In this document: piece by piece, positions 1-64,000 of the stretch | How the letters are laid out: the number at the start of each line of letters is the position of its first letter | Numbering within the stretch: position 1 is the stretch's first letter | Origin: Escherichia coli | Lineage (GTDB): Bacteria; Pseudomonadota; Gammaproteobacteria; Enterobacterales; Enterobacteriaceae | Length of the DNA: 64,000 nt | Reading direction: 5' to 3' (one strand) | Assembly (NCBI RefSeq): GCF_002854065.1 | Contig: NZ_CP024147.1 | Made by a program: the position numbers and the translations under genes | The notes under the pieces: generated by a model | Told to the model about the DNA's origin: nothing | Databases searched by the model: none | What the model saw: only the letters and a program-made list of their open reading frames with translations

Positions 1-2271
1 GGCGTTATCACGACGCGCCATCTGGTTGCCTTCCGGCGTCCAGCTACCGGCGAAAATCCAGCAACCACAGGAGGTTGTACCGTCATCGCGCAGTTGGGCG
101 AACGAGCTAAGTTGTTGGCCTTTCTTGACGATAACCGCACCGGTTGCCGGATCGGTAATATCGGCCAGCGCCTTACCGTTGCTCTCCATCGCTACTTCTT
201 CCGACTTCGGCTCATGCGGAATGGCGTAGTTCCAGGTCATGTTCAGCACCTGGTCCGGGTTCGCGCCACCCTGTTCGGCATACATCTTGCGCAAGCGCAG
301 GAAGATACCGGAGAGGATCTCGCCGTCAGTCAGCGCAATCCCCGGGGCGTCCGCACCTTTCCAGTGCCACTGCAACCAGCGACCTGAGTTAACGATTGAA
401 CCGTTCTCTTCCGCGAAGCAGGTCGATGGCAGACGGAACACTTCGGTCTGGATCTTCGACGAGTCAACTTCGTTCAGCTCACCGTGGTTCTGCCAGAAGT
501 TAGAGGTTTCAGTGTTCAGCGGGTCGATGGTGACGAGGAACTTCAGTTTCGACAGACAACCGATCACTTTGTTTTTGTTCGGGAATGAGGCAACAGGGTT
601 AAAGCCCTGGCAGATATAGCCATTGACCTTGCCCTCTTTCATCATCTCGAAGTATTGTAGGACGTCGTAGCCTTTATCCCACTTCGGCAACCAGTCAAAG
701 CCCCAGCTATTTTCCGCCGTCGCTTTATCACCAAAGAAGGCCTTCATCATAGAGACGAAGAATTTCGGGTAGTTGCCCCAGTAGTTTACCTGGCCTTCCA
801 GCAGCGGTTTTGGCGTGTTGGCGGTAAGGTAGGTTTGCAGATCGGTCTGCTTCTCGCTTGGCAGCGTCATGTAACCTGGCAGGCTCTGCGACAGAAGGCC
901 CAGGTCCGTCAGCCCCTGAATATTGGAGTGACCGCGCAGGGCGTTAACGCCGCCGCCTGCCATCCCCATGTTGCCGAGCAGCAGCTGGATCATCGCCATC
1001 GTACGAATGTTTTGCGCACCAACGGAGTGTTGCGTCCAGCCGAGGGCATACAGGAACGAGGCAGTTTTATCGTGAGCACTGGTTTCTGCGATGTATTCGC
1101 AGACTTTCAGGAACGCGTCTTTTGGCGTACCACAGATGTTTTCAACCACATCTGGCGTGTAGCGGGAAACGTGCTGTTTCAGCAAGTTCCACACGCAGCG
1201 CGGATGTTGCAGCGTGGTATCGCGTTTGGCGAAGCCGTTTTCGTCCAGTTCGTAAGTCCAGGAGGATTTATCGTACTTGCGTTTTTCCGCGTCGTAGCCG
1301 GTGAACAGGCCATCTTCAAAGCCGTAATCCTCACGCACGATCAGGCTGGCGTTGGTATAGGCTTCGGTGTATTCGCGGTTGAATTTTTCATTGTTCAGCA
1401 GGTACAGCAATACGCCTGACAGGAAAGCAATGTCAGTACCGGAACGAATAGGGGCATAGTAGTCAGCTACCGCCGCCGTACGCGTAAAGCGAGGATCGAT
1501 CACAATCAGCTTCGCGCCATTGTGAATTTTGGCTTCCATCGCCCAGCGGAACCCGACCGGGTGAGCTTCAGCGGCGTTACCGCCCATCACCACGACGAGG
1601 TTGGCGTTCTTGATGTCGACCCAGTGGTTGGTCATCGCACCGCGACCAAATGTTGGAGCAAGACTTGCTACCGTTGGTCCGTGTCAGACACGCGCCTGGT
1701 TGTCGACCGCGAGCATACCCAGCGCGCGGGAGAATTTTTGCGTTAAATAGCCGGTTTCGTTACTCGACGCGGAAGCACACAGCATCCCGGTGGAGAGCCA
1801 GCGGTTAACAGTCACGCCTTCGGCGTTTTGCGCAATGTAGTTAGCATCGCGGTCTTCTTTCATCAGTTTGGCGATGCGATCAAACGCCTCTTCCCAACTG
1901 ATTTGCTGCCATTTATCAGAACCTGGCGCACGGTATTCCGGAAACTTCAGACGGCTTTCGGAGTGGATGAAATCCACCAGGCCAGCGCCTTTCGGACAAA
2001 GTGCACCGCGGTTGACCGGGTGATCCGGATCGCCTTCGATATGGAAGATAGATGCTTTGGCGTTTTTTGCTCCGTCACCGAGGCTGTACATCAACAGCCC
2101 ACAGCCTACGGAACAATAGGTGCAGGTATTACGGGTTTCGCGGGTGCGCAGCAGTTTATACTGCCGGGTTTCCGCGAGTGCTACGCTGGGTGCAAAACCC
2201 AGTGCCGCTGCCGTGGTGCCTGCCATACCGCCAGCGCAGATCTTAAAGAACTGCCTTCTGCTGACCTGCAT
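1..2271 (-). CDS. fdoG: Formate dehydrogenase-O major subunit (selenoprotein), partial; N-terminus at 2271, runs off window start
   Basis: N-terminal Tat motif MQVSRRQFFK; molybdopterin oxidoreductase-like sequence; in-frame TGA at 1684-1686 with the same frame staying open to position 1. Confidence 0.9.
1640..1686 (-). other. Selenocysteine UGA codon (1684-1686) plus predicted SECIS hairpin immediately 3' in the coding frame
   Basis: Frame continues ...VDNQARV-U-HGPTVASLAPTFGRG...; position matches the Sec site of FdoG/FdnG/FdhF-type enzymes; hairpin not folded computationally. Confidence 0.6.
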
Positions 2272-2464
2272 GGATTGCTCCTTGTTTCGACATTGTCACG
2301 TCCCATTTACATTCGCTTGCTGCGTGTGCAGGGAGTGGGAGTTATTTTTCTTTGCGGAAGGGGCCGCAAAGGTCCAGAATTGGCTCAATTTCCCTCCATC
2401 CAGGAAGGGTTTGTAACAGAATACCATAATGTTGGTGTGTGTGTTCTTATCTGGTTAAGAGAAA

Positions 2465-3298
2465 GTGAAAAAAACACAGCAAAAAGAAATCGAAAATGTG
2501 ACAAATATCACAGGTGTTCGTCAAATTGAGTTATGGCGGCGTGATGATTTACAACACCCACGGTTAGATGAGGTCGCGGAAGAAGTTCCCGTTGCGCTGG
2601 TCTACAACGGCATTTCGCATGTGGTGATGATGGCGTCGCCCAAAGACCTTGAGTACTTTGCGCTCGGTTTTTCGCTTTCCGAGGGGATAATAGAAAGTCC
2701 GCGCGATATCTTCGGCATGGATGTCGTTCCTTCCTGTAATGGTCTTGAAGTACAAATTGAGCTTTCCAGCCGCCGCTTTATGGGGTTGAAGGAGCGCCGC
2801 CGGGCGCTGGCGGGACGTACGGGCTGTGGCGTATGCGGCGTGGAGCAACTTAATGACATCGGAAAACCGGTGCAGCCGCTACCGTTCACCCAGACGTTTG
2901 ATCTCAACAAACTGGATGATGCATTACGTCATCTCAACGATTTTCAGCCAGTGGGGCAACTGACTGGTTGTACTCACGCCGCTGCCTGGATGTTGCCATC
3001 TGGCGAACTGGTCGGCGGGCATGAAGACGTGGGTCGCCATGTGGCGCTGGACAAACTGTTAGGCCGCCGGTCACAAGAAGGGGAAAGCTGGCAGCAAGGT
3101 GCGGTACTGGTTTCCAGTCGTGCCAGTTATGAAATGGTGCAAAAGTCGGCGATGTGCGGCGTAGAGATTTTGTTTGCGGTGTCTGCCGCGACCACGCTTG
3201 CTGTAGAAGTGGCTGAGCGCTGTAATCTGACACTGGTAGGTTTTTGTAAACCGGGTCGGGCAACGGTTTATACCCATCCGCAGCGTTTGAGCAATTAA
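2465..3298 (+). CDS. fdhD: Formate dehydrogenase accessory sulfurtransferase FdhD
   Basis: 277-aa ORF, divergent from fdoG, recognised FdhD sequence. Confidence 0.9.
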
Positions 3299-3303
3299 TT
3301 AAA

Positions 3304-3345
3304 ATAAGTCCTGCGATATATATTAAATTGCAGGACTTATTCATT
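3304..3345 (+). terminator. Inverted repeat after fdhD (ataagtcctgc...gcaggacttat), putative terminator
   Basis: Perfect 11-bp inverted repeat just 3' of the fdhD stop. Confidence 0.4.
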
Positions 3346-3450
3346 TCGTGAATTTTATTATTTTATTTATAAACAAAATGCGTGTAGTGGCGTTTTCTTT
3401 TTTCATTTATTATGTTCACTCTCTTATCTATATATTTATAAGGCAATTAA

Positions 3451-4506
3451 ATGAAAAGGAATTTATTATCTTCCGCTATTATAGTCGCCATCATGGCCCT
3501 CGGTCTGACGGGTTGTGATGATAAAAAAGCCGAAACAGAAACGCCCCCGCCTGCCAATAGTCAACCTGCCGCACCAGCTCCTGAAGCGAAACCTACTGAA
3601 GCTCCCGTTGCAAAAGCAGATGCTAAACCTGAAACACCTGCGCAACCGGTGGTCGATGAACAAGCGGTTTTCGACGAAAAAATGGATGTCTATATCAAGT
3701 GCTACAACAAGTTACAGATCCCTGTACAGAACAGTCTGGCGCGTTATGCTGACTGGCTGAAAGATTTTAAACAGGGGCCAACGGGTAAAGAGAGCCTTGT
3801 TTATGGCATCTACGGCATTAGTGAATCCAATCTCTCTGAGTGTCAAAAAGGAATAAAAAGAGTCGTGGCGTTAACGCCTGCGCTGCAACCTATTGATGGC
3901 GTGGCGGTGAGTTATATTGATGCTGCCGTGGCGTTGGGTAATACCATTAACGAAATGGATAAATATTACACCCAGGAAAATTATAAAGACGATGCGTTTG
4001 CGAAAGGGAAAACGCTGCACCAGACATTCTTAAAAAATCTGGAAGCCTTTGAACCTGTAGCAGAATCTTATCATGCGGCGATTCAGGAAATTAATGATAA
4101 GCGCCAGCTTGCGGAACTGAAAAATATTGAAGAAAGAGAAGGGAAAACATTCCACTACTACTCTCTGGCAGTCATGATTTCAGCGAAACAAATTAATAAC
4201 CTGATATCGCAAGAGAAGTTTGATGTTGATGCGGCAATGAAGAAAGTCTCTGAACTGGAAACGCTGGTAGCGCAGGCCAAAGAAGCGGATAAAGGCGGTA
4301 TGAATTTCTCGTTCATTAATTCGGCAGACCAGTATCAACTCGAGACTAAAAAATATGTTCGCCGCGTCAGAGATAAAGTCCCGTACTCTGACTGGGATAA
4401 AGAGCATCTTCAGGATGCAAACACAAGCTGGATGGTCGAAGACTCATTTCCACGAGCGTTACGCGAGTACAACGAAATGGTTGATGACTATAATAGCCTG
4501 CGTTAA
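3451..4506 (+). CDS. yiiG: Lipoprotein YiiG (lipobox LTGC, Pro/Ala-rich linker)
   Basis: 351-aa ORF with signal peptide and lipobox; K-12 synteny. Confidence 0.85.
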   Translation: MKRNLLSSAIIVAIMALGLTGCDDKKAETETPPPANSQPAAPAPEAKPTEAPVAKADAKPETPAQPVVDEQAVFDEKMDVYIKCYNKLQIPVQNSLARYADWLKDFKQGPTGKESLVYGIYGISESNLSECQKGIKRVVALTPALQPIDGVAVSYIDAAVALGNTINEMDKYYTQENYKDDAFAKGKTLHQTFLKNLEAFEPVAESYHAAIQEINDKRQLAELKNIEEREGKTFHYYSLAVMISAKQINNLISQEKFDVDAAMKKVSELETLVAQAKEADKGGMNFSFINSADQYQLETKKYVRRVRDKVPYSDWDKEHLQDANTSWMVEDSFPRALREYNEMVDDYNSLR

Positions 4507-4527
4507 ACGTTTTTGATGATAAATGCA

Positions 4528-4552
4528 GTGTCGGATGCGGCGCATCCGACAC
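4528..4552. terminator. Palindromic hairpin (gtgtcggatgcg/cgcatccgacac) between convergent yiiG and frvR remnant
   Basis: Inverted repeat seen directly. Confidence 0.4.
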
Positions 4553-4554
4553 AG

Positions 4555-4993
4555 TTCACCCCTTGTGAAGTAACTCCATAAATGCCTCATATCCTGTTAA
4601 CCCGGCAATAACTTCTGCCGGATGCTGACACAATACGCTTGCCAGATAGCTGAATATTTTTAGCTCATGACGCGCATCGGCGGCGGCGCAGGCGATCAAA
4701 ACATGGTTAATGACTTCGTTATTCACCTCAACTGATTGGGCGAGGGTAATAAAAAATCCACGAAAACGTCGCTCCTGTTCGCTCCAGCAATGTGGGATGG
4801 CGAGGCGATTAACAATCAGGTTTTCACCTTCGCCTTCGCGGGCGATGATCCGTTGCGCTTCATCGGCGGTAATATGGTGTTGTGCGACTAATTGCGCACA
4901 AATTTGCCGGGTAATATGTTGCCAGCTTTCACCGCGTACATTCGAATAATGAAAACTTCCGGGGGCAGAGAAAAAACGCTCCGGTTGCTGGCG
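4555..4993 (-). pseudogene. frvR: 3' remnant (146 codons) of PTS-regulator gene frvR, C-terminal EIIA-like domain (AIPH motif); 5' part replaced by IS1
   Basis: Manual minus-strand translation gives an open frame from the IS1 junction to a stop at 4555-4557: ...NLIVNRLAIPHCWSEQERRFRGFF...MELLHKG*; lies next to yiiG as frvR does in K-12. Confidence 0.6.
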
Positions 4994-5008
4994 GGTAATG
5001 ACTCCAAC

Positions 5009-5512
5009 TTATTGATAGTGTTTTATGTTCAGATAATGCCCGATGACTTTGTCATGCAGCTCCACCGATTTTGAGAACGACAGCGACTTCCGTCCCAGCC
5101 GTGCCAGGTGCTGCCTCAGATTCAGGTTATGCCGCTCAATTCGCTGCGTATATCGCTTGCTGATTACGTGCAGCTTTCCCTTCAGGCGGGATTCATACAG
5201 CGGCCAGCCATCCGTCATCCATATCACCACGTCAAAGGGTGACAGCAGGCTCATAAGACGCCCCAGCGTCGCCATAGTGCGTTCACCGAATACGTGCGCA
5301 ACAACCGTCTTCCGGAGCCTGTCATACGCGTAAAACAGCCAGCGCTGGCGCGATTTAGCCCCGACGTATCCCCACTGTTCGTCCATTTCCGCGCAGACGA
5401 TGACGTCACTGCCCGGCTGTATGCGCGAGGTTACCGACTGCGGCCTGAGTTTTTTAAATGGCGGAAAATCGTGTTGAGGCCAACGCCCATAATGCGGGCG
5501 GTTGCCCGGCAT
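5009..5512 (-). CDS. insB: IS1 transposase InsB frame (expressed as InsAB' by -1 frameshift)
   Basis: 167-aa [16 protein letters not shown]... identical to copy 2. Confidence 0.9.
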
Positions 5513-5706
5513 CCAACGCCATTCATGGCCATATCAATGATTTTCTGGTGCGTACCGGGTTGAGAAGCGGTGTAAGTGAACTGCAGTTGCCATGTTTTAC
5601 GGCAGTGAGAGCAGAGATAGCGCTGATGTCCGGCAGTGCTTTTGCCGTTACGCACCACCCCGTCAGTAGCTGAACAGGAGGGACAGCTGATAGAAACAGA
5701 AGCCAC
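5431..5706 (-). CDS. insA: IS1 InsA (transposition inhibitor / N-terminal part of transposase)
   Basis: 91-aa [26 protein letters not shown]... Confidence 0.9.
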
Positions 5707-5761
5707 TGGAGCACCTCAAAAACACCATCATACACTAAATCAGTAAGTTGGCAGCATCACC

Positions 5762-7063
5762 ATACGTCCCGAGGTAAATATTAAAGTTCTCCATATCCAT
5801 CACATTAGCGAACTGATAAGACGCATGAATGGTGTGAATGGTGTACGTCCCTTCATCATCAATCCAGCAGTCGTTATCACAAACTACACCGCTGAATTCA
5901 TCAATCTTATTGTGCGCGTAGATATAACCGAGCTCGAAACGTTTCCACAGCGCGTTAATCCCGGCAGTGAAATCTTTCTCATTATTAGCATCTAAATAGG
6001 CGGTATTAAGATTAACCACAATGCCATTGTCCGGATCCGTTTTCAGGCCGTTCCAGGTCATGCTCATACCATAGCCGGTACGATCGGACTGATCGACAAA
6101 ATTACCCTTGCTATCGGTATAACCATAAGCATTATTTACCACGTTCGCTTCCATCGCTGCGGAAACGGTGAATTCTTCCGTCGGCGACCAGGCAATTACT
6201 GGGCGCAGATAAGCAACATTTTTCTGCTGCTCCATATCGCGTCCATGATAATTACCGTCATTATATAAAGATGTTCCGTCTTCAAGTAACGTATTTAATT
6301 CAAAATACCAGTTATCGAGTTGTTTGCTGACGAGGAAATTACCGCCAGCGTTAGAGCGCCCGCGGCCCTCTTTCATCATATAGATATAACCGCTGCCATC
6401 GTCATAAAGATCGTTCGCAGTATTACCGGAATGTTCAACAAAGGTATCCTGATTCAGCGGGAACATATCGTAGGCTTCAAAACGGCCTACTTTGACCTTC
6501 CAGTCGTTTTCTTTGCCAAAGAAGAATACCGCATCATCGATATTTACTGAACCGTGCATATCACCCAGCGGTTGTGCGGAGAACCCGGCGAAATAACCGT
6601 TGTCCATCTTTCGCATACCGTCAAAACCTAACAGAATACGACCATTGAGATTCCACTGTTCATTAGTGGGATCGCTATTCACATCAGCGTTGGTCATTGC
6701 CAGCAGGCCATGATTACTTTCCGCATCCATATTAAATTCTACGTCGCCGTAGATTTTTAAATCGCCATAACCTGAAAGCAAAAGATTAGGTGAGGTGGCA
6801 TTTTTCTTTGCAGATTCCGTCGTTGCCTGTCCATTTACCGGCGTATTGCCCTGAGCGGCCTTAATTTCGCGGATCTCAGCGGCTTGTTGTGTCTGCAGCT
6901 GTTTAACCTGGCTCTCTGCTTTTGCTGCCCGCATTTCTGCCGCTTCCAGGCGTTCTTCCAGCAATGCCATGCGTTGTTCCAGCGTTAAATGCTGTGTTTT
7001 TGCCATACCGGTACTACATGCCAATAATAAACCGATGGCTAAAGATAATGTCGATTTTTTCAT
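5762..7063 (-). pseudogene. 5' part (434 codons) of a sugar-porin-like outer membrane protein gene, interrupted by IS1; the annotated ORF's last 8 codons (GDAANLLI*) come from the IS1 end
   Basis: Signal peptide MKKSTLSLAIGLLLACSTGMA, N-terminal coiled-coil (LEQRMALLEERLEAAEMRAAKAESQVKQLQ), then Gly/Tyr/Asn/Asp-rich sequence typical of beta-barrel glycoporins; ORF runs into the IS1 inverted repeat. Confidence 0.75.
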
Positions 7064-7540
7064 TATTTACGTTCCCTGAAATAAAGGAGGCCCTACGCTT
7101 TCCAAAAGGAATACGTATATAGAGAAATATAAAGTGTGCACTTTCGAATTTTTAATCCAACTTCAGCAGGCCGATGGATAGTATCCCGCCGCATAATATG
7201 AGTAAATCCGCTGATTTCCTGGAACGTGAGGAATATAACAATAGTGCCGTTTTTAACTAAATATCGTAAAAAATATTAGATATGATTCACGCTGACTCAT
7301 AAGCCACAAATATAAATAATGTTTAGACAAATTATCTGAGACATTTAAACATTCACAAAATCATTAAAGAATGATTTTTTATTCACAAGATTTATTTTAC
7401 CTACTAATATGTGCCTTACGCCGCAAAATTTATCCTTCACTCTGCTTTATATTGTCACGACTTCACGACATATCCGCGCTCATCACAAACCCGCCCCGCT
7501 ATTACAATTAACGTAAATATTTTTTCATGGAGTCCGATTA
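7064..7540. promoter_or_regulatory. AT-rich divergent intergenic region between porin gene and PTS EIIA-like gene; contains palindrome AATCATT-N4-AATGATT (7358-7375) flanked by attcacaa direct repeats
   Basis: Sequence inspection only; no promoter experimentally placed. Confidence 0.3.
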
Positions 7541-7694
7541 ATGGCAGCTCTTACTGCAAGCTGTATTGACCTGAATATTCAGGGCAATGGCACTTATTCC
7601 ATTCTGAAACAGTTAGCGACAATGGCGTTACAAAACGGTTTTATCACCGACTCACACCAGTTCCTGCAAACCCTGCTGCTGCGCGAAAAAATGC
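7541..7694 (+). pseudogene. 5' fragment (51 codons) of a PTS EIIA (fructose/mannitol-type) gene, possibly frvA, truncated by IS1 copy 2
   Basis: ATG at 7541 with GGAG upstream; MAALTASCIDLNIQGNGTYSILKQLATMALQNGFITDSHQFLQTLLLREKM resembles EIIA N-termini; frame stops inside the IS1 repeat. Confidence 0.5.
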
Positions 7695-7749
7695 GGTGAT
7701 GCTGCCAACTTACTGATTTAGTGTATGATGGTGTTTTTGAGGTGCTCCA

Positions 7750-8025
7750 GTGGCTTCTGTTTCTATCAGCTGTCCCTCCTGTTCAGCTACTGACGGGGTG
7801 GTGCGTAACGGCAAAAGCACTGCCGGACATCAGCGCTATCTCTGCTCTCACTGCCGTAAAACATGGCAACTGCAGTTCACTTACACCGCTTCTCAACCCG
7901 GTACGCACCAGAAAATCATTGATATGGCCATGAATGGCGTTGGATGCCGGGCAACCGCCCGCATTATGGGCGTTGGCCTCAACACGATTTTCCGCCATTT
8001 AAAAAACTCAGGCCGCAGTCGGTAA
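7750..8025 (+). CDS. insA: IS1 InsA
   Basis: 91-aa ORF identical to copy 1. Confidence 0.9.
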
Positions 8026-8447
8026 CCTCGCGCATACAGCCGGGCAGTGACGTCATCGTCTGCGCGGAAATGGACGAACAGTGGGGATACGTCGGGGCTA
8101 AATCGCGCCAGCGCTGGCTGTTTTACGCGTATGACAGGCTCCGGAAGACGGTTGTTGCGCACGTATTCGGTGAACGCACTATGGCGACGCTGGGGCGTCT
8201 TATGAGCCTGCTGTCACCCTTTGACGTGGTGATATGGATGACGGATGGCTGGCCGCTGTATGAATCCCGCCTGAAGGGAAAGCTGCACGTAATCAGCAAG
8301 CGATATACGCAGCGAATTGAGCGGCATAACCTGAATCTGAGGCAGCACCTGGCACGGCTGGGACGGAAGTCGCTGTCGTTCTCAAAATCGGTGGAGCTGC
8401 ATGACAAAGTCATCGGGCATTATCTGAACATAAAACACTATCAATAA
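7944..8447 (+). CDS. insB: IS1 transposase InsB frame
   Basis: 167-aa ORF identical to copy 1; A6C slippery motif ttaaaaaactc at about 7999-8009. Confidence 0.9.
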
Positions 8448-8462
8448 GTTGGAGTCATTACC

Positions 8463-8564
8463 GGGACGTATTACTCCATTCTGGATAGCGACGGCGATAA
8501 AAAACACGGTGATGATACTGATGACCGTTACGGCGCACGCGTTCGCTTTAAATACTTCTTCTGA
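8463..8564 (+). pseudogene. Displaced 3' end of the porin gene (33 codons including the 9-bp target duplication, then stop)
   Basis: Starts with gggacgtat (reverse complement of 5762-5770) and reads in frame YSILDSDGDKKHGDDTDDRYGARVRFKYFF*, a classic beta-barrel C-terminus with terminal Phe. Confidence 0.65.
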
Positions 8565-8604
8565 TGAAGGCGCGGTGCTGGATATTTTCCGGCACCGCAA
8601 CTCA

Positions 8605-8919
8605 TTAAGGCAGGTAAAACACTTCTTGCAGCTCGCTACTCACCGGGCTGTTATCCGGGTTAGCTGGCATAACGTCGGTCATATATTTCCACCAACGTTG
8701 GCAGATTTCAGTGCTGGCTACCGCATTCCACCGTTCTTCAGATTCAATCTCTACCATGGCAAACAGCAGATTACGCGCTTTGTCGAGGTAAATGGCGTAG
8801 TTATGCGCACCGTGAGATTTCAACACTGCTTCCAGTTCCGGCCAGATGGGGTTATGCCGACGCTGATACTCTTCGTGGGCGTCGGGGTTAACCTGCATGA
8901 CAAAGGCTTTGCGGATCAT
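8605..8919 (-). CDS. rhaM: L-rhamnose mutarotase
   Basis: 104-aa [31 protein letters not shown]...; downstream of rhaD. Confidence 0.9.
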
Positions 8920-8928
8920 GTTTGCTCC

Positions 8929-9753
8929 TTACAGCGCCAGCGCACTGGCTAGTGGTGTAACGCCGAAGCGCTTGCCGAGCGCTATCAACTCTTCACGGCT
9001 GATGGTCTGTTTCATGCCGCCCATCGAATAAATCTTCACTAATACTTGTGCTGATTTTTCTGCGGTGTCGATTAAACCGAATGTTTCATCCAGCGTCGGT
9101 CCGGAACCGAACACACCGTGGAAGGGCCACAACACCAGCGAATGTTTCTGCATCTCTTGTGCGGTCGCCTGGCCGATTTCGTCCGTGCCGGGCACCATCC
9201 ACGGCAGAATGCCAACGCCATCCGGGAATACCACCAGACACTCGGTGCTGCCTTCCCACAGTTGGCGAGTAAAGACCGCGGTGTCGTTTTCCAGTACATA
9301 GGTGAGGGCGATCAGGTTGGTGGCGTGGCAGTGCATGATCACCCGATCTTTACCGTTGGTGGCTTTAATGCGCTCGCAGTGGGAGAGAAAGTGAGCCGGA
9401 AGTTCAGAAGTTGGAACGGCTTCGTTGGTTAACCCCCAGAGAATATGGTAGCCCGCGCCGTCGCTGTCGACTTTTACGACGCCTAAGTTAGCTGCAGGAT
9501 CAAGCTGGACGTTACGGAAGAATTTGCCGGAGCCGGTGACAATAAACGGCGTATTTGCCAGTAAAGGCATGGGCTGGCTGAGCGGAATATAGCGCGGTTG
9601 TGGGTGGAAGTTGTCGTGATAAAGCGCGATATCGGCGTCATCCAGGCGCAGCGTCAGGTTGCCGCCGTTGCGCTCGTCCCAGCCTTTCAGCCAGGCATCG
9701 GTGGTGGCTTTGATCATTCCCTGGACAAACCAGGACTGGGTAATGTTTTGCAT
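8929..9753 (-). CDS. rhaD: Rhamnulose-1-phosphate aldolase
   Basis: Start placed at [25 protein letters not shown] (274 aa); longer ORF-track call runs upstream into the REP array. Confidence 0.9.
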
Positions 9754-9797
9754 GTTCTGTGTTCCTGTAAATTCGGTGTTGTCGGATGCACGACCCG

Positions 9798-10196
9798 TAG
9801 GCCGGATAAGGCGCTCGTGCCGCATCCGGCAATCAATGCCTGATGCGACGCTGTCGCGTCTTATCAGGCCTACAACTATTGCCGACCTGTAGGCCGGATA
9901 AGGCACTTGTGCCGCATCCGGCAATCAATGCCTGATGCGACGCTGTTGCGTCTTATCAGGCCTACAACTGTTGCCGACCTGTAGGCCGGATAAGGCACTT
10001 GTGCCGCATCCGGCAATCAATGCCTGATGCGACGCTGTCGCGTCTTATCAGGCCTACAACTATTGCCGACCTGTAGGCCGGATAAGGCACTTGTGCCGCA
10101 TCCGGCAATCAATGCCTGATGCGATGTCGCGTCTTATCAGGCCTACAACTGTTGCCGACCTGTAGGCCGGATAAGGCACTTGTGCCGCATCCGGCA
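9798..10196. repeat. BIME/REP array: about four tandem ~100-bp units, each with two REP palindromes
   Basis: Unit gtaggccggataaggcRctYgtgccgcatccggcaatcaatgcctgatgcgacgctgtYgcgtcttatcaggcctacaactRttgccgacct repeats head-to-tail with point differences. Confidence 0.85.
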
Positions 10197-10200
10197 GTGT

Positions 10201-13213
<3,013 letters not shown>

Positions 13214-14050
13214 ATGACCGTATTACATAGTGTGGATTTTTTTCCGTCTGGTAACGCGTCCGTGGCGATAGAACCCCGGCTCCCGCAGGCGGATTTTCCT
13301 GAACATCATCATGATTTTCATGAAATTGTGATTGTCGAACATGGCACGGGTATTCATGTGTTTAATGGGCAGCCCTATACCATCACCGGTGGCACGGTCT
13401 GTTTTGTGCGCGACCATGATCGGCATCTGTATGAACATACCGATAATCTGTGTCTGACCAATGTGCTATATCGCTCGCCGGATCGATTTCAGTTTCTCGC
13501 CGGGCTGAATCAGTTGCTGCCACAAGAGCTGGATGGGCAGTATCCGTCTCACTGGCGCGTTAACCACAGCGTATTGCAGCAGGTGCGACAGCTGGTTGCA
13601 CAGATGGAACAGCAGGAAGGGGAAAATGATTTACCCTCGACCGCCAGTCGCGAGATCTTGTTTATGCAATTACTGCTCTTGCTGCGTAAAAGCAGTTTGC
13701 AGGAGAACCTGGAAAACAGCGCATCACGTCTCAACTTGCTTCTGGCCTGGCTGGAGGACCATTTTGCCGATGAGGTGAATTGGGATGCCGTGGCGGATCA
13801 ATTTTCTCTTTCGCTGCGTACGCTACATCGGCAGCTTAAGCAGCAAACGGGACTGACGCCTCAGCGTTACCTGAACCGCCTGCGACTGATGAAGGCTCGA
13901 CATCTGCTACGTCACAGCGAGGCCAGCGTTACTGACATCGCCTATCATTGCGGATTCAGCGACAGTAACCACTTTTCAACGCTTTTTCGCCGAGAGTTTA
14001 ACTGGTCACCGCGTGATATTCGTCAGGGACGGGATGGCTTTCTGCAATAA
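13214..14050 (+). CDS. rhaS: AraC-family activator RhaS
   Basis: 278-aa ORF with C-terminal AraC-type HTH. Confidence 0.95.
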
Positions 14051-14123
14051 CGCGAATCTTCTCAACGTATTTGTACGCCATATTGCGAATAATCAACTTC
14101 GTTCTCTGGCCGAGGTAGCCACG

Positions 14124-14972
14124 GTGGCGCATCAGTTAAAACTTCTCAAAGATGATTTTTTTGCCAGCGACCAGCAGGCAGTCGCTGTGGCTGACCGTTA
14201 TCCGCAAGATGTCTTTGCTGAACATACACATGATTTTTGTGAGCTGGTGATTGTCTGGCGCGGTAATGGTCTGCATGTACTCAACGATCGCCCTTATCGC
14301 ATTACCCGTGGCGATCTCTTTTACATTCATGCTGACGATAAACACTCCTACGCTTCCGTTAACGATCTGGTTTTGCAGAATATTATTTATTGCCCGGAGC
14401 GGCTGAAGCTGAATCTTGACTGGCAGGGGGCGATTCCGGGATTTAGCGCCAGCGCAGGGCAACCACACTGGCGCTTAGGTAGCATGGGGATGGCACAGGC
14501 GCGGCAGGTTATCGGTCAGCTTGAGCATGAAAGTAGTCAGCATGTGCCGTTTGCTAACGAAATGGCAGAGTTGCTGTTCGGGCAGTTGGTGATGTTGCTG
14601 AATCGCCATCGTTACACCAGTGATTCGTTGCCGCCAACATCCAGCGAAACGTTGCTGGATAAGCTGATTACCCGGTTGGCGGCTAGCCTGAAAAGTCCCT
14701 TTGCGCTGGATAAATTTTGTGATGAGGCATCGTGCAGTGAGCGCGTTTTGCGTCAGCAATTTCGCCAGCAGACTGGAATGACCATCAATCAATATCTGCG
14801 GCAGGTCAGAGTGTGTCATGCGCAATATCTTCTCCAGCATAGCCGCCTGTTAATCAGTGATATTTCGACCGAATGTGGCTTTGAAGATAGTAACTATTTT
14901 TCGGTGGTGTTTACCCGGGAAACCGGGATGACGCCCAGCCAGTGGCGCCATCTCAATTCGCAGAAAGATTAA
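14124..14972 (+). CDS. rhaR: AraC-family activator RhaR (GTG start assumed at VAHQLKLL)
   Basis: ORF-track call starts earlier at 14013; start chosen to give the 282-aa protein I recall. Confidence 0.8.
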
Positions 14973-16003
14973 TTCGCCATGCCGATGCCGACGATGTTAG
15001 CGGCGACAATAATCACCACACAACCGAGGCTCAACACCGTTACCGGACGGCGTCCTGCATTGTTCCACTCTTTCAGCTCCAGCCCGACGATACCGCCGCA
15101 CAATACATAGAAACTCATATGCAGCATCCAACTGATGTAGTCATACTGCGCCGGAATGCGGGCGTGGCCCCAGGCATAGAAAAAGAATTGCAGATACCAC
15201 ATCAACCCGCCCAGTGCCGAGAGTAACACATTGTGAATGATCAGCGATTTTGCCAGCGAGAAGTCGGATTTTAGCGACAAATCCTTCACTTTTGCCAGAC
15301 GAATAAAACAGAAACCGAGGTTAATGATCGCGCCGCCGCCCATGATGACAACATAGCTTGGCAGAGCGACATACAGTGGATCGACGCCTAGTGCGGCAGC
15401 GGCTTCATGCATCGGTTTTGCGGCGTTCATCGCAAAGGACATCCCGGCAGAGAAAATGCCGCACATCACCGCCAGCACCAGTCCTTTTTTCAGATTGAAC
15501 TCTTCGGCTTTAATGCCCATCTTGCGCTCTTTCAACTGCCCGGCTCGAGTTACAATCCCTACGCCAATCAGCGCCACCAGAACGCCGAGCAACGTCATGC
15601 GTCCGCCTTCGGTGCTAATCAACACATCGAAATTGCCGTTGATAATTGGCGTCATCAGCGTACCGACAATCAACGTAATGCCAATGGCGATGCCAATTCC
15701 CATCGACATGCCGAGATAACGCATGGTCAGGCCGTAGTTGATATTACCGATCCCCCACATAGCGCCGAACAGAAAAACAGGCAGCAGCGTAGAGAGACTA
15801 AACGAGCTGTAATACGCCCAGAAATTCGGTAGTAACAGGGCGCTGATGGCCCACGGCAGAATAATCCACGAAACAATCCCACCGACTGACCACATGGTTT
15901 CCCATGACCATTTTTTTACTTTTTTGAACGGAGCGTAAAAACAGGCTGCACTGGCCGCGCCGATCAAATGCCAAAATATCCCCATCGTAATCGCGTTACT
16001 CAT
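14969..16003 (-). CDS. rhaT: L-rhamnose-proton symporter
   Basis: 344-aa polytopic membrane protein. Confidence 0.95.
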
Positions 16004-16287
16004 CTTCTTATCCTCATCATTTTTCGTCGCGTCACATCTCCGACGAGATGAGTGTAAAAATCGTGCTGTCGATTAACCTTTCGCCTGTTGCCGCCGTTGT
16101 CGATTTACTGGCAATCACGGCATTAAGTGGGTGATTTGCTTCACATCTCGGGCATTTTCCTGCAAAACCATACCCTTACGAAAAGTACGGCATTGATAAT
16201 CATTTTCAATATCATTTAATTAACTATAATGAACCAACTGCTTACGCGGCATTAACAATCGGCCGCCCGACAATACTGGAGATGAAT

Positions 16288-16908
16288 ATGAGCTATACCC
16301 TGCCATCCCTGCCGTATGCTTACGATGCCCTGGAACCGCACTTCGATAAGCAGACCATGGAAATCCACCACACCAAACACCATCAGACCTACGTCAACAA
16401 CGCCAACGCGGCGTTGGAAAGCCTGCCAGAATTTGCCAACCTGCCGGTTGAAGAGCTGATCACCAAACTGGACCAGCTGCCAGCAGACAAGAAAACCGTA
16501 CTGCGCAACAACGCTGGCGGTCACGCTAACCACAGCCTGTTCTGGAAAGGTCTGAAAAAAGGCACCACCCTGCAGGGTGACCTGAAAGCGGCTATCGAAC
16601 GTGACTTCGGCTCCGTTGATAACTTCAAAGCAGAATTTGAAAAAGCGGCAGCTTCCCGCTTTGGTTCCGGCTGGGCATGGCTGGTGCTGAAAGGCGATAA
16701 ACTGGCGGTGGTTTCTACTGCTAACCAGGACTCCCCGCTGATGGGTGAAGCTATTTCTGGCGCTTCCGGCTTCCCGATTCTGGGCCTGGATGTGTGGGAA
16801 CATGCTTACTACCTGAAATTCCAGAACCGCCGTCCGGACTACATCAAAGAGTTCTGGAACGTGGTGAACTGGGACGAAGCAGCGGCACGTTTCGCGGCGA
16901 AAAAATAA
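16288..16908 (+). CDS. sodA: Manganese superoxide dismutase
   Basis: [32 protein letters not shown]...; Fur-box-like AT-rich element upstream around 16196-16225. Confidence 0.95.
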
Positions 16909-16963
16909 TCATTTGCCGTCTGCTGCAATGAGGCGTTTACGCCGCATATCAGCTTAAAAAATG

Positions 16964-16992
16964 AACCATCGCCAATGGCGGTGGTTTTTTTG
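16964..16992 (+). terminator. sodA rho-independent terminator
   Basis: ccatcgcc-aatg-ggcggtgg hairpin followed by T7. Confidence 0.5.
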
Positions 16993-17167
16993 TGATCAAT
17001 TTCAAAATAAAAACAATGATCCTATAAAAATAAAACAGTGTTTCAATTGATGTGGTTTTGATCACTTTTATTGATTAAATGAATGTCTATCTTCGTTTCC
17101 ATCAACACTGATGCTCCATTGAGGAATTACGCATCAGCCCTTAAAAATATGCCGACAGGTGATGGAA

Positions 17168-18151
17168 ATGCAGATAAAACGCTCGATTGAGAAAATCCCG
17201 GGGGGGATGATGCTCGTCCCGCTATTCCTTGGCGCACTGTGCCACACCTTCTCGCCGGGGGCGGGGAAATATTTTGGATCATTCACCAACGGGATGATTA
17301 CCGGTACGGTGCCCATTCTGGCGGTGTGGTTTTTTTGCATGGGGGCGTCAATAAAATTAAGCGCGACGGGAACGGTACTGCGTAAATCCGGTACGCTGGT
17401 GGTAACTAAAATTGCCGTCGCGTGGGTGGTTGCGGCAATTGCCTCGCGCATTATTCCGGAACATGGTGTTGAAGTTGGATTCTTTGCCGGACTTTCAACG
17501 CTGGCGCTGGTGGCGGCGATGGATATGACCAACGGCGGACTTTACGCTTCCATCATGCAGCAGTACGGCACAAAAGAAGAAGCTGGGGCATTTGTGTTGA
17601 TGTCGTTGGAGTCCGGGCCGCTCATGACGATGATTATTCTGGGCACTGCCGGGATTGCCTCGTTTGAACCGCATGTTTTCGTCGGCGCAGTATTACCGTT
17701 CCTGGTGGGCTTTGCCCTTGGGAACCTTGACCCTGAATTACGAGAATTTTTCAGCAAAGCGGTGCAGACGCTGATTCCATTCTTTGCCTTCGCACTAGGC
17801 AATACCATTGATTTGACTGTAATTGCCCAGACAGGTTTGCTGGGGATCCTGTTGGGTGTGGCAGTAATTATCGTGACCGGTATTCCGTTGATTATCGCCG
17901 ATAAATTGATTGGCGGTGGCGATGGCACTGCCGGAATTGCCGCTTCCAGTTCCGCAGGGGCCGCGGTAGCGACACCTGTGCTGATTGCAGAAATGGTGCC
18001 TGCGTTTAAACCGATGGCTCCGGCAGCAACTTCGCTGGTAGCGACGGCAGTCATTGTGACTTCGATTCTGGTGCCAATTCTTACCTCTATCTGGTCACGT
18101 AAAGTCAAAGCCAGAGCGGCGAAAATCGAAATTTTAGGTACGGTGAAATAA
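17168..18151 (+). CDS. kdgT: 2-keto-3-deoxygluconate permease
   Basis: 327 aa from [20 protein letters not shown]... Confidence 0.9.
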
Positions 18152-18299
18152 ACCTGCTTCCTTAATCCCCACCGCCGGATGAACTAACGTTCGTCCGGTT
18201 TGCTATTGAGTTCCTGCCTGGATACTTACCGCGAAAACAGCACGCCTGACATAAAATAAATATGGTCTAATGGGGAAATTTCTCGTGGAGAGGGAACAG

Positions 18300-18974
18300 A
18301 TGCGATATCCGGTTGATGTATACACAGGCAAGATTCAGGCTTATCCCGAAGGCAAACCCAGCGCAATTGCCAAAATCCAGGTTGATGGTGAGTTGATGCT
18401 GACGGAGCTGGGGCTGGAAGGTGACGAGCAGGCGGAGAAAAAGGTTCACGGCGGGCCAGACAGAGCGCTGTGTCATTATCCTCGTGAGCACTATCTCTAC
18501 TGGGCGCGGGAATTTCCGGAACAGGCGGAGTTGTTTGTTGCGCCTGCGTTTGGTGAAAATCTCTCAACCGACGGTCTGACGGAAAGTAATGTTTATATGG
18601 GCGATATTTTCCGCTGGGGAGAGGCATTAATTCAGGTCAGCCAGCCGCGCTCGCCTTGCTATAAACTCAATTACCATTTTGATATCAGCGATATAGCGCA
18701 GTTGATGCAAAACACGGGTAAAGTGGGCTGGCTATATAGCGTGATAGCGCCGGGGAAAGTGTCTGCGGACGCACCGCTGGAGCTGGTTTCCCGTGTCAGC
18801 GATGTGACCGTGCAGGAGGCTGCCGCCATCGCATGGCATATGCCGTTTGATGACGATCAGTATCACTGTTTACTCTCCGCCGCCGGGTTATCGAAAAGCT
18901 GGACGCGAACGATGCAAAAGCGCCGACTGAGCGGCAAGATCGAAGATTTTTCCCGCCGGTTGTGGGGAAAATAA
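18300..18974 (+). CDS. yiiM: MOSC-domain protein YiiM
   Basis: 224 aa from MRYPVDVYTGKIQAYPEGK... Confidence 0.85.
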   Translation: MRYPVDVYTGKIQAYPEGKPSAIAKIQVDGELMLTELGLEGDEQAEKKVHGGPDRALCHYPREHYLYWAREFPEQAELFVAPAFGENLSTDGLTESNVYMGDIFRWGEALIQVSQPRSPCYKLNYHFDISDIAQLMQNTGKVGWLYSVIAPGKVSADAPLELVSRVSDVTVQEAAAIAWHMPFDDDQYHCLLSAAGLSKSWTRTMQKRRLSGKIEDFSRRLWGK

Positions 18975-18983
18975 CCCCCGGAG

Positions 18984-19070
18984 TGTAGGCCTGATAAGAC
19001 GCTATCAGCGTCGCATCAGGCATCCTGCTCAAATGCCGGATGCGGCGTAAACGCCTTATCCTGCCTACAA
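18984..19070. repeat. REP/BIME element between yiiM and cpxA
   Basis: gtaggcctgataagacgc...gcgtcgcatcaggc and gccggatgcggcgtaaacgccttatcc palindromes. Confidence 0.6.
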
Positions 19071-19079
19071 ATGCGGAGT

Positions 19080-20453
19080 TTAACTCCGCTTATACAGCGG
19101 CAACCAAATCACCAGCCGTAAACCGCCCAGCGGGCTGTCTTCTGCCTTCACCCAGCCACGATGCTGCTGAATGGCGGTTTCAACAATCGCCAGCCCCAAA
19201 CCTGTACCGCCAGATTCACGATCGCGTGCTTCATCGGTCCGATAGAACGGACGGAAAATCTGTTCGCGATCTTCCGGGCTAACGCCAGGACCATCGTCGT
19301 CCACCGTAATGGTGATACCGTCTTTATCTACCGCAAAGCCCACTTCAATCTTCGTATGGGAATAACGCAGAGCATTACGAACAATGTTTTCCAGCGCACT
19401 TTCCAGGGCGTTCGGATTGCCGTACAGCGGCCACGGCCCAGGCGGGAAGTTAACTGTCAACGACTTGCCCATTTGCTCGGCTTCGAACGCCGCGTTATCC
19501 AGCACTTCGCCCCACAACTGGTTGGCTTTGATGGTCTCGCTTACCAGCGCGTTTTTTTGCTGATTACGTGACATCACCAACAGGTCGTTAATCATGCTGT
19601 CTAGACGTTGCGCTTCGGTTTCAATACGCTCCAGTTCTTTGCTTTCACCGCTACGACGGCGCAGTAACGCCGTACCCAGTTGCAGACGCGTCAGTGGCGT
19701 GCGCAGCTCGTGAGAGATATCAGAAAGCAGACGCTGCTGGGAGGTCATCATACGCTCCAGCGCGGTGACCATCTGGTTAAAACTGGCACCTGCGGCAAGG
19801 AATTCCTGTGGCCCCGCTTCCAGTTCCGGGTGCTGGCGTAAGTTTCCCTGGGCAACTTCATCGGCAGCGTTTTTCAGCTTACGCGCCGGTTTTGCCAGAC
19901 TCCAGGCCAACCACAACAGCAGCGGCGTACTGACCAACATGGTGACAATCAGCAGTAATAGCGGGCGGTCAAACAGTAAGTTAATGAAATCGGATTGAGA
20001 ACTGCTGGCCGGACGAATCAGATAAAGTTGGTAATTATCTTCGCCATCACGCACGGAGAACGGACCGACCAGTTCCACGCGGCCATACTTTTTCTTCTGC
20101 GGATGATCGGCGTTATCGGCCTGACCAATAAAGTTACGAATGATCTGCATTTCGCTGCGTTCAGCGCCGATCACGCGGCCTTCGGTGGTCACTAATAACA
20201 AACGCTGTCCTGGCGGTGCCCACTTATCAATCGCCCGGAACAGACGCCGCCACCACATTAAATCGTTGGGCGGATCGTTCGCCAGCTCCGCTTCAACATG
20301 CTGCTCAATCATCAGACCCTGACGCTGTTCGCTATCCAGAAGCTCGGTCATCTGGCGTGAATCGAGCTTGGGTAACATCAAAACCAACATCAACACCAGC
20401 GCCAGCGTCAGCCAGAAGATGGCGAAGATGCGCGCGGTTAAGCTGCCTATCAT
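19080..20453 (-). CDS. cpxA: Envelope-stress sensor histidine kinase CpxA
   Basis: 457-aa ORF. Confidence 0.95.
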   Translation of the reverse strand: MIGSLTARIFAIFWLTLALVLMLVLMLPKLDSRQMTELLDSEQRQGLMIEQHVEAELANDPPNDLMWWRRLFRAIDKWAPPGQRLLLVTTEGRVIGAERSEMQIIRNFIGQADNADHPQKKKYGRVELVGPFSVRDGEDNYQLYLIRPASSSQSDFINLLFDRPLLLLIVTMLVSTPLLLWLAWSLAKPARKLKNAADEVAQGNLRQHPELEAGPQEFLAAGASFNQMVTALERMMTSQQRLLSDISHELRTPLTRLQLGTALLRRRSGESKELERIETEAQRLDSMINDLLVMSRNQQKNALVSETIKANQLWGEVLDNAAFEAEQMGKSLTVNFPPGPWPLYGNPNALESALENIVRNALRYSHTKIEVGFAVDKDGITITVDDDGPGVSPEDREQIFRPFYRTDEARDRESGGTGLGLAIVETAIQQHRGWVKAEDSPLGGLRLVIWLPLYKRS

Positions 20454-21148
20454 GAAGCAGAAACCATCAGGTAGCCGCGACCACGCAAAGTTTTAAACCA
20501 CGGGTGACCATCTTTACGATCCGGCAGTTTACGACGCAGGTTGGAAATGTGCATATCGATAGCGCGGTCGAAAGGCGTCAGGCGTTTGCCCAGCACTTCC
20601 TGGCTTAAATGTTCACGGGAAACCACCTGACCCAGATGCTGTGCCAGCAAATAGAGCAGGGTAAACTCAGTACCGGTTAACTCCAGCGTTTGCCCGTCGA
20701 AGCTGGCTTCCTGACGGCCTGGATTCAGCACTAAGGCATCAACTTCCAGTGTCGGTGAACCGTTGTCGTTGTTTTGCTGTTGCTCGCTCCAGTGCGAACG
20801 GCGCAGGATCGCGCGAATACGTGCCACCAGCTCACGATCATTAAACGGTTTCGGGAGATAGTCATCTGCGCCCAGCTCAAGGCCGAGAACGCGATCAAGT
20901 TCACTGCCGCGCGCCGTCAACATAATGACAGGCGTCTGGTGTGTCTGGCGAAGTGCTTTTAATGTGTCGATACCATTTTTCTTCGGCATCATTACGTCAA
21001 GCAAAAGTAAATCAATGCTGTCGTCCAGAAGATCAAGCGCCTGTTCCCCATCGTGGGCAACAATCACGTTGAAGCCTTCCATCTCGAGCAGCTCCTTTAA
21101 TAGGGAAGTCAGCTCTCGGTCATCATCAACTAACAGGATTTTATTCAT
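20450..21148 (-). CDS. cpxR: Response regulator CpxR
   Basis: 232-aa ORF; 4-bp overlap with cpxA. Confidence 0.95.
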   Translation of the reverse strand: MNKILLVDDDRELTSLLKELLEMEGFNVIVAHDGEQALDLLDDSIDLLLLDVMMPKKNGIDTLKALRQTHQTPVIMLTARGSELDRVLGLELGADDYLPKPFNDRELVARIRAILRRSHWSEQQQNNDNGSPTLEVDALVLNPGRQEASFDGQTLELTGTEFTLLYLLAQHLGQVVSREHLSQEVLGKRLTPFDRAIDMHISNLRRKLPDRKDGHPWFKTLRGRGYLMVSAS

Positions 21149-21202
21149 TGTTTAAATACCTCCGAGGCAGAAATTACGTCATCAGACGTCGCTAATCCAT
21201 GA

Positions 21203-21219
21203 CTTTACGTTGTTTTACA
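21203..21219 (-). promoter_or_regulatory. CpxR box GTAAA-N5-GTAAA in the cpxRA/cpxP divergent region
   Basis: Minus-strand reading gtaaaacaacgtaaag matches the CpxR consensus tandem repeat. Confidence 0.55.
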
Positions 21220-21297
21220 CCCCCTGACGCATGTTTGCAGCCTGAATCGTAAACTCTCTATCGTTGAATCGCGACAGAAAGATTTTGGGAGCAAATG

Positions 21298-21798
21298 ATG
21301 CGCATAGTTACCGCTGCCGTCATGGCCTCAACGCTGGCAGTCAGTTCATTAAGCCACGCTGCTGAAGTCGGTTCAGGCGATAACTGGCATCCGGGTGAAG
21401 AACTTACGCAGCGCAGTACGCAGAGCCATATGTTCGACGGCATAAGTTTAACCGAACATCAGCGTCAGCAGATGCGAGATCTTATGCAACAGGCCCGGCA
21501 CGAACAGCCTCCTGTTAATGTTAGCGAACTGGAGACAATGCATCGCCTTGTCACCGCAGAAAATTTTGATGAAAACGCTGTGCGCGCACAGGCAGAAAAA
21601 ATGGCGAATGAGCAAATTGCTCGTCAGGTTGAGATGGCAAAAGTCCGCAACCAAATGTATCGCCTGTTAACGCCGGAGCAGCAAGCGGTTTTAAACGAGA
21701 AACATCAACAACGAATGGAGCAGTTGCGTGACGTGACGCAATGGCAAAAAAGTTCATCGTTGAAGCTATTGAGTAGTAGCAACTCACGTTCCCAGTAG
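21298..21798 (+). CDS. cpxP: Periplasmic Cpx pathway inhibitor/chaperone CpxP
   Basis: 166 aa with signal peptide. Confidence 0.9.
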
Positions 21799-21804
21799 TA
21801 AACC

Positions 21805-21867
21805 CTGTTTTCCTTGCCATAGACACCATCCCTGTCTTCCCCCACATGATGTGGGGGTTTTTTTTAT
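21805..21867 (+). ncRNA. cpxQ: cpxP 3' UTR and terminator hairpin; probable CpxQ small RNA
   Basis: About 60 nt between cpxP stop and the cccccacat...gtggggg-T8 terminator; CpxQ is known to be processed from this UTR; exact 5' end not determinable here. Confidence 0.45.
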
Positions 21868-21946
21868 CCTCAATTTGCCTGCTGCTTAATGCATTGCAGA
21901 TGATTTGCTTCCGTTATACTAGCGTCAGTTGATAGCGGGAGTATTT

Positions 21947-22849
21947 ATGAATCAATCTTATGGACGGCTGGTCAGTCGGGCGGCGATTGCTGCGACGGCG
22001 ATGGCTTCGCTGCTATTGCTGATTAAAATTTTTGCATGGTGGTATACCGGGTCGGTGAGTATTCTCGCCGCGCTGGTGGATTCGCTGGTGGATATCGGCG
22101 CGTCGTTGACGAATTTACTGGTGGTGCGATATTCCCTGCAACCTGCCGACGATAATCACTCGTTTGGTCACGGTAAAGCTGAGTCCCTCGCGGCGCTGGC
22201 GCAAAGTATGTTTATCTCCGGTTCGGCACTATTCCTGTTTTTGACGGGTATTCAACATCTGATATCTCCAACACCGATGACAGATCCAGGCGTCGGGGTT
22301 ATCGTGACAATTGTGGCGCTAATTTGTACGATTATCCTTGTCTCGTTTCAGCGTTGGGTGGTGCGCCGGACGCAAAGCCAGGCGGTGCGGGCTGATATGC
22401 TACATTACCAGTCTGATGTTATGATGAACGGCGCAATTCTGCTCGCGCTGGGGTTGTCCTGGTACGGCTGGCATCGCGCCGATGCTCTGTTTGCATTGGG
22501 AATCGGCATCTATATTTTATATAGCGCGTTACGCATGGGATATGAGGCGGTACAGTCATTACTGGATCGCGCATTACCTGATGAGGAACGGCAAGAAATT
22601 ATTGATATCGTGACTTCCTGGCCGGGTGTTAGCGGCGCTCACGATCTTCGCACGCGGCAGTCAGGGCCGACCCGCTTTATTCAGATTCATTTGGAAATGG
22701 AAGACTCTCTGCCTTTGGTTCAGGCACATATGGTGGCGGATCAGGTAGAGCAGGCTATTTTACGGCGTTTTCCGGGATCGGATGTGATTATCCATCAGGA
22801 CCCCTGTTCCGTCGTACCCAGGGAGGGTAAACGGTCTATGCTTTCATAA
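21947..22849 (+). CDS. fieF: Cation-diffusion facilitator (Zn/Fe efflux) FieF
   Basis: 300 aa from [21 protein letters not shown]... Confidence 0.9.
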
Positions 22850-23029
22850 TCAGTATAAAAGAGAGCCAGACCCGCATTTTGTGTATAAAATACCGCCATT
22901 TGGCCTGACCTGAATCAATTCAGCAGGAAGTGATTGTTATACTATTTGCACATTCGTTGGATCACTTCGATGTGCAAGAAGACTTCCGGCAACAGATTTC
23001 ATTTTGCATTCCAAAGTTCAGAGGTAGTC

Positions 23030-23992
23030 ATGATTAAGAAAATCGGTGTGTTGACAAGCGGCGGTGATGCGCCAGGCATGAACGCCGCAATTCGCGGGGT
23101 TGTTCGTTCTGCGCTGACAGAAGGTCTGGAAGTAATGGGCATTTATGACGGCTATCTGGGTCTGTATGAAGACCGTATGGTACAGCTAGACCGTTACAGC
23201 GTTTCTGACATGATCAACCGTGGCGGTACGTTCCTCGGTTCTGCGCGTTTCCCGGAATTCCGCGACGAGAACATCCGCGCCGTGGCTATCGAAAACCTGA
23301 AAAAACGTGGGATCGATGCGCTGGTGGTTATCGGCGGTGACGGTTCCTACATGGGTGCAATGCGTCTGACCGAAATGGGCTTCCCGTGCATCGGCCTGCC
23401 GGGTACTATCGACAACGACATCAAAGGCACTGACTACACTATCGGTTTCTTCACTGCGCTGAGCACCGTTGTAGAAGCGATCGACCGTCTGCGTGACACC
23501 TCTTCTTCTCACCAGCGTATTTCCGTGGTGGAAGTGATGGGCCGTTATTGTGGCGATCTGACGCTGGCTGCGGCTATTGCCGGTGGCTGTGAATTCGTTG
23601 TGGTTCCGGAAGTTGAATTCAGCCGTGAAGACCTGGTAAACGAAATCAAAGCGGGTATCGCGAAAGGTAAAAAACACGCGATCGTGGCGATTACCGAACA
23701 TATGTGTGATGTTGACGAACTGGCGCATTTCATCGAGAAAGAAACCGGTCGTGAAACCCGCGCAACTGTGCTGGGCCACATCCAGCGCGGTGGTTCTCCG
23801 GTGCCTTACGACCGTATTCTGGCTTCCCGTATGGGCGCTTACGCTATCGATCTGCTGCTGGCAGGTTACGGCGGTCGTTGCGTAGGTATCCAGAACGAAC
23901 AGCTGGTTCACCACGACATCATCGACGCTATCGAAAACATGAAGCGTCCGTTCAAAGGCGACTGGCTGGATTGCGCGAAAAAACTGTATTAA
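23030..23992 (+). CDS. pfkA: 6-phosphofructokinase I
   Basis: 320 aa from [23 protein letters not shown]... Confidence 0.95.
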
Positions 23993-24044
23993 TGATTTCG
24001 GAAAAAGGCAGATTCCTTTAGCCTGAAACCGATGACAGAAGCAA

Positions 24045-24158
24045 AAATGCCTGATTCGCTTCGCTTATCAGGCCTACGTGAATTCTGCAATTTATTGAAT
24101 TTACAAACTTTTGTAGGCCGGATAAGGCGTTCGCGCCGCATCCGGCATTGATAAAGCG
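24045..24158. repeat. REP/BIME pair between pfkA and sbp
   Basis: Two REP palindromes separated by attctgcaatttattgaatttacaa. Confidence 0.6.
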
Positions 24159-24310
24159 CACTTTGTCAGCAATATGAGGCGGATTTCTTCCGCCTTTTTA
24201 ACCCCCAACATATACCCGCAAGTTATAGCCAATCTTTTTTTATTCTTTAATGTTTGGTTAACCTTCTGGCACGCTTTGCTCATCACAACACAACATAAGA
24301 GAGTCGGGCG

Positions 24311-25300
24311 ATGAACAAGTGGGGCGTAGGGTTAACATTTTTGCTGGCGACAACCAGCGTTATGGCAAAGGATATTCAGCTTCTTAACGTTTCATATGAT
24401 CCAACGCGCGAATTGTACGAACAGTACAACAAGGCATTCAGCGCCCACTGGAAACAGCAAACTGGTGATAACGTGGTGATTCGTCAGTCACACGGTGGTT
24501 CAGGTAAACAAGCGACGTCGGTAATCAACGGTATTGAAGCTGATGTTGTCACGCTGGCTCTGGCCTATGACGTGGACGCAATTGCGGAACGCGGGCGGAT
24601 TGATAAAGAGTGGATCAAACGTCTGCCGGATAACTCCGCACCGTACACTTCCACCATTGTTTTCCTGGTGCGTAAGGGCAATCCGAAGCAGATCCATGAC
24701 TGGAACGATCTGATTAAACCGGGTGTTTCAGTGATCACGCCTAATCCGAAAAGCTCTGGTGGCGCGCGCTGGAATTACCTGGCTGCCTGGGGCTACGCGC
24801 TGCATCACAACAACAACGATCAGGCAAAAGCACAGGATTTTGTTCGGGCACTGTATAAAAACGTCGAAGTTCTGGATTCTGGCGCGCGTGGCTCCACTAA
24901 CACTTTTGTCGAGCGCGGAATTGGCGATGTACTGATTGCCTGGGAAAACGAAGCTCTGCTGGCAGCGAATGAACTGGGGAAAGATAAATTCGAAATCGTC
25001 ACGCCGAGTGAGTCTATCCTCGCAGAGCCAACCGTGTCGGTGGTCGATAAAGTGGTCGAGAAAAAAGGTACTAAAGAGGTGGCGGAAGCCTACCTGAAAT
25101 ATCTCTACTCGCCAGAAGGTCAGGAAATTGCCGCGAAAAACTACTACCGTCCGCGCGACGCTGAGGTGGCGAAAAAGTACGAAAATGCGTTTCCAAAGCT
25201 GAAGTTATTCACCATTGATGAAGAGTTCGGCGGCTGGACGAAAGCGCAAAAAGAGCATTTTGCTAACGGCGGTACGTTCGATCAGATCAGCAAACGCTGA
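24311..25300 (+). CDS. sbp: Periplasmic sulfate-binding protein
   Basis: 329-aa ORF with signal peptide. Confidence 0.95.
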
Positions 25301-25319
25301 TTTCTCCAGGATAATTATC

Positions 25320-25352
25320 AAACCCGGTGGTTTCTCGCGACCGGGTTTTTTA
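25320..25352 (+). terminator. sbp rho-independent terminator
   Basis: aaacccggtggtttctcgcgaccgggttttttat. Confidence 0.5.
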
Positions 25353-25406
25353 TTTGTCACGATTTTGCGTTACCCTTGCATCTCTTTGAGGTACAGGGAA
25401 AAAAAG

Positions 25407-26162
25407 ATGAAAAAAGCGGGTCTTCTTTTTTTGGTGATGATAGTTATCGCCGTTGTGGCTGCCGGTATTGGTTACTGGAAATTAACCGGTGAAGAGTCGG
25501 TTACATTACGTAAGATTGTCCTTGAGGAATGTTTGCCCAATCAGCAGCAAAATCAAAATCCTTCGCCATGTGCGGAAGTCAAACCCAATGCCGGATACGT
25601 GGTTTTAAAAGATCTTAATGGCCCACTGCAATATCTGTTGATGCCAACGTATCGTATTAACGGTACTGAAAGTCCTTTGTTGACCGATCCTTCAACGCCG
25701 AACTTCTTTTGGTTGGCCTGGCAGGCGCGTGATTTTATGAGCAAAAAATACGGCCAGCCGGTTCCCGATCGCGCGGTTTCTTTGGCGATCAACTCCCGCA
25801 CCGGGCGTACGCAAAACCATTTTCATATTCATATCTCTTGTATTCGTCCTGATGTGCGCGAACAACTGGATAACAATCTGGCGAACATCAGCAGCCGCTG
25901 GTTGCCACTGCCAGGTGGTTTGCGCGGGCATGAATACCTGGCGCGTCGGGTAACGGAAAGCGAACTGGTACAACGCAGCCCATTTATGATGCTGGCAGAA
26001 GAAGTACCTGAGGCGCGGGAACATATGGGAAGCTACGGGCTGGCGATGGTACGGCAGAGTGATAACTCATTTGTATTGCTGGCGACACAACGAAATCTAC
26101 TGACGCTTAACCGTGCTTCAGCCGAGGAAATTCAGGATCATCAGTGTGAGATTTTGCGTTAA
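25407..26162 (+). CDS. cdh: CDP-diacylglycerol pyrophosphatase
   Basis: 251 aa from [20 protein letters not shown]... Confidence 0.9.
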
Positions 26163-26216
26163 GGCGAAGAGTTAAGGAAAGTAAGTGCCGGATATGAAAT
26201 CCGGCACCTGTCAGAC

Positions 26217-26984
26217 TTAAGCCTGTTTAGCCGCTTCTGCAGCTTTAACGATTACTGCGAAGGCGTCAGCTTTCAGAGAAGCACCACCAACCAGCGCGCC
26301 GTCGATATCCGGCTGAGCAAACAGTTCTGCAGCGTTAGACGCGTTTACAGAGCCGCCGTACTGAATGATCACTTGTTCAGCGATGTTAGCGTCAACTTTA
26401 GCGATGTGGTCACGGATGAATTTGTGAACAGCCTGTGCCTGAGCCGGAGTTGCAGATTTGCCAGTACCGATTGCCCATACAGGTTCGTAAGCGATAACCG
26501 CACCTTCGAATGCCGCAGCACCCTGAGTTTTCAGTACCGCGTCGATCTGACGTGCGCAAACTTCTTCAGTTTTGCCCGCTTCGTTTTCAGCTTCGGTTTC
26601 ACCGATGCACAGAACCGGAGTCAGACCCTGCTCTTTCAGCACCGCGAATTTTTTCGCGATCAGTTCGTCAGACTCTTTGTGGTAAGTACGACGTTCAGAG
26701 TGGCCGATGATGATGTACTGTGCGCCGATGTCTTTCAGCATAGCAGCAGAGGTTTCACCGGTGAATGCGCCGGACAGGTTCAGGTCCACGTTTTGCGCAC
26801 CCAGCATGATGTGGCTGCCTTCAGCTTCACGCTTCGCCATATCGATGTACATTTCCGGTGGTGCGATTGCAACCGCACAGCCAGCAACACCTGCCAGCTC
26901 TTTACGCAGGTTAGAAACCAGCTCGTGAACCATGTGGCGGCTGCCGTTCAGTTTCCAGTTACCCATCACTAAAGGATGTCGCAT
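26217..26984 (-). CDS. tpiA: Triosephosphate isomerase
   Basis: 255-aa [17 protein letters not shown]... Confidence 0.95.
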
Positions 26985-27091
26985 TTTAATTCTCCACGCT
27001 TATAAGCGAATAAAGGAAGATGGCCGCCCCGCAGGGCAGCAGGTCTGTGAAACAGTATAGAGATTCATCGGCACAAAGGCTTTGCTTTTTG

Positions 27092-27691
27092 TCATTTATT
27101 CAAACCTTCAAGCGATTCAGATAGCGCCAGCTTAATCGGTTCAACAGCGAAGGTCAGCCCCTTTTCGCCGTTGTCCGCGACAACATAACGCAGTGCACCT
27201 TCTGTCTCGGTGTAATAACGTTTGTTTTTCCCCGCCGTTAGTAGCGACTGCAGTTTTTTCTGGCTTTGTGTTTTGGTCATTAATGGGGTGAGTGTGCGGA
27301 TCACCGCTGCCATATATTCCTGAGCTTTCGCTTTCGCGGCTTTTTGCTCTGGCCCCTGGATGGGTAGCCAGGTCATTTGAATGCTTTTGATTTTTAAGGT
27401 ACCGCGCTCCAGCGCTGTAGAAGCATACAAGTTCTCGTTAATTTTACTTGCAGCACGAGTGAGATTGGCTTTGTCGGGACTGCTGTCGATGGCACGAAAT
27501 TCGTTCAGTGGCAGGCTGGGATTCTGGCTGTTAAAGTCTTCTCGAAACTGGCTGATGGAGAGATCGAAAGTAGGGGCTCCAGCCAGCAGATAAGGCGCGG
27601 TCGTTGCCGTATCTGGTGTTTGTGCATGCGCCGTTGTTGTAACGGTTAATGCAGAACATAAGAGAAAAAACAGCGTACACCCTGGCTTCAT
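27092..27691 (-). CDS. yiiQ: Secreted protein YiiQ (DUF1454-like)
   Basis: 199-aa ORF with signal peptide. Confidence 0.85.
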   Translation of the reverse strand: MKPGCTLFFLLCSALTVTTTAHAQTPDTATTAPYLLAGAPTFDLSISQFREDFNSQNPSLPLNEFRAIDSSPDKANLTRAASKINENLYASTALERGTLKIKSIQMTWLPIQGPEQKAAKAKAQEYMAAVIRTLTPLMTKTQSQKKLQSLLTAGKNKRYYTETEGALRYVVADNGEKGLTFAVEPIKLALSESLEGLNK

Positions 27692-27791
27692 TGACAGTAC
27701 CTTTTGTTATGACTGGCTCCGATTAAAACGATATCTGTCGCCCTTGTCAAAAGGGTAGAATCCTGGAAAAGACAACCATCAAGGAACTTAC

Positions 27792-28232
27792 ATGACCATA
27801 CAGCAATGGTTATTCTCATTTAAAGGGCGTATTGGACGCCGTGATTTCTGGATTTGGATAGGCCTGTGGTTCGCAGGCATGCTGGTGCTTTTCTCACTGG
27901 CGGGTAAAAATTTACTCGATATTCAGACCGCGGCGTTTTGCCTTGTGTGCTTGCTCTGGCCAACAGCGGCAGTAACCGTTAAGCGCTTGCATGATCGCGG
28001 GCGTTCCGGCGCATGGGCATTTCTGATGATTGTGGCGTGGATGCTACTGGCGGGTAACTGGGCGATTTTACCGGGTGTCTGGCAATGGGCGGTAGGGCGT
28101 TTTGTCCCGACGTTGATTCTGGTGATGATGCTTATCGATCTTGGTGCGTTTGTTGGCACACAAGGCGAAAATAAATATGGTAAAGATACTCAGGATGTGA
28201 AGTATAAAGCCGACAATAAATCAAGTAATTAA
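27792..28232 (+). CDS. yiiR: Inner membrane protein YiiR
   Basis: 146-aa ORF. Confidence 0.85.
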   Translation: MTIQQWLFSFKGRIGRRDFWIWIGLWFAGMLVLFSLAGKNLLDIQTAAFCLVCLLWPTAAVTVKRLHDRGRSGAWAFLMIVAWMLLAGNWAILPGVWQWAVGRFVPTLILVMMLIDLGAFVGTQGENKYGKDTQDVKYKADNKSSN

Positions 28233-28444
28233 CCTTTAATATATCTCTTACTGCTATTTTTTTTCCGGGATTGTTATTTCCACGATGCAAATGACAATGC
28301 CCGGAAAATCCTTCTGAACTCTTCACCTTAAGCAATATCAAAAAAAATGGTAATCCATAAGATCATTACTTGTTTGTTCTTCCCTTAACGGCGCATTATT
28401 CTTAAGTCGTAATCGACAGAGAGGCGAATATACAGAGGTGCCCT

Positions 28445-28744
28445 ATGAAAGATGTCGTAGATAAATGCAGTACTAAAGGATGTGCGATTGATATCGGTAC
28501 GGTGATTGATAACGACAACTGTACCAGTAAGTTTTCGCGCTTTTTTGCCACCCGCGAAGAAGCAGAGTCCTTTATGACCAAACTGAAAGAGCTTGCCGCC
28601 GCTGCATCCTCTGCAGATGAAGGGGCCAGCGTGGCCTATAAGATTAAGGATCTGGAGGGGCAAGTTGAGCTTGATGCGGCCTTCACCTTCTCATGCCAGG
28701 CCGAGATGATTATTTTTGAGTTATCACTGCGTTCGTTAGCTTGA
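28445..28744 (+). CDS. yiiS: UPF0381 protein YiiS
   Basis: 99-aa ORF. Confidence 0.8.
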
Positions 28745-28770
28745 TGGAGTTGCTTTAGAAGGAGTTAAAC

Positions 28771-29199
28771 ATGGCTTATAAACACATTGGCGTGGCAATT
28801 TCCGGGAATGAAGAAGATGCCTTACTGGTGAATAAAGCCCTGGAGCTCGCCAGACATAATGACGCTCACCTGACGTTAATTCATATTGATGATGGCTTAA
28901 GCGAGTTGTATCCGGGTATCTACTTCCCTGCAACAGAAGATATTCTTCAATTGTTGAAGAATAAGTCGGATAACAAGCTGTATAAACTGACGAAAAATAT
29001 TCAATGGCCGAAGACAAAACTGCGTATTGAACGCGGAGAAATGCCGGAAACACTGCTGGAAATTATGCAAAAAGAGCAGTGCGACCTCCTTGTCTGTGGT
29101 CATCACCACTCATTTATCAACCGTTTGATGCCGGCATATCGCGGGATGATCAATAAGTTGAGTGCGGATTTGCTCATCGTGCCGTTTATCGATAAGTAA
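28771..29199 (+). CDS. uspD: Universal stress protein D
   Basis: 142-aa ORF. Confidence 0.9.
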
Positions 29200-29203
29200 C
29201 CGC

Positions 29204-29950
29204 TTACCAGTAATGCTCCGCTGTCATATGGCCCGGTCGGCGACGTAAATGTTTCGTCATCTGCCGGGTCTCTTTCAGCAACTGTTGGGTATCGCGCACC
29301 ATCTGTGGATTGCCGCACAGCATCACATGGCTGGTTTCTTTATTCATCGGCAGGCCAATCGCGCTTTCCAGTTCACCACTTTCAATTAATGCCGGTATCC
29401 GTCCGGTGAGCGACCCCGCTGCCGTTTCCCGACTGACCACCGTCTGAATGCGCAGTTTTCCTTCGTAGCGTTTTTCCAGTTCTTGCATCAGTGGCAAATA
29501 GCTTAAGTCGGCGGCATAACGTGCGGCGTGCACCAGGACCAGATTTTTGAAGCGATCTAAATCTTTGCCTAGTTGTAGAATCGATAAATAAGGGCCAATC
29601 GCTGTACCGGTTGCCAGCATCCATAGCGTTTCGCAATCTGGCACTTCATCCAGAACAAAGAAGCCAGCTGCTTCGCTAACCACCTGCACTTCATCTCCTG
29701 GTTTCAGTGCCGCCAATCGTGGGCTTAATTTGCCATCGGGGACGGTGACCAGGTAAAACTCCAGATCGGGATTATCGGGCGAGTTAACATAGGAGTAGGC
29801 GCGCTGGACGCGTTCGCCGTCGATTTCAAGGCCAAGCTTGGTAAATTGCCCGGCGGTAAACGGATGCACAGGGGCGTGAACGGTGAGACTAAACAGGGCG
29901 TCGGTCCAGTTCTGCACTTTAGTGACTTTGCCTGTTACCCAATCAGCCAT
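29204..29950 (-). CDS. fpr: Ferredoxin/flavodoxin-NADP+ reductase
   Basis: 248-aa ORF MADWVTGKVTKVQNWTD... Confidence 0.9.
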   Translation of the reverse strand: MADWVTGKVTKVQNWTDALFSLTVHAPVHPFTAGQFTKLGLEIDGERVQRAYSYVNSPDNPDLEFYLVTVPDGKLSPRLAALKPGDEVQVVSEAAGFFVLDEVPDCETLWMLATGTAIGPYLSILQLGKDLDRFKNLVLVHAARYAADLSYLPLMQELEKRYEGKLRIQTVVSRETAAGSLTGRIPALIESGELESAIGLPMNKETSHVMLCGNPQMVRDTQQLLKETRQMTKHLRRRPGHMTAEHYW

Positions 29951-29995
29951 GTTTTTCTCCTGTTTTGATTGACTTGCCTTATCTTCGTTCTCCGA

Positions 29996-30024
29996 ACAAA
30001 AAAATTCCAGTCCCGAAGGACTGG
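29996..30024 (-). terminator. glpX terminator (ccagtcccgaaggactgg followed by a T-run on the minus strand)
   Basis: Hairpin plus A-run on the plus strand just 3' of the glpX stop. Confidence 0.45.
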
Positions 30025-30046
30025 AAGGCTCAATCGATCAAATCAA

Positions 30047-31057
30047 TCAGAGGATGTGCACCTGCATTTCCGGGTCTTTGCGATCCAGATAGTGGATAGA
30101 CTGAATGCGGCGAATGGTGCGTGATTTGCCGCGGATCAGCAGCGTTTCGGTAGTCGCGATATTGCCTTTGCGGCTAATGCCTTCCAGCAGATCGCCTTTG
30201 GTAATACCGGTGGCAGAGAAGATGACGTTATCGCTGCGCGCCATATCGCCCAGACGCAATACTTTACCGGCTTCGATGCCCATCGCTTTGCAGCGTGCCA
30301 GCTCCTGCTCGCCAATGCGACGATTCTCTTCATTGTCGCCTTTGACGTCATGACGCGCCAGCAGACGACCGTTCATGTCGCCATCTAATGCGCGGATCAC
30401 CGCCGCAGAAACCACGCCTTCCGGCGCGCCACCAATTCCGTACAGCACGTCAACTTCGCTGTCTGGCATACAGGTGAGAATTGAGGCCGCAACGTCGCCA
30501 TCCGGAATAGCAAATACGCGTACGCCGAGTTGCTGCATTTCAGCGATAACGGCATCGTGGCGTGGTTTAGCCAGAATCGTTACCGTCAGTTCGCTCAACG
30601 GTTTGCCGAGCGCCGCCGCTACATTGCGCAGGTTATCCGCCAGCGGCAGGTTCAGATCAATGGTGCCTTTGGCTCCCGGCCCGACAATCAGCTTCTCCAT
30701 ATACATATCCGGCGCATTGAGGAAGCAGCCTTTATCGCCTACTGCCAGCACCGCCAGCGCGTTAGCCTGACCCATCGCCGTCATGCGCGTGCCTTCAATC
30801 GGATCAACAGCAATATCTACCGCGTCGCCGCGACCAGTACCGACTTTTTCACCAATGTAGAGCATCGGTGCTTCGTCGATTTCACCTTCACCAATGACGA
30901 TGGTGCCGTCAATGTTGACCTGGTTGAGCATAATACGCATGGCGTTTACCGCCGCGCCGTCCGCGGTGTTTTTATCGCCGCGTCCTAACCATTTGTAGCC
31001 AGCCAGCGCCGCAGATTCGGTGACGCGGGAAAATTCGATGGCAAGTTCTCGTCTCAT
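30047..31057 (-). CDS. glpX: Fructose-1,6-bisphosphatase class II
   Basis: 336-aa ORF. Confidence 0.95.
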   Translation of the reverse strand: MRRELAIEFSRVTESAALAGYKWLGRGDKNTADGAAVNAMRIMLNQVNIDGTIVIGEGEIDEAPMLYIGEKVGTGRGDAVDIAVDPIEGTRMTAMGQANALAVLAVGDKGCFLNAPDMYMEKLIVGPGAKGTIDLNLPLADNLRNVAAALGKPLSELTVTILAKPRHDAVIAEMQQLGVRVFAIPDGDVAASILTCMPDSEVDVLYGIGGAPEGVVSAAVIRALDGDMNGRLLARHDVKGDNEENRRIGEQELARCKAMGIEAGKVLRLGDMARSDNVIFSATGITKGDLLEGISRKGNIATTETLLIRGKSRTIRRIQSIHYLDRKDPEMQVHIL

Positions 31058-31161
31058 AGCAAACTCTAAGCAGTAAGGAATGGCGCGAAGTGTAGCACAG
31101 GGGAAGGGTGGGATTATTGATGTGTGCGGGGTTGCCCCCGCACGGTTTCAGAGTCTGCGTG

Positions 31162-31270
31162 ATGCCGGATGCGGCGTGAACGCCTTATCCCGCCTACACA
31201 AAATGGCATTGGCTCGTAGGCCTGATAAGACGCGTAAGCGTCGCATCAGGCGATCAGCATCAGGCAATCG
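31162..31270. repeat. REP/BIME element between glpX and glpK
   Basis: gccggatgcggcgtgaacgccttatcc and gtaggcctgataagacgcg...cgcatcaggc palindromes. Confidence 0.6.
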
Positions 31271-31286
31271 ATTCAGGTGCCTGACA

Positions 31287-33663
<2,377 letters not shown>

Positions 33664-33900
33664 AATCGGATCCTGAAGAGTTAATGTTTGTTGTATGCGT
33701 GAAAGTCACGGACCTCCACGATGCTTGTAGGCATGCTGTAAACTTATCGTTAACGAGCAAAAACGAGAAATATCGAACTTAAAATGTGTGTGCTTCGTCA
33801 TAAAATGAGCGTTATCGCGCCATTTATTCCATCTGATTGTACATGATGCATGTTTGTTAGATCATTCGCGCAACAAATTTATTAACATTTTCGATTGGTG
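33664..33900 (-). promoter_or_regulatory. glpFKX promoter/operator region (GlpR and CRP sites expected)
   Basis: Position upstream of glpF; sites not individually resolved. Confidence 0.35.
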
Positions 33901-34025
33901 TGGATTATGTCTCCAGGAGAAGGATGAAAAGTGTGGCAAACCGTAATCTGCAAGGCGTGCCGCTGGACAGCGATGGCGCGGCTTCATACAATCGGAGCTA
34001 ACTAAAGTGCGCTCGTATTTATTAA

Positions 34026-34334
<309 letters not shown>

Positions 34335-34348
34335 TCTCTTCCACGCAG

Positions 34349-34375
34349 AGGCGCCGCAAGGCGCCTTATTTTTTA
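34349..34375 (+). terminator. zapB rho-independent terminator
   Basis: aggcgcc-gcaa-ggcgcct then tattttttac; overlaps the stop codon of the following minus-strand ORF. Confidence 0.5.
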
Positions 34376-35089
34376 CTTCACTGTATTTTTAGCAGACAAC
34401 ATAATCTCCATCGCCTGTTGGCGATATTTATCTGCCGTATCTGGCTCCATTAATGCAATGATCCCCACAGCCCTGGGGGTGTCTTCAAGATAAACACTGA
34501 TGGTTCTTTTCTGCTGACCATCAAAATTTATCAACACATCCTGATACTTACAGGTGAAATGTTTGGCATTACAATCATGAAACTGGAAGGTTTCTTCATT
34601 GTATTGATCCTTGAGATTGTCTCGCTGCATCTTCTTTAACTCTTCCAGCGAGTCATCGGCGCTACGTCCTGCGGGCAGGCGGAAAGCAGAAATAAAGACG
34701 CTATTATCTTCACTTCTTATATCAATGGTTTTATCAGTACTAATAGAAACCGTATTCCAGTGTCGGTTTGGGACAGTCACGGAAATAGCTGCCTTCTCAA
34801 ACGTATAGTGCCACGGGGTGAACAGACGAAACGTATTGCCGACGTTGGATAAAAGCAGGACTCCCAATACCCAACAGTACCCGCGAGTAAAACTGGCGAA
34901 GTTACGCGTTTTTTTAGTGAATGTGCACAGAATACCTGACACAAGCACGGGAAGTAATAACGGCCCAAGAAGTACTGAACCGATATACTCGCCAACCATC
35001 CCAGGATCTCCAGTAAGCAAGTTACTGTGCTGAAGATGACTAAGAAAAATAGTTATTATCCATAGTATTAATAAGATAACGTATCTCAT
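34373..35089 (-). CDS. Hypothetical membrane protein, island gene 2 (238 aa; three predicted N-terminal TM helices plus ~140-aa C-terminal domain); paralog of the upstream ORF
   Basis: Long ORF in an AT-rich insert; shares motifs with 35122-35808 (KKtR..F.RG.CW..G..L, YTF, TVTVP, DPD..D.Y..E.M..MLSA). Confidence 0.6.
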   Translation of the reverse strand: MRYVILLILWIITIFLSHLQHSNLLTGDPGMVGEYIGSVLLGPLLLPVLVSGILCTFTKKTRNFASFTRGYCWVLGVLLLSNVGNTFRLFTPWHYTFEKAAISVTVPNRHWNTVSISTDKTIDIRSEDNSVFISAFRLPAGRSADDSLEELKKMQRDNLKDQYNEETFQFHDCNAKHFTCKYQDVLINFDGQQKRTISVYLEDTPRAVGIIALMEPDTADKYRQQAMEIMLSAKNTVK

Positions 35090-35121
35090 ATCAATCCATT
35101 ATTATTAACATGCACATCAGA

Positions 35122-35808
35122 TCATTGACGAGCAGAAAGCATCATTTTCATTACTTCTTCTTGATATTCGTCCAAATAATCTGGGTCGATAGCTGCGACC
35201 AGTTGTATCAAATTAGTGTTATCCAGTAGAGTCATGAAAATAACATGTCTTACTTTGCCATCACTCATTGTTTGCACTCCTTCTTGATAAGCGCAGGCAA
35301 ATCCCTGAACATCACAAACATGCATTTCTGCAGTTCCGTTTTGAGTCGCGGTAAGTTCCTCGATTGAATGCACACCGAGTTCATTTTGTGAGAAGGCAAC
35401 AATAGCTAAAATAGCATGGGCATCCCGGGTCACCAGGGTTGGTCCTTGTTTTACTATATTGGCAACCCACTGTTTGCTCGGAACCGTGACGGTGATACCT
35501 GGCTCCGGGAAAGTATAATCCCATATGCTGTGTCGTTCCCACACCGTATAGCTGCTATAGATAAGAAATAATCCCATTAACCAACAAGTGCCGCGAATAA
35601 AGCTGCGGCTGCTTCTTTTTTTTATCGTTATACAGATGATTGTGGCGATAATAAATGATAAGGCAAGTGGGTTAAAAAATACGTTAGCAAAATATAAAAT
35701 CATTTCACCCGCGTTGCCAGATAAAAGAAATTTGTAGCGGAAATGGTTAACGGCTATAAGTAATAAATATATAAATAAAAGAATAATATTCTGCATGAAT
35801 ACGTCCAT
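35122..35808 (-). CDS. Hypothetical membrane protein, island gene 1 (228 aa; same architecture as its paralog)
   Basis: Long ORF, AT-rich, paralogous to 34373-35089; start codon lies 4 nt after the rraA terminator T-run. Confidence 0.6.
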   Translation of the reverse strand: MDVFMQNIILLFIYLLLIAVNHFRYKFLLSGNAGEMILYFANVFFNPLALSFIIATIICITIKKRSSRSFIRGTCWLMGLFLIYSSYTVWERHSIWDYTFPEPGITVTVPSKQWVANIVKQGPTLVTRDAHAILAIVAFSQNELGVHSIEELTATQNGTAEMHVCDVQGFACAYQEGVQTMSDGKVRHVIFMTLLDNTNLIQLVAAIDPDYLDEYQEEVMKMMLSARQ

Positions 35809-35840
35809 GTATAAAAAAGGGGAATTTAATTCCCCTTTTA
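35809..35840 (-). terminator. rraA rho-independent terminator
   Basis: aaaagggga-atttaat-tcccctttt hairpin followed on the minus strand by a T-run. Confidence 0.45.
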
Positions 35841-35855
35841 ACGCATGGCAGATAC

Positions 35856-36341
35856 TTATTCAATATCCAGCGGATCTTCTGAAAGAATAATCCCGGTATT
35901 GTCGGCATAAAGATGGTCGCCGGAGAAGAAGGTAACACCGCCAAAATTGACGCGGACATCGCTTTCGCCAATGCCTTCGCCAGCGGCACCAACCGGAATT
36001 GCCGCCATCGCCTGGATGCCGATATCCAACTCTTCCAGGTCATCTACCTGACGCACCGCGCCGTAAATGACCAGACCTTCCCATTCATTTTGTACTGCCA
36101 GACGCGCCAGTTCAGCATCGACCAGTGCGCGACGAACAGAACCACCGCCATCGACGACAAGAACACGACCACGGCCATTCTGTTCGAGCAGATCGTACAG
36201 CAACCCGTTGTCCTCGAAACATTTTACCGTGATTATTTGTCCGCCAAACGACGCCCGTCCGCCAAAGTTGGAGAACAGCGGTTCCACGACGTTAACATCT
36301 TCTTGATAGATGTCACAAAGCTCGGAAGTATCGTATTTCAT
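35856..36341 (-). CDS. rraA: RNase E inhibitor RraA
   Basis: 161-aa [26 protein letters not shown]... Confidence 0.9.
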
Positions 36342-36433
36342 AGGCTTAACATTCAGTTGCTGCGAGAATTTTCAGTATATCGCGCTATGTGGTCTGTTGG
36401 CAAAATCATCAATTGTTAATTGATATTTGTCAG

Positions 36434-37360
36434 TTATGCTGCCCACTGGCTTAGGAATATCCCTACAACAAACAGCAGGTTAGTCAGTAACGCTCCCTTG
36501 ACAGTGCGTTCCAGCATCGGTCGCATCGCCACCGGGTCCATTTCCCGCATCACATAACGGGCTTGCTTCACCAGCAACGGTGCCGCCAGCAGGAACAGCC
36601 AGCCCCACAGGCTATGCAGCGAAAAGAGATTAAACAGCGCCAGACATACCAGAGAGCCCATCAGCAGGCAGGCATGATAACGACGCGCGTTCACTTCACC
36701 TAAGCGCACCACCAGCGTGTTTTTGCCGTTTTCGCGGTCGCTATTGATATCACGCAGGTTATTAATGTTCAGTACTGCCGTTGCCAGCAGGCCGCATGCG
36801 GTCGCCGGAAGGATCAGTGCCGGAATCAATGTATGAGCCTGTAAATACCAGCTCCCCATGACGCTTAACCAGCCAAAGAAAACCAGTACGGAAATATCAC
36901 CCAGACCGATATAACCATAAGGACGATTGCCCACGGTGTAGGTGATAGCGGCAATGATCGACAACCCGCCAAGAATCAGGAAACCGACAAAATCAGCCAG
37001 CGTATGGCATGCCACTGCAACCAGTGCCAGCCCAGAGAGACAGATGAGCACGACGGTAATAATGAGCGCCCGTTTCATCTCTTGCTGGGTAATGACCCCT
37101 TTTTGCATGCCGCGTAGCGGCCCAATGCGGTCAGGTTTATCGCTGCCTTTTACTGCATCGCCGTAATCATTGGCGAGGTTAGAAAGGATCTGTAATAGCC
37201 CGGCGGTAATCAGTGCCAGCAGGGCGACCAGCGGATCAAAATGACCTTGCCACCATGCCAGCGCCGTCCCGACGATAATTGCAGCAAAGGCGAGGGGGAG
37301 GGTTTTAGGTCGTAAACTTTCCAGCCACGCCTGAGTTCGGCTAATTTGTTGTTCAGTCAT
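36434..37360 (-). CDS. menA: 1,4-dihydroxy-2-naphthoate octaprenyltransferase
   Basis: 308 aa from MTEQQISRTQAWLESLRPKTLP... Confidence 0.9.
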   Translation of the reverse strand: MTEQQISRTQAWLESLRPKTLPLAFAAIIVGTALAWWQGHFDPLVALLALITAGLLQILSNLANDYGDAVKGSDKPDRIGPLRGMQKGVITQQEMKRALIITVVLICLSGLALVAVACHTLADFVGFLILGGLSIIAAITYTVGNRPYGYIGLGDISVLVFFGWLSVMGSWYLQAHTLIPALILPATACGLLATAVLNINNLRDINSDRENGKNTLVVRLGEVNARRYHACLLMGSLVCLALFNLFSLHSLWGWLFLLAAPLLVKQARYVMREMDPVAMRPMLERTVKGALLTNLLFVVGIFLSQWAA

Positions 37361-37426
37361 AATACGCGCCAATAAAAATGGGGCCTTTCAGCCCCATCAA
37401 ACAATGATGAAAATGATTGAACGCGA

Positions 37427-54799: not shown

Positions 54800-54898
54800 T
54801 GCCGGATGCGGAGTGAACGCCTTATCCGGCCTACAAAAGCACGCAAATTCAATATATTGCAGAGATTGCGTAGGCCTGATAAGCGTAGCGCATCAGGC
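54800..54898. repeat. REP/BIME pair between yijF and gldA
   Basis: gccggatgcggagtgaacgccttatccggcctac ... gtaggcctgataagcgtagcgcatcaggc. Confidence 0.6.
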
Positions 54899-54943
54899 AA
54901 TTTTGCGTTCAAACTCCCGGACAAGCCGGGAGTTTGGAGTAGG

Positions 54944-56047
54944 TTATTCCCACTCTTGCAGGAAACGCTGACCGTACTGGTCGGCTACCAGCAGAGCGGC
55001 GTAAACCTGATCTGGCGTCGCGCCGCCAGGCATGTTGTGAATGGTTTCACCTTCTGCACATGCCGCTTCTGCCACAGTTCGCATTTTCGCCGGGACATCT
55101 TCTTTAATATCCAGTTGAGCGAGAGTTATTGGCAAACCTACCGCATGGCTAAGGGCAGCTACGGTTTCGATTTCCTCCACCGGCGCATTTTCCAGAACCA
55201 GCTGCGTCAGCGTACCGAATGCCACTTTTTCACCGTGATAATAGTGATGCGCGTCCGGGATAGCGGTCAGGCCGTTATGCACTGCGTGCGCCGCAGCCAG
55301 ACCACCACTTTCAAAACCAACACCGCTCAAATAGGTGTTCGCTTCAATCACGCGTTCCAGCGCCGGAGTCACTACATGCTGTTCGGCAGCAAGCATCGCT
55401 TTTTCGCCTTCTTCCAGCAGGGTGTTGTAGCACAGTTCTGCCAGTGCCAGCGCCGCCTGAGTGCACTTGCCGCCCGCCATGGTGGTCGCGCCGCTACGAG
55501 AGCAAGCACGCGCTTCAAACCAGGTTGCCAGCGCATCGCCGATACCCGCCGCTAACAGACGTGCAGGTGCGCCAGCGACGATTTTAGTATCGACAATCAC
55601 CATATTCGGGTTATTTGGCAACAGCAGATAGCGGTCAAACTCACCCTCATCGGTGTAGATAACAGACAATGCGCTGCACGGTGCATCGGTAGAGGCGATA
55701 GTCGGTGCGATCGCTACCGGAACACCCATGAAATGTGCCAGTGCTTTGGCAGTATCGAGAGTTTTTCCGCCACCGATACCGAGAATTGCGCCACACTGCG
55801 CAGTCTCCGCGATGCCACGCAGACGGTCGATCTCATTTTGCGAACATTCACCGCCAAACGGCGCAATTTCTACTACCAGTCCAGCATCTTTAAAGCTTTT
55901 CTCGACAGTGGATTGAGCAAAACCTAAAACAAATTTGTCACCCACCACTAACCAGCGTTCTGCCAGCGGCTTCAGGTATTCGCCCAGACGATTAATCACA
56001 TCAGCGCCCTGGATGTATTTACCCGGTGATTGAATAATGCGGTCCAT
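54944..56047 (-). CDS. gldA: Glycerol dehydrogenase
   Basis: 367 aa from [24 protein letters not shown]... Confidence 0.95.
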
Positions 56048-56057
56048 AATTGCTCCT

Positions 56058-56720
56058 TTAGAGATGAGTAGTGCCAAATGCGGCATTCCAGTCGTGTTCG
56101 AACTTCTCTATAGCTGACTCTACCGCAGGGGTGTTGAGCATTTGTTGCGCTACATCTAAGGGCAGGGTGATGGATTCACATCCTGCCAGTAAACAGTCCA
56201 GCGCCTGACGCGGCGTTTTAAAGCTGGCCGCCAGCACCATGCTTTCTGGTGCGTGCATTTCTAACAGCGCTTGCAGCTCCTGAACCGTACGAATGCCGTC
56301 CCCGCCCTGGGCATCTACGCGGTTAACATACGGAGCAACGTATTTTGCCCCTGCCAGCGCGGCCAGTAACCCTTGTGCAGCACTGTACACTGCGGTGCCA
56401 AGCGTAGTAATACCCTCTTTTTTCAGCATCTTAATGGCGGCCAGACCTTCGGAAGTCACCGGGATTTTCACCACAATGCCCGGAATGGCGTCGCGCAGAC
56501 GCTTCGCTTCTTCCACCATCCCCTGCGCGTCGCGGCTCATGGTCTGAGCAAACAGAATGCCCTCATCACCAATCGCTTTTTGCAGACGCGGCAGCACTTC
56601 CCAGATGGACTCCTTGCTGGCAGCGATAATGCTTGGGTTAGTTGTCACCCCGGCAATCGGGAATATGCGTGCCAGACGTTCGACTTCTGCGACGTTAGCG
56701 GTGTCCAGATACAGTTCCAT
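56058..56720 (-). CDS. fsaB: Fructose-6-phosphate aldolase 2
   Basis: 220-aa [33 protein letters not shown]... Confidence 0.9.
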
Positions 56721-56731
56721 GATGTTTCCTT

Positions 56732-59233
56732 TTACAGTTCCAGTTCATGTTGCAGCAGGCTGGCGATAGCGTCGGCAGAGGCGGCGTTAACCAGCGCGTT
56801 ACGGAATTCTTCGTGCATGATGCGGCGAGCGAGGCGCGAGAAAATGCGCATATGCTGATCGCCCGCAGCGTGTTTGTTCAGGGTTAACATAATGATGAAT
56901 TGCGCTTCATCATCGCCCCAGCGCACCGGCGCTTGCAGACGCGCTACGCTGATGGTGGATTGCTCAATGTGTTCTGATTTGCTGTGGGGAATGGCAAAAC
57001 TAAAGCCCAGACCGGTAGAGAAAACGGCCTCGCGCGCCCACAAGTCGGCTTCCAGTTTACGCGGATAGCGGCAGCGGCCCGCCAGCAGCAGGTTATCGGT
57101 CATGCCTTTGAGTACTTCTTCTTTGCTGCGCCAGTCGCTTTCCAGTGTGATGCACTCGGCGGTGACCAGCGGTGCGTCTTGTTGGGTCATGCGGAATTGC
57201 GCCAGCAGGTGTTCCACTTCCAGCGAAGTACGGCAGGCCATTGCCTGGTTGAGCAACTTGCGGCACTCACGGCTATCAAGTTGCGCCATCCGCGCTTTCG
57301 CCGCCGGAATTGATGGTGCGCTCATGCTGAGTTCATCCAGCCCTAAGCCGACCAGCAACGGCAGCACGGAACCTTTCGCTCCCAGCTCACCGCACAGACC
57401 AATCCATTTGCCCTGGCGATGCACCGCTTGCACGGCGTAATCGAGCGCCCGCAAGAATGCCGGATTCAGGCTGTTGTAGTGACGAGTAACCTTAGCGTTA
57501 TCGCGATCCACTGCCAGCAGATATTGCGTCAGGTCATTACTACCAATACTAAAGAAATCAATCTCTTCGCAGCATTGATCGATGATGAACATCACCGACG
57601 GCACTTCCAGCATGATGCCGAGCTGGATCTTCTCATCAAACGGAATGTGTTCGTTACGCAGTTGCTGTTTGGCTTCCGCCAGTTTTTCTTTCACCCATAA
57701 GATCTCTTCCATTGAAGAGATCATCGGGATCATGATTTTCAGGCTGCCGTGAGCGGAGGCACGGAGAATCGACCGTAGTTGTGTGGTAAATAACGACGCG
57801 TACTCTTCATAAATACGCACGGCGCGATAACCAAGGAACGGGTTTGCCTCTGCGGGAATGTTCAGATAATCAACGGGTTTGTCACCGCCAATATCCATAG
57901 TGCGCACAATAATGCTGCGTCCGTTGGCGGACTCCAGCGCCTGACAAAAAATGTTGTACAGCTCGCTTTCGCCCGGTGCACTGGTGCGATCCATATAGAG
58001 CATTTCAGTGCGGAACAAACCAACGCCTTCCGCACCATTGCCGAATGCGGCCTGCGCTTCCACGGAGTGAGCGATGTTAGCGGCAATTTCAATGCGGATA
58101 CCGTCAGCGGTACGGGCTTGTTGGGTCAGCCAGACACGCTGTTGCTCACGAAGGGCGTCCTGTACGCGGGCTTCTTGCTGATAATAACGAGCTACGGCTT
58201 CCCCTGGCTCAACCACAATCGCCCCGGCGTTGCCGTCGATATAAATCGTTTGATGCTGCCACGGAGTAAGGGCATCAATATCTACACCAACCAGTGTCGG
58301 AATGTTGAACGAACGGGCAAGAATTACGGTATGTGAGGTGGTGCCGCCACTTTTCAGTAACAGACCTTTGAGGTGATTTTTATCCAGTTCGAGGAACTGG
58401 CTGGGGGTTAGTTCATCAGCCATACAAATGGCGGGCTGCGTCAGTTTGCCCGGTGCCGGGAAGCGTTGCTCACCGTAGATTTGCTGAAGCAGCTGGAAGC
58501 AGACATCGCGTACGTCCAGGGCACGTTCTTGCAGGTAGCTGCTGCTGGAACGGGCGAACTCTTCGCAAAAGTGATTCGCGCTGGCAACAATTGCTTCGGC
58601 GCAGCTTAATCCGGCGCTGACGCCTGCCAGTAAATGTTCGCGCAGGGAAGTATCGCCAGCCAGGGATCGGTGAGCTTCCAGAATCGCGCTGGTGGCACCG
58701 TCGCTATCCAGCAGACGAAACTCTATGTTTTTCAGTACCAGCGTCAGGCCGTTTTCCAGTGCGGATTGCTCGGCGTCAACGTCTTTGGCTGCGGGAAGAT
58801 TACTCAGCGCATTGAGATCTAAAGAAGAGATCGGCGTCAGAATGCCGCCTGCGCTACCGCTGCACACGGTGCGGGCGCGGATAATTTGCGGATTCAGATT
58901 GGTCAGTGAAACCGGCAGTGGTTCCAGTTCGTCAGATTTAACTTCCGCCAGCGGCGCATCGCAGTGGGGGAATTCATCGCGCAGCCATTGGCTTAAACGC
59001 TGGTGCGCTTCCTGTTCGTCGGCCCCGGAAATCAGTAACTGGCAGTTATCGCCCGCCAGCGTGTCGGTGCCAATCAGCGCAAGGGCGCTTTTGGCGTTGC
59101 CCTTGCGGTCAGTGCGCAGGTTATGCCACTCAATTTGTGATGAAAAAGTATTACACAGCGTTTCAACGTGGCTTGCCGGACGTGCATGTACGCCGTTAGG
59201 TAGCTCACAAATAAATTCCACAATCAGGGCCAT
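56732..59233 (-). CDS. ptsA: PTS multiphosphoryl-transfer protein PtsA/FrwA (EIIA-HPr-EI fusion)
   Basis: 833-aa ORF with EI-like C-terminal region. Confidence 0.9.
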
Positions 59234-59541
59234 TGCCTCTCTCCCGGTACGGTTTTCTGTTTACAGGATAAGAGCGCACGGCAACGGCCTGCCATGTGAC
59301 AAATCTGCCAAAAGCTGGACAAATGTAATGTAACCGTCAATTTGCGACGCGTCTCACAAGACGCCGTTTTGCGGCATGCTTCCGGATTATCGCAAGTTAT
59401 GAGGCGGATCGCATTTTTGTACTGATATTACAAAAGTCCAGTAAATGGCCTTTTTATCCACTGTTTGCTCCGCCTGCGATTGCCTATTGTTTCCTCCATC
59501 AAAAATATGGACATGGGCTTTCGCAAGCCCGGGAGCAGCTT

Positions 59542-60621
59542 ATGAATGAGTTGGTGCAGATCCTGAAAAATACCCGTCAGCATTTAATGACGGGCGTTTC
59601 ACACATGATTCCCTTCGTGGTATCGGGCGGTATTTTGCTGGCGGTTTCCGTCATGTTGTATGGCAAAGGCGCAGTGCCGGATGCCGTAGCCGATCCGAAT
59701 TTGAAAAAACTGTTTGATATCGGCGTTGCGGGTTTGACGCTGATGGTGCCTTTCCTCGCCGCTTACATTGGTTACTCCATTGCAGAGCGTTCTGCGCTGG
59801 CTCCGTGCGCTATCGGTGCCTGGGTTGGTAACAGCTTTGGTGCGGGCTTCTTTGGTGCACTGATCGCCGGGATTATCGGCGGCATCGTGGTGCATTACCT
59901 GAAGAAAATTCCGGTGCATAAAGTTCTGCGCTCGGTGATGCCTATCTTCATCATTCCTATCGTCGGCACACTGATTACCGCAGGCATCATGATGTGGGGC
60001 TTGGGCGAGCCTGTAGGGGCGTTGACCAACAGCCTGACTCAGTGGCTTCAGGGGATGCAGCAGGGCAGCATTGTTATGCTGGCGGTGATCATGGGTCTGA
60101 TGCTGGCGTTCGATATGGGCGGTCCGGTTAACAAAGTGGCCTATGCCTTCATGCTGATTTGCGTTGCTCAGGGTGTTTATACCGTGGTGGCCATTGCTGC
60201 CGTGGGTATTTGTATCCCGCCGCTGGGGATGGGGCTGGCGACGCTGATTGGTCGTAAAAATTTCTCCGCAGAAGAGCGCGAAACTGGTAAAGCGGCGCTG
60301 GTGATGGGGTGCGTTGGCGTTACTGAAGGGGCGATTCCTTTCGCCGCTGCCGATCCGCTGCGTGTTATTCCTTCCATCATGGTCGGTTCAGTTTGTGGTG
60401 CAGTAACTGCGGCGCTGGTCGGTGCGCAGTGCTATGCAGGCTGGGGTGGTCTGATTGTGCTGCCGGTGGTTGAAGGTAAGTTGGGTTATATCGCAGCAGT
60501 GGCTGTCGGGGCGGTTGTGACGGCTGTTTGTGTGAACGTGCTGAAAAGTCTGGCGCGTAAAAATGGGGCTTCGACTGATGAAAAAGAAGACGACCTGGAT
60601 TTGGATTTTGAAATTAATTAA
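59542..60621 (+). CDS. frwC: PTS fructose-like EIIC component
   Basis: 359-aa polytopic membrane protein. Confidence 0.9.
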   Translation: MNELVQILKNTRQHLMTGVSHMIPFVVSGGILLAVSVMLYGKGAVPDAVADPNLKKLFDIGVAGLTLMVPFLAAYIGYSIAERSALAPCAIGAWVGNSFGAGFFGALIAGIIGGIVVHYLKKIPVHKVLRSVMPIFIIPIVGTLITAGIMMWGLGEPVGALTNSLTQWLQGMQQGSIVMLAVIMGLMLAFDMGGPVNKVAYAFMLICVAQGVYTVVAIAAVGICIPPLGMGLATLIGRKNFSAEERETGKAALVMGCVGVTEGAIPFAAADPLRVIPSIMVGSVCGAVTAALVGAQCYAGWGGLIVLPVVEGKLGYIAAVAVGAVVTAVCVNVLKSLARKNGASTDEKEDDLDLDFEIN

Positions 60622-60635
60622 TTGAGGAACGAGCC

Positions 60636-60956
60636 ATGACGAAAATTATTGCAGTAACCGCATGTCCTTCAGGTGTTGCCCATACCTATATGGCGGCAGA
60701 GGCGCTGGAAAGTGCCGCGAAAGCGAAAGGCTGGGAAGTGAAAGTAGAAACCCAGGGCTCGATTGGTCTGGAAAACGAACTGACTGCGGAAGATGTGGCG
60801 AGCGCCGATATGGTGATTCTGACCAAAGATATCGGCATCAAGTTTGAAGAGCGTTTTGCTGGCAAGACCATTGTGCGCGTCAACATCAGCGACGCGGTAA
60901 AACGCGCTGACGCCATTATGAGCAAAATTGAAGCTCACCTGGCGCAAACCGCTTAA
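60636..60956 (+). CDS. frwB: PTS fructose-like EIIB component
   Basis: 106-aa ORF with N-terminal Cys (TACPSGVAHTYMAAEALE). Confidence 0.9.
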   Translation: MTKIIAVTACPSGVAHTYMAAEALESAAKAKGWEVKVETQGSIGLENELTAEDVASADMVILTKDIGIKFEERFAGKTIVRVNISDAVKRADAIMSKIEAHLAQTA

Positions 60957-61006
60957 GTTCTTCTCCCGCTCGCAAGGGCGGGTTCGCTTTCCCACAGGAG
61001 TTCCTC

Positions 61007-63304
61007 ATGACGAATCGTATCTCTCGCCTCAAAACTGCACTGTTTGCCAATACCCGTGAAATCTCGCTGGAGCGTGCGCTGCTTTATACCGCCAGCCATC
61101 GGCAAACCGAAGGCGAACCGGTGATATTGCGCCGGGCGAAAGCAACAGTGTATATCCTTGAACATGTTGAAATTTCGATTCGTGATGAAGAACTGATTGC
61201 CGGTAACCGCACGGTGAAACCACGCGCCGGGATTATGTCGCCGGAAATGGACCCTTACTGGCTGCTGAAAGAGCTGGATCAATTCCCGACGCGTCCGCAG
61301 GACCGCTTTGCTATCAGCGAAGAAGATAAACGTATCTACCGCGAAGAGTTGTTCCCGTACTGGGAAAAACGTTCGATGAAAGATTTCATCAACGGGCAGA
61401 TGACGGATGAAGTAAAAGCCGCGACCAGCACGCAGATTTTCAGCATCAACCAGACGGATAAAGGCCAGGGGCACATTATTATTGATTACCCGCGCCTGCT
61501 GAATCACGGGCTGGGTGAGCTGGTAGCGCAAATGCAGCAACATTGTCAGCAACAGCCGGAGAATCACTTTTATCAGGCAGCGCTGTTACTGCTCGAAGCC
61601 TCGCAGAAACACATTTTGCGTTACGCCGAACTGGCGGAAACGATGGCGGCAAGCTGCACTGATGCCCAGCGTCGCGAAGAACTGCTGACTATTGCGGAGA
61701 TCTCCCGCCATAACGCCGAACATAAGCCGCAGACGTTCTGGCAGGCGTGCCAGTTATTCTGGTACATGAACATCATTCTGCAATACGAATCCAACGCCAG
61801 TTCGCTATCGTTGGGGCGCTTCGACCAGTATATGTTGCCGTTCTATCAGGCATCATTAACCCAGGGCGAAGATGCGGCGTTCCTGAAAGAACTGCTCGAA
61901 TCTTTATGGGTGAAATGCAACGACATCGTGCTGTTGCGCTCCACCAGTAGCGCGCGCTATTTCGCAGGTTTCCCGACCGGCTATACCGCACTGCTCGGCG
62001 GGTTAACCGAGAACGGACGTAGCGCGGTGAACGTGCTTTCGTTCCTTTGCCTTGACGCTTATCAAAGCGTGCAATTACCGCAACCGAACCTCGGTGTGCG
62101 CACTAACGCCTTGATCGACACGCCGTTCCTGATGAAAACCGCAGAAACCATTCGCCTCGGAACCGGTATTCCGCAAATCTTCAACGATGAAGTGGTGGTG
62201 CCAGCGTTCCTCAACCGTGGCGTTTCGCTGGAAGATGCGCGCGACTATTCCGTAGTAGGCTGTGTGGAATTATCTATTCCCGGCAGAACCTACGGCTTGC
62301 ATGACATCGCGATGTTTAATCTGCTGAAAGTGATGGAAATCTGCCTGCATGAAAATGAAGGCAATGCTGCGCTGACTTATGAAGGTTTACTGGAGCAGAT
62401 CCGCGCCAAGATCAGCCACTACATCACCCTGATGGTTGAGGGCAGCAATATTTGTGATATCGGCCATCGCGACTGGGCACCTGTACCGCTGCTCTCGTCT
62501 TTTATCAGCGATTGTCTGGAAAAAGGTCGCGATATTACCGATGGCGGCGCGCGTTATAACTTCTCCGGCGTACAGGGGATCGGTATCGCCAACCTGAGCG
62601 ATTCTCTCCATGCGTTGAAAGGGATGGTTTTTGATCAACAGCGTTTAAGTTTTGACGAATTGCTGTCGGTATTAAAAGCCAACTTTGCAACGCCAGAAGG
62701 CGAAAAAGTCCGCGCTCGCTTAATTAACCGCTTTGAGAAATACGGTAACGATATCGACGAGGTGGATAACATTAGCGCCGAACTGTTGCGCCACTACTGC
62801 AAAGAAGTGGAAAAATACCAGAACCCGCGCGGCGGTTACTTCACGCCGGGATCGTATACCGTTTCTGCTCACGTCCCGTTGGGATCGGTGGTTGGCGCGA
62901 CGCCAGACGGTCGTTTTGCCGGAGAACAGCTGGCAGACGGCGGCTTGTCACCCATGCTGGGCCAGGACGCACAAGGGCCAACAGCGGTACTGAAGTCAGT
63001 CAGTAAGCTCGATAACACGCTGCTGTCTAACGGTACGTTGCTGAACGTGAAATTCACTCCGGCGACCCTGGAAGGTGAAGCGGGATTACGCAAACTGGCC
63101 GACTTCTTACGAGCGTTTACCCAGCTTAAGTTGCAGCATATTCAGTTTAACGTGGTGAACGCCGACACGTTGCGGGAAGCGCAACAGCGCCCACAAGATT
63201 ATGCCGGGCTGGTGGTGCGCGTTGCCGGATACAGCGCCTTCTTTGTCGAACTGTCGAAGGAGATCCAGGATGACATCATCCGCCGGACAGCGCATCAGCT
63301 GTAA
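61007..63304 (+). CDS. pflD: Glycyl-radical enzyme, pyruvate formate-lyase-like PflD
   Basis: 765-aa ORF; C-terminal glycyl-radical motif region (VVRVAGYSAFFVEL). Confidence 0.9.
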   Translation: MTNRISRLKTALFANTREISLERALLYTASHRQTEGEPVILRRAKATVYILEHVEISIRDEELIAGNRTVKPRAGIMSPEMDPYWLLKELDQFPTRPQDRFAISEEDKRIYREELFPYWEKRSMKDFINGQMTDEVKAATSTQIFSINQTDKGQGHIIIDYPRLLNHGLGELVAQMQQHCQQQPENHFYQAALLLLEASQKHILRYAELAETMAASCTDAQRREELLTIAEISRHNAEHKPQTFWQACQLFWYMNIILQYESNASSLSLGRFDQYMLPFYQASLTQGEDAAFLKELLESLWVKCNDIVLLRSTSSARYFAGFPTGYTALLGGLTENGRSAVNVLSFLCLDAYQSVQLPQPNLGVRTNALIDTPFLMKTAETIRLGTGIPQIFNDEVVVPAFLNRGVSLEDARDYSVVGCVELSIPGRTYGLHDIAMFNLLKVMEICLHENEGNAALTYEGLLEQIRAKISHYITLMVEGSNICDIGHRDWAPVPLLSSFISDCLEKGRDITDGGARYNFSGVQGIGIANLSDSLHALKGMVFDQQRLSFDELLSVLKANFATPEGEKVRARLINRFEKYGNDIDEVDNISAELLRHYCKEVEKYQNPRGGYFTPGSYTVSAHVPLGSVVGATPDGRFAGEQLADGGLSPMLGQDAQGPTAVLKSVSKLDNTLLSNGTLLNVKFTPATLEGEAGLRKLADFLRAFTQLKLQHIQFNVVNADTLREAQQRPQDYAGLVVRVAGYSAFFVELSKEIQDDIIRRTAHQL

Positions 63305-64000
63305 CGTTGTGGAAACGCGCCGCAATGATGTGGCGCGCATTTTCAACATTCAGCGTTATTCACTGAATGACGGCGAGGGCATTCGTACGGTGGTCTTTTT
63401 TAAAGGCTGTCCACATCTTTGCCCGTGGTGTGCTAATCCGGAGTCGATCTCCGGCAAAATCCAGACGGTACGCAGAGAGGCGAAATGTCTGCACTGTGCG
63501 AAATGTTTGCGTGATGCGGATGAATGCCCCTCCGGGGCGTTTGAACGGATTGGTCGCGATATCAGCCTTGACGCGCTGGAACGGGAAGTGATGAAAGATG
63601 ACATTTTCTTTCGCACGTCCGGCGGCGGCGTCACGCTTTCTGGCGGCGAAGTGTTAATGCAGGCGGAGTTTGCTACCCGTTTTTTACAGCGACTGCGGCT
63701 GTGGGGTGTGTCATGTGCCATTGAAACTGCCGGAGACGCACCAGCCAGCAAGCTGTTACCACTGGCGAAATTGTGCGATGAAGTGTTGTTCGATTTAAAA
63801 ATCATGGATGCGACTCAGGCGCGGGATGTGGTGAAGATGAACCTGCCACGCGTGATGGAGAATCTGCGTTTGCTGGTGAGTGAGGGTGTCAACGTGATCC
63901 CGCGTTTACCGCTGATCCCTGGTTTCACGCTCAGCCTGGAGAATATGCAGCAGGCGCTGGATGTACTGATCCCGCTGAAAATCAGGCAGATCCATCTGTT
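63270..64000 (+). CDS. pflC: Glycyl-radical enzyme activase PflC, partial (runs off window end)
   Basis: ATG at 63270 overlapping the pflD 3' end; radical-SAM CxxxCxxC motif (CPHLCPWC) visible in my translation. Confidence 0.85.
   Translation, partial: MTSSAGQRISCNVVETRRNDVARIFNIQRYSLNDGEGIRTVVFFKGCPHLCPWCANPESISGKIQTVRREAKCLHCAKCLRDADECPSGAFERIGRDISLDALEREVMKDDIFFRTSGGGVTLSGGEVLMQAEFATRFLQRLRLWGVSCAIETAGDAPASKLLPLAKLCDEVLFDLKIMDATQARDVVKMNLPRVMENLRLLVSEGVNVIPRLPLIPGFTLSLENMQQALDVLIPLKIRQIHL

Follow-up and report, generated by a model that had tools for sequence, protein, structure and literature searches.

The TGA at 1686..1684 on the minus strand of the sequence analysed here is, with a probability of about 0.97, a selenocysteine (Sec) codon followed on its 3' side by a SECIS element, in fdoG, the gene for the catalytic subunit of the respiratory formate dehydrogenase-O. 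The sequence is a 64-kb stretch of E. coli DNA, which we call the window. It is textbook biology that SelB recodes UGA in FdhF, FdnG and FdoG with the help of tRNA-Sec and a SECIS hairpin, and the selenocysteine codon and SECIS of fdoG are themselves already known, with an existing Rfam family and reference annotations that include them. What the result means is a point of annotation only: gene callers unaware of selenocysteine split fdoG, and once the SECIS is recognised the catalytic subunit of 1016 aa stays whole. Two comparisons that arose along the way, between Sec and Cys orthologues as a natural control and between paralogues with frozen synonymous sites, illustrate known principles and raise no new question.

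The fdoG gene and its surroundings

Translation of 2271..1 on the minus strand gives a reading frame that starts with an ATG at 2271 and stays open to the edge of the window, with 757 codons and one stop only, at codon 196. This is the 5' three-quarters of the gene for the formate dehydrogenase-O alpha subunit (1..2271, minus strand; codons 1-757 of 1016), which runs past the left edge of the window. The encoded protein has an Fe4S4 domain at residues 44-103 (PF04879) and a molybdopterin oxidoreductase domain at residues 107-589 (PF00384), the domain make-up of the catalytic subunit of a Mo/W bis-MGD formate dehydrogenase. The C-terminal molybdopterin dinucleotide-binding domain of FdoG lies past the window edge, outside the sequence read. 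The equivalog model TIGR01553 ('formate dehydrogenase-N subunit alpha') matches residues 2-756 of the window protein with 1161 bits (cutoff 814), and the solved chain of E. coli FdnG (1kqf_A) aligns with residues 1-757 without a break (E = 0).

E. coli carries two such genes. The first 2400 bases of the window have a match in 5425 of 5426 complete E. coli genomes, with at least 99% identity in 3767 records. The median number of matching places is two per genome, corresponding to the two paralogues. The window copy has 99.1% nucleotide identity to K-12 fdoG (b3894), from which its protein differs by a single amino acid (K689 in the window, S in K-12), and only 75.7% nucleotide and 78.3% amino-acid identity to K-12 fdnG (b1474). 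Upstream of it, in divergent orientation, lies fdhD (2465..3298, plus strand), an open reading frame of 277 aa at a position where fdhD is annotated in three E. coli genomes; we take its product to be an accessory sulfurtransferase for formate dehydrogenase maturation. Downstream of fdoG, both in strains that match the query perfectly and in K-12, come fdoH, fdoI and fdhE, giving the order fdhD <> fdoG-fdoH-fdoI-fdhE. The flanking arrangement described for the fdo genes is the same, with fdhD on one side and fdoH, fdoI and fdhE on the other (PMC3160892).

On gene order and near-identity we therefore identify the gene at 1-2271 (minus strand) as fdoG of the E. coli fdo operon and not its paralogue fdnG, in agreement with the name that the initial annotation had given it. 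In most genomes the PGAP label for this gene is 'fdnG'. We considered that identity and ruled it out on the synteny and on the near-identity to b3894; the label derives from TIGR01553, a shared NCBIfam equivalog that is named after formate dehydrogenase-N.

Elsewhere in the window, a gene for a RafY-like glycoporin lies between two identical copies of IS1 that are inverted relative to each other. Compared with a close strain, this region has lost frvABX and part of frvR. Between rhaA and rhaD there is a cluster of naRNA4/REP-type repeats, and the window contains other routine Rfam matches.

The SECIS hairpin

Scanning the window with Rfam models gave a single SECIS match, to SECIS_3 (RF01989), at 1689..1631 on the minus strand. 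The match covers the full length of the model (positions 1-59 of 59), includes the UGA and scores 84.3 bits against a gathering threshold of 63, with an E-value of 1.1e-20 locally and 1.4e-18 over the whole window. The UGA stands immediately 5' of the hairpin, within the coding sequence and at the position that homologues fill with Sec or Cys.

The sequence 1686..1640 folds into one hairpin of -13.8 kcal/mol, and the minimum-free-energy (MFE) and centroid structures are identical. In the MFE fold the complete hairpin, lower and apical helix together, occupies 1641..1681 (minus strand). Its apical stem-loop, GGUAGCAAGUCUUGCUCC (1655..1672, minus strand), spans nucleotides 15-32 counted from the U of UGA and is, judging from sequence and fold, the probable SelB-binding part. 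The stem is built from the pairs G15-C32, G16-C31, A18-U30, G19-C29, C20-G28, A21-U27 and A22-U26, with U17 bulged out and G23-U24-C25 in the loop. In E. coli the upper stem-loop of a SECIS is placed 11 nt from the UGA and carries a bulged U17 and the apical-loop bases G23 and U24 (PMC8659212). The fdoG stem-loop likewise starts 11 nt 3' of the UGA, and the three key bases fall at 1670 (U17), 1664 (G23) and 1663 (U24) in the window.

The stability of the hairpin is unremarkable. Compared with shuffled sequences its folding energy is not significant, with z = -1.6 for the 47-mer, where 9 of 200 shuffles were as good, and z = -0.77 for the 59-mer. Folding energy was consequently dropped as a test of the hairpin, and folding alone would not have found this SECIS. 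Short SECIS elements are not defined by their stability, and an ordinary value does not affect the membership of this one. As the stability is not significant, the significance of the element rests on the model score, conservation and covariation.

To assess conservation and covariation, we scanned one genome from each species with the DNA pattern GCNCGNGTNTGHCAYGGNCCNACNGT, which allowed TGA, TGC or TGT at the codon of interest and returned at least 120 loci. Since most of columns 1-20 were fixed in the pattern, the 5' arm and U17 are conserved in part by construction. The pattern left columns 21-59, with the loop and the complete 3' arm, free. All 120 matches listed are in frame with ARV-[U/C]-HGPTV...FGRGAMTN. 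The codon equivalent to codon 196 is TGA in 116 of them, Cys (TGT/TGC) in 4 and nothing else. Among the matches listed, those with TGA come from Proteobacteria, Acidobacteria, Actinomycetota and Desulfobacterota, and the Cys-codon loci seen by name are from Vogesella and Snodgrassella. The window's own 59-mer recurs in at least 22 other loci from several genera of Enterobacterales.

Eight of ten phylogenetically spread Sec-type loci match SECIS_3 at the Rfam gathering threshold, compared with none of the four Cys-type loci at the same threshold. Both Sec-type loci without a match belong to the Desulfovibrionaceae, where the downstream sequence differs; presumably they form another type of SECIS.

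The 116 Sec-type loci among the matches listed, taken together with the window, gave 72 distinct 59-mers. Across these the apical helix is 97.8% paired, and compensatory double changes occur in four of its seven pairs. Pair 24-30, for example, is A-U in 41 sequences, C-G in 27 and G-C in 2, and pair 21-33 is G-C in 50, A-U in 9 and C-G in 6. Over the whole structure pairing reaches 90-91%, and sliding the 3' partners lowers it to 28-57%. The covariation score of 0.23-0.25 exceeds the 0.12-0.13 of shuffled alignments, none of which reached the observed value in 500 attempts, and RNAalifold independently recovers the apical stem. Of the loop bases, U24 does not vary across the 72 sequences and G23 reaches at least 90% conservation, both in columns left free by the search pattern; the invariance of U17, which the pattern fixed, is not informative.

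The lower helix is less regular. It is 84-85% paired over the 72 sequences and has two alternative registers, that of Rfam and that of the MFE fold, which lie one base apart. In E. coli the Rfam register contains two non-canonical pairs, A8·C48 and A12·G44, when paired by hand (the cmscan alignment marks none). Over the 72 sequences this register has 8-48 as A-U in only 34 and unpaired in 38, and 12-44 as C-G or U-G in 49 and unpaired in 23. Overall the MFE register is not an improvement; in it only 21 of the 72 sequences pair 12 with 45. The alignment thus appears to support both registers about equally, and the identification is unaffected by the choice. Lower-stem pairing has been found to be of only modest importance in E. 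coli SECIS elements (PMC8659212). The two registers could fit a structure that must breathe as the ribosome nears, a reading that we rate as unlikely.

The explanation that survives best against a SECIS, though we think it very improbable, is that the hairpin merely follows from conservation of the peptide HGPTVASLAPTFGRG, without selection on the RNA, and that the UGA is read through in some other way. In its favour, the peptide shows strong conservation, and the hairpin is not significantly more stable than shuffled sequences. Against it, the synonymous sites are frozen, with 71 identical nucleotides shared by fdoG and fdnG here, while gene-wide only 57.8% of codons for identical amino acids match. 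Paired columns also covary, even where the amino acids encoded on both arms change jointly, as in VASLAP, VAGLAP and VSSLGP. The Cys-type orthologues keep a similar peptide (HGPTVSALAS/ATFGRG) with neither a SECIS_3 match nor the G-U loop bases, and published data on a selC mutant show that activity needs tRNA-Sec (PMC3160892). This pattern argues that selection acts on the RNA structure of the fdoG SECIS.

A SECIS hairpin directly 3' of the UGA had been expected in the initial annotation, which proposed folding it and comparing it with the elements of fdhF and fdnG. The expectation holds: the fold gives one hairpin, which scores 84.3 bits on SECIS_3 against the required 63 and is supported by covariation, its 59 nt are identical to those of fdnG, and U17 and G23/U24 are placed as in fdhF.

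The UGA codon and its decoding

Around codon 196 (1684..1686, minus strand) the minus strand reads ...GCG CGT GTC TGA CAC GGA CCA ACG GTA GCA AGT CTT GCT CCA ACA TTT GGT CGC GGT..., which translates locally as ...VDNQARV*HGPTVASLAPTFGRG.... With the UGA decoded as selenocysteine the peptide would be ...ARV-U-HGPTVASLAPTFGR. On sequence and homology this codon probably specifies the residue at the catalytic Mo ligand position, as the literature suggests. It aligns with a non-standard residue, printed X, in three solved formate dehydrogenases: residue 196 of E. coli FdnG (1kqf_A), residue 158 of the D. gigas enzyme (1h0h_A) and residue 192 of the D. vulgaris enzyme (6sdr_A), the last described by its depositors as 'selenocysteine-containing'.

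The initial annotation had placed the TGA at 1684-1686, after the peptide VDNQARV, in a frame open to the window edge, and direct reading and translation confirm each of these points. It had also warned that a naive ORF caller would split the gene here, and the mechanical ORF list does so, ending an ORF of 195 aa (1684..2271) at the TGA of codon 196. Its suggestion that the Sec position be checked against homologues is answered by the X of 1kqf_A, 1h0h_A and 6sdr_A and by the 116 TGA and 4 Cys codons among the 120 matches listed. Two outcomes had been named that would speak against it, namely that the TGA is a genuine stop or that the aligned residue is neither Sec nor Cys; we looked for both, and neither arose.

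A genuine stop would make two abutting genes of fdoG, one encoding a 195-aa protein and the other a downstream protein. Table 11 normally reads UGA as a stop, and the mechanical list does end its ORF at 1684, but this reading is even less probable than a hairpin owed to the peptide. PF00384 (107-589) and TIGR01553 (2-756) both run across the TGA, as does the unbroken alignment of the solved FdnG chain over residues 1-757. The sequence after the TGA has no start codon or ribosome-binding context, and four orthologues among the matches listed have a sense Cys codon at this position. The K-12 annotation has one CDS across the TGA, and in the reference annotations it is a single CDS of 3051 nt.

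Least probable of all is a nonsense mutation or sequencing error in a pseudogene copy, which has the in-frame stop itself and nothing else in its favour. Against it, 5418 of 5433 E. coli records show at least 99% identity over the 141 nt around the TGA (with a match in 5425 of 5426 genomes). The TGA occurs in 116 of the 120 orthologues listed, from several phyla, and the remaining frame is intact, with one amino-acid difference from K-12.

The reading of codon 196 as selenocysteine fits with what is known of the species. E. coli makes exactly three selenopolypeptides, FdnG, FdoG and FdhF, and the fdoG product is the one of 110 kDa (PMC4009273). No tRNA gene was found in the 64-kb window; selC, the gene for tRNA-Sec (anticodon UCA), lies outside it, is annotated in K-12, and 5424 of 5426 E. 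coli genomes have it. In a selC mutant the activity of Fdh-N/O is absent (PMC3160892). Other Proteobacteria have fdoGHI-selABC clusters (PMC8124441), and in line with this, the tRNA-Sec gene and the SECIS of one Mesorhizobium locus are about 9 kb apart.

By analogy with fdhF and fdnG, the UGA at codon 196 of the fdoG mRNA would be recoded as selenocysteine under the direction of the SECIS hairpin lying just 3' of it, within the reading frame. A complex of SelB·GTP·Sec-tRNA(Sec), the tRNA being the product of selC, would bind the apical loop through the C-terminal domain of SelB. As the UGA arrives, SelB would deliver Sec-tRNA(Sec) to the ribosomal A site and outcompete release factor 2 (RF2). 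The resulting Sec196 is likely to be the Mo ligand in the bis-MGD active site. For SelB binding and dependence, for selenium incorporation and for the role of Sec196 at the Mo, this picture draws on the literature on fdhF and fdnG.

Comparison with Cys-type orthologues, fdnG and fdhF

The Cys-type FdnG/FdoG orthologues of Vogesella and Snodgrassella resemble fdoG in having the active-site motif ARV-[C]-HGPTV...FGRGAMTN in the same frame. They differ from it in their TGT or TGC codon and in having neither a SECIS_3 match nor a GU-containing apical loop. To judge from these sequences they act as a natural negative control for the SECIS.

The closest known element is the SECIS of E. coli fdnG (RF01989). 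The two are identical over 59 nt, both score 84.3 bits, and both follow a Sec codon at position 196. They differ only in the host gene: fdoG lies beside fdhD and fdhE and is 78% identical to fdnG in amino acids and 75.7% in nucleotides. Identity between the genes continues beyond the element, in a perfect run of 71 nt (1619..1689, minus strand) that begins three bases before the UGA and covers both UGA and SECIS. This is the longest such run, the next longest being 30 nt, in a pair of genes that use the same codon for only 57.8% of their identical amino acids. Nucleotide conservation at the SECIS thus seems to exceed the apparent need of a minimal 17-nt SECIS together with the protein sequence. 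The long identity might reflect recurrent gene conversion confined to the SECIS; alternatively, the lower stem and 3' flank might make additional contacts, or act in regulation, to set the efficiency of Sec insertion. We consider either origin unlikely.

The SECIS of fdhF, where Sec is residue 140 of the protein, is the experimentally dissected prototype. It belongs to a sister family, SECIS_2 (RF01988), on which it scores 87.1 bits, whereas the fdoG element reaches only 28.1 bits on that model, against a gathering threshold of 70. The lower stems differ in sequence, and in fdoG one possible extra A-U pair in the apical stem would leave a GUC triloop (or an AGUCU pentaloop), compared with the GGUC tetraloop of fdhF. 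The two elements are nonetheless alike in the features by which an E. coli SECIS is recognised. In both, the UGA is followed by CACGG..., the apical stem begins at nucleotide 15 with G15 and G16, and the bulged U17 and the loop bases G23 and U24 stand at the same distances from the UGA.

IS1 elements and the frv/rha interval

The window carries two IS1 copies of 768 bp, at 4994-5761 and 7695-8462, which lie in inverted orientation relative to each other, are 100% complementary and are spaced 1933 nt apart. Compared with E. coli strain 100416 and K-12, the window is without frvA, frvB, frvX and most of frvR. The frvR gene is interrupted at about 4993/4994: the stretch 1-4993 stops within it and the first IS1 starts there. 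A third strain, CUWW06, whose fdoG is identical to that of the window, has a different IS1-associated deletion here, with loss of the rha genes. The frv/rha interval appears to be a hot spot for IS1 rearrangement.

The segment between the two copies (5762-7694) is inverted in orientation relative to strain 100416, an arrangement that looks like an IS1-mediated inversion. It carries an intact ORF of 442 amino acids (5735..7063, minus strand), which matches Pfam Porin_8, a RafY-like glycoporin, with E = 6e-145. This gene is intact in the window, whereas in strain 100416 it is cut short by an IS1.

Strain 100416 also has an IS1 at 26449-27216 of its locus L005, where it is flanked by two hypothetical genes in the vicinity of rraA and zapB. 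The corresponding position in the window, about 34969-34977, has no IS1. The alignments flanking this insertion overlap by 9 bp, as fits a target-site duplication in strain 100416.

Repeats and other Rfam matches

Rfam identified four tandem copies of naRNA4 (CssrE, REP/BIME-type) in the rhaA-rhaD intergenic region (9800-10143, plus strand), which are seen as an imperfect internal repeat of about 320 bp when the window is compared with itself. One further copy lies at 18988-19065 on the minus strand. The other matches, at the gathering threshold, were a ClpQY (hslVU) promoter element (39296-39353, minus strand), the L31 ribosomal-protein leader that precedes rpmE (43965-44017, plus strand) and two sRNA-like ES036 (CssrF) elements (24070-24111, minus strand; 44997-45038, plus strand). 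All four are to be expected in this region of E. coli.

FdoG and its orthologues

Five of the mismatches between fdoG and its K-12 counterpart are packed into 7 nt (window 202-208; fdoG nt 2064-2070) at codon 689, and produce the sole amino acid difference, a lysine in the window and a serine in K-12. The remaining 16 differences over the 2271 nt are silent and scattered. Codons 1-33 (2173-2271, minus strand) encode the N-terminus MQVSRRQFFKICAGGMAGTTAAALGFAPSVALA, with a twin-arginine signal-like motif (S-R-R-x-F-F-K). This motif agrees with the published statement that the catalytic subunit of Fdh-O is periplasmic (PMC3160892). A Pfam search of FdoG gave no TAT-signal match at E = 0.001.

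Two orthologous loci from Desulfovibrionaceae, one in Ca. Desulfovibrio gallistercoris (L034) and one in Mailhella sp. (L068), keep the in-frame TGA, and the sequence just 3' of it differs (GUACCGGCUCUGGCAGAG). As both fell below the gathering score of SECIS_3, the Rfam model that matches the fdoG hairpin, in the model search, they presumably carry another SECIS type. In a Mesorhizobium sp. (locus L066), a tRNA-Sec gene (2447-2538, minus strand; Rfam RF01852, 74.5 bits) and an fdoG-type SECIS lie about 9 kb apart in one locus. This proximity fits the fdoGHI-selABC clusters that have been described (PMC8124441).

Follow-up and report, generated by a model that had tools for sequence, protein, structure and literature searches.

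The interval between yiiG and rhaM in the stretch of Escherichia coli DNA analyzed here (64,000 nucleotides of NZ_CP024147.1, hereafter the window) is very probably a decayed and rearranged yiiG-frv-porin-rhaM block, in which three IS1-dependent changes, listed here without any order in time, would account for every junction: an IS1 insertion into a carbohydrate porin gene, a 4.1-kb deletion ending at an IS1 terminus, and the inversion of a segment between two oppositely oriented IS1 copies. The following map was built from ORF listing, repeat finding, and direct reading of the window sequence.

3451-4506, plus strand: yiiG, the intact left neighbor; a 351-aa ORF whose counterparts in collinear E. 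coli loci are annotated as YiiG family proteins
4556-4993, minus strand: frvR 3' remnant, 438 bp; codons 438-582 plus stop, with the EIIA-like C-terminal domain
4994-5761, minus strand: IS1-L, 768 bp; its IRR end abuts the frvR remnant and its IRL end the porin 5' part
5762-5770, no strand: first copy of the duplicated 9-bp porin target, ATACGTCCC; reads as the exact reverse complement of 8463-8471
5762-7063, minus strand: carbohydrate porin (Pfam Porin_8) codons 1-434, inverted; 1,302 bp, by tblastn
7064-7540, no strand: native divergent porin-frvA intergenic region, AT-rich (34.6% G+C), inverted together with both gene stubs
7541-7694, plus strand: frvA 5' remnant, codons 1-51 plus one base
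7695-8462, plus strand: IS1-R, 768 bp; its IRL end abuts the frvA remnant and its IRR end the porin 3' remnant
8463-8471, no strand: second copy of the duplicated 9-bp porin target, GGGACGTAT; a single occurrence in the intact O157 porin
8463-8564, plus strand: porin 3' remnant, the final 33 codons (GTYYSILDS...RFKYFF) and the stop, oriented as in the ancestor and lying beside rhaM
8605-8919, minus strand: rhaM, the intact right neighbor; a 104-aa ORF, annotated in collinear loci

Two terminal pieces of the frv operon are retained in this interval. The frvR piece comprises 145 residues matching residues 438-582 of O157 FrvR with one substitution, by both tblastn and translation, and it aligns to positions 442-586 of the 586 in the NCBIfam model NF007366 (E 3e-79) with 266.9 bits, below the curated whole-protein cut-off of 426. 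The frvA piece matches O157 FrvA residues 1-51 with two substitutions (it is 97.7% identical to the intact frvA of strain 4FM and lies inside a block 98.8% identical to O157) and covers positions 1-51 of 148 in NF007389, again below the whole-protein threshold (78.7 bits against a curated cut-off of 151). Near-identity to O157, at one and two substitutions, and a shared position in the yiiG-rhaM interval identify the pieces as frvR and frvA orthologues; as partial profile matches under the cut-off, they are gene remnants and not functional members of these families. The original prediction had placed the last 146 codons of frvR at 4555-4993 on the minus strand, and the identity and strand hold, but the remnant begins one base later, at 4556, and has 145 codons plus the stop. 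The 51 N-terminal codons of frvA that it placed at 7541-7694 are borne out by both the alignment to O157 FrvA and the NF007389 match.

Neither stub would be expected to have a function. The first start codon in the frvR frame leaves only 56 aa, and an identical copy of this fragment in strain CUWW06 is already annotated as a pseudogene; the frvA stub ORF ends within IS1 at 7699 and encodes a 52-aa peptide. FrvX has no tblastn match anywhere in the window, and the only matches to FrvB in the window are frw paralogues at 36-49% identity. The frw ORFs have their full length, at 833, 359, and 106 aa, and so does the pflD ORF behind them (765 aa), in line with the earlier description of the frw PTS cluster as intact. 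Two outcomes had been named beforehand as arguing against the frv assignment, a failure of the fragments to align to the FrvR C-terminus and the FrvA N-terminus or the presence of frvX or frvB sequences in the window, and neither was found. The frv PTS (EIIA and EIIBC), FrvX, and FrvR would all have been lost, amounting to a loss of function of the whole system.

Comparison with intact loci gave the extent of the rearrangement. Many E. coli carry an ancestral-type order of yiiG(+), frvR(-), frvX(-), frvB(-), frvA(-), porin(+), and rhaM(-), with strain 4FM and O157 PV15-279 as examples, while the K-12-type strains inspected (a7, GE3, and M8) have no porin between frvA and rhaM. GE3 and M8 would have been closer references but lack the porin, and the O157 PV15-279 sequence (L027), in the same orientation as the window, was used instead. 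Window positions 2000-4993 align to L027 228-3221, positions 5762-7694 align in reverse to L027 9267-7335, and positions 8462-9923 align to L027 9258-10719, such that L027 9259-9267 falls in both the inverted block and the right-flank block. The 1,933-bp segment at 5762-7694 is therefore antiparallel to O157, as it is to 4FM, while both flanks are parallel. Missing from the window are L027 3222-7334, or 4,113 bp (4,125 bp in the comparison with 4FM), a stretch that holds frvX and frvB between the 5' part of frvR and the 3' part of frvA; none of this sequence occurs elsewhere in the window. The breakpoints of this deletion, 4993/4994 and 7694/7695, coincide with IS1 ends, and the 9-mers flanking them are unrelated. 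How the locus is now arranged, how much was deleted, which segment is inverted, and where the porin is split can thus be read directly from the DNA. The rha genes beside the locus are full length, and the rha operon remains intact.

The two IS1 copies, at 4994-5761 and 7695-8462, are inverted with respect to each other, 100% identical over 768 bp, and the only IS1 copies within the window. Each is exactly 768 bp long, ends in the imperfect terminal inverted repeats GGTGATGCTGCCAACTTACTGAT / GGTAATGACTCCAACTTATTGAT, and contains overlapping insA (91 aa) and insB' (167 aa) ORFs. The IS1 transposase is made by frameshifting, with insA and insB' in the 0 and -1 frames, and the same sequence is annotated in CUWW06 as an IS1B family transposase with programmed frameshift. 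The 9-bp target duplication of IS1 is also present, with GGGACGTAT doubled in an inverted configuration: the inner flank of IS1-L, ATACGTCCC, and the outer flank of IS1-R, GGGACGTAT, are reverse complements at 9/9 positions, a match with a chance probability of 4^-9 for one specified pair. The 9-bp target is single-copy in the intact porin and a reverse-complement pair in the window, and this exchange of duplication halves, one copy on an inner flank and the other on an outer flank, marks the segment as inverted. The frvR-side 9-mer TTGCTGGCG (4985-4993), on the other hand, is unrelated to the frvA-side 9-mer GCATTTTTT, which at 7686-7694 reads as the reverse complement of AAAAAATGC; junctions lacking a common duplication are what a deletion that stops at an IS1 terminus would leave. 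The earlier statement that the IS1 junctions carry no matching target duplication is thus correct for direct repeats and incorrect in that 5762-5770 is the reverse complement of 8463-8471.

The gene between the IS1 copies is a 464-codon carbohydrate porin of Pfam family PF16966, divided into codons 1-434 at 7063-5762 (99.5% identity over residues 1-434 by tblastn) and the last 33 codons at 8463-8561. The cut falls exactly at the duplicated 9-bp site, which encodes GTY. The porin identity of this gene, cut at the 9-bp site, had been overlooked in the original prediction. The 5' ORF runs into IS1 as far as 5735, gaining the tail GDAANLLI. C-terminal aromatic residues are typical of outer-membrane beta-barrels, and because the last 30 residues are gone, including the C-terminal aromatic residue, the truncated porin should not assemble. 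Both the porin and the intergenic region belong natively to this site, since 4FM and O157 carry them at the same chromosomal position with 98.5-98.8% identity, and the spacer at 7064-7540 is gap-free and collinear inside the alignment of 5762-7694 to both strains. The IS1-truncated product of the window has the GenBank accession AUJ94179.1, with a 4.64-Mb E. coli contig as its source, and is present in dozens of public assemblies, including many from human gut metagenomes.

One IS1-adjacent deletion of the middle of frv and nothing more, with the IS1-porin-IS1 block as a separate insert, was the reading first proposed for this locus. The deletion is real: frvX and frvB are lost along with the 5' part of frvR and the 3' part of frvA, and the frvR and frvA junctions share no duplication. 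However, the two fragments do not both flank the IS1 structure as had been described; the frvA remnant sits between the IS1 copies, on the strand opposite to the frvR remnant and inverted relative to it. Furthermore, the porin and intergenic region are native to the locus in many E. coli, and the two parts of the split porin carry the 9-bp duplication in inverted form. The strand of the frvA remnant and the inverted segment make a single deletion insufficient, so that at least the porin insertion and the inversion must be added, and we consider the deletion-only account very unlikely. Even less credible, to the point of near-certain dismissal, is the movement of a compound transposon (IS1, porin part, frvA part, IS1) from elsewhere to replace the frv genes. 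Two inverted IS1 copies around a 1.9-kb cargo do have the architecture of known IS1 compound transposons, but the outer flanks, TTGCTGGCG and GGGACGTAT, form no direct duplication, the cargo is the locus's own DNA with the remainder of the porin directly outside IS1-R, and the frvA remnant/IS1 junction occurs elsewhere in 0 of 5,426 complete genomes. With neither a direct outer duplication nor foreign cargo, insertion of a compound transposon was rejected.

A more serious concern is that the orientation of the segment reflects an assembly choice, with the true chromosome being collinear and carrying, besides the deletion, a porin gene into which IS1 simply inserted with a direct 9-bp duplication, and the segment being oriented arbitrarily or both isomers being present in the culture. 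Short reads cannot orient the segment because the 768-bp inverted repeats are perfect; the two isomers share identical junction sequences and reads shorter than 768 bp would not discriminate between them. Strain EC09, moreover, has a simple IS1 insertion with a direct duplication at the same site. Against this stands a public contig, L016 (ERR10017574; three samples), that is 100% identical to window positions 1660-4719 and then 5765-7722, joining yiiG and the frvR remnant straight to the porin 5' end via a CGT microhomology without crossing any IS1. Because it fuses the frvR remnant to the porin 5' end, it can derive only from the inverted isomer, and it is independent physical support for the inversion. 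In addition, the protein match in a 4.64-Mb single-contig genome suggests, but does not prove, a long-read assembly. We therefore regard an assembly artifact as improbable, while flip-flop between both isomers may occur. A 2.2-kb segment with inverted IS1 IRL ends on both sides recurs in many public assemblies.

Returning to the decayed yiiG-frv-porin-rhaM block, how each of the three changes took place, and in what order, we infer. IS1 would have entered the porin gene at the 9-bp sequence GGGACGTAT, 30 codons short of its end. The 4.1-kb deletion ending at an IS1 terminus, removing the frvR 5' part, frvX, frvB, and the frvA 3' part, may have arisen by intramolecular transposition (an adjacent deletion) or by recombination between two direct IS1 copies, and both routes leave the same product. 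The segment between the oppositely oriented IS1 copies could have been inverted in the same step that gave birth to the second copy, as a duplicative inversion by intramolecular replicative transposition, or by later homologous recombination across the 768-bp inverted repeats. When IS1 transposes replicatively within one molecule, it leads to adjacent deletions or to duplicative inversions, the latter of which yield the exchanged-duplication pattern. Homologous recombination between two independent insertions may give the same product as a duplicative inversion.

Public short-read contigs bear on the order of events. Three of them (L005, L006, and L012) contain the IS1-cut porin with a whole frvA, and L005 also runs from frvA to the frvR 5' part, which suggests that the porin insertion came first. 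L005 stops 6 bp short of the frvR breakpoint, with no IS1 bases. Two others (L017 and L021) contain the frvA remnant/IS1 junction with a whole porin and rhaM, suggesting the opposite order, with the frvA junction first; they may, however, be chimeras, since they are metagenome contigs whose SNPs relative to the window fall on the porin side only, as in walks through two strains. A further two, L014 and L015, may be chance finds, as they were chosen by the look-up itself. A simple IS1 insertion at the frvR site is predicted to yield a FrvR(1-440)-IS1 fusion, and no such protein is recorded.

The intact 6-kb structure was sought in complete E. coli genomes, and none covers at least 80% of it. 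In a census of 5,426 complete RefSeq E. coli genomes, the frvR remnant/IS1 junction occurred in one (CUWW06), the frvA remnant/IS1 junction in none, the IS1/porin 5' junction in none as an exact match, and the IS1/porin 3' junction in three (ECZP248, 2018-11-3CC, and TBU0218_11-3CC); with these counts of 1, 0, 0, and 3, the four junction sequences can serve as lineage markers. CUWW06 is 99.98% identical to the window in both flanks and keeps the frvR remnant/IS1 junction but, starting at the inner end of that IS1, has lost window positions 5762-15921, including the porin stub, the frvA remnant, IS1-R, rhaMDABSR, and most of rhaT. ECZP248 and 2018-11-3CC, both of which were inspected, retain the IS1/porin 3' junction, but all DNA to its left is gone as far as the last fdhD codons, and TBU0218_11-3CC has the same junction match at identical coordinates. 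The porin 3' remnant at this junction in ECZP248 is annotated as a carbohydrate porin with a missing N-terminus, and the rha flank of this strain, the only one of the three compared, is only 98% identical to the window. CUWW06, the three strains including ECZP248, and contig L016 represent successive further deletions from the same IS1 copies.

In EC09, where the frv operon is intact, an IS1A copy with seven mismatches occupies the identical 9-bp target, oriented the other way and flanked by a direct duplication; this is an independent insertion in the same target. A homologous plasmid porin is interrupted by IS1 approximately 30 bp from the GGGACGTAT position. Taken with the IS1/porin 3' junction in ECZP248, 2018-11-3CC, and TBU0218_11-3CC, this suggests that the GGGACGTAT site near the porin 3' end is likely a genuine IS1 insertion hot spot, and the frvR-porin interval a recurrent zone of IS1 decay. 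The reuse of one 9-bp IS1 target by independent lineages is the only mildly notable point, and beyond annotation the significance of the locus is small. For annotation, the frvR stub, the frvA stub, and the two porin pieces are best treated as pseudogenes left over from a single ancestral block, the gene enclosed by the two IS1 elements belongs to the locus itself and was not imported, and the strand and order of genes in the interval should not be taken as the ancestral arrangement. The locus illustrates cleanly how, in an E. coli lineage rich in IS1, this element erodes sugar-uptake loci that are dispensable. No publication on this allele came up in a literature search on frvA and IS1.

Among the closest known systems is frvABXR of E. 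coli K-12, a cryptic fructose-like PTS with the M42 peptidase FrvX and the regulator FrvR. The window fragments are orthologous to FrvR 438-582 and FrvA 1-51 and lie in the same yiiG-rhaM interval, but only 145 of 582 FrvR codons and 51 of 148 FrvA codons are kept, and the ancestral form of the window lineage, unlike the K-12-type strains inspected, had a porin between frvA and rhaM. The split porin resembles the RafY-type glycoporins of plasmid raf clusters, with approximately 80% protein identity to the porin of pNDM_P21_SE1_04.20, whose neighbors are alpha-galactosidase, MFS transporter, and GH32 genes. In contrast to that porin, the one in the window is chromosomal, divergent from frvA, and presumably non-functional, with its C-terminal 30 residues detached.

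Other IS1 alleles in this region show that IS1 repeatedly strikes the frvR-porin interval in diverse E. coli. In HZ13, IS1 links the rhaM side with a 633-bp fragment of frvR, and in 4FM and the B-strain AS19, IS1 lies in the porin-frvA spacer, all with breakpoints that differ from those of the window; the only shared breakpoint is the porin target in EC09, where IS1 is oriented oppositely. The window also matches the classical IS1 events closely. As in an adjacent deletion, one IS end keeps its old junction while the neighboring DNA is gone without a target duplication, and as in a duplicative inversion, there is a second identical inverted copy, an inverted middle, and a 9-bp duplication split between inner and outer flanks. 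Nothing here is mechanistically new relative to those events, and the mechanism is that of textbook IS1 genome decay at a dispensable locus, with the window combining a deletion and an inversion at one site.

The yiiG-porin locus is a mosaic, as seen when window positions 4171-4993 and 5762-7694 are each compared with strains 4FM and a7. The stretch from yiiG to the 3' remnant of frvR (4171-4993) shares 97% identity with the K-12-type strain a7 and only 88% with 4FM, whereas the 5' part of frvA together with the spacer (within 5762-7694) shares 98% identity with 4FM and 86% with a7. In the K-12-type strains a7, GE3, and M8, the interval between frvA and rhaM is without the porin.

Several comparison sequences carry deletions at this locus. 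In CUWW06 (9076-9925 of that sequence), both flanks are 99.98% identical to the window and the junction between the frvR remnant and IS1 is retained as in the window, with 10,160 bp deleted from the inner end of this IS1 copy onward (equivalent to window 5762-15921), a loss that takes in the porin stub, the frvA remnant, and the other IS1 copy and runs through the rhamnose genes to a rhaT stub. A smaller deletion of 1,045 bp, with 3 bp of CGT microhomology, joins window positions 4719 and 5765 in a public short-read contig from ERR10017574 (L016, junction at 3058-3060); it removes the frvR-side IS1 copy together with 274 bp from the frvR stub on one side and 3 bp from the porin flank on the other, and the junction is present in three samples. 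ECZP248 and 2018-11-3CC retain the junction between IS1 and the porin 3' part (at about 8278-9150 of their own sequences) and are without yiiG, every frv gene, and the porin 5' part, with the opposite IS1 end adjoining the last codons of fdhD. The rha flank of ECZP248 is only 98.1% identical to that of the window.

Within the rhamnose genes, the rhaD-rhaA interval (window 9791-10196) holds a REP/BIME-like array, a 92-bp unit repeated in tandem in 4.4 copies at 96% identity, whose copy number varies among strains.

At the frvR breakpoint, three short-read contigs, L005 (SRR14573963, at base 1), L014, and L015, have ends at which the frvR 5' sequence terminates 6-8 bp past the window's breakpoint, and these ends contain no IS1 sequence. 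Two of these three ends may be an artefact of the retrieval mode.

Strain EC09 (6258-7043 of its sequence) carries a separate IS1A insertion in the same 9-bp porin target as the window, ATACGTCCC, which is directly duplicated; the element lies in the opposite orientation to the window's, and the frv operon is intact. Because this insertion independently occupies the identical target, the site appears to be a hot spot for IS1. A homologous porin, about 80% identical in protein sequence to that of the window, is found on plasmid pNDM_P21_SE1_04.20 (6965-8287 of the comparison sequence) within a raffinose-type cluster encoding an alpha-galactosidase, an MFS transporter, and a GH32 protein, and it too is truncated by IS1, about 30 bp away from the position equivalent to the window's.

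Follow-up and report, generated by a model that had tools for sequence, protein, structure and literature searches.

Serial IS1 activity at the frv-porin locus of an Escherichia coli clone: an inverted IS1 pair, an inverted 9-bp target duplication and an adjacent deletion

The frv-porin locus in the 64-kb stretch of Escherichia coli DNA analysed here (the window) has been reshaped in one E. coli clone by successive IS1 events, at least three in number and in an order that is not fixed. Two IS1 copies in opposite orientations bound a 1933-bp segment that has been inverted, and part of the neighboring frv operon has been deleted. The most economical cause of the inversion is intramolecular replicative transposition in one step, to which we assign a probability of about 0.6.

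A repeat search returned inverted arms at 4994–5761 and 7695–8462, each 768 nt long, 100% complementary and 1933 nt apart. String comparison gave 100% identity between the two copies, as an earlier note on this DNA had described. Copy 1, of the IS1B type, has its IRR end at 4994, its IRL end at 5761 and its transposase genes on the minus strand. Copy 2 lies on the plus strand, with its IRL end at 7695, its IRR end at 8462 and open reading frames for insA (7750–8025) and insB' (7944–8447). A frameshift motif, TTTAAAAAAC, is found at 7998 in copy 2 and is present in both copies. When compared with the NCBIfam profile NF033558 (IS1 family transposase, 199 positions), InsA matched positions 1–81 and InsB' positions 76–199. 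The terminal inverted repeats (TIRs), GGTGATGCTGCCAACTTACTGAT and GGTAATGACTCCAACTTATTGAT, match at 18 of 23 positions. Both copies are complete elements, with TIRs, insA, insB' and frameshift motif all present. The features of the IS1 family are found here: a length of 768 bp, imperfect TIRs of ~23 bp, insA and insB' with a -1 frameshift at an A6C motif, and, for a family that duplicates 8–9 bp of target, a 9-bp duplication of GGGACGTAT, whose two halves lie inverted to each other in the window. That the copies are identical is not decisive for a one-step origin, as it is uninformative if most IS1 elements in the clone are identical.

Reading the sequences at the element ends gave the junction order L-IRR...IRL-t', then B'-IRL...IRR-t, which is exactly what intramolecular replicative inversion by IS1 predicts. 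The inner target copy, ATACGTCCC (5762–5770, porin codons 432–434, Gly-Thr-Tyr), and the outer copy, GGGACGTAT (8463–8471, adjoining the IRR end of copy 2), are exact reverse complements, a pairing already pointed out in the earlier note. The match stops at 9 bp, neither 9-mer recurs elsewhere in the 64-kb window, and a pre-specified 9-bp match has a chance probability of 4^-9, or ~4e-6. The remaining flanks, TTGCTGGCG (4985–4993, from frvR', against the IRR end of copy 1; junction J1) and AAAAAATGC (7686–7694, from frvA', against the IRL end of copy 2; junction J3), are unrelated to each other, also as noted before. A composite IS1 transposon was considered and rejected, again in line with the earlier note: TTGCTGGCG and GGGACGTAT, which flank the pair on the outside, bear no relation to each other and form no direct duplication, and what would be the "cargo" consists of the locus's own porin and frvA DNA, identical in relatives that lack IS1.

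Two such relatives, the near-clonal isolates L028 (GCA_029997615.1) and L031 (GCA_047568155.1), carry the locus intact, uninverted and without IS1, and differ from the window by 1/4993, 0/1933 and 2/10102 mismatches. In both, the segment 5762–7694 runs the other way round and continues without a break into the right flank, and many RefSeq genomes show the same reversed alignment. The segment is truly inverted relative to the ancestral gene order, and the earlier claim of an inversion holds. In L028 the porin target is uninterrupted (atttacctc, GGGACGTAT, tactccatt; the intact target k-mer is ACCTCGGGACGTATTACTCC), TTGCTGGCG at the frvR breakpoint runs on into aataaatgcc, and ccggtggagt at the frvA breakpoint runs on into gcattttttcgcgc. 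Relative to L028, 4125 bp (frvR'-frvX-frvB-'frvA) are replaced by IS1 in the window, a separate deletion that the earlier note missed; it had seen the unmatched junctions and left them unexplained. A product simulated from L028 differs from the window by 3 SNPs in 18,564 bp; the simulation put IS1 in place of the 4125 bp, flipped the segment, and introduced both a second IS1 in inverted orientation and the 9-bp duplication.

The remnants of the disrupted genes can be followed through the window. To the left, frvR' (4556–4993, minus strand) keeps ~145 codons from the C-terminal end of the gene for the frv regulator (NCBIfam NF007366 FrvR, 442–586/586); its counterpart in the near-identical genome CUWW06 is annotated as a truncated pseudogene. 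The inverted segment (5762–7694), with IRL ends of IS1 at both boundaries, holds the N-terminal part of a carbohydrate porin (5762–7063, minus strand, codons 1–434 of 464; Pfam Porin_8, PF16966), which reads into IS1 to give a 442-aa fusion ORF (5735–7063) in the ORF list. It also carries the intergenic (promoter) region (7064–7540) that separates the divergent start codons of frvA and the porin gene, an arrangement found in the EC09 and L028 annotations too, and an frvA' remnant (7541–7694, plus strand) with codons 1–51 of 148 of a PTS fructose-like IIA protein (NCBIfam NF007389 FrvA, 1–51/148). The 52-aa FrvA' ORF and the 442-aa porin fusion are recorded in 75 and 72 index blocks, respectively, and isolates of the clone include those behind GCA_045907575.1, GCA_037172705.1 and GCA_958432505.1. 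On the far side of copy 2, translation gives the porin C-terminal part (8463–8564, plus strand) as 33 codons and a stop, including three duplicated codons; the same 102-bp fragment is annotated in EC09. It is followed by rhaM (8605–8919, minus strand) and then rhaD. Joining the reverse complement of 5771–7063 to 8463–8564 restores an uninterrupted 464-aa porin ORF, and many public assemblies encode precisely this protein without interruption. The rearrangement inactivates the entire frv operon as well as the porin, whose last 30 residues are cut off.

Searches with the whole region and with a precursor construct found neither the window arrangement nor a hypothetical single-IS1 precursor in 5,426 complete E. 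coli genomes. IS1 noise swamped the whole-region searches, and 500-bp junction probes were used instead. Among the complete E. coli genomes these placed the left junction in CUWW06 only and the frvA'-IS1 junction in none; the many porin-side matches came from a paralogous plasmid porin adjoining IS1 and were discarded as irrelevant. A fusion ORF of the frvR N-terminus with the IS1 IRL end, predicted from a simple insertion at TTGCTGGCG, is not on record, an absence that is uninformative. CUWW06 differs from the window by 1 mismatch per ~6 kb on either side and carries an IS1 that is 100% identical to the window copies, annotated as an IS1B family transposase with programmed frameshift. This sister genome shares the L-IRR junction exactly, with the IRL end fused to window position 15922 in rhaT, a further rearrangement anchored on this same IS1 copy. 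The IS1 half of the probe matched at least 40 pieces in CUWW06; the clone is rich in IS1, and unrelated donor copies are plentiful.

Shorter public contigs were weighed individually. In L007, seen in at least three samples, the left flank (to 4719) is joined directly to 5765, on the porin side, via a 3-bp overlap. A de Bruijn graph assembler cannot make this join as an artefact, and the inverted linkage is real in the clone. L008 and L012, with the frvA'-IS1 junction and an intact porin, were candidates for a single-IS1 precursor and were downgraded: they are metagenome contigs that may be chimeras, and their foreign-type SNPs lie solely distal to the junction, two of them within 63 bp past the target, a stretch in which clonal relatives have none. 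No reliable single-IS1 intermediate was found. Of the two flanks that a single-copy precursor would have passed on, the left junction is shared with CUWW06, and the frvA' junction with intact porin is seen only in these two possibly chimeric contigs; owing to the 4125-bp deletion, the two flanks form no duplication. L016, L017 and L023, which join a complete frvA to a porin-IS1 junction and so resemble a precursor for independent insertion with later recombination, were rejected as chimeric graph paths from mixed samples. Their frv part is 3.2% different from the lineage's frv, the foreign allele starts 4–5 bp past the frvA breakpoint, and L016 and L017 differ from one another.

How could this structure have arisen? 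The ancestor carried yiiG, frvR-frvX-frvB-frvA, the divergently transcribed carbohydrate porin and rhaM, without IS1. An IS1 would have inserted in the frv region. An IS1-adjacent deletion of 4125 bp, from inside frvR to frvA codon 51, would have left one IS1 with unmatched flanks; every history calls for such a deletion, which is a sister product of the reaction that gives the inversion. The same IS1 would have transposed replicatively within the molecule into GGGACGTAT, 1.9 kb away near the porin 3' end. The two 3' ends of the element would strike the staggered 9-bp target on the very molecule that carries them, and the element would then be replicated. The outcome would be a second, inverted IS1, the donor-target DNA flipped, and target copies inside and outside as reverse complements. 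He et al. took the inverted-duplication signature as evidence of one-step intramolecular transposition "in trans" and remarked that IS1-family elements seem to transpose replicatively (He et al., 2015, PMC4471558). IS1 is also biased towards short hops: of 233 new IS1A insertions, 21 fell less than 5 kb from a copy already present, where 2.6 were expected (Lee et al., 2016, PMC5009759). Taking these figures, we estimate roughly that with about 40 IS1 copies an insertion from an unrelated donor would be about as frequent as a local hop, which weakens the argument. The earlier note had proposed intramolecular transposition-inversion; the structure is as this mechanism predicts, and the explanation takes the fewest events, but donor and target roles are not assignable. 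It had named diverged copies, or porin-IS1 junctions on an uninverted segment, as findings that would tell against its proposal; the copies are identical and no relative shows such junctions.

The earlier note went too far in holding that the pattern excludes two independent insertions. A second IS1 could have entered the porin hot spot at GGGACGTAT by ordinary insertion, and RecA-mediated crossing-over between the inverted copies could then have flipped the 1.9 kb. The same four junctions are predicted exactly, as all four are alike in the inverted and uninverted states. On this account the donor may be any IS1 in the genome, the 9-bp duplication was direct, and the segment may still flip back and forth. 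Ordinary insertions at or near the porin site have arisen independently in EC09 and TUM10008, and the IS1 content of the clone offers many donors. Recombination between inverted IS copies inverts the DNA between them, an event that short reads cannot reveal (Lee et al., 2016, PMC5009759), and a recombination reading was originally given to analogous IS26 structures (He et al., PMC4471558). Homologous recombination is expected to exchange flanks reciprocally, and here one pair matches and the other does not. The unmatched pair follows from the 4125-bp IS1-adjacent deletion, hence a recombination origin is compatible with the flank test. However, this route takes four events against three, requires the correct relative orientation (1 in 2) and requires the flipped state at sampling. 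In this lineage no assembly has two IS1 copies around an uninverted segment, and none combines an intact frvA with a porin::IS1, given that L016, L017 and L023 are chimeric. We regard insertion followed by recombination as a serious but unlikely alternative. We favor the three-event history because insertion plus homologous recombination takes four. The inversion, the deletion, the duplicated target, the intact IS1 copies and the IS1-free ancestral state are shown by the sequences; a single transpositional step, and which copy acted as donor, are inferred.

The 4125-bp deletion means that donor and target roles could be either way round. The porin IS1 could have come first, at GGGACGTAT, and then inverted the segment by attacking frvA (GCATTTTTT) or frvR (TTGCTGGCG). 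The later adjacent deletion would erase half of the inversion's own 9-bp footprint, and the inverted GGGACGTAT pair would be the split duplication of an ordinary insertion, not an inversion footprint. This order also takes three events and reproduces the window exactly, and the porin site demonstrably attracts simple IS1 insertion (EC09). Against it, the lineage has no reliable porin::IS1 with an intact frv operon, and CUWW06 must then derive from the finished two-copy structure via a hypothetical deletion of 10,160 bp. We consider these reversed roles quite improbable, and what likelihood they have lies within the 0.6 given to intramolecular inversion overall. Last, it is very improbable that the true order is left flank-IS1-frvA'...porinN-IS1-porinC, with the 1.9-kb unit misoriented in assembly between identical 768-bp repeats: both orientations give identical junctions that only reads longer than IS1 plus flanks discriminate, and the clone's public short-read assemblies all break inside IS1, but L007 ties the left flank to the porin side and the window is a long unbroken sequence in which other repeats have been resolved.

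The porin target itself is a place where IS1 inserts recurrently. In EC09 an independent IS1A occupies the identical 9 bp, facing the other way and flanked by a direct 9-bp duplication. The junction in ECZP248 is 1 bp from the target, and TUM10008 carries an IS1 insertion 21 bp upstream of it with a direct 9-bp duplication of GGAGAACTT. The stretch before GGGACGTAT is AT-rich (64% A+T locally vs. 49% for the locus), and no IHF-consensus site (WATCARNNNNTTR) was found within 150 bp of the target. We lean slightly towards the view that the ~30 bp before GGGACGTAT form a strong IS1 target reused by unrelated E. coli lineages, with RecA-dependent flip-flop of the 1.9-kb segment as a corollary. Under this reading the stretch would have been used repeatedly, for insertions, as the end of a deletion and as the target of an inversion.

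IS1-adjacent deletions, inversion-duplications and the inverted target-duplication footprint have been textbook material since the 1980s. Intramolecular replicative transposition of IS1, giving adjacent deletions or inversion with duplication of the element, was reportedly described by Reif and Saedler in 1975, Cornelis and Saedler in 1980 and Turlan and Chandler in 1995. The window resembles those events in its inverted second copy, its inverted donor-target DNA, its 9-bp target as reverse complements inside and outside, and its companion adjacent deletion. It differs from them in nothing of kind, being a natural chromosomal case from a wild clone whose one-step origin is read from structure. 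The same dispute with second insertion followed by recombination surrounds the IS26 and Tn4401 "in trans" events on clinical plasmids (He et al., 2015, mBio, PMC4471558). Those involve the IS6 or Tn3 family, 8-bp or 5-bp duplications and plasmids, whereas here the element is IS1, the duplication 9 bp and the replicon a chromosome. Inversions by IS x IS recombination in E. coli evolution and mutation-accumulation lines (PMC5009759) likewise have inverted IS copies bounding an inverted segment, with flanks exchanged and each half of a duplication on a different copy. They need two prior independent insertions and both flank pairs reciprocal, whereas here there is one such pair, the other having been erased by the deletion.

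An IS1 inversion that splits a porin gene is an already-known kind of rearrangement, of which this locus is a clean natural example. At a hot spot in a recombination-proficient host, a target duplication in inverted form is not enough by itself to tell a one-step transposition from an insertion followed by recombination. Contigs from short-read or metagenome assemblies that stop at IS junctions can be chimeras that mimic evolutionary intermediates. Locally, the cryptic frv PTS operon and a carbohydrate porin are inactivated in a clone found in many public assemblies, and the rearranged locus spawns further variants, among them the CUWW06 deletion to rhaT and the L007 deletion. If the hot-spot reading is true, the inverted IS1 pair would leave cultures of the clone mixed in the orientation of the 1.9-kb segment, and the stretch before the porin target would be a natural substrate for learning what IS1 recognises in its targets.

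The two IS1 copies (copy 1, 4994–5761; copy 2, 7695–8462) are 768 bp each, and a repeat search with string comparison found them reverse-complementary at 100%. Both are complete, with insA, insB' and the frameshift motif TTTAAAAAAC; 18 of the 23 positions in their terminal inverted repeats agree, and the insA and insB' ORFs jointly span the entire NCBIfam IS1 transposase profile. Both elements are bona fide IS1. The 9 bp adjoining the left end (IRL) of copy 1, ATACGTCCC (5762–5770), are the exact reverse complement of GGGACGTAT (8463–8471), which adjoins the right end (IRR) of copy 2. This match ends after 9 bp, and each sequence occurs once within the window. The remaining two flanks, TTGCTGGCG and AAAAAATGC, bear no relation to each other. 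The earlier note, which described an identical inverted pair, an inverted target duplication abutting the inner end of copy 1 and the outer end of copy 2, and a mismatch of the other two junctions, was right in all these details.

From left to right, fdhD and yiiG are followed by the 3' end of frvR (~145 codons, minus strand), IS1 copy 1 and the first 434 codons of a carbohydrate porin gene (minus strand; Pfam Porin_8). The region between the porin and frvA comes next, then frvA codons 1–51 (plus strand), IS1 copy 2, the porin's 33 final codons (plus strand), and rhaM, rhaD, rhaA and rhaB. E. coli genomes without IS1 here have yiiG, then frvR-frvX-frvB-frvA on one strand, the porin on the other, and rhaM; given this difference in gene order, 5762–7694 is in inverted orientation with respect to the DNA on either side. 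When the segment is turned back in silico and one of the 9-bp copies is taken out, a porin ORF of 464 aa is restored, and the identical protein is encoded intact in many assemblies. Further right, about four ~92-bp tandem units lie between rhaD and rhaA (9791–10213); their pseudo-ORF translations resemble REP/BIME-type repeats, and alignment gaps in L029 and L030 show that their copy number differs between near-clonal relatives. The two arms of a 107-nt inverted repeat (24041–24147 and 54800–54906), 87% complementary, are separated by 30.6 kb.

Two isolate assemblies, L028 (GCA_029997615.1) and L031 (GCA_047568155.1), are near-clonal to the window: the left side (4993 bp) has 1 mismatch, the middle (1933 bp) none and the right side (10,102 bp) 2. 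In both, the locus is intact, uninverted and without IS1. We edited L028 in silico by putting IS1 in place of the 4125 bp that run from within frvR to frvA codon 51, inverting the next 1933 bp, adding a second, inverted IS1 and duplicating GGGACGTAT. The edited sequence differs from the window by 3 SNPs over 18,564 bp and is otherwise equal; therefore two rearrangements are present, not one. frvX and frvB are lost whole with these 4125 bp (L028 5245–9369), together with the N-terminal three-quarters of frvR and everything in frvA from codon 52 on. The two unmatched flanks (4985–4993 and 7686–7694) are the edges of this loss, which is an IS1-adjacent deletion because it falls exactly between them. 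The earlier note recorded that these junctions do not match, but left them unexplained and did not recognise the deletion.

The order of ends, L / IRR-IS1-IRL / t'-porinN'...frvA' / IRL-IS1-IRR / t-porinC, where L is the left flank, t the 9-bp target and t' its reverse complement, is that predicted for replicative intramolecular transposition with inversion. In such a reaction, one IS1 copy would retain the donor's left flank and the other its right flank, the DNA from donor to target would be inverted, and one copy of the staggered 9-bp target would be left inside and the other, its reverse complement, outside. The inverted element pair, the inverted segment and the placement of the two target copies are all as expected of such a product, and we give intramolecular inversion a probability of roughly 0.6 as the origin of the pair. 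He et al. (2015; PMC4471558) use the signature seen at this IS1 pair for IS26 and Tn4401, and remark that transposition in the IS1 family seems to be replicative. Histories through this reaction would take three events, simple insertion, adjacent deletion and inversion, in no fixed order. The roles could equally be reversed, with the porin copy as donor and the frv copy as product; an ordinary insertion would then have left the duplication whose two copies, now split, form the GGGACGTAT pair, and half of the footprint of the inversion itself would have been erased by the deletion.

A less probable competitor is insertion of a second IS1 at GGGACGTAT, with a direct duplication and inverted relative to the frv copy, followed by crossing-over between the copies that inverts the segment. 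This too gives the four junctions observed: all junctions are common to the inverted and uninverted states, which differ solely in linkage across 768 bp, and short reads do not reveal such inversions (Lee et al., 2016; PMC5009759). On the features compared here, the window structure cannot be separated from recombinational inversion. The junctions fit the intramolecular pattern proposed in the earlier note and do not fit a composite transposon insertion, but the note's exclusion of two independent insertions is too strong. Among 233 new IS1A insertions, 21 lay within 5 kb of a copy already present, where 2.6 would be expected (Lee et al., 2016; PMC5009759). In K-12 this favours a local hop by a factor of about 8; scaled roughly to ~40 donor copies, the advantage becomes about even, before counting the orientation and flipping penalties that insertion plus recombination also carries. 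Intramolecular inversion is preferred because it needs three events rather than four, but the recurrent targeting of the porin site and the IS1-rich clone (at least 40 IS1 probe matches in the near-clonal sister genome CUWW06) raise the prior of its competitor.

Some public contigs resemble intermediates. L008 and L012, metagenome contigs with an frvA'-IS1 junction and an intact porin, were considered as a single-IS1 precursor, and the Logan contigs L016, L017 and L023, with a complete frvA and a porin-IS1 junction, as the precursor for insertion plus recombination; the first set was downgraded and the second rejected. All are window-identical up to the IS1 junction and then carry another strain's allele. 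In L008 and L012, foreign-type SNPs occur only away from the junction, two of them just beyond the target, where clonal relatives have none. In L016, L017 and L023, the frv part differs by 3.2% from that of the lineage itself and the foreign allele begins 4–5 bp beyond the frvA breakpoint; L016 differs from L017 and covers exactly the interval from the clone's left junction to its porin junction. These contigs are most likely chimeric paths from samples mixing this clone with another E. coli, and no reliable intermediate of either model was found among contigs carrying IS1 junctions.

Neither the window's arrangement nor the frvA'-IS1 junction was found in 5,426 complete RefSeq E. coli genomes. 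Exact-sequence look-ups in public assemblies placed the 52-aa FrvA' ORF in 75 index blocks and the 442-aa porin-IS1 fusion ORF in 72, the usual match being a ~2.1-kb contig of the middle segment with an IRL end at either side; the clone that carries the structure is therefore widespread. CUWW06 (NZ_CP182139.1) has 1 mismatch per ~6 kb on either side and an identical left junction. There (7495–8270), the same IS1 has its IRL end fused to window position 15922 within rhaT, and 5762–15921 (porin, rhaM, rhaD, rhaA, rhaB, rhaS, rhaR and part of rhaT) is absent, which is a further rearrangement anchored on the same IS1 copy. In a variant from at least three samples (L007, 3030–3090; window 4720–5764), the left flank (to 4719) is joined directly to 5765 with a 3-bp overlap (CGT); IS1 copy 1 has been lost, and with it 274 bp of flank on the left and 3 bp from the target copy. 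Its left endpoint lies 2 bp after GGTTAATGACTTC (4705–4717), which resembles the IS1 IRR end GGTAATGACTCC. Since L007 links the left flank to the segment's porin side independently of IS1-spanning reads, the inverted state is real, and an assembly-orientation artefact is very improbable.

IS1-mediated adjacent deletions and inversions have reportedly been on record since Reif and Saedler in 1975, and were also documented by Cornelis and Saedler in 1980 and Turlan and Chandler in 1995; mechanism, footprint and consequences are all already known. The 3' end of the porin gene (8430–8475) has been hit repeatedly by IS1 in unrelated E. coli. In EC09, an independent IS1A (L003 8924–9709), 99.1% identical, sits at the same 9 bp, oppositely oriented and flanked by a direct duplication; in ECZP248 (L036 ~4250) the IS1 junction is 1 bp off the target and everything leftward to fdhD is deleted; in TUM10008 (L038 3483–4259) the insertion is 21 bp upstream, with duplication GGAGAACTT. 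MB30, HZ13 and AS19 carry IS1 at other places in the porin, frvA, frvR and the intergenic region. On balance, we lean slightly towards the view that the porin 3' end is a natural hot spot strongly targeted by IS1, and that the inverted pair works as a RecA flip-flop.

Follow-up and report, generated by a model that had tools for sequence, protein, structure and literature searches.

A chromosomal RafY-family glycoporin gene of Escherichia coli, very probably inactivated by an IS1 lesion, inversion and adjacent deletion

The closest described relatives of the gene studied here are the RafY porins of raffinose plasmids (pRSD2; Pfam PF16966, Porin_8; TC 1.B.15). According to the passages on RafY in PMC4827864 and PMC4809568, an oligosaccharide-permeable diffusion channel is established for the plasmid protein only. 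A homolog of rafY has also been reported in E. coli O157:H7, where it is annotated rafY2 (PMC4809568). A second related system is the sucrose porin ScrY, which carries a coiled-coil extension (PF11471) at its N-terminus. Rearrangements driven by IS1 form the third described system. Inversions and adjacent deletions mediated by this element leave an identical inverted IS1 pair, a 9-bp target duplication split into two inverted copies, flipped DNA and a deletion abutting an IS end. All of these features are shared by the locus described below, which does not differ in kind from the known cases and represents a compound one, with at least three events. A literature search combining frvA, rhaM and porin returned nothing relevant.

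The window, that is, the whole stretch analysed, covers 64,000 nucleotides of E. coli contig NZ_CP024147.1 (RefSeq assembly GCF_002854065.1). It contains a porin gene in two pieces. The 5' part, codons 1 to 434, lies on the minus strand at 5762-7063, as indicated by the ORF list, the alignment to the intact gene and a Pfam PF16966 match. It is read within a chimeric ORF (5735-7063, minus strand) of 442 amino acids, in which the 434 genuine codons, ending in NIYLGTY, are followed by eight codons (GDAANLLI) and a stop from the left end of IS1. The 3' tail, codons 435 to 464, lies on the plus strand at 8472-8564. Exactly 30 codons of the porin frame, YSILDSDGDKKHGDDTDDRYGARVRFKYFF, are read from 8472 to 8561; the stop codon TGA occupies 8562-8564, and a second TGA comes after it. 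The preliminary description had already read both junctions in this way, with eight IS1-encoded codons on one side and 30 further codons on the other, and had put the ancestral gene at about 464 codons. Its recipe (reverse complement of 5771-7063, one gggacgtat, then 8472-8564) is equivalent to the simpler joining of the reverse complement of 5762-7063 to 8472-8564. The rejoined gene has 464 codons (1,395 nt).

E. coli TB06052 has an intact gene, annotated as 'carbohydrate porin' (WP_000749940.1), with frvA on one side and, in convergent orientation, rhaM on the other, where the preliminary description had expected one in other E. coli genomes. The reconstruction aligns with it from end to end, with differences at 2 of 1,395 nt and one amino acid, and in terms of sequence this agreement is far beyond chance. 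At least 80% of the porin gene was found in 2,556 of 5,426 complete E. coli genomes. K-12 lacks the gene; in MG1655 the position is occupied by just a 300-bp spacer. The porin gene lies next to rhaM and convergent with it in both Escherichia and Citrobacter, also where there is no frv operon. The chromosomal 'carbohydrate porin' and the O157:H7 rafY2 are the same gene at the same locus, from which the window copy differs in being broken by IS1 after codon 434 and in the inversion of its 5' part. The intact chromosomal porin is present in about half of E. coli.

The two pieces are separated by two IS1 copies of 768 bp. The left IS1 end is at position 5761 in copy 1 (4994-5761, minus strand) and at 7695 in copy 2 (7695-8462, plus strand); the right end is at 4994 and 8462, respectively. 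They are inverted relative to each other, identical at 768 of 768 bases, and form the sole long repeat in the window. Their length, terminal inverted repeats of about 23 bp, insA/insB' ORFs and 9-bp target duplication identify them as IS1, and the equivalent copies in relatives carry the RefSeq annotation IS1A/IS1B transposase. One copy of the target duplication is found at each porin break. The inner copy, ATACGTCCC (5762-5770), corresponds to porin codons 432 to 434 and is present once in the intact gene (9294-9302 of the intact reference locus, L001); the outer copy, GGGACGTAT, was read at 8463-8471, and ATACGTCCC is its reverse complement. The segment between the IS1 copies measures 1,933 bp and is flipped relative to the ancestor. 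It comprises porin codons 1 to 434, the divergent intergenic region between frvA and the porin gene, which holds the porin promoter region (7064-7540, aligning in reverse to L001 7525-8000), and the first 51 codons of frvA. An invertible switch formed by the two IS1 copies was considered and rejected, as flipping the segment back still leaves an IS1 between codons 434 and 435.

Both outer neighbours of the IS1 pair on the frv side are remnants. Window positions 4537-4993 align to L001 2789-3245, inside frvR (L001 2808-4556). The last 145 codons and the stop of frvR are retained in an unbroken reading frame at 4556-4993 (minus strand), abutting the right end of copy 1. The ORF list and the alignment to L001 also delimit the 5' remnant of frvA, 51 codons plus 1 nt (7541-7694, plus strand), abutting the left end of copy 2. 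The frvR and frvA junctions correspond to L001 3245 and 7371, respectively, and the 4,125 bp between them are missing, namely the 5' part of frvR, frvX, frvB and the 3' part of frvA. The finding of the preliminary description did not include a deletion accompanying the inversion. The inverted IS pair, the inverted duplication with one copy inside and one outside, and the flipped segment are all as expected for inversion by intramolecular replicative transposition. The same mechanism also calls for 'old' junctions that were contiguous in the ancestor or that have a 9-bp duplication of their own, and those in frvR and frvA were not contiguous. This second junction pair shares no 9-bp duplication, the flanks TTGCTGGCG and GCATTTTTT being different. 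Because the old junctions are 4,125 bp apart without a matching duplication, the frv deletion, although not directly observable as an event, must be assumed as at least one further event.

Taken together, these features indicate that the window very probably carries a recently inactivated pseudogene of a chromosomal RafY-family glycoporin, produced by an IS1 lesion, an inversion and an adjacent deletion. The ancestral order would have been yiiG (plus), frvR, frvX, frvB and frvA (all minus), a 476-bp divergent promoter region, the porin gene (plus), a hairpin and rhaM (minus). In the proposed order of events, an IS1 end would have been joined within porin codons 432 to 434 at the target GGGACGTAT, with duplication of 9 bp. 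With a second IS1 in frvR in inverted orientation, the DNA between both copies would have been flipped. This would have resulted either directly from intramolecular replicative transposition of IS1 or from RecA recombination between two independently inserted copies. An IS1-adjacent deletion of 4,125 bp beside the left end of copy 2 would have followed, leaving frvA codons 1 to 51 in the flipped segment. The gene had previously been described as split by the inversion. The final structure is as described; such a split is, however, one of several possible histories, and what breaks the gene is a junction made by IS1 transposition, with 9 bp duplicated. IS1 insertion and inversion may have occurred together or as two separate events.

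The one-step version of this history is possible, if doubtful. Here, intramolecular replicative transposition would have brought an IS1 already present in frvR into the porin gene, 6 kb away, creating copy 2, the duplication and the inversion together, with the deletion coming later. The mechanism yields exactly what is seen at the porin junctions, i.e. inverted duplication copies, one inside and one outside, with one left and one right IS end. It also agrees with the relatives, as the frvR-IS1 junction stands alone, 100% identical, in E. coli CUWW06, the closest complete genome, whose match to the window extends over 7.9 kb at 100.0% identity, and none of the complete E. coli genomes contains a simple insertion with IS1 oriented as in the window and no inversion. 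However, an identical final structure would result from an IS1 in the porin gene attacking frvR, or from two independent insertions followed by homologous recombination. Moreover, in E. coli EC09 the same 9 bp are the site of a plain IS1 insertion without inversion, in the orientation opposite to the window's, and the junction between IS1 and the porin tail also occurs in another lineage without the frvR copy. Strain 2018-11-3CC has this junction alone, and so does ECZP248, where it contains an additional C. A hot spot for IS1 containing GGGACGTA may have been used at least twice independently, in opposite orientations, and other sites of the gene may have been hit as well. The frvA-IS1 junction is absent from the complete E. 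coli genomes of the collection, and the junction between the porin 5' part and the left end of IS1 was not found in one piece in the complete E. coli genomes searched. No complete genome in the collection therefore has the arrangement of the window.

As to the family, the reconstructed protein matches PF16966 (RafY) at residues 104 to 464, over model positions 1-372 of 372 (E = 2.7e-153), as do all 32 sequences of the alignment. It shares 360 of 464 residues (77%) with a porin encoded on plasmid p98228-contig_4, which was taken as RafY from its operon context, the record itself being without that name. That gene ends an operon encoding a LacI-type regulator, an alpha-galactosidase, an MFS transporter and a GH32 enzyme, the layout of the raf operon. 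RafY and the reconstructed protein are both of 464 amino acids, with a signal peptide, an N-terminal helical extension and a C-terminal RFKYFF. In contrast to plasmid rafY, the porin gene in the window is chromosomal, convergent with rhaM rather than downstream of rafRABD, without raf genes nearby, and broken. Hundreds of full-length homologs of 455 to 470 amino acids include the tail and end in an invariant RYGxRxRFKYxF motif, in which R453, Y454, G455, R457, R459, F460, K461, Y462 and F464 are unchanged in the 32 aligned sequences. The full-length homologs and the terminal Phe hallmark of an outer membrane beta-barrel that had been put forward earlier were thus recovered, and the reconstructed protein has the character of such a barrel with a C-terminal aromatic signal. 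The NCBIfam scan of this protein assigned no family, so the name porin rests on Pfam and on the RefSeq annotation.

The protein was also compared at the level of structure. A PDB sequence search with the reconstructed protein gave no matching chain, and the fold comparison is therefore based on a predicted model. This model is of moderate confidence (mean pLDDT 60, pTM 0.59), so that its strand assignments are approximate. It has about 16 strands, and its scores with 16-stranded porins exceeded those with ScrY (18.5) and LamB (17.7). The last strands are predicted at residues 427-440 and 451-463, and the IS1 cut falls after Y434; the last predicted strand and the C-terminal Phe are thus encoded in the tail at 8472-8564. 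A long helix is predicted at residues 28 to 70. The match to Sugarporin_N (PF11471) is weak here (E = 0.06, residues 27-54), and 13 of the 32 aligned sequences match this profile significantly (best E = 6.9e-07), in line with the extension of the sucrose-porin type that had been proposed. This protein and ScrY have in common a periplasmic helical extension that is about 45 residues long and shows a heptad-like pattern, but sequence searches give no homology between the barrel domains: the LamB barrel domain (PF02264) was not found in the profile search (domains with E ≤ 10), and the model is closer to 16-stranded porins. It is very unlikely, then, that the porin belongs to the 18-stranded LamB/ScrY family (TC 1.B.3) with its greasy slide. 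By sequence the family is RafY glycoporin (PF16966/TC 1.B.15), with a ScrY-type N-terminal helical extension. The earlier label 'sugar-porin-like' thus applies in that the protein is a glycoporin with such an extension, but not to its family, which is RafY with no LamB-domain match.

Further evidence on the order of events came from shorter contigs. Contigs L016, L007 and L013 are 100% identical to window positions 5734-7694 (1,961 nt) and then continue into an intact frvA, and L016 runs on through frvB, frvX and the 5' part of frvR, ending at L001 3240, 6 nt from the frvR junction of the window. This shows that an intermediate with an intact frv operon exists. Because these contigs carry the porin junction with an intact frvA, the junction predates the frv deletion. 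A single IS1 at a frvR/frvA deletion junction that later transposed into the intact porin gene, inverting a 1.9-kb segment, would require only two events after the first insertion and agrees with the orientations of the IS ends, but these same contigs share the porin-IS1 junction while retaining frvA, and in L016 also frvB, frvX and the frvR 5' part, which makes this order of events scarcely credible. An index of contigs with the chimeric ORF, covering 72 blocks of the collection, listed none above 6.1 kb, a size compatible with repeats bounding the segment on either side. The end of L016 in frvR is suggestive of an IS1 boundary; it carries no IS1 bases, and the guessed FrvR-IS1 fusion proteins, with target duplications of 9, 6 and 8 bp, are not on record. 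Finally, the notion that the 93 bases after copy 2 are unrelated and that the porin naturally ends near the IS1 junction, for which no favourable point was found, is refuted and has practically no chance of being right, since intact genes are identical end to end across the tail, the Pfam model is matched up to its last position at residue 464 and the C-terminal motif is invariant in the 32 aligned sequences.

Downstream of the tail, rhaM is intact and convergent with the porin gene (8605-8919, minus strand; ORF list and comparison with the intact locus). A GC-rich hairpin occupies the 40-bp spacer between the two stop codons. The 51-nt stretch 8558-8608 folds at -28.1 kcal/mol (z = -7.6 against shuffles), with an inner stem at 8572-8598 that is probably the shared terminator of the porin gene and rhaM. 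A simple terminator scan did not call this hairpin, which has no T run after the stem, and a promoter/terminator consensus scan of the locus gave nothing decisive.

The promoter-proximal fragment could still be translated as the 442-aa chimera. This product is devoid of the C-terminal half of the penultimate beta-strand and of the entire last strand including the terminal Phe, and we infer that its assembly into the outer membrane fails, with loss of porin function. As the invariant strand at the C-terminus, with its final Phe, is missing from the product, the porin gene of the window is considered a pseudogene. The frv operon is also lost in this strain. It is unlikely that the porin is functionally tied to the rhamnose cluster, for instance in the uptake of rhamnose-containing oligosaccharides, with its repeated loss being possibly selected and not neutral, for example through escape from a phage or a toxic solute using the channel.

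This is an ordinary and already known kind of IS1-driven gene decay. In annotation, both porin pieces, the 52-codon frvA stub and the 145-codon frvR stub should be treated as pseudogene fragments and not as genes, and the strain should be scored as lacking the RafY-type porin as well as the Frv PTS system. The locus offers a clean worked example of genome erosion by IS1, in which an insertion, an inversion and a deletion next to the element come together. It may also serve as a lineage marker, since the junctions are found one at a time in related strains.

Reading the ORFs of the 5400-9200 region revealed a chimeric porin ORF of 442 aa on the minus strand (5735..7063), whose last residues are ...NIYLGTY and then GDAANLLI before the stop. 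Two IS1 copies were placed around it by self-comparison, copy 1 at 4994-5761 in reverse and copy 2 at 7695-8462 in forward orientation, which match each other at 768/768 positions and are the sole long repeat within the 64-kb window. Because of this placement, its final 8 codons could be traced to the IS1 left end, in agreement with the preliminary description. The 9-bp sequence ATACGTCCC lies directly inside copy 1 (5762-5770) and its reverse complement GGGACGTAT directly outside copy 2 (8463-8471). The porin frame was expected to resume past copy 2, and 8472-8561 indeed reads YSILDSDGDKKHGDDTDDRYGARVRFKYFF in frame after GGGACGTAT, followed by TGA TGA. The split of the porin gene is thereby confirmed. 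What remains is a pseudogene of a kind already known: the gene is widely annotated, and its disruption by IS1 is textbook.

Joining the reverse complement of 5762-7063 to 8472-8564 in silico gave a gene of 464 codons. In a megablast search of 5,426 complete E. coli genomes, 2,556 of which hold at least 80% of the porin gene, this reconstruction was matched end to end, so that the proposed ancestral gene of about 464 codons is real. The best match (99.9% identity) was that of strain TB06052, in which the gene is annotated as 'carbohydrate porin' (WP_000749940.1) in the order yiiG(+), frvR-frvX-frvB-frvA (all -), porin(+) and rhaM(-), i.e. between frvA and rhaM and convergent with the latter, as had been predicted. 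The reconstruction is only 2 nt and 1 aa apart from this gene and bears no further lesion, so its inactivation is recent. The proposed absence of a porin at the matching K-12 position also proved correct: the frvA-rhaM gap of MG1655 is only 300 bp, with about 150 bp of unrelated sequence in place of the 1,761 bp carrying the porin gene and its promoter. In the window, a hairpin between the convergent stops of the porin tail and rhaM (8558-8608, -28.1 kcal/mol, z -7.6) is probably a shared bidirectional terminator; a simple terminator scan did not call it.

The preliminary interpretation was supported with two refinements, one concerning the porin family and one the history of the split. In Pfam, residues 104-464 match the full length of PF16966, 'Porin-like glycoporin RafY' (model 1-372/372, E 2.7e-153), and no LamB match was found; of the LamB/ScrY/RafY-type relationships proposed, the porin thus belongs to RafY rather than to LamB/ScrY. 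PMC4827864 lists the RafY family (TC 1.B.15), with 16 predicted strands, beside the LamB-type sugar-porin family, and a chromosomal rafY homolog is annotated rafY2 in O157:H7 strains without rafRABD (PMC4809568). Some plasmid copies of the gene, about 86-88% identical in nucleotides, close an operon laid out like the raffinose operon, with genes for a LacI-type regulator, an alpha-galactosidase, an MFS transporter and a GH32 enzyme; the protein from one raf-type plasmid shares 77% identity with the reconstruction. Of the 658 relatives returned by a homology search, the full-length proteins within the top 120 are 455-470 aa long and belong to Citrobacter, Kluyvera, Klebsiella, Enterobacter and Buttiauxella, among others. 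Across an alignment of 32 sequences, R453, Y454, G455, R457, R459, F460, K461, Y462 and F464 at the C-terminus are invariant. All of them lie in the part encoded by the detached tail, which excludes the possibility that intact homologs stop where IS1 joins the gene.

The N-terminal extension was described as a coiled coil of sucrose-porin type. Residues 27-54 match Sugarporin_N weakly (E 0.06), a domain for which the match is significant in 13/32 aligned sequences and at E<=0.1 in 31/32, and a heptad register can be drawn over residues 25-72, with mostly hydrophobic residues or Ala at the a/d positions. No solved structure related to the reconstructed porin was detectable by sequence. The alignment was used to build an AlphaFold2 model of moderate confidence (mean pLDDT 60, pTM 0.59), which has a long helix at residues 28-70, consistent with that description, and a barrel of about 16 strands, the last two at 427-440 and 451-463; its comparison scores were 18.5 with ScrY and 17.7 with maltoporin. 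At the family level the extension is of the ScrY type; the barrel is predicted to be porin-like and outside the LamB family. On the predicted strands, the IS1 break after Y434 falls in the middle of the penultimate strand, and the chimera lacks half of this strand, the whole last strand and the terminal Phe. Outer-membrane protein assembly needs a C-terminal aromatic signal and, because this is lost here, the chimera would be unable to assemble.

The rearrangement was read by mapping the window onto the TB06052 locus (L001). The frvR 3' end (window 4537-4993) runs up to L001 3245. It is followed, beyond copy 1, by an inverted block (window 5762-7694, L001 9302-7371) that holds the 5' part of the porin gene, the intergenic region and the first 51 codons of frvA, while the tail side (window 8463 onward) corresponds to L001 9294 onward. 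The 4,125 bp of L001 3246-7370, carrying the frvR 5' part, frvX, frvB and the frvA 3' part, are missing. The frames of the frvR stub (145 codons, 4556-4993) and the frvA stub (51 codons, 7541-7694) are intact, so the loss of the entire Frv PTS operon is recent, as is that of the porin. Of the four junctions, the two in the porin gene involve a left IS1 end at one and a right IS1 end at the other, and the 9-bp duplication is common to both; the frvR and frvA junctions have no duplication in common. The structure thus requires three events or more.

The index of a public assembly collection lists the exact 442-aa chimera in 72 blocks, on contigs of at most 6.1 kb. Most are of about 2.1-2.2 kb with IS1 at both ends, as in the window. 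Three contigs (L016, L007 and L013) are 100% identical over window 5734-7694 and then continue into an intact frvA, which argues that the porin junction is older than the frv deletion. L016, a Logan contig of 6,092 nt, spans frvB, frvX and 439 frvR codons; its position 1 (L001 3240) is 6 nt short of the position of the window's frvR-IS1 junction. At frvR, too, an IS1 probably bounded the intermediate, on indirect grounds, since L016 carries 28 nt of IS1 at its other end and none at frvR, and guessed fusion proteins at the frvR end were not on record. Three histories yield the same product and are not separated by these contigs: an IS1 that first entered the porin gene and from there transposed into frvR; the reverse order, with transposition from frvR into the porin gene; or two independent insertions followed by recombination. 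The second is the preliminary 'split by the inversion': the split and the inverted 5' part stand, and the inversion as the splitting event is one of three equivalent histories. A deletion-first history is ruled out by the porin junction beside an intact frvA.

The closest complete genome, E. coli CUWW06 (NZ_CP182139.1), matches the window at 100.0% identity over 7.9 kb. Its frvR-IS1 junction is that of the window, the other IS1 end adjoins a rhaT fragment, and the inverted porin segment, rhaM, rhaD, rhaA, rhaB, rhaS, rhaR and most of rhaT are deleted (window ~4994-15920). In this sister strain, the same IS1 copy thus appears to have gone on to delete the rhamnose cluster. Within that cluster, a 92-bp REP/BIME-type unit is repeated in tandem 4.4 times in the rhaD-rhaA spacer of the window (9791-10196); Rfam scores four of the copies as naRNA4, and the copies give spurious long ORFs, e.g. 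8929..9924.

Similar junctions were found elsewhere. The IS1-GGGACGTAT-tail junction of strain 2018-11-3CC is identical to that of the window, that of ECZP248 has one extra C, and the IS1-tail junction of HS30-1 is displaced inward by 26 nt; each of the three strains has fdhD at the other IS1 end. Upstream of fdhD in the window, Rfam places a SECIS_3 selenocysteine insertion element (1631-1689, minus) at the formate dehydrogenase alpha-subunit gene, where it is expected. Strain EC09 bears a plain IS1 insertion in opposite orientation at the identical, directly duplicated 9-bp target, with an intact frv operon. In B18271, IS1 lies 84 nt upstream with the duplication GAAGGGACG, the GGGACGTA core being shared in flanking sequence, and in cM2a it lies near codon 78. 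The porin gene is thus a recurrent IS1 target across E. coli strains, and these last three insertions suggest a local hot spot. The same junction in two lineages is not necessarily due to common descent.

The Citrobacter ortholog (8001-9392 of its locus, 85% identity) likewise converges on rhaM, with different upstream neighbours (azlCD and an HTH/cupin regulator) and no frv operon nearby. This arrangement suggests that the conserved linkage of the porin is with the rhamnose cluster rather than with frv, and that this linkage is apparently ancestral and the porin-less K-12 state derived. A Buttiauxella homolog (63% identity) is the last gene of an operon with an ABC transporter, a GH13 enzyme and a GH130 enzyme. 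This context and that of the plasmid raf operon fit a putative role of the intact protein as an outer-membrane channel for oligosaccharides.

Follow-up and report, generated by a model that had tools for sequence, protein, structure and literature searches.

The 64,000-nt stretch of Escherichia coli DNA analyzed here, referred to as the window, is an ordinary chromosomal region that runs from fdo through yiiG, frv, rha, sodA and cpx and, farther on, hslVU to rpmE. In the formate dehydrogenase alpha-subunit gene, a SECIS_3 element of 84 bits is found on the minus strand at 1631-1689, which is expected because this is a selenoprotein gene. Between rhaD and rhaA, a tandem array at 9791-10196, composed of 4.4 copies of a 92-bp unit, gives five Rfam matches to the REP-derived family naRNA4 and looks like an ordinary BIME/REP cluster. 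A pair of 107-nt inverted repeats (24041-24147 and 54800-54906), 87% complementary and 30 kb apart, has one arm overlapped by a match to ES036/CssrF at 24070-24111, and a second ES036 match exists at 44997-45038; the repeat pair and these matches are probably dispersed intergenic repeat elements.

Two complete IS1 elements in opposite orientation enclose a 1.9-kb segment of porin and frvA sequence, and the features of the locus are compiled in Table 1. A repeat search across the 64-kb window returned the elements as a 768-nt perfect inverted repeat. Compared with IS1A of K-12 MG1655, the window element aligns without gaps from end to end and is identical at 760 of 768 positions, with 8 substitutions, while its identity with K-12 IS1B/C is 767/768 and IS1D lies 3 nt away; no indels relative to K-12 IS1A, B, C or D were found in the alignments. 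IS1 that is 100% identical to the window element is present in many E. coli chromosome and plasmid records, which number in the thousands. The terminal inverted repeats of IS1, imperfect and about 23 bp long (GGTGATGCTGCCAACTTACTGAT / GGTAATGACTCCAACTTATTGAT), were recognized at the ends of both copies with 0 mismatches, and a search for the same two sequences in the 64-kb window found no IS1 ends beyond the four expected. The slippery site, insA, the -1 insB' frame, both terminal inverted repeats and the promoter-like site in IRL are all intact and identical between the copies. Taken together, the length of about 768 bp, the inverted repeats, insA, the -1 DDE ORF, the A6C site, the fusion product and the target duplication are the features that define membership in the IS1 family.

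Table 1. Features of the two IS1 copies and of the rearranged sequences adjoining them in the 64-kb window
Feature	Position	Strand	Description
frvR 3' remnant	4556-4993	-	joined directly to IRR of copy 1, without target duplication
IS1 copy 1	4994-5761	-	complete 768-bp element, 100% identical to copy 2
IRR, copy 1	4994-5016	-	0 mismatches
insB' frame, copy 1	5009-5512	-	ORF, mirror of copy 2
insA, copy 1	5431-5706	-	ORF, mirror of copy 2
A6C slippery heptamer, copy 1	5449-5455	-	IS1 nt 307-313, A_AAA_AAC
Promoter-like site in IRL, copy 1	5754-5727	-	CTGCCA-16-TATGAT, sequence match
IRL, copy 1	5739-5761	-	0 mismatches
Second copy of GGGACGTAT	5762-5770	-	adjoins IRL of copy 1, inverted orientation
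Inverted inner segment	5762-7694		porin 5' part, divergent intergenic region, first 51 codons of frvA
Carbohydrate porin 5' part (Porin_8)	5762-7063	-	in inverted segment
frvA, first 51 codons	7541-7694	+	in inverted segment
IS1 copy 2	7695-8462	+	complete 768-bp element, perfect inverted repeat with copy 1
IRL, copy 2	7695-7717	+	0 mismatches
Promoter-like site in IRL, copy 2	7702-7729	+	CTGCCA-16-TATGAT, sequence match
insA, copy 2	7750-8025	+	GTG start, 91 aa, zinc ribbon and helix-turn-helix
insB' frame, copy 2	7944-8447	+	-1 relative to insA; C-terminal part of 232-aa InsAB' from the shift site onward
A6C slippery heptamer, copy 2	8001-8007	+	IS1 nt 307-313, A_AAA_AAC
IRR, copy 2	8440-8462	+	0 mismatches
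Target-site duplication GGGACGTAT	8463-8471	+	9 bp, adjoins IRR of copy 2
Carbohydrate porin 3' remnant	8463-8564	+	34 codons including stop

The initial annotation of this DNA placed the A6C slippery sequence of IS1 in the insA/insB overlap of copy 2 and an equivalent site in copy 1, and the presence of both was confirmed, the two copies being 100% identical. A motif search of the 64-kb window found the exact 11-mer TTAAAAAACTC twice, at 7999-8009 on the plus strand and at 5447-5457 on the minus strand, which corresponds to nt 305-315 of each 768-bp IS1. The heptamer begins at the third base of an insA codon, in the X_XXY_YYZ phase for tandem tRNA slippage, and the insA stop codon follows 16 nt downstream. 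The heptamer is situated inside the overlap between insA and the -1 frame ORF, the sole place where the two frames overlap, and alignment with the reference IS1 revealed an intact slippery site and two intact frames in both copies, with no disruption. In Pfam searches, insA gave the InsA-N and InsA-C domains, PF03811 (E = 3e-21) and PF12759 (E = 1.7e-30), and the -1 frame, which is open as far as the insB' stop in both copies, covered 131/131 profile positions of PF03400 (DDE_Tnp_IS1, E = 2.3e-78). The conceptual -1 fusion of 232 aa scored 243.8 bits against NF033558, the NCBIfam equivalog "IS1 family transposase" with a cut-off of 100 bits, and the match extends in one stretch from residue 8 to residue 207, across the junction at residue 86. 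In other genomes, identical DNA bears the PGAP label [quoted passage not shown], and the length of the fusion agrees with the 698-nt joined CDS annotated there. On these sequence comparisons, the A-run is very probably the canonical programmed -1 ribosomal frameshift site of IS1, intact in both inverted copies, of an element that drove the rearrangement of the locus.

InsA is the default product of IS1 and represses the weak promoter in IRL, and the A6C frameshift of IS1 has been characterized since 1989-1991; its occurrence here is therefore textbook biology, and pointing it out was correct but ordinary. In the window copies, default translation would yield the 91-aa InsA repressor, while a rare -1 slip on the A-run would bypass the insA stop and lead ribosomes into the insB' frame to produce the 232-aa InsAB', composed of the zinc ribbon, the helix-turn-helix and the DDE domain. 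A low slip rate would set the ratio of InsAB' to InsA and thereby keep transposition rare. The suggestion that both copies can make InsAB' is supported to the extent that the frames are intact and the predicted fusion is a full-length transposase of the family; with these prerequisites present in the sequence, frameshifting and transposase production would be expected to follow the established IS1 mechanism, whose function is known from published work on IS1A/E and plasmid IS1 (PMC12428005, PMC5009743). In that work, the A6C shift is made by ribosomes and is required for InsAB', and hard-wiring the shift increased transposition about 900-fold (PMC12428005); the shift rate given there is about 2% (PMC12428005). 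The RNA on the 3' side of the site, which has a minimum free energy of -32 kcal/mol, folds no better than its shuffled versions (-29.75 +/- 2.96 kcal/mol, z = -0.76), and the region downstream of the site gave no Rfam match at E <= 1. A stimulatory RNA structure is thus without computational support, which fits a low-efficiency site.

Two other explanations of the A-run can be weighed against ribosomal frameshifting. The fused transposase might arise through slippage of RNA polymerase on A6, which would bring the two frames into phase in the mRNA, and transcriptional realignment on homopolymer runs is indeed how some IS families obtain their transposase (PMC5009743). This is very unlikely for the window copies because the bacterial examples described are runs of 9 A or T (PMC5009743), not six as here; moreover, the phase of the heptamer, X_XXY_YYZ, is exactly the one for re-pairing of tandem tRNAs, IS1 is cited among the IS families that decode via a frameshift event (PMC5009743), and it is ribosomes that perform the -1 shift at A6C (PMC12428005). 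The A-run might otherwise be a chance sequence without any recoding role, given that the motif is short and that the window contains two further, unrelated matches to TTAAAAAACTC, each with one mismatch, about as many as chance would give. Chance is, however, ruled out by the surroundings of the motif, an element whose exact sequence recurs as IS1 in thousands of E. coli records: the two exact sites occupy homologous positions in complete IS1 copies, within the sole insA/insB' overlap, where the -1 fusion restores a full-length, family-conformant transposase. The alignment with IS1A, the phase of the heptamer and the NF033558 match of the fusion together refute a chance origin, which we regard as having practically no probability, and leave programmed ribosomal frameshifting as the preferred explanation.

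The surroundings of the two copies record what the element has done. A BLAST comparison with strain 100416 showed that the shared blocks are 100% identical and that 5762-7694 is inverted in the window relative to both flanks; the porin gene is consequently found in two pieces on opposite strands, with the 5' part on the minus strand and the final 34 codons on the plus strand. In addition, the window lacks 4124 bp of strain 100416 that carry the remainder of frvA, frvB, frvX and the 5' part of frvR. The 9-mer GGGACGTAT is found at just two places in the 64-kb window, one beside each IS1 copy. The uninterrupted carbohydrate porin gene of strain 100416 contains it once, which identifies the pair as a 9-bp IS1 target duplication split between the two elements; its length falls within the 8-9 bp of IS1 target duplications. 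At the new junctions, 7694|7695, where codon 51 of frvA joins IRL of copy 2, and 4993|4994, where the frvR remnant joins IRR of copy 1, no matching target duplication was found, as would be expected after an adjacent deletion. The truncated porin ORF (5735-7063, minus strand, 442 aa) and the frvA stub (7541-7699, plus strand, 52 aa) both extend into an IRL, where they terminate. As a result, the intergenic region 7064-7540, which holds the divergent porin/frvA promoters, is now directed at both IS1 copies in the sense orientation, and read-through from it could raise the level of insA/insAB' mRNA.

The order of these events can be approached through public sequences that retain an earlier state. 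The 442-aa ORF in which porin and IS1 are fused was found in 72 blocks of public assemblies. Among the contigs concerned, five (L010-L014) contain the inner segment of the window bounded by IS1 ends, while the porin|IRL junction of the window recurs in three others (L008, L009 and L015), which are 100% identical to the window over 5734-7694 and go on into an intact frvA; in L008 the sequence extends farther, across frvB, frvX and most of frvR. L008 and L009 derive from isolates SRR14573963 and ERR6131752. Because the porin|IRL junction coexists with intact frvA in these three contigs, the insertion into the porin gene preceded the second copy, the inversion and the frv deletion. A one-step origin, in which a donor IS1 at the frvR'/'frvA junction attacked an intact porin target, would explain the inverted 9-bp duplication exactly and is nevertheless rejected as the primary history on the same evidence.

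The history of the locus thus begins with the entry of IS1 into the carbohydrate porin gene next to rhaM, an event that produced the 9-bp duplication still visible beside the copies. A second, inverted copy then arose, the 1.9-kb segment between the copies was inverted, and 4.1 kb of frvA-frvB-frvX-frvR was lost. The porin copy would most simply have transposed into the frv operon by the intramolecular replicative route in trans, which creates an inverted second copy and flips the DNA in between, and the loss of the 4.1 kb would be explained by an IS1-adjacent deletion. These two steps would make up the shortest route after the porin insertion. IS1-family elements are stated to transpose replicatively (PMC12428005), and intramolecular replicative transposition in trans is recognized by a target duplication in inverted orientation, of which each inverted IS has one copy (PMC4471558). 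The inversions described for IS26 and Tn4401 (PMC4471558) likewise have two opposite IS copies that bracket an inverted segment, with an inverted target duplication beside each. They differ from the window in that the duplicated target here belongs to an older simple insertion, as is evident from the public contigs with an intact frv operon, while the junctions of the later event have no matching duplication because 4.1 kb has also been deleted. An intermediate with the junction ...GGAGTGCATTTTTT|IRR would place the target of the inversion in frvA, and one with ...TTCGCCAGCAA|IRL would place it in frvR; two scans of JGI metagenome contigs gave 0 matches to the predicted junctions for either target, a result that is uninformative. 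In the 5,426 complete E. coli genomes, neither the frvA|IRL junction nor the exact IRR|porin junction was present.

The locus is direct evidence of IS1 activity, and the recent activity proposed in the initial annotation gains support from the split 9-bp target duplication, the inverted inner segment, the 4.1-kb deletion and the public contigs in the earlier state. Related strains extend this picture. Strain CUWW06 (L002, 7494-8262) has the frvR'|IRR junction in common with the window at 100% identity, and its IRL joins a truncated rhaT. It seems that one more IS1-adjacent deletion within this lineage took away the porin gene together with most of the rha operon. The nearest case to the IRR|porin junction is that of ECZP248 (L005, ~5080), in which IS1 lies 1 bp from the insertion point of the window in the same orientation and represents an independent event. 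IS1 insertions or deletions in the porin/frv/rhaM interval also exist in strains 100416 (L003, 2863-3630) and HZ13 (L004, 3189-3957), and those in several unrelated E. coli strains are independent; IS1 seems to have a hot spot at the AT-rich end of the porin gene.

Whether the window copies can move by themselves is a separate matter from their integrity. In BW25113, only IS1A and IS1E transpose appreciably, while IS1B, C, D and F reportedly hardly move although their A6C sites are intact (PMC12428005). An intact IS1 sequence is therefore necessary for autonomous transposition but not sufficient, since K-12 IS1B/C and IS1D, which are only 1-3 nt away from the window element, have the same intact site and are reported as nearly immobile. 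IS1A and IS1E of K-12, the "consensus" in transposition studies, have the same length, inverted repeats, gene layout, A6C site at nt 307-313 and 232-aa fusion as the window IS1, and two of the 8 substitutions that separate IS1A from it change the protein, giving L81F and S130R in the InsAB' of the window. L81F is in the helix-turn-helix, and both changes are common to the near-immobile K-12 copies; L81F was named in the K-12 study, by way of example, as a possible reason for the immobility (PMC12428005). IS1B/C of K-12 MG1655 has the same 768 bp, inverted repeats, insA, A6C site and frame layout as the window IS1 and differs from it at nt 704, which is A (Q217) in IS1B/C and T (L217) in the window. 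The window element thus has neither the private change L217Q of IS1B/C nor the private change H193Y of IS1D.

The distribution of these alleles, counted with allele-specific 41-mers across 5,426 complete E. coli genomes, bears on their effect. The F81 allele of the window type was found at 21,017 places at least, in 3,294 of the 5,426 genomes and with up to 45 per genome, and 4,902 of the places are on plasmids; the L81 allele of the IS1A type occupies at least 51,318 places in 4,854 genomes (maximum 58 per genome). The private alleles are confined to low copy numbers, Q217 at 1,075 places in 651 genomes (maximum 5 per genome) and Y193 at 402 places in 376 genomes (maximum 4). Clearly, the L81F/S130R background proliferates in nature and the private K-12 alleles do not. 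The abundance of F81 together with the low copy number of the private alleles indicates that the shared background is not by itself a dead end, and hints that the private changes, not L81F, underlie the reported immobility of K-12 IS1B/C and IS1D. It is quite possible, and we propose it tentatively, that the window IS1, with L81F and S130R and free of the private changes, is an autonomously active, naturally proliferating form.

The window copies might instead be intact on paper and poor autonomous transposons, with the rearrangements brought about by transposase that IS1A-type copies elsewhere in the genome supplied in trans, or by RecA recombination between IS1 copies. Such a view draws on the presence of L81F and S130R in the near-immobile K-12 copies and on the report that those copies can be moved in trans by over-produced IS1A-type InsAB' (PMC12903888), which means that the events here could have used transposase from other IS1 copies; the sister strain 100416 even has an IS1A-type copy at the same locus. 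The transposase of IS1 is, however, described as preferentially cis-acting (PMC12428005), and the spread of the F81 allele through genomes and plasmids, compared with the few copies per genome of Q217 and Y193, speaks against low autonomy. As for RecA, a second independent insertion, an adjacent deletion and a homologous inversion between the 768-bp repeats would lead to the same four junctions, yet this route requires one event more than the transposition route. We consider poor autonomy of the window copies, with rearrangement by such means, rather unlikely.

No matter how the copies were mobilized, the rearranged locus explains how the frv PTS operon and the neighboring carbohydrate porin gene were inactivated and rearranged in this lineage, and the 1.9-kb segment, flanked as it is by 768-bp inverted repeats, could flip by recombination and confuse assembly. 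If the window IS1 is indeed an autonomous form, K-12 IS1B/C and IS1D would owe their near-immobility to the single private substitutions L217Q and H193Y or to the genomic context, and not to L81F, and the allele counts provide a cheap, testable lead on the substitutions that disable the immobile IS1 copies of K-12.

Follow-up and report, generated by a model that had tools for sequence, protein, structure and literature searches.

A BIME-2-type REP array of variable unit number in the rhaA–rhaD spacer of Escherichia coli

In the Escherichia coli DNA analysed here, a stretch of 64,000 nucleotides referred to below as the window, the rhamnose genes rhaA and rhaD are separated by a spacer of 447 bp (9754-10200) that is filled by a repeat array. 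The locus raises two questions: to which class of repeat the array belongs, and what an array of this kind does inside an operon. The flanking genes were assigned using NCBIfam models together with the RefSeq annotation of NZ_CM128593.1 (E. coli strain 100416), a record that is 100% identical to the window. The genes and the features at the start of rhaD are as follows.

8605-8919, − strand: rhaM (NCBIfam equivalog model and RefSeq annotation)
8929..9753, − strand: rhaD, rhamnulose-1-phosphate aldolase, 274 aa (NCBIfam NF002963, E 7.5e-143, residues 1-273/274; same coordinates in the RefSeq annotation of NZ_CM128593.1)
9754..9796, − strand: rhaD 5' leader, 43 nt from the last REP to the rhaD ATG, with an AGGA Shine-Dalgarno-like motif at 9766-9763, 9 nt ahead of the ATG
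9754..9924, − strand: 5' extension of the rhaD ORF, judged spurious, from a TTG start at 9924, entering REPs Y1-Y2
10201..11460, − strand: rhaA, L-rhamnose isomerase, 419 aa, stop TAA at 10203-10201 (NCBIfam TIGR01748, E 5.8e-250; RefSeq annotation)
11457-12926, − strand: rhaB (NCBIfam equivalog model and RefSeq annotation)

In the transcript, the array thus precedes rhaD, the distal gene. The sequence-only reading had warned that the called rhaD ORF runs into the repeats, and this was borne out: the mechanical ORF (8929-9924, − strand, TTG start, 331 aa) extends 171 nt past the true ATG at 9753. Judging from the protein model, the added stretch is spurious: the 274-position aldolase model is already matched end to end by the product of 274 aa that starts at ATG 9753. 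An ACAGGAA motif recurs ahead of rhaD in other Enterobacteriaceae. A coding reading of the array was rejected, as the small internal ORFs (46-48 aa), like the extended rhaD call, arise as side effects of the repeats. In practice, ORF callers lengthen rhaD by 57 codons, running into the repeat, and the extension is best ignored.

Tandem Repeats Finder (TRF) reported a single array at 9791-10196 with a period of 92, 4.4 copies, 96% matches, no indels scored and a score of 749; a repeat search gave copy spacings of 92, 92 and 89 bp. Parsing the sequence resolved the array into nine REPs, five Y and four Z2, corresponding to four full Z2+Y units plus one extra Y and spanning 9797-10196 from REP to REP. 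The individual REPs are listed below, with the energies of their hairpins in the mRNA sense and the matches to the Rfam naRNA4 model that is considered further on.

9797..9831, + strand: Y REP no. 1, GTAG first on the + strand, rhaD-proximal; loop variant GGCGCTCGTGCC; hairpin of −19.5 kcal/mol
9837..9873, − strand: Z2 REP no. 1, GTAG first on the − strand, head-to-head with Y1 via ATCAA; −21.9 kcal/mol; Rfam match 9800-9870 (Y1 and Z2 no. 1), 73.3 bits
9889..9923, + strand: Y REP no. 2, with the preceding 15-nt tail-to-tail linker AACTATTGCCGACCT; −20.0 kcal/mol
9929..9965, − strand: Z2 REP no. 2, with a C-to-T variant in the inner stem; −21.1 kcal/mol; Rfam match 9892-9962, 75 bits
9981..10015, + strand: Y REP no. 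3, from sequence parse and fold
10021..10057, − strand: Z2 REP no. 3; Rfam match 9984-10054, 76.6 bits
10073..10107, + strand: Y REP no. 4, from sequence parse and fold
10113..10146, − strand: Z2 REP no. 4, with a 3-bp deletion (GCGATGTCGCG vs GCGACGCTGTCGCG) and a weaker hairpin, −13.0 vs about −21.9 kcal/mol; Rfam match of 64.1 bits
10162..10196, + strand: Y REP no. 5, rhaA-proximal; its mRNA stem begins 5 nt past the rhaA stop

The REPs alternate strictly in orientation, the heads of Y lying on the − strand and those of Z2 on the + strand. The five Y copies share the consensus GTAGGCCGGATAAGGC(A/G)CT(T/C)GTGCCGCATCCGGCA and the four Z2 copies the consensus TGCCTGATGCGACGCTGT(C/T)GCGTCTTATCAGGCCTAC; the names Y and Z2 are assigned to these sequences partly in line with the published consensus. 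GTAG stands at the start of all nine REPs, or CTAC at the end when the opposite strand is read, and in the RNA folds each stem is interrupted by an internal mismatch or bulge. The GTAG foot and the stem mismatch are recognition features for TnpA-REP. The head-to-head linker is an invariant ATCAA, whose 5 nt are short and consistent with an S linker, and the REPs are joined tail-to-tail by 15 nt, AACT(A/G)TTGCCGACCT. The fourth unit measures 89 bp because its Z2 carries the 3-bp deletion. The A/G variants of the linker alternate in both the window allele and the K-12 allele, and mismatches number 6/236 at lag 92 vs 2/144 at lag 184; a higher-order period of 184 bp is at most suggested by these figures. 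An inverted-repeat search of the array with a 9-nt exact seed reported no inverted pairs although each REP is palindromic, because the REP arms are 8+4 bp split by a mismatch and fall below the seed.

Such an array is far from what chance would give: the REP head motif GCCKGATGCGRCR (at most one mismatch) occurs 9 times in the 400 bp of the array and 20 times in the whole window, while shuffles lead to an expectation of 1.29 per 64 kb. TRF, the REP parse and the gene models agree on a repeat array that lies within the operon, in the gap from rhaA to rhaD, as the sequence-only reading had proposed, and its coordinates of 9798-10196 match the parsed span. Its description of the unit held in part: there are two REPs per unit and about four repeats, but the unit is 92 bp, not ~100 bp, and an extra Y is present. 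The BIME/REP class that it gave can be narrowed to BIME-2, in which Y and Z2 alternate.

According to the definition given by Ton-Hoang et al. (PMC3333891), a BIME-2 consists of y and z2 REPs in inverse orientation, in multiple tandem copies, with a short S linker, an s/l/r flanking motif and a strain-variable copy number. The array combines Y and Z2 composition, inverted alternation, tandem copies and a strain-variable number with the GTAG foot and a stem mismatch. By its sequence it is thus a textbook BIME-2, and an already known one, as its K-12 counterpart, its class and its unstable copy number are on record in EcoCyc and the literature. In a bioRxiv preprint (10.1101/2024.07.17.603846), the K-12 rhaA-rhaD BIME-2 is given as EcoCyc REP299a-i, inside operon rhaBAD; the same source counts REP299a-i among eight REP regions that are exonuclease-protected under stress, and as the only one of them within an operon. 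The letters a-i are nine, fitting nine REPs. Table DS3 of the gyrase Topo-seq study by Sutormin et al. 2018 (PMC6379681) lists the K-12 element under 'BIMEs2', as 401 bp at rhaA>-rhaD>, with which our Y/Z2 naming agrees.

The window allele and REP299a-i share the locus, the flanking genes, the layout of five Y and four Z2, and identical linkers. Over 1.2 kb the K-12 MG1655 allele is 96.8% identical to the window. The spacer is 450 bp in K-12 vs 447 bp in the window because of the 3-bp deletion in Z2 no. 4. The loop of the rhaA-proximal Y also differs, being the 'internal' GGCACTTGTGCC in the window and GGCGCTCGCGCC in K-12, and K-12 Y2 has a G-to-T change that the window allele lacks. Overall, we consider it very likely that the array is the E. 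coli rhaA-rhaD BIME-2, a homologue of K-12 REP299a-i, with the DNA and RNA routes given below as its proposed mode of action. Two other assignments were rejected. A CRISPR array has identical direct repeats with unique spacers between them, whereas here the 'spacers' are two constant linkers and the palindromes alternate in orientation; Rfam miRNA matches (MIR814, mir-1992; E about 0.7-0.9) fell far under gathering and were taken as chance hairpin matches.

We then used other E. coli genomes to count units at the site. A 1.2-kb query over the site matched in 5,425 of 5,426 complete genomes. Because BLAST coverage does not cleanly separate copy numbers, class counts were taken from two systematic samples down the match ranking (39 + 59 rows at the locus, the record of the window being in both), and one representative per span class was sequence-parsed. 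The spacer alleles were as follows.

82 bp: one Y, 0 units
174 bp: 1 unit (O157:H7)
266 bp: 2 units
358 bp: 3 units
450 bp: 4 units (K-12)
542 bp: 5 units, TRF 5.4 copies (strain 2013C-4465)
184, 276 and 460 bp: 1, 2 and 4 units, a sub-family with a rhaD leader 10 bp longer
241 bp: one Y and a different GC-rich double palindrome

Units are thus gained and lost among E. coli strains in whole 92-bp steps, from 0 to 5, as the predicted copy-number variation had implied. In the samples, whose shares reflect a biased database and not natural frequencies, four units were found in 21 genomes (about 21%), three in 7 (7%), two in 14 (14%), one in 18 (18%), none in 21 (21%) and five in 1; the alternative element accounted for 16 (16%). 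A direct search found the alternative element full-length in 787 of 5,426 genomes (14.5%), in agreement with the sample. Alleles with a single REP make up roughly 37-40% of the sampled genomes. The rhaA-proximal Y REP (no. 5) is the sole part that all examined E. coli alleles share, and in three 0-unit alleles only this position is left. Among sampled genomes, copy number tracks lineage: O157:H7 all have 1 unit and K-12 derivatives all have 4. Strain 2013C-4465 has 5 units vs 1 in O157:H7 strain OK1, and the two share the RhaA accession WP_001301857.1.

The variant with the 3-bp deletion corresponds to a span of 561 bp, which was present in no more than a few assemblies: 7 separate ones among the best 12 records listed, from human, baboon, deer, chicken and meat sources. 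An assembly error confined to the record of the window is unlikely, because the 561-bp span recurs in those 7 assemblies. That REP arrays are targets of insertion sequences, as had also been pointed out, is documented in general for IS1397 and IS621 in the account of PMC1525189; no insertion sequence was seen at the rhaA-rhaD site in about 97 sampled E. coli genomes. Since every unit number from 0 to 5 occurs among the collected genomes, the number as such is probably nearly neutral and weakly constrained.

These alleles have practical consequences. Spacer length (82-542 bp in 92-bp steps, plus the 241-bp alternative) is a simple lineage marker, but it can also mislead short-read assembly and PCR that spans rhaA-rhaD. 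The natural alleles of 0-5 units also offer, in one operon, a ready series in which REP number can be set against mRNA decay, Rho attenuation, stop-proximal translation and gyrase recruitment.

A scan with RhaA, using one genome per species, extended the comparison to at least 80 loci; among those listed, Escherichia was represented by Escherichia sp. ESNIH1 only, and Shigella and Salmonella by none. Among the loci listed, the spacer is 6-12 bp in Serratia, Yersinia, Pantoea, Erwinia, Dickeya, Pectobacterium, Pasteurellaceae and Rhizobium, and 35-466 bp in Enterobacteriaceae closer to E. coli. The spacers of the latter contained the following elements.

Citrobacter youngae, C. werkmanii: Y-like REP pair
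Citrobacter sp. FP75, Kosakonia: single REPs
Pseudocitrobacter, Kluyvera, Enterobacter, Phytobacter: CCCTCTCCC...GGGAGAGGG palindromes
Superficieibacter electus: independent tandem REP array, 49-bp, 8.2 copies

Most of the junction elements in these relatives begin 4-9 nt past the rhaA stop. This position follows from the tiny ancestral gap, in which any insert must fall between the stop and the rhaD ribosome-binding site. The stop-proximal position is therefore expected from geometry and is by itself no evidence of selection. The only angle here that is mildly new is that different repeat families have repeatedly colonised the junction, along with the natural allelic series of 0-5 units.

At the RNA level, the transcribed strand of the array folds at −236.5 kcal/mol (z = −11 vs shuffles). 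Each REP gives a sense-RNA hairpin of −19.5 to −21.9 kcal/mol, apart from Z2 no. 4 at −13.0. Two separate hairpins (−41.9 kcal/mol) and one long Y-Z2 'REPIN' hairpin (−43.7 kcal/mol) are nearly isoenergetic. The rhaA UAA (10203-10201) is followed by ACACU and then by the stem GCCGGAUG, a distance of 5 nt. In a scan of 8400-10600, neither an intrinsic-terminator-like site nor a promoter-like (sigma-70-like) site was found in the spacer (9754-10200), including the stretch from the array to rhaD, and T runs are absent from the linkers after each REP. In light of these two results, rhaD must be transcribed by read-through across nine hairpins. Moralejo et al. 1993 reportedly located promoter activity only upstream of rhaB, and rhaBAD is transcribed only on rhamnose induction, as part of the RhaS/RhaR regulon.

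At other REP/BIME loci, the roles as mRNA stabilisers or attenuators that the sequence-only reading had named are established textbook knowledge. By analogy, effects on mRNA stability, attenuation and translation are plausible at rhaBAD. Nine hairpins of about −20 kcal/mol should block 3'-to-5' exonucleases and would then stabilise the rhaB-rhaA segment relative to rhaD. The 447-nt untranslated gap would uncouple translation from transcription, so that some Rho-dependent attenuation before rhaD is possible; a 2001 study by Espeli and colleagues is said to describe such attenuation. A strongly structured, G+C-balanced array is, however, not an obvious Rho loading site. REPs as stabilisers are treated in literature cited in PMC12306157, which also summarises the finding of Liang et al. 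2015 that a REP at most 15 nt from a stop codon can depress translation of the upstream gene. With its first hairpin 5 nt after the rhaA stop, inside this range, the array may lower RhaA translation. Literature searches returned nothing relevant on rhaBAD transcript processing, ends, half-lives, Rho dependence, REP effects or the RhaA/RhaD ratio, with key REP papers represented by secondary summaries, and nothing on ribosome stalling or lowered RhaA yield. Against a functional mechanism, the polymorphism of 0-5 units argues that no finely tuned function is at work, and more than a third of the sampled genomes are down to a single REP.

At the DNA level, DNA gyrase has been shown to cleave the K-12 allele in vivo. 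Table DS3 of PMC6379681 assigns it 4 sites under Cfx, 2 under RifCfx, 1 under Micro and 0 under Oxo, the conditions in that study being ciprofloxacin, rifampicin+ciprofloxacin, microcin B17 and oxolinic acid. According to published data, gyrase favours y REPs, with a signal that does not depend on transcription. Cleavage by gyrase in K-12, which the sequence-only reading had not raised, is the best-documented activity of the element; it was measured on an allele from which that of the window differs in the terminal Y loop and the 3-bp deletion. By extension, the array would present a strong gyrase site that is independent of transcription. Units may also be added or removed by the REP-associated transposase TnpA-REP, with the array as its substrate, or through homologous mis-alignment.

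Turnover of this kind is also the core of a different explanation, in which the array would be nothing more than selfish or neutral repeat DNA that persists and changes length via TnpA-REP or recombination, with no measurable effect on rhaBAD expression or topology. The copy-number data are consistent with this explanation, as alleles with 0-5 units each occur at appreciable frequency and 787 of 5,426 genomes have a different element in place of the units. So is the same junction in other genera, which holds unrelated repeats or nothing. Cleavage of the K-12 allele by gyrase in vivo argues against an inert element, as does the retention of at least the rhaA-proximal Y REP in all E. coli alleles examined. 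In addition, nine mRNA hairpins of about −20 kcal/mol are unlikely to spare decay and read-through, given that single REPs act elsewhere according to PMC12306157. We therefore regard a purely neutral array as possible but unlikely, and favour a BIME-2 that affects the locus through DNA and RNA.

The opposite view, that the array is an adaptive tuning knob whose unit number sets the ratio of RhaD to RhaA and RhaB, with settings selected by lineage, seems to us doubtful. The discrete 92-bp allele steps, apparently fixed by lineage (1 unit in O157:H7, 4 in K-12 derivatives), speak for it, as does the pair of strains with one RhaA accession, WP_001301857.1, yet 5 units vs 1. The repeated colonisation of the junction by repeat elements across genera points the same way. 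Neutral evolution at a slow mutation rate would, however, lead to lineage-fixed numbers just as well, and the stop-adjacent position is forced by the ancestral spacer of 6-12 bp. It is similarly doubtful, and offered here as speculation, that the rhaA-rhaD junction is a convergently colonised 'hairpin slot' in Enterobacteriaceae, entered by unrelated repeat families shortly past the rhaA stop, under selection for discoordinate, lower expression of rhaD vs rhaBA and with the 0-5 units as a heritable expression dial.

We also considered that the array might be a source of naRNA4-like nucleoid-associated RNAs, or their cruciform DNA partner, condensing the chromosome with HU as proposed for REP325. 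Rfam RF02564 is named for naRNA4, one Y-l-Z2 unit of REP325 (PMC4550694), and on the + strand it matched all four units of the array at 76.6, 75.0, 73.3 and 64.1 bits, over the gathering score of 59.5. In the account of Qian et al. (PMC4550694), moreover, structure matters over sequence and other REP elements join HU-dependent contacts. The matches above threshold lie on the strand antisense to rhaBAD, though, and the − strand, which is the mRNA sense, scored 50.1-53.5 bits, below gathering. The scan of 8400-10600 showed nothing promoter-like on the + strand close to the array, and the operon itself is silent outside rhamnose induction. The Rfam model in effect fits any Y-Z2 unit, so a match denotes membership of a sequence family and not function. 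A nucleoid-associated role of this type is quite improbable for the array.

Finally, the G+C-rich hairpins directly after rhaA might suggest an intrinsic terminator parting rhaBA from an independently transcribed rhaD, but this can be set aside almost completely, since no hairpin is followed by a T/U run, the terminator scan found none in 9754-10200, no promoter-like site lies between the array and rhaD, and promoter activity is reportedly confined to the region upstream of rhaB (Moralejo et al. 1993).

Several other known systems can be compared with the array. BIME-1 elements are likewise inverted pairs of REP palindromes, but according to PMC3333891 they are single-copy, with a Z1 REP and a long IHF-binding linker, whereas the array has Z2, a 5-nt linker and tandem units. 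REP325 (naRNA1-6, between yjdM and yjdN) resembles the array in its tandem Y-linker-Z2 units, of which it has six; it lies at another locus, a different spacer (the 'U' motif) stands between its units, and the orientation that matches its model is antisense to the operon at rhaA-rhaD. HU binding and nucleoid effects have been demonstrated for REP325 only, which the rhaA-rhaD array resembles in sequence. With intercistronic stabilisers of the malE-malF type, the array shares a place between cistrons of one operon and hairpins that are stable in the sense transcript, but it has nine hairpins where those have one or two. As in the REPs within 15 nt of a stop described by Liang, Rudd & Deutscher 2015, a rule taken here from its summary in PMC12306157, the first stem of the array lies close to the stop, at 5 nt.

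No other REP cluster in the window comes close to the rha array in size. Further Y and Z2 REP heads, paired or single, occur at 19009-19047, 24134-24146, 31164-31251 and 44963-44975. Features at the rhaA-rhaD junction, here and in other genomes:

Window 10113-10146: fourth Z2 REP of the array, with a 3-bp deletion
L009:474-655 and L010 (E. coli HUSEC2011, ATCC 43896): alternative rhaA-rhaD allele, at the site equivalent to window 9773-9790
L022:3303-3707 (Superficieibacter electus): independent tandem REP array, 49-bp period, 8.2 copies, 92% matches

RhaA has one and the same accession (WP_001301857.1) in strain 2013C-4465 and in O157:H7 strain OK1, and the two also have leader and linker variants in common. 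Despite this, the former carries five units (L011:3968-4509) and the latter one (L006:455-628). The comparison suggests that the number of units can change from one close relative to another. Just past rhaM, the annotation of the source record includes a 'carbohydrate porin' pseudogene, which is truncated (window ~7900-8565; L092:1-665). The porin gene is intact in the frvA-rhaM interval of strain 2013C-4465 (L011:1384-2778) and is not present in K-12 MG1655 (L001).

The 3-bp deletion weakens the hairpin of the fourth Z2 REP from approximately -21.9 to -13.0 kcal/mol. Because a 561-bp span of the deletion allele is common to at least seven assemblies from different hosts (seven among the best 12 records listed), the deletion appears to be a minor allele and not an error of the window's assembly alone. 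The alternative allele contains a single Y REP and a ~160-bp double palindromic element (CCCCTCACCCTAACCCTCTCCCC...GGGAGAGGGCCGGGGTGAGGG), which resembles 'box C' and is at most a candidate for it. The full-length element was present in 787 of the 5,426 E. coli genomes, and its 57-nt core is dispersed, with a median of 3 sites per genome.

Among the loci listed from other species (L012-L072, junction at ~3260-3400 in each), rhaA and rhaD are separated by 6-12 bp in distant Enterobacterales, in Pasteurellaceae and in Rhizobium. For Citrobacter, Enterobacter, Kluyvera, Pseudocitrobacter and genera like them, the spacer measures 35-166 bp. The longer spacers contain REPs or CCCTCTCCC/GGGAGAGGG palindromes, usually starting 4-9 nt past the rhaA stop codon. 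In Superficieibacter electus, the tandem array occupies this same junction and makes the spacer 466 bp long; its REP is species-specific and differs from those of the E. coli rha array.

Follow-up and report, generated by a model that had tools for sequence, protein, structure and literature searches.

The 64-kb stretch of E. coli chromosome analysed here (the window, to which all positions refer unless stated otherwise) appears, on the strength of its sequence, to contain the cpxP–cpxQ unit of the Cpx response of E. coli to envelope stress, a reading to which we give a probability of about 0.96. The CpxR box, cpxP and the small RNA CpxQ found here form a regulatory unit that is already known and indeed textbook. 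Two further observations, the overlap of cpxQ with a phage attachment site (attB) and a strand problem in an Rfam family, are small additions and not discoveries about the window.

The gene order is yiiM-cpxA-cpxR / cpxP-fieF-pfkA, with cpxA (19080–20453) and cpxR (20450–21148, its ATG ending at 21148) on the minus strand, and with fieF and pfkA following cpxP at its 3′ side on the plus strand. The cpxP coding sequence, taken from the open reading frame list, RefSeq cpxP and MG1655 b4484, occupies 21295–21798 on the plus strand as an open reading frame; the K-12 start is at 21298, from which 166 amino acids are counted, an in-frame ATG is also present at 21295, and the stop codon ends at 21798. 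The divergent cpxR/cpxP intergenic region measures 149 bp. Over 21140–21900 the window shares 760 of 761 bases with K-12 MG1655, and the sole mismatch, at 21849 (A in the window, C in K-12), is the middle base of the cpxP terminator loop, within the phage attachment core described below. The same A is found in the attP of phage WPhi, in an episomal attP and in at least 99% of the 80 species that we compared. An 851-nt query (21100–21950) matched many complete E. coli chromosomes at 100% identity and was present in 5425 of 5426 E. coli genomes, where RefSeq labels the genes cpxR, cpxP and fieF. For essentially identical sequence, published work covers the binding of CpxR, cleavage by RNase E, the dependence on Hfq and the targets; as the sequence in the window is essentially that of the studied molecule, the published CpxQ mechanism should apply to it.

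The 3′ UTR of cpxP spans 21799–21866. A sequence-only reading of this DNA had given it about 60 nt; it is in fact 68 nt long, and the annotated CpxQ inside it is 58 nt. That reading was right that the UTR ends in a strong terminator, which consists of an 8-bp stem with 6 GC pairs (21839–21857) and eight T (21858–21865), and right to name the UTR as the source of CpxQ. Indeed, alignment to MG1655 cpxQ (b4716, listed in the curated record as the ncRNA 'small regulatory RNA CpxQ', 58 nt, 4106330–4106387) places CpxQ at 21808–21865 on the plus strand, at the matching position, with 57 of 58 bases the same and the one difference in the terminator loop. The sequence in the window is UUUUCCUUGCCAUAGACACCAUCCCUGUCUUCCCCCACAUGAUGUGGGGGUUUUUUUU. 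It had been proposed that divergence of the UTR from CpxQ, or loss of the seed region, would count against the assignment; the alignment showed no divergence beyond that one base, and the seed UUUUCCUUGCC is intact. The RNA lies in the cpxP 3′ UTR, on the same strand, and ends at the cpxP terminator. The whole 68-nt UTR is found at 100% identity in 4189 of the 5426 E. coli records.

The predicted fold of CpxQ (−17.4 kcal/mol, z = −2.7) leaves 13 nt free at the 5′ end as a single-stranded seed (21808–21820), followed by a small 5-bp stem-loop (21821–21837), the terminator hairpin (21839–21857) and the U8 tail (21858–21865), all on the plus strand. In locus, strand, length (58 nt), 5′ end, seed, stem-loop and terminator it is the same as CpxQ of K-12 (b4716) and of Salmonella Typhimurium, and it differs from the K-12 RNA in the terminator-loop base at 21849. 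CpxQ of E. coli K-12 and Salmonella Typhimurium is said to have been described by Chao and Vogel and by Grabowicz et al., both in 2016. It is the 'poster child' among 3′ UTR-derived sRNAs. Like SdhX and SroC, CpxQ is a 3′ UTR-derived, RNase E-processed Hfq sRNA that is cut near the stop codon, uses the terminator of its parent mRNA and has a 5′ monophosphate (PMC9438474, PMC10250213). Unlike other 3′ UTR sRNAs, it comes from a monocistronic mRNA, and protein and sRNA act in one stress response.

At this locus, the cpxP mRNA would be translated into the periplasmic CpxP protein, and RNase E, guided by Hfq, would cut the mRNA 9 nt past the stop codon, releasing the 58-nt CpxQ with its 3′ end at the intrinsic terminator. 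From the annotated start of cpxQ we infer an RNase E site, CCCUG/U, at 21803–21808 on the plus strand, where a cut between 21807 and 21808 would give CpxQ its 5′ end. Biogenesis of CpxQ via RNase E and Hfq, and its targets, have been reported (PMC9438474, PMC4817254; RNase E dependence in PMC9438474), the natural 5′ end starts with U, and nhaB is regulated in E. coli (PMC10250213). The released RNA would carry a 5′ monophosphate and use its unstructured 5′ end, UUUUCCUUGCC, for pairing, with the terminator and U-tail as the Hfq-binding module, and would thereby pair with and repress mRNAs for envelope proteins (among them nhaB, skp, agp, fimA, ydjN and cfa). Published work assigns the seed region for nhaB and cfa to this 5′ end (PMC6755755). 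With RNAduplex, the seed was predicted to form an 11-bp duplex with nhaB at the translation start (−15.3 kcal/mol), an energy that 18 of 100 shuffled seeds reached equally well, and a second, weaker duplex near +306.

We compared the locus across Enterobacteriaceae, using 80 cpxP loci gathered through the CpxP protein (71–100% identity). Mean column identity was 66% over the last 60 nt of the cpxP coding sequence (21739–21798), 98% over the whole of CpxQ (21808–21865), 100% over its first 31 nt (21808–21838) and 35% over the DNA after the terminator (21867–21908). According to a published observation, no other part of cpxP is as conserved as CpxQ (PMC9438474); the comparison here reproduces this, at 98% versus 66%. 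The seed UUUUCCUUGCC is invariant in 80 of 80 species, and 21803–21838 is at least 99% conserved among them, including the CCCUG ahead of the predicted cleavage point. The terminator stem showed compensatory changes, with both sides altered in 3 of its 8 pairs; at one pair, 16 of 29 distinct sequences have U-A or C-G in place of A-U. In the structure alignment 97% of cells pair, and the covariation score was reached by none of 500 shuffles. The small stem-loop is invariant, and its conservation is therefore uninformative about its structure.

These patterns bear on whether the UTR is conserved merely as the terminator of cpxP, by the demands of termination and with no trans-acting RNA being made. 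A canonical hairpin with U8 is present, as that explanation expects, and the covariation is confined to the terminator helix. Terminators, however, tolerate change as long as pairing holds, and compensatory changes are indeed what this stem shows. The 31 nt that precede it, by contrast, are predicted to be mostly single-stranded and are invariant in the 80 species while the adjoining coding sequence drifts to 66%. An invariant stretch beside drifting coding sequence fits a sequence-specific function. Published genetics, moreover, show regulation in trans by CpxQ, and the phenotypes of cpxQ deletion and complementation contradict a role in termination only. We thus regard the terminator-only explanation as very improbable and keep to CpxQ as a seed-bearing sRNA. 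In several genera, Kosakonia and Kluyvera among them, the CpxQ 5′ end has five T and not four (CCCTGTTTTTCC; cpxP 3′ UTRs of loci L014, L030, L033, L039, L060, L069, L076 and L078), where the processed end or the cleavage register may shift by one base.

Upstream of cpxP, an exact match to the CpxR box consensus, GTAAA-N5-GTAAA (GTAAAACAACGTAAA), lies on the minus strand at 21204–21218, upstream of both genes: 56 bp separate it from the cpxR ATG and 80 bp from that of cpxP. The sequence-only reading had located a consensus box in this orientation in the cpxRA–cpxP divergent region. The exact match inside the 149-bp intergenic DNA bears this out, but the interval given, 21203–21219, was one base too wide on each side. 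The consensus itself reportedly goes back to De Wulf et al. (2002). The tandem GTAAA pentamers, their 5-nt spacing and their position upstream of a promoter are shared with the CpxR boxes of degP, ppiA and Yersinia cpxR/cpxP, and the last of these also has the divergent, autoregulated cpxRA/cpxP layout seen in the window. Unlike many degenerate sites of the Cpx regulon, the box in the window is a perfect consensus, with weaker phased pentamers alongside.

The exact motif occurs once in the 64 kb, where shuffles expect 0.09 occurrences. As 8 of 100 shuffles of the window gave at least one exact match, such a motif can arise by chance and might have no regulatory role. The match, however, sits in the promoter region of cpxP, the most strongly Cpx-induced gene. 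The 15-mer of the box, TTTACGTTGTTTTAC, is the same in 80 of 80 Enterobacteriaceae sequences (the 79 loci with sufficient upstream sequence, plus the window), within cpxR/cpxP intergenic DNA of which nearly all is at least 90% conserved in this set. The orthologous box of Yersinia pseudotuberculosis, which precedes cpxR by about 55 nt, was footprinted and found to be protected by CpxR~P, and its mutation lowered CpxR~P binding in gel-shift assays (PMC3158067). A chance match is, on this evidence, barely credible, and we treat the motif as a functional CpxR box.

A mismatch scan also revealed, on the minus strand at 21224–21238, a degenerate second box, GCAAACATGCGTCAG, which has 3 mismatches. 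It lies closer to cpxP than the consensus box, keeps a 10-bp phase with it and falls in a region at least 90% conserved. Together, the minus-strand pentamers in 10-bp phase are GCAAA (21234–21238), GTCAG (21224–21228), GTAAA (21214–21218) and GTAAA (21204–21208). At PcpxP three CpxR-P sites have been reported, one of which extends to +5 (PMC9753035), so that the sequence-only reading, which named one box, was correct about the consensus box but fell short of the sites in the literature. The phased pentamers agree with three sites; GCAAACATGCGTCAG is a candidate for one of the further sites, and a correspondence between individual elements and individual sites would be provisional.

A candidate −10 hexamer, TAAACT, is present at 21250–21255 on the plus strand, and a GTAAA half-site overlaps it (21249–21262, plus strand). 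This hexamer would put the cpxP transcription start near 21260, with the consensus box about 50 bp upstream of the start and its centre near −50. The start has been reported at no more than 44 bp from the ATG (PMC4817254). A sigma-70 consensus scan of 21000–22000 returned no promoter match, as is expected for an activator-dependent promoter. Phosphorylated CpxR would bind the direct repeat at 21204–21218, and probably also the weaker phased sites next to it, and would from there activate the cpxP promoter rightward and autoregulate cpxRA leftward. Just upstream of the cpxR start codon, at 21160–21185, the stretch GAAATTACGTCATCA is nearly invariant in the 80 species and presumably serves as leader or promoter of cpxR, or as an additional regulatory site.

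A search of the whole window with Rfam 15 at the gathering threshold gave no match to a CpxQ family. The best sub-threshold match at the locus was RF02628 (Hrs1), at 21793–21865 on the minus strand, its 44.5 bits falling short of the gathering score, 56.4. Hrs1 of Erwinia amylovora was reportedly described by Zeng and Sundin in 2014. This Hfq-dependent RNA of 74 nt has an intrinsic terminator and is encoded between cpxP and fieF, on the strand that carries these two genes (PMC4070566); in its Hfq dependence, its cpxP–fieF interval, its strand and its terminator it is like CpxQ. The RF02628 consensus, however, begins with A7 followed by a GC hairpin, that is, as a reverse-complemented terminator, and its reverse complement contains CCCUGUUUaCCUUGCCA. 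Hrs1 is thus evidently the CpxQ orthologue, and the family appears to have been modelled on the wrong strand; the model fails to capture E. coli CpxQ and matches the opposite strand only. The lack of an Rfam match at the gathering threshold then reflects a library without a correctly oriented CpxQ model and not the sequence. Among the matches listed, 11 chromosomal, pipeline-annotated RefSeq E. coli records have no feature under the CpxQ match; one of these unannotated records is an MG1655-derived strain, although cpxQ is annotated in the curated record of K-12 MG1655. We suspect that CpxQ goes unannotated because Rfam has no correctly oriented model.

Matches to NsiR1, RyhB and OmrA-B in E-value mode were rejected as chance terminator-like noise. 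Elsewhere in the window, naRNA4 (RF02564, 'Nucleoid-associated noncoding RNA 4 (CssrE)') occurs as four tandem copies at 9800–10143 (plus strand) and as a further copy at 18988–19065 (minus strand) between yiiM and cpxA, all scoring 64–79 bits. A SECIS_3 selenocysteine insertion element matched strongly (84 bits) at 1631–1689 on the minus strand, presumably within fdoG, the formate dehydrogenase O gene. The ClpQY promoter element (RF02401), the L31-Gammaproteobacteria leader (RF03157) and two copies of ES036/CssrF (RF02751) also scored above gathering, with coordinates, taken collectively, of 39296–39353 (minus), 43965–44017 (plus), 24070–24111 (minus) and 44997–45038 (plus).

The cpxQ gene is also a site of phage integration. 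By aligning the window, the attP of WPhi, an episomal attP and the attL and attR of a lysogen, we delimited a 47-nt core, GACACCATCCCTGTCTTCCCCCACATGATGTGGGGGTTTTTTTTATC, at 21822–21868 on the plus strand. It is the same in the window, in the WPhi attP, which is located between ogr and int, and in the attP of related P2-like phages of E. coli, Salmonella and Yersinia pestis, and covers about two-thirds of cpxQ; the copy in the window is unoccupied and is the only one there. The WPhi attachment site was reportedly dealt with by Liu and Haggard-Ljungquist in 1999. We take the offset between the MG1655 versions to be 1977 bp (4641652 minus 4639675). The WPhi/L-413C site placed by Nilsson et al. 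(2011) at 4104392 in the old MG1655 coordinates (PMC3448106) then falls at 4106369, inside cpxQ. It is near certain that 21822–21868 is the attB of WPhi-type P2-like phages and overlaps cpxQ. Nilsson et al. predates CpxQ, and P2-type sites are treated there as intergenic (PMC3448106); in the open-access literature, searched by titles, abstracts and term counts, we found no paper that states the link between CpxQ and phage attachment.

Occupied sites and phage-borne copies can be seen in other genomes. The 68-nt UTR matched E. coli genomes at 6099 places in 5426 records, with at most 4 per genome and 3 on plasmids; as a total only, this is 673 more places than records. One extra copy is on a 32-kb circular P2-like phage episome, adjoining the integrase. 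In a phage collection, 62 records matched, including WPhi, P2-like phages of Escherichia and Salmonella, and Yersinia pestis phages. In strain SRY206 the interval between cpxP and fieF holds a P2-like remnant of 11.6 kb with one exact copy of the core on each side, in the order cpxP, attL, int remnant ... ogrK, attR, fieF. The attL of this strain is a complete cpxQ and the attR a 5′-truncated copy ahead of fieF. Since attP has the same 47-nt copy, integration rebuilds an intact cpxQ.

The identity of 47 nt to the attP of WPhi-type phages, together with the surplus of 673 matching places, might suggest that 21822–21868 is conserved mainly as an attachment site and that the sRNA role is secondary. 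The host, however, gains nothing from keeping an attB. Phages choose sites that are already conserved, such as tRNA and tmRNA genes. The most conserved part of the UTR, 21803–21821, lies outside the att core, and the portion of the core at 21822–21866 (45 nt) is found in 8 of 80 species, as against 80 of 80 for the 5′ 35 nt of CpxQ. We give conservation driven by phage attachment next to no weight, and read the conserved UTR as the gene of an sRNA into which phages integrate.

The copy carried by the phage corresponds to nt 15–58 of CpxQ and includes the terminator with its U-tail as well as the small stem-loop and the conserved CCCUGUCUUCC stretch. It shares its strand with ogr, the late activator gene, and lies about 110 nt downstream of it. 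It is an unlikely but conceivable speculation that this seed-less copy is expressed as the 3′ end of ogr and gives an RNA that binds Hfq and either mimics CpxQ or competes with it. It would act in lytic growth, or in lysogens at attR, and would, if the idea is true, tie phage development to the envelope stress circuit. As cpxQ is a prophage insertion site and extra copies of the core occur, comparisons of CpxQ expression between strains should include a look for a prophage, or a remnant of one, at attL/attR.

Follow-up and report, generated by a model that had tools for sequence, protein, structure and literature searches.

A conserved terminator-like hairpin separates rraA from an accessory pair of membrane-protein genes in Escherichia coli

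Introduction

The T1 element between rpsU and dnaG in the Escherichia coli rpsU–dnaG–rpoD operon is an intrinsic terminator that lies inside an operon and attenuates its transcription. Here we analyse a comparable arrangement behind rraA in a 64,000-nt stretch of E. coli DNA (assembly GCF_002854065.1, contig NZ_CP024147.1; hereafter the window). As at T1, a GC-rich hairpin followed by a U-tract stands between genes of the same strand, the scans found no promoter of threshold quality for the downstream genes in the gap, and partial read-through would give weaker expression of those genes. Unlike dnaG and rpoD, the downstream genes (ORF1 and ORF2) are accessory (~12% of E. coli) and AT-rich, read-through into them is putative, and the hairpin is also the sole terminator available to rraA.

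Two further hairpins invite comparison. At the hslU–menA junction of the same window (37427–37363), the T-run of the hslU terminator hairpin, GGGGCTGAAAGGCCCC, ends 10 nt before the menA ATG, which likewise has a poor Shine–Dalgarno (SD) sequence. The menA transcription start site (TSS) mapped in strain EDL933 lies 58 nt upstream, ahead of the hslU hairpin, so that menA mRNA must traverse the terminator; unlike ORF1, menA has a mapped promoter just 5′ of its hairpin, and the TSS listed for EDL933 include no equivalent for ORF1. In K-12, a bidirectional terminator between the convergent genes zapB and rraA has the same symmetrical palindrome of A-tract, stem and T-tract. The hairpin of the alleles that carry ORF1 and ORF2 (the island alleles) is unrelated to it in sequence and is followed by a gene of the same orientation as rraA, so that it no longer separates a convergent pair. 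For the encoded proteins, the closest folds are those of PsbP/Mog1/DUF1795-like proteins (DcrB, the T6SS Eag chaperones and Tsi3), the likeness residing in the fold of the C-terminal domain; the ORF products differ from PsbP/DUF1795 proteins in lacking a sequence-family match and in having their own N-terminal anchor of three transmembrane helices.

Results

Two ORFs fill the interval between two terminators

The gene order in the window is glpK, glpF and zapB (plus strand, zapB at 34089–34334), followed on the minus strand by ORF2, ORF1, rraA, menA, hslU and hslV. The rraA coding sequence (35856–36341, minus strand; 161 aa), identified from the ORF list, the RefSeq annotation of matching genomes and comparison with K-12, ends with TAA at 35858–35856. 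It is preceded by the promoter TTGCCA-18-TATACT (36374–36403, minus strand), which scored 10/12 matches in our promoter scan and implies a transcription start at 36367. Downstream of rraA on the same strand come the hairpin (35813–35839), ORF1 (35122–35796; 224 aa from its likely true start), a 32-nt spacer (35090–35121) with a weak SD, GGA, at 35097–35095 and ORF2 (34373–35089; 238 aa), which is a paralogue of ORF1 (30% identity, BLASTP E = 1e-30). On the plus strand, the zapB terminator (34348–34374), a hairpin with a T-run found by the terminator scan and evident in the sequence (−16.1 kcal/mol), closes the interval, and the ORF2 stop codon (34375–34373) falls within its T-run. ORF1 and ORF2 fill the exact interval between the rraA-side and zapB hairpins, which holds no other ORF; the zapB hairpin is likely to act in the minus-strand direction as well, as the 3′ boundary of read-through transcripts.

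The hairpin behind rraA resembles an intrinsic terminator

A repeat search revealed the palindrome AAAAGGGGAATT/AATTCCCCTTTT at 35839–35815 on the minus strand, with 12-nt arms that are 100% complementary, beginning after a 16-nt spacer that follows the rraA stop codon. The resulting terminator-like element, AAAAGGGGAAT-TAA-ATTCCCCTTTT followed by TT (35813–35839, minus strand), was recovered by the terminator scan and the repeat search and was supported by a shuffle test: a 91-nt segment folds at −28.8 kcal/mol, compared with −15.0 ± 2.9 kcal/mol for shuffled sequences (z = −4.7; as good a fold in 0/200 shuffles). The core, GGGGAAT-TAA-ATTCCCC, has 7 bp, four of them G–C, and a 3-nt loop, and A:U pairs extend the stem to 11 bp; the energy is −12.8 kcal/mol for the hairpin and −8.4 kcal/mol for the core. 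Six consecutive T residues (35818–35813) directly follow CCCC. The element thus combines what marks an intrinsic terminator, namely a GC-rich stem with a short loop, a U-tract, proximity to a stop codon and a conserved structure, and its A-tract and T-tract are symmetrical, like those of a bidirectional terminator. A search of Rfam with positions 34000–37500 returned nothing above noise.

We judged conservation of the hairpin from the fold of each sequence, because variation in stem length misaligns the columns used for pair counting. Five stems of different sequence, drawn from Escherichia, Salmonella and other enterobacterial loci, each gave a fold of between −12.5 and −16.7 kcal/mol; among the alleles compared, the window has the weakest core. 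The hairpin, with differing stems, is kept in every island allele, in Salmonella and in the other enterobacterial loci, and is absent from K-12. The match between K-12 and the window ends at the rraA stop codon (TGA in K-12, TAA in the window), beyond which the two diverge; the zapB–rraA spacer of K-12 is 84 bp of unrelated sequence with a different hairpin, GGCACC-GCAA-GGTGCC. We therefore rejected the idea that the hairpin is the K-12 rraA terminator with the island inserted behind it, since K-12 differs from the stop codon onwards and has a hairpin of its own. On the alleles compared, the hairpin is one that travels with the island.

ORF1 probably starts at the second of two in-frame ATG codons

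The first-pass annotation placed the start of ORF1 at the ATG at 35806–35808 (ATG1, minus strand), which opens a 228-codon ORF ending at 35122, and drew attention to a gap of only 4 nt between this codon and the T-run. That gap is exact: the T-run (35818–35813) is followed by ATAC (35812–35809) and then by ATG1 (35808–35806). The accompanying observation that ATG1 has no SD also held, the best anti-SD duplex scoring +1.9 kcal/mol on an upstream sequence of T6-ATAC. A second ATG (ATG2, 35796–35794) lies in frame 12 nt downstream of ATG1 and 16 nt past the T-run, and is preceded at 7-nt spacing by GGA (35804–35806, minus strand), which overlaps ATG1. With an anti-SD duplex of −4.0 kcal/mol this SD is weak, yet stronger than that of rraA itself, which scores only −0.6 kcal/mol.

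Annotation and comparison both point to ATG2. NCBI starts ORF1 there in the O157:H7 strains FRIK804, Sakai (ECs_4855) and EDL933. ORF2 aligns from its own Met to the ATG2 Met (MRYVILL against MQNIILL), and all full-length relatives found among 1.84 billion protein representatives are 227–241 aa long and begin M-R/K-Y/F-I/V, aligned with the same Met. The orthologue on a contig identified as Salmonella enterica by an exact MenA match (L006) is 51% identical, occupies the same position behind rraA and reads ACAAGGATGTATTTATG; it has AAG where the window has ATG1, so that a canonical AAGGA is formed 7 nt before the conserved ATG. The SD position is kept more widely, as GGA in two further enterobacterial contigs (L018 and L019) and as AAGGA in L006. 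Opening the region from −18 to +14 for the ribosome would cost 20.2 kcal/mol at ATG1, where the hairpin must melt, compared with 10.8 kcal/mol at ATG2. Together, these observations suggest that ORF1 probably starts at ATG2 and that ATG1 is not the main start. A different true start with a normal SD had been named as one of the findings that would overturn the earlier picture; a different start is indeed probable, but its SD in E. coli is weak.

For ORF2, the weak SD noted earlier was borne out (TGGATTGAT-ATG, −3.1 kcal/mol), and other alleles have AAGGGA in this spacer where the window has GGA. NCBI annotates a shorter ORF2 of 208 aa starting at 34999; the family alignment favours the long form of 238 aa.

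Promoter scans and mapped starts point to probable read-through

We scanned for sigma-70-like promoters with a threshold of at least 9/12 matches. Along the minus strand, no site reaching the threshold lies between the rraA promoter and ORF1, and the next two sites lie inside ORF1. A promoter within rraA, one of the routes that the first-pass annotation had offered, found no support, since the minus strand from 36374 to 35720 holds no site of at least 9/12 and the relaxed scan (36345–35780) yielded at most 8/12. As noted in the first-pass annotation, the gap between the terminator and ORF1 (4 nt to ATG1, 16 nt to ATG2) is too short to hold a promoter. Because no sigma-70-like site reaching the threshold separates the rraA promoter from ORF1, read-through, another of the routes offered, is the most economical way to a full-length ORF1 transcript, and ORF1 most likely depends on it.

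Cappable-seq data for EDL933 (Zehentner et al. 2023, PMC10469882) bear on both promoters. The rraA TSS listed there lies 26 nt 5′ of the ATG (28 in K-12) and maps to window position 36367, and in PMC11288022 PrraA is presented as sigma-S dependent and as the sole promoter of rraA in E. coli. Among the Cappable-seq entries listed, the ORF1 orthologue, EDL933_RS25985, is found only with the genes whose TSS lies downstream of the annotated start, a list described in the text of PMC10469882 as holding genes that have no TSS in the 250 bp upstream. Its single entry, TSS 5007791, was recorded in one of eight conditions, stationary phase in M9 (PMC10469882). This position corresponds to window position 35684, exactly 7 nt past the −10 element of the promoter-like site CTGGCA-18-TATATT (35691–35720, minus strand), which our scan found within ORF1 and which is identical in sequence in both strains. 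RNA starting at 35684 would be without the first 37 ORF1 codons and can therefore only serve ORF2 or be incidental transcription. TSS data, proposed earlier as a check, thus yield for ORF1, among the EDL933 entries listed, an internal 5′ end at 35684 and none upstream. Leaderless initiation, also raised earlier, is disfavoured: the sequence ~7 nt 5′ of either ATG is the 3′ arm of the hairpin and the T-run rather than a −10 element, and the entries listed contain no TSS there.

Both ORFs encode members of a small membrane-protein family

Compared with other E. coli, E. albertii, Escherichia sp. and Salmonella, dN/dS was 0.21–0.45 for ORF1 and 0.11–0.43 for ORF2, and 0.00–0.04 for rraA over the same comparisons. 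These ratios argue that ORF1 and ORF2 are both real genes under purifying selection; together with the orthologues, they led us to reject the idea that ORF1 is not a gene. In each product, three transmembrane helices accompany a PsbP/DUF1795-like domain, which in ORF1 is C-terminal and alpha/beta. The AlphaFold model (pLDDT 76) has three N-terminal helices and a beta-rich domain, and the C-terminal domain (~135 residues) matched PsbP structures in Foldseek (E = 7e-6 to 1e-4; TM 0.5–0.6 on the target). Matches of the soluble domain in AFDB include entries labelled PsbP C-terminal or DUF1795. Neither ORF had a significant match in Pfam (no E below 0.05), NCBIfam, PADLOC or PHROGs; the family is tiny, with 34 representatives among 1.84 billion proteins. 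A literature search with ECs4854, ECs4855, Z5474 and Z5475 retrieved no relevant paper, and these locus tags were not found in the available supplement text of Landstorfer 2014, Neuhaus 2016 and Hücker 2017.

The gene pair has been kept behind rraA in some lineages and lost in others

We found the two-gene allele, with both genes behind the rraA terminator, in 657 of 5426 complete E. coli genomes (~12%) and a one-gene allele in 19; the rest are without this hairpin. The one-gene allele, which also occurs in the E. albertii type strain, E. whittamii and Escherichia sp. E1V33, has the same hairpin and TTTTTTATA, separated from ORF2 by ~215 nt of AT-rich DNA. The first ~90 nt of this spacer are 75–85% identical to the ORF1 leader and first codons, with ATG2 changed to ATA; since the spacer aligns with the 5′ end of ORF1 and ATG2 is mutated, we regard the one-gene allele as a decayed two-gene allele.

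E. albertii, the Salmonella contig and other enterobacterial contigs carry the same genes behind rraA. The layout of a stop codon, ~16 nt, a hairpin, T6, ~16 nt and an ATG is common to three lineages, namely E. coli/E. albertii, Salmonella (L006) and enterobacterial L018, in which the hairpin is followed by a gene 16 nt past the T-run; the ORF1 proteins of these lineages are 36–51% identical to that of the window. In L019 and L021 the hairpin is followed by a remnant, MQVILF and a stop, and then by an ORF2-like gene, and in L022–L024 by a 250-nt spacer. AFDB also holds a Klebsiella oxytoca homologue of 238 aa with 37% identity, which hints that L018 may be Klebsiella.

The island has a GC content of 33–47%, compared with 50–55% in the flanks, and thus combines atypical composition with a patchy distribution. 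We found no flanking direct repeats, insertion scars or mobility genes at the island. Synonymous divergence from E. albertii is 0.25–0.27 for the ORFs and 0.28 for rraA; the similarity of these values argues that the genes have long resided beside rraA. The word island, if taken to mean a recent insertion, is therefore doubtful, given the same genes at the same site in other genera and the lack of flanking repeats or mobility genes. These patterns suggest that the locus is old and has often been lost.

Discussion

We propose that rraA, ORF1 and ORF2 are transcribed as a single same-strand unit in which an intrinsic terminator after rraA acts as an attenuator, a reading to which, with the read-through, its extent and the use of ATG2 that it presupposes, we assign a probability of roughly 0.55. 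RNA polymerase would start at the rraA promoter (TSS ~36367), possibly also at the upstream menA or hslVU promoters, and most transcripts would end at the hairpin and U6 (35839–35813). The fraction that reads through would carry ORF1 and ORF2 up to the zapB hairpin; the hslU–menA junction offers a precedent for such passage within the window. ORF1 would then be translated from the ATG at 35796–35794 with the weak GGA SD, a start codon which, 16 nt past the U-tract, would be far enough away to let a ribosome bind while the GC core of the hairpin stays paired, and ORF2 would be translated from its own weak SD, 32 nt past the ORF1 stop. The weak promoter in ORF1 (TSS 35684) may add transcripts serving only ORF2 in stationary phase.

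How much RNA passes the hairpin is the point at which this proposal meets its main rival. Its perfect U6 tract gives the hairpin the look of an efficient terminator, in which case very little RNA might read through, and both genes might ordinarily be essentially silent, the AT-rich DNA being bound by nucleoid proteins, full-length ORF1 rarely being made and expression coming only from sporadic internal or condition-specific promoters. The low GC content of the island relative to its flanks fits this account, as do the one weak TSS among the EDL933 entries listed, seen in one of eight conditions and inside ORF1, the decay of ORF1 in a minority of lineages (19 E. coli genomes, the E. albertii type strain, E. 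whittamii and L019) and our finding no paper that names these genes in its main text. Against it, ORF1 dN/dS is 0.2–0.45 over E. coli, E. albertii and Salmonella distances and the frames are intact in 657 genomes, which argues that the product is selected and therefore expressed. We consider such silence under ordinary conditions unlikely. The suggestion in the first-pass annotation that the island is largely silent is matched by the sparse transcription signals, namely the single EDL933 TSS among the entries listed, and fits poorly with purifying selection on both ORFs. Nucleoid proteins may keep the AT-rich island silent in the laboratory, and such silence is compatible with read-through expression elsewhere, so that this rival overlaps the main explanation. 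Another possibility is that ORF1 has a cryptic promoter of its own, overlapping the terminator or the rraA 3′ end. The most notable example, CTGCCA (35851–35846)-17-TAAATT (35828–35823), has an 8/12 match at correct spacing in the relaxed scan and would start RNA in the T-run, with a leader of ~20 nt that still holds the GGA; spurious promoters are, moreover, frequent in AT-rich DNA. It nevertheless falls under the scan threshold, its −35 is not conserved in Salmonella (1/6 matches) nor its −10 in L018, and the EDL933 entries listed include no ORF1 TSS upstream of the start. This hairpin-overlapping candidate was rejected as weak and unconserved in L006 and L018, and we regard such a promoter in general as very improbable.

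The remaining alternatives concern translation. ATG1 could be the true or a co-equal start, used in spite of lacking an SD by ribosomes that terminate at the rraA stop 47 nt upstream or by standby binding to A/U-rich RNA. In its favour, three of the four lineages compared (E. coli, L018 and L019) keep ATG-GAY-GTA-NNN-ATG (M-D-V-x-M) in frame, and UniProt holds a 228-aa form from strain UMN026; this conservation makes an additional or minor start at ATG1 possible. As the principal start, however, ATG1 seems quite improbable to us, considering that the Salmonella orthologue has AAG at that position, that every other family member opens at the Met beginning transmembrane helix 1, that SD pairing is absent (+1.9 kcal/mol) and hairpin melting needed (20.2 kcal/mol), and that the same bases are accounted for as the SD and spacer of ATG2. 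The rraA–ORF1 spacer might instead be a regulatory structure. In both L006 and L018, spacer bases just past the rraA stop pair with those around the ORF1 SD and form a helix of 11–12 bp that encloses the terminator (in L006, UACAUCCUGUA with UAC-AGGAUGUA), with energies of −13.6 and −9.6 kcal/mol, respectively, compared with about −3.8 ± 1.9 kcal/mol for shuffles (p = 0.0005 and 0.008). Translation of ORF1 could then be coupled to that of rraA, occurring only when the ribosome finishing rraA opens the outer helix that masks the SD. Both sides of one pair change between E. coli (CCA..UGG) and Salmonella (CCU..AGG), and the helix is missing from L019, where ORF1 is a remnant. In the window, however, the outer helix has only 5+2 bp and is no better than chance (p = 0.10–0.15), for which reason we rejected it as the explanation there, and the comparison covers only three independent lineages; SD masking relieved by rraA-finishing ribosomes is unlikely in the window, and coupling as the general account of the spacer is most improbable. 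It is similarly a long shot that the spacer is a conserved composite RNA element, a terminator hairpin nested within an outer helix that hides the ORF1 ribosome-binding site, with downstream expression needing both read-through and the arrival of a ribosome at the rraA stop; the statistics support the outer helix in L006 and L018 and not in the window; if true, it would tie an accessory membrane-protein pair to a sigma-S-controlled RNase E regulator.

A unit in which ORF1 and ORF2 are reached by read-through from rraA would be an ordinary, conserved, terminator-separated gene string, and no concept of gene expression is changed by it. The main value of the analysis lies in annotation: the 228-aa ORF1 start in some databases is probably four codons (12 bases) too long, and the 208-aa NCBI form of ORF2 probably 30 codons too short. 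The locus also offers a simple natural system for asking how much terminator read-through keeps accessory genes under selection. As a likely extension of the rraA unit, the ORF pair is possibly linked to stationary phase and sigma-S, and it represents a small, fast-evolving family of PsbP-like membrane proteins that several enterobacterial genera have retained behind rraA, with repeated losses.

The placement of ORF1 directly behind the rraA terminator has a counterpart elsewhere in the window, at the junction of the hslU terminator and the menA start (37363-37429, minus strand), where the architecture is the same. There, the menA ATG lies 10 nt past the end of the hslU terminator (GGGGCTGAAAGGCCCC plus ATTTTTATT) and is preceded by a poor Shine-Dalgarno (SD) sequence. 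The menA transcription start site has been mapped 58 nt upstream, before the hslU terminator hairpin (PMC10469882), and the menA mRNA must therefore read through that terminator.

Comparison of the island boundaries (window positions 34334-34375 and 35856-35858) with the K-12-type locus (L002, 1412-1501) revealed that, on each side, the point where island-bearing and K-12-type genomes begin to diverge coincides precisely with the stop codon of the flanking gene; these stop codons are TAA/TAA in the former and TGA/TGA in the latter. In the rraA orientation, the terminator of K-12 rraA is GGCACC-GCAA-GGTGCC-T6, which is similar to the zapB terminator of the window in the zapB orientation (GGCGCC-GCAA-GGCGCC-TTATTTTTT). 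The T-run of this zapB terminator contains the ORF2 stop codon.

A third allele of the zapB–rraA spacer carries ORF2 alone (L014, 2740-3000; likewise L015, L016 and L017). In this allele, the same hairpin as in the window is followed by approximately 215 nt of AT-rich DNA, which opens with a decayed ORF1 5′ end whose ATG is now ATA, and then by ORF2 with a better SD sequence (AAGGGA) than in the window. It occurs in 19 of the 5,426 complete E. coli genomes, and also in the E. albertii type strain, E. whittamii and Escherichia sp. E1V33.

For ORF2, a predicted 238-aa form starting at 35089 is favoured by the alignment of the family and by the synonymous nature of changes upstream of position 34999. 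The NCBI start is the internal ATG at 34999 (region 34997-35011, minus strand), which yields 208 aa and omits the first transmembrane helix; this ATG is preceded at 8 nt by GGAG, a good SD for the short form, and initiation here is possible. The genome of E. coli strain 100416 is 100% identical to the window over the island locus apart from an IS1 at the ORF2 5′ end (L005, 1334-2031), where the annotation gives a shorter hypothetical protein (576 nt). Antisense transcription of the island may arise from a promoter-like site predicted on the plus strand inside ORF1 (GTGATA-16-TATAAT, 35492-35519; 10/12 matches).

The Salmonella spacer is a variable hot spot as well. On an S. enterica contig (L006, 6497-7400), the interval from the ORF2 orthologue to zapB contains a Y1 transposase of the REP-associated type (PF01797) together with palindromic sequences that resemble repeats. 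It also includes an ORF of 31 codons, which overlaps the stop of the orthologue. In another enterobacterial genome (L026, 1251-2501), a convergent lipoprotein gene (PF03180) separates rraA from an ORF2-like gene, which has its own 390-nt upstream region. The ORF1/ORF2 family is therefore not always located directly behind the rraA terminator.

Follow-up and report, generated by a model that had tools for sequence, protein, structure and literature searches.

The 35-nt overlap of pflD and pflC in Escherichia coli: position, conservation and possible role of the activase start codon

The pflC gene of Escherichia coli is annotated as starting within the last codons of pflD, which raises the question of whether this start is genuine or a start-codon error, and of how far translation of the two genes is tied together. 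The window, i.e. the whole stretch of DNA that was analysed, is 64,000 nt long and contains the following features.

Genes and products of the pflD-pflC locus

61007-63304, plus strand: coding sequence of pflD, for a glycyl radical enzyme of 765 aa, from the open reading frame list and with the same extent in RefSeq.
63270-64000, plus strand: pflC coding sequence, 292 aa radical-SAM activase, the first 243 codons being within the window.
63270-63304, plus strand: pflD/pflC overlap of 35 nt, with pflC in the +1 frame relative to pflD.
63270-63272, plus strand: pflC start codon ATG, the PflD codons GAT (D755) and GAC (D756) being read as G-ATG-AC.
63408-63431, plus strand: PflC radical-SAM cluster motif C47-x3-C51-x2-C54, read from the sequence.

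The pflD stop codon TAA occupies positions 63302-63304, the end of PflD reading ...IQDDIIRRTAHQL-TAA. The overlap encodes D755-L765 of PflD and the stop (11 sense codons plus the stop) and, on the pflC side, M1-C11 and two bases of codon 12; the ATG sits within the conserved, C-terminal IQDDII motif of PflD. As pflC extends past the 3' end of the window, only 243 of its codons are included. A preliminary description had placed the pflC start at ATG 63270, with 35 nt shared with the 3' end of pflD; these coordinates are exact and those of RefSeq are identical. The RefSeq/PGAP annotations of E. coli CUWW06 and BW25113 show pflD-pflC with an identical 35-nt overlap (pflD at 1508..3805 and pflC at 3771..4649 in locus coordinates), and the locus is found in 5418 of 5426 complete E. 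coli genomes. Over 63000-64000, the window has 98.4% identity with BW25113; within 63200-63400 a single nucleotide differs, A for G at 63324, giving N19 in place of D19. The overlap is already known from the standard E. coli annotation, genuine but ordinary.

The identities given to the two products in the same description, glycyl radical enzyme (pflD) and activase (pflC), stand, the HMM scores being above the curated cut-offs. PflC matched the NCBIfam equivalog NF007483 with 626.8 bits (cutoff 326) over residues 1-292 of 292, which assigns it to the PflC type, and the subfamily TIGR02494 with 258.9 bits (cutoff 174.35), together with Pfam Radical_SAM and Fer4_12; this scoring used the full-length sequence from locus L001, 100% identical over 63000-64000, the window itself holding 243 codons. 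The three cysteine residues of the motif C47-P-H-L-C51-P-W-C54, of CX3CX2C spacing, are invariant in 18 orthologs. PflD matched the NCBIfam equivalog NF007437 with 1724 bits (cutoff 1109), is a PflD-type protein (TIGR01774) with Pfam PFL-like and Gly_radical (residues 645-747) matches, and carries the glycyl-radical motif RVAGYS (...VVRVAGYSAFF...). In gut bacteria it is reported to be the glycyl radical enzyme that cleaves 1,5-anhydromannitol-6-phosphate (PMC12441222). In a literature search, the two gene names led mostly to unrelated flagellar or RiPP genes.

The pflC start codon and the N-terminal extension of PflC

63257-63262, plus strand: pflC Shine-Dalgarno (SD) sequence AAGGAG, 7 nt before the ATG, formed by the PflD codons K751 (AAG) and E752 (GAG).
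63305-63332, plus strand: translated linker of the PflC extension, codons 12-21, differing between orthologs in both length and sequence; codon 12 has its first two bases inside the overlap.
63316-63337, plus strand: stable RNA hairpin of 9 bp with an AUGA loop, beginning 11 nt after the pflD stop.

Start codons were compared in a set of 80 genome loci, 51 of them proteobacterial. The pflC frame is offset by +1 in 51 of the 51 proteobacterial loci and the ATG is at -35 in 49, so that the comparison with orthologs which had been suggested as a check upholds the annotated start. The predicted duplex of the pflC SD with the anti-SD, at -8.8 kcal/mol, belongs to the strongest class within pflD (0.5% of positions), and this SD is stronger than those of frwC, frwB and pflD. 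Codon choice in pflD follows both elements: 39 of 44 Lys codons at the K751 site are AAG (gene-wide mean 0.37), 42 of 51 Glu codons at the E752 site are GAG (gene-wide mean 0.41) and 49 of 51 loci have GAT at the D755 site (gene-wide mean 0.61), including genomes in which GAT is rare (0.15, 0.25). Among 123 conserved degenerate codons of the pflD 3' end in 25 genera, D755-GAT, K751-AAG and D756-GAC are the three least variable, D755-GAT having the lowest synonymous entropy. Synonymous pflD sites in 25 genera preserve both the ATG and the SD, so chance does not explain the overlap, and this codon usage shows selection keeping the synonymous pflD choices that form the pflC ATG and SD. The in-frame starts further upstream (ATG 63201, TTG 63222 and TTG 63243) were rejected, being not conserved, devoid of an SD or severed by in-frame stops in orthologs; such stops rule out longer overlaps in L005, L012, L017 and L033.

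If the start had been mis-annotated, PflC would begin at GTG 63309 (V14) or at GTG 63330 (V21) and there would be no overlap. Long overlaps are rarer than short ones, PflA and the Firmicutes activases begin about where PflC residues 19-21 align, and in two close homologs of 279 aa (P0102, P0103) the JGI calls start at a GTG 4 nt after the stop. The first 20 residues of PflC are also poorly conserved, and in an AlphaFold2 model from an 18-sequence alignment residues 1-13 had pLDDT values below 50; this fits a disordered leader, to which we give little weight as the whole model is weak (mean 66.5). Against these points, the two GTG codons are missing from most orthologs, and at least 13 loci contain no ATG, GTG or TTG at all between the pflD stop and the PflC core (e.g. 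L010, L011, L017, L021 and L025, and further L026, L030, L032, L033, L035, L036, L038 and L040). Neither GTG has an SD (duplexes of -3.3 and +0.9 kcal/mol versus -8.8 at the ATG), and GTG 63330 is buried in the post-stop hairpin (-16.7 kcal/mol, z -3.4 versus dinucleotide shuffles), with an opening cost of 19 kcal/mol. The linker behaves as coding sequence: its variability is 3-nt periodic (entropy 0.76/0.82/1.42 and 0.77/0.50/1.34 at codon positions 1/2/3), no stop occurs in 283 codons from 25 genera, and its 15 spacer lengths are all equal to 1 modulo 3, i.e. only in-frame indels are found. This pattern shows the stretch between the pflD stop and the PflC core to be translated. Together with the constraint on synonymous pflD sites, it makes a mis-annotated start very improbable; an annotation artefact would show a downstream start that is conserved and has a ribosome-binding site, preceded by a stretch that behaves as non-coding, and neither mark is present. 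The finding that had been named as fatal to the overlap, orthologs favouring a downstream non-overlapping start, was looked for in Proteobacteria and did not appear. Judged from these comparisons, ATG 63270 is a genuine, evolutionarily maintained pflC start and not a mis-call. No pflC entry was found in the supplements of three initiation-site or N-terminomics papers, INRI-seq and TRAINSPOTTER included, and our search gave no experiment that maps the PflC N-terminus or initiation site directly.

The exact start is not universal. In Vibrio-type loci the -35 position is preceded by a weak SD or none (AAA GAA), and another in-frame ATG stands at -11; L042 and L051 have this -11 ATG only. The Firmicutes orthologs have no long overlap, their pflC starting 2-20 nt after the stop or at ATGA/TAATG. 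The PflD C-terminus is as long in Firmicutes as in Proteobacteria; it was therefore pflC whose start moved upstream, and not pflD that was extended, to create the overlap. The ortholog comparison shows this shift in Proteobacteria, where it added a poorly conserved extension of 13-40 aa. Ribosomes starting at 63270 read 11 codons dictated by pflD, then the short, poorly conserved linker, and enter the conserved activase core at A22.

RNA structure and coupling to pflD translation

63238-63281, plus strand: predicted SD hairpin (63238-63245 with 63255-63262) and AUG hairpin (63268-63272 with 63277-63281).

Translational coupling of pflD and pflC, which the preliminary description proposed from the overlap, is a plausible hypothesis. 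Termination-reinitiation, in which a ribosome ending pflD would back up about 32 nt, be captured by the SD and ATG and translate pflC, can draw on the strength of the pflC SD and on the 34-nt coat-lysis overlap of phage fr, which gave rise to the bidirectional scanning model (PMC10666635); in addition, the hairpin that begins 11 nt past the stop would meet the leading edge of a terminating ribosome and could bias its movement backwards. This process is however efficient only within -8 to +6 nt: coupling in synthetic operons fell with growing overlap and was absent at -25 nt, and native E. coli pairs are steeply distance-dependent and rare outside that range (PMC12548453, PMC10666635). The pflD-pflC distance of -35 nt falls far outside the -8 to +6 interval that defines the class (PMC10666635), and the hairpin lies anywhere from +1 to +28 nt from the stop, depending on the lineage. 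We regard termination-reinitiation as quite improbable here. The -35 overlap is of 'phase 1', in which a simple stop mutation cannot shorten it to -4 or -1.

The predicted SD and AUG hairpins have energies of -8.5 kcal/mol (z -1.6) and -6.2 kcal/mol (z -4.2), respectively. Opening the pflC ribosome-binding site would cost 13.1 kcal/mol in the window versus 5-6 kcal/mol for the pflD and frwB starts. A conserved SD-sequestering hairpin was nevertheless rejected as proof of coupling: 94% of cells can pair in 51 orthologs, with covariation in this set not above the shuffled controls, the RNAalifold consensus is different and weak, and in 24 other genera the opening cost is that of ordinary coding background. 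An internal pflC promoter was also rejected, nothing promoter-like being found in 62500-64000 by consensus scan; one terminator-like match, at 63219-63237, is within chance expectation.

The strong SD that pflC carries makes de novo initiation possible, and initiation would most likely proceed by SD-driven 30S binding inside the pflD tail. The first base of the ATG and the first base of the pflD stop are 32 nt apart, much like the 34-nt overlap of phage fr; with the established size of the ribosome footprint, an initiating and a terminating ribosome fit side by side at this distance. From its place about one footprint behind the pflD stop, the ATG would be alternately occluded and unfolded by the ribosomes translating pflD, so PflC synthesis would be tied to pflD translation and the activase probably held below the level of its substrate enzyme. 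RNA-unfolding coupling of the phage fr or MS2 coat-lysis kind may operate at pflC. Taken as a whole, the explanation of a genuine ATG 63270, a start shifted upstream and SD-driven initiation, presumably tied to pflD translation, is in our judgement very likely.

The overlap might also serve no coupling function, the start having moved to the nearest usable ATG with an SD and PflC being made independently of pflD translation; relocation would then have followed from the burial of the ancestral core-adjacent ribosome-binding site in, or its replacement by, the hairpin-bearing spacer. The pflC SD is strong enough to suit this reading, the post-stop hairpin covers the ancestral start position, the peptide encoded by the overlap varies freely with the synonymous sites of pflD, and in orthologs the ribosome-binding site costs as much to open as ordinary coding sequence does. 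A ribosome-binding site within a translated frame cannot, on the other hand, wholly escape ribosome traffic, and its high opening cost in the window suggests that help from upstream ribosomes is needed; independence from pflD translation appears rather unlikely. Programmed +1 frameshifting to a PflD-PflC fusion, the internal SD being a frameshift stimulator and not a ribosome-binding site, has a parallel in prfB, where an SD-like element likewise lies upstream of the +1 frameshift, and fusions through 1-nt deletions are encoded in L063 and P0108 (322 aa, Gly_radical and Radical_SAM). Each of these fusions is a single record carrying indels, the SD is not followed by a slippery or hungry-codon/stop context, the 7-nt spacing to the ATG is optimal for initiation, and the conserved feature is the ATG itself (GAT, not GAC), needless for frameshifting, which can practically be dismissed.

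The 3' arm of the post-stop hairpin spans GTG 63330 together with the codons for A22 and R23; among 190 native windows of its length in the locus none is more stable, and the equivalent region is in the top 5% of stability in 30 of 50 loci. Hairpins of unrelated sequence are found in Escherichia, Klebsiella/Enterobacter, Serratia, Enterobacillus, Zophobihabitans, Gilliamella, Vibrio and Necropsobacter, with 2 compensatory pairs in Gilliamella. In the Klebsiella/Enterobacter hairpin 86.5% of cells pair, the covariation score being not significant (50 of 500 shuffles); a mixed alignment of 31 Enterobacterales gave no hairpin consensus because two stem registers exist, and an Rfam search of the region returned sub-threshold noise only. 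An intrinsic terminator was rejected, as the terminator scan made no call there. A U-rich tail (AUUUUC or AUUUUU, Ile-Phe codons) follows the hairpin in Enterobacteriaceae alone; in distant lineages no U-run comes after the long hairpins. The PflC extension could be a translated intercistronic RNA element whose stem-loop is under selection as RNA and would set a high PflD:PflC ratio. This stem-loop might act, for instance, as a 3' stabiliser of pflD mRNA, a weak attenuator or a block to forward movement of terminating ribosomes, and relocation of the pflC start into pflD would have allowed the activase still to be made by reading through the element. We consider this unlikely.

The overlap in the standard annotation is real and not a start-codon error, and pflD offers a clean example of synonymous-site selection that preserves the start codon and ribosome-binding site of its downstream neighbour. 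This is useful for expressing PflC or PflD with PflC, since recoding pflD would destroy the pflC start. General understanding is left unchanged, and the recurrent post-stop hairpin is the only part that might deserve an experiment.

Comparison with known systems

The frwC-frwB-pflD-pflC-frwD operon of E. coli K-12 (RefSeq/PGAP) has the same genes, relative coordinates and 35-nt overlap, with no structural difference. The coat-lysis pairs of phages fr (34 nt) and MS2 (about 50 nt) are similar long same-strand overlaps (PMC10666635, PMC12548453): their downstream start lies at least about one ribosome width before the upstream stop, which would allow initiation beside termination, and structure is predicted around the downstream ribosome-binding site. 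In the phages, termination dependence and the inhibitory structure were proven experimentally, whereas in pflD-pflC they are putative, and pflC differs by a strong SD of its own. Short-overlap pairs (-4 ATGA, -1 TAATG and -8) also run in one direction within an operon and encode proteins linked in function; the Erysipelotrichales orthologs of pflD-pflC (L067-L069, L076) use ATGA/TAATG, whereas the E. coli overlap of -35 is outside the efficient window. The E. coli paralogs ybiY-ybiW, acting on 1,5-anhydroglucitol-6-phosphate in a related pathway (PMC12441222), belong to the same families (TIGR02494, TIGR01774) but in reversed order, activase first, with a 5-nt spacer and no overlap. Finally, PflA, the pyruvate formate-lyase activase (PDB 3c8f, 3cb8), shares the radical-SAM core, its residue 3 aligning with PflC residue 21, but has neither the Cys-rich insert of PflC nor its N-terminal extension of 20 residues.

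The pflD-pflC junction and its neighbours

The preliminary description had placed the start of the pflC activase gene within the 3' end of the glycyl radical enzyme gene pflD, and this 35-nt overlap is borne out by both the sequence coordinates and the RefSeq annotation, with the following layout:

61007-63304, + strand: pflD ORF, ending ...KEIQDDIIRRTAHQL-TAA, stop codon at 63302-63304
63270-63272, + strand: pflC start codon ATG, in the +1 frame relative to pflD
63270-63304, + strand: pflD/pflC overlap, 35 nt, corresponding to the last 11 sense codons and the stop codon of pflD

From 63270, pflC was translated over 243 codons up to the window end. The upstream gene encodes a PflD-type glycyl radical enzyme (NF007437, 1724 bits for a cut-off of 1109; Pfam PFL-like and Gly_radical matches) and the downstream gene a PflC-type radical-SAM activase (NF007483, 626.8 bits for a cut-off of 326, over residues 1-292 of 292), with further matches to TIGR02494 and Pfam Radical_SAM. 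RefSeq gives exactly the same layout in E. coli CUWW06 and BW25113 (pflD 1508..3805, pflC 3771..4649), and of 5426 complete E. coli genomes 5418 contain the region. Both genes and their overlap already belong to the standard annotation. In PMC12441222, which cites Ma et al., PflD is reported to be the glycyl radical enzyme that cleaves 1,5-anhydromannitol-6-phosphate and that the frw phosphotransferase system serves.

Around this pair, the frwC ORF of the window (59542-60621, 359 aa) is intact, and it is annotated as frameshifted in the near-identical CUWW06 locus (L001:54-1122). Where the comparison of the window with CUWW06 begins (59500), the two sequences do not line up, as would be expected from an indel at that place. 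Further along the CUWW06 locus (L001:4649-4992), only 1 nt lies between the stop of pflC and the start of frwD, and 14 nt are shared by the 3' ends of frwD and yijO, which converge on each other, so that the genes downstream of pflC are tightly packed too. At the Kluyvera genomosp. 3 YDC799 locus (L063:2940-3080), the glycyl-radical motif codons lack one G, GCG GGC TAC reading GCGGCTAC; the pflD frame consequently runs into the pflC frame. The predicted product is a PflD-PflC fusion whose RVAGYS motif is destroyed, and the missing base points either to a pseudogene or to a sequencing error in a homopolymer. One protein record from E. coli (P0108, 322 aa) carries Gly_radical and Radical_SAM domains together.

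Start codon of pflC and codon choice in pflD

The open pflC frame begins at 63159 and offers ATG 63201, TTG 63222, TTG 63243, ATG 63270, GTG 63309 and GTG 63330 as in-frame candidates, among which only 63270 is preceded by a Shine-Dalgarno (SD) sequence, AAGGAG at 63257-63262 with a spacer of 7 nt. The anti-SD duplex of this site, at -8.8 kcal/mol, equals the strongest value within pflD (0.5% of positions) and surpasses those of the frwC, frwB and pflD SDs; the two GTG codons downstream of ATG 63270 score +0.9 and -3.3. We then compared the junctions of 80 fetched genome loci encoding PflC relatives beside a PflD-like gene, of which 51 are proteobacterial (Enterobacterales, Orbales, Pasteurellaceae, Vibrionaceae, Hahella, one Propionivibrio and one Pseudovibrio). 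The activase frame is +1 relative to pflD in all 51, and an ATG lies 35 nt ahead of the pflD end in 49. A downstream start clear of the overlap is not supported by these orthologs, since at least 13 of the 51 have no ATG, GTG or TTG from the pflD stop to the conserved core; starts farther upstream are excluded in E. albertii, Entomohabitans, Yersinia and Enterobacillus, where the frame is interrupted by stops. The two exceptions (L042 and L051) have lost the -35 ATG by replacement of GAT with GAC, leaving an ATG at -11 as the sole overlapping start. This second in-frame ATG is formed by CAT-GAR (CAT-GAA in L042 and L051) where PflD ends in ...HEL*, and was seen in L042, L043, L044, L047-L049, L051 and L066 (Vibrio, Hahella, Pseudovibrio). 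On this comparative evidence, the start call rises from annotated to well supported. A literature search for pflC initiation-site or N-terminomics data found none.

Several of the loci with the -11 ATG have AAA GAA in place of the AAGGAG SD. Two close homologs in JGI gene calls (P0102 and P0103, 279 aa) are called from a GTG 4 nt past the pflD stop (VEPRSDEV...), so databases disagree on the pflC start in some genomes.

The pflC ATG is built from the PflD codons GAT-GAC, D755-D756 of the conserved IQDDII motif, and its SD from AAG-GAG, K751-E752.

Codons of the pflC initiation signals in proteobacterial pflD
D755: GAT in 49 of 51; gene-wide mean 0.61
K751: AAG in 39 of 44 Lys codons; gene-wide mean 0.37
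E752: GAG in 42 of 51; gene-wide mean 0.41

GAT is kept at D755 even in Propionivibrio and Pseudovibrio, where it makes up 15% and 25% of Asp codons. When synonymous entropy was scanned over the last 150 pflD codons, with one sequence per genus from 25 genera, D755-GAT, K751-AAG and D756-GAC were the lowest of 123 conserved degenerate columns, and Q754-CAG tied for next-lowest. The remaining synonymous sites in the overlap (Ile, Arg, Thr, Ala, Gln and Leu codons) are free to vary and thereby alter PflC residues 3-10, one variant reading MTSFAAPRISC; PflC C11 is forced by CTG-T(AA/GA). Since the initiation-signal codons are held while these sites vary, what selection preserves is the initiation signals, not the peptide that the overlap encodes. 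The codon statistics show, as ordinary biology, pflD synonymous sites under selection for the pflC initiation signals. The D756 codon (63272-63274, PflC codon 2) is GAC in 45 of 51 loci, though over the whole gene GAC is the less used Asp codon; PflC codon 2 thereby stays ACN (Thr) and does not become ATN (Ile), and the choice may reflect a second-codon preference or Met excision.

Origin of the overlap and the PflC linker

The PflD end position is unchanged in 19 Firmicutes loci (...IQ[DN]DII.R.EH..*), and the Firmicutes/Clostridia activase starts 2-20 nt past the pflD stop with its SD within the spacer. The Erysipelotrichales/Holdemanella orthologs (L067-L069, L076) have classical ATGA or TAATG stop/start overlaps. 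Because the PflD end is shared and PflA aligns with PflC only from PflC residue 21, the proteobacterial overlap arose by an upstream shift of the pflC start, not by extension of pflD, and this shift gave PflC an N-terminal extension of 13-40 residues. The stretch from the pflD stop to the conserved core (A22 onward) has 15 different lengths, from 4 to 85 nt, every one 1 mod 3, and the 283 codons that it adds up to over 25 genera include no stop (about 1e-6 expected for random sequence). Its variability peaks at the third codon position, with entropies at positions 1/2/3 of 0.76/0.82/1.42 and 0.77/0.50/1.34 in the two length groups, and by these measures it behaves as coding sequence. In an AlphaFold2 model of PflC, itself weak overall, residues 1-13 stay below a pLDDT of 50, a weak hint at a disordered leader.

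Within this translated linker, from 11 nt past the pflD stop and covering GTG 63330, a stable, GC-rich hairpin was predicted, with counterparts in other lineages:

63316-63337, + strand: RNA hairpin, 9 bp, loop AUGA, predicted -16.7 kcal/mol, z -3.4 against dinucleotide shuffles
Gilliamella: post-stop stem of 12 bp
Vibrio maritimus: post-stop stem of 13 bp
Necropsobacter: post-stop stem of 13 bp
Zophobihabitans: post-stop stem of 12 bp
Serratia: post-stop stem of 7 bp
Enterobacillus: post-stop stem with a 7-bp core, 9 bp if extended

It tops, for stability, 190 same-length windows tiled across pflD and pflC of its locus, and among 50 proteobacterial loci the corresponding region ranks within the top 5% for stability in 30 and within the top 1% in 20. 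Within Escherichia the apical pair is A-U in the window, G-C in E. albertii and a G/U combination, unpaired in its fold, in K-12. In lineages whose linkers are long and unrelated, the hairpins are likewise long and unrelated in sequence; the Gilliamella stem shows 2 compensatory pairs among four species. Covariation in the Klebsiella/Enterobacter group was not significant, the hairpin region matched no Rfam family, and a strong post-stop hairpin is absent from about one third of lineages. A U-rich tail follows the hairpin in Enterobacteriaceae only, which makes a general terminator role unlikely. That the linker is a translated former intercistronic RNA element tuning the PflD:PflC ratio is a speculative reading, which we consider rather doubtful.

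Translational coupling and comparison with known overlaps

The preliminary description had also taken the overlap to suggest translational coupling. Termination-reinitiation is efficient only at about -8 to +6 nt, and in synthetic operons coupling fell with overlap and was gone at -25 nt; short overlaps outnumber long ones several-fold, and "phase 1" overlaps (-8, -11, ..., -35) are kept more often than phase 2 (PMC12548453, PMC10666635). By its distance, pflD-pflC thus lies outside the short-overlap termination-reinitiation class. Coupling of long overlaps by RNA unfolding is possible, because one ribosome can initiate while another terminates, as in the coat-lysis overlaps of phages fr (34 nt) and MS2 (about 50 nt) (PMC12548453, PMC10666635). 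ATG 63270 is 32 nt ahead of the pflD stop, about one ribosome footprint, and we infer that this geometry suits the unfolding model. Folding predictions for the window pair the SD with 63238-63245 and put the AUG in a 5-bp hairpin; opening of -15..+5 at the pflC start would cost 13.1 kcal/mol, compared to 5.1 at the frwB start and 6.0 at the pflD start. These pairings are kept in 94% of cells over 51 orthologs, mainly through protein sequence conservation; their covariation over the same orthologs was not above controls, and the opening cost in 24 other genera was that of ordinary coding sequence (z from -1.25 to +1.19). A scan of 62500-64000 found no promoter-like site, consistent with co-transcription. 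SD-driven de novo initiation is regarded as the putative main route to PflC, and some putative dependence of pflC translation on pflD translation is reasonably likely.

The paralogous ybiY-ybiW pair of E. coli BW25113 (L083:7631-10968) differs in having the reverse order, with the activase upstream and a 5-nt spacer, so the long overlap is specific to pflD-pflC. The long coat-lysis overlaps of the phages resemble that of pflD-pflC in geometry only.
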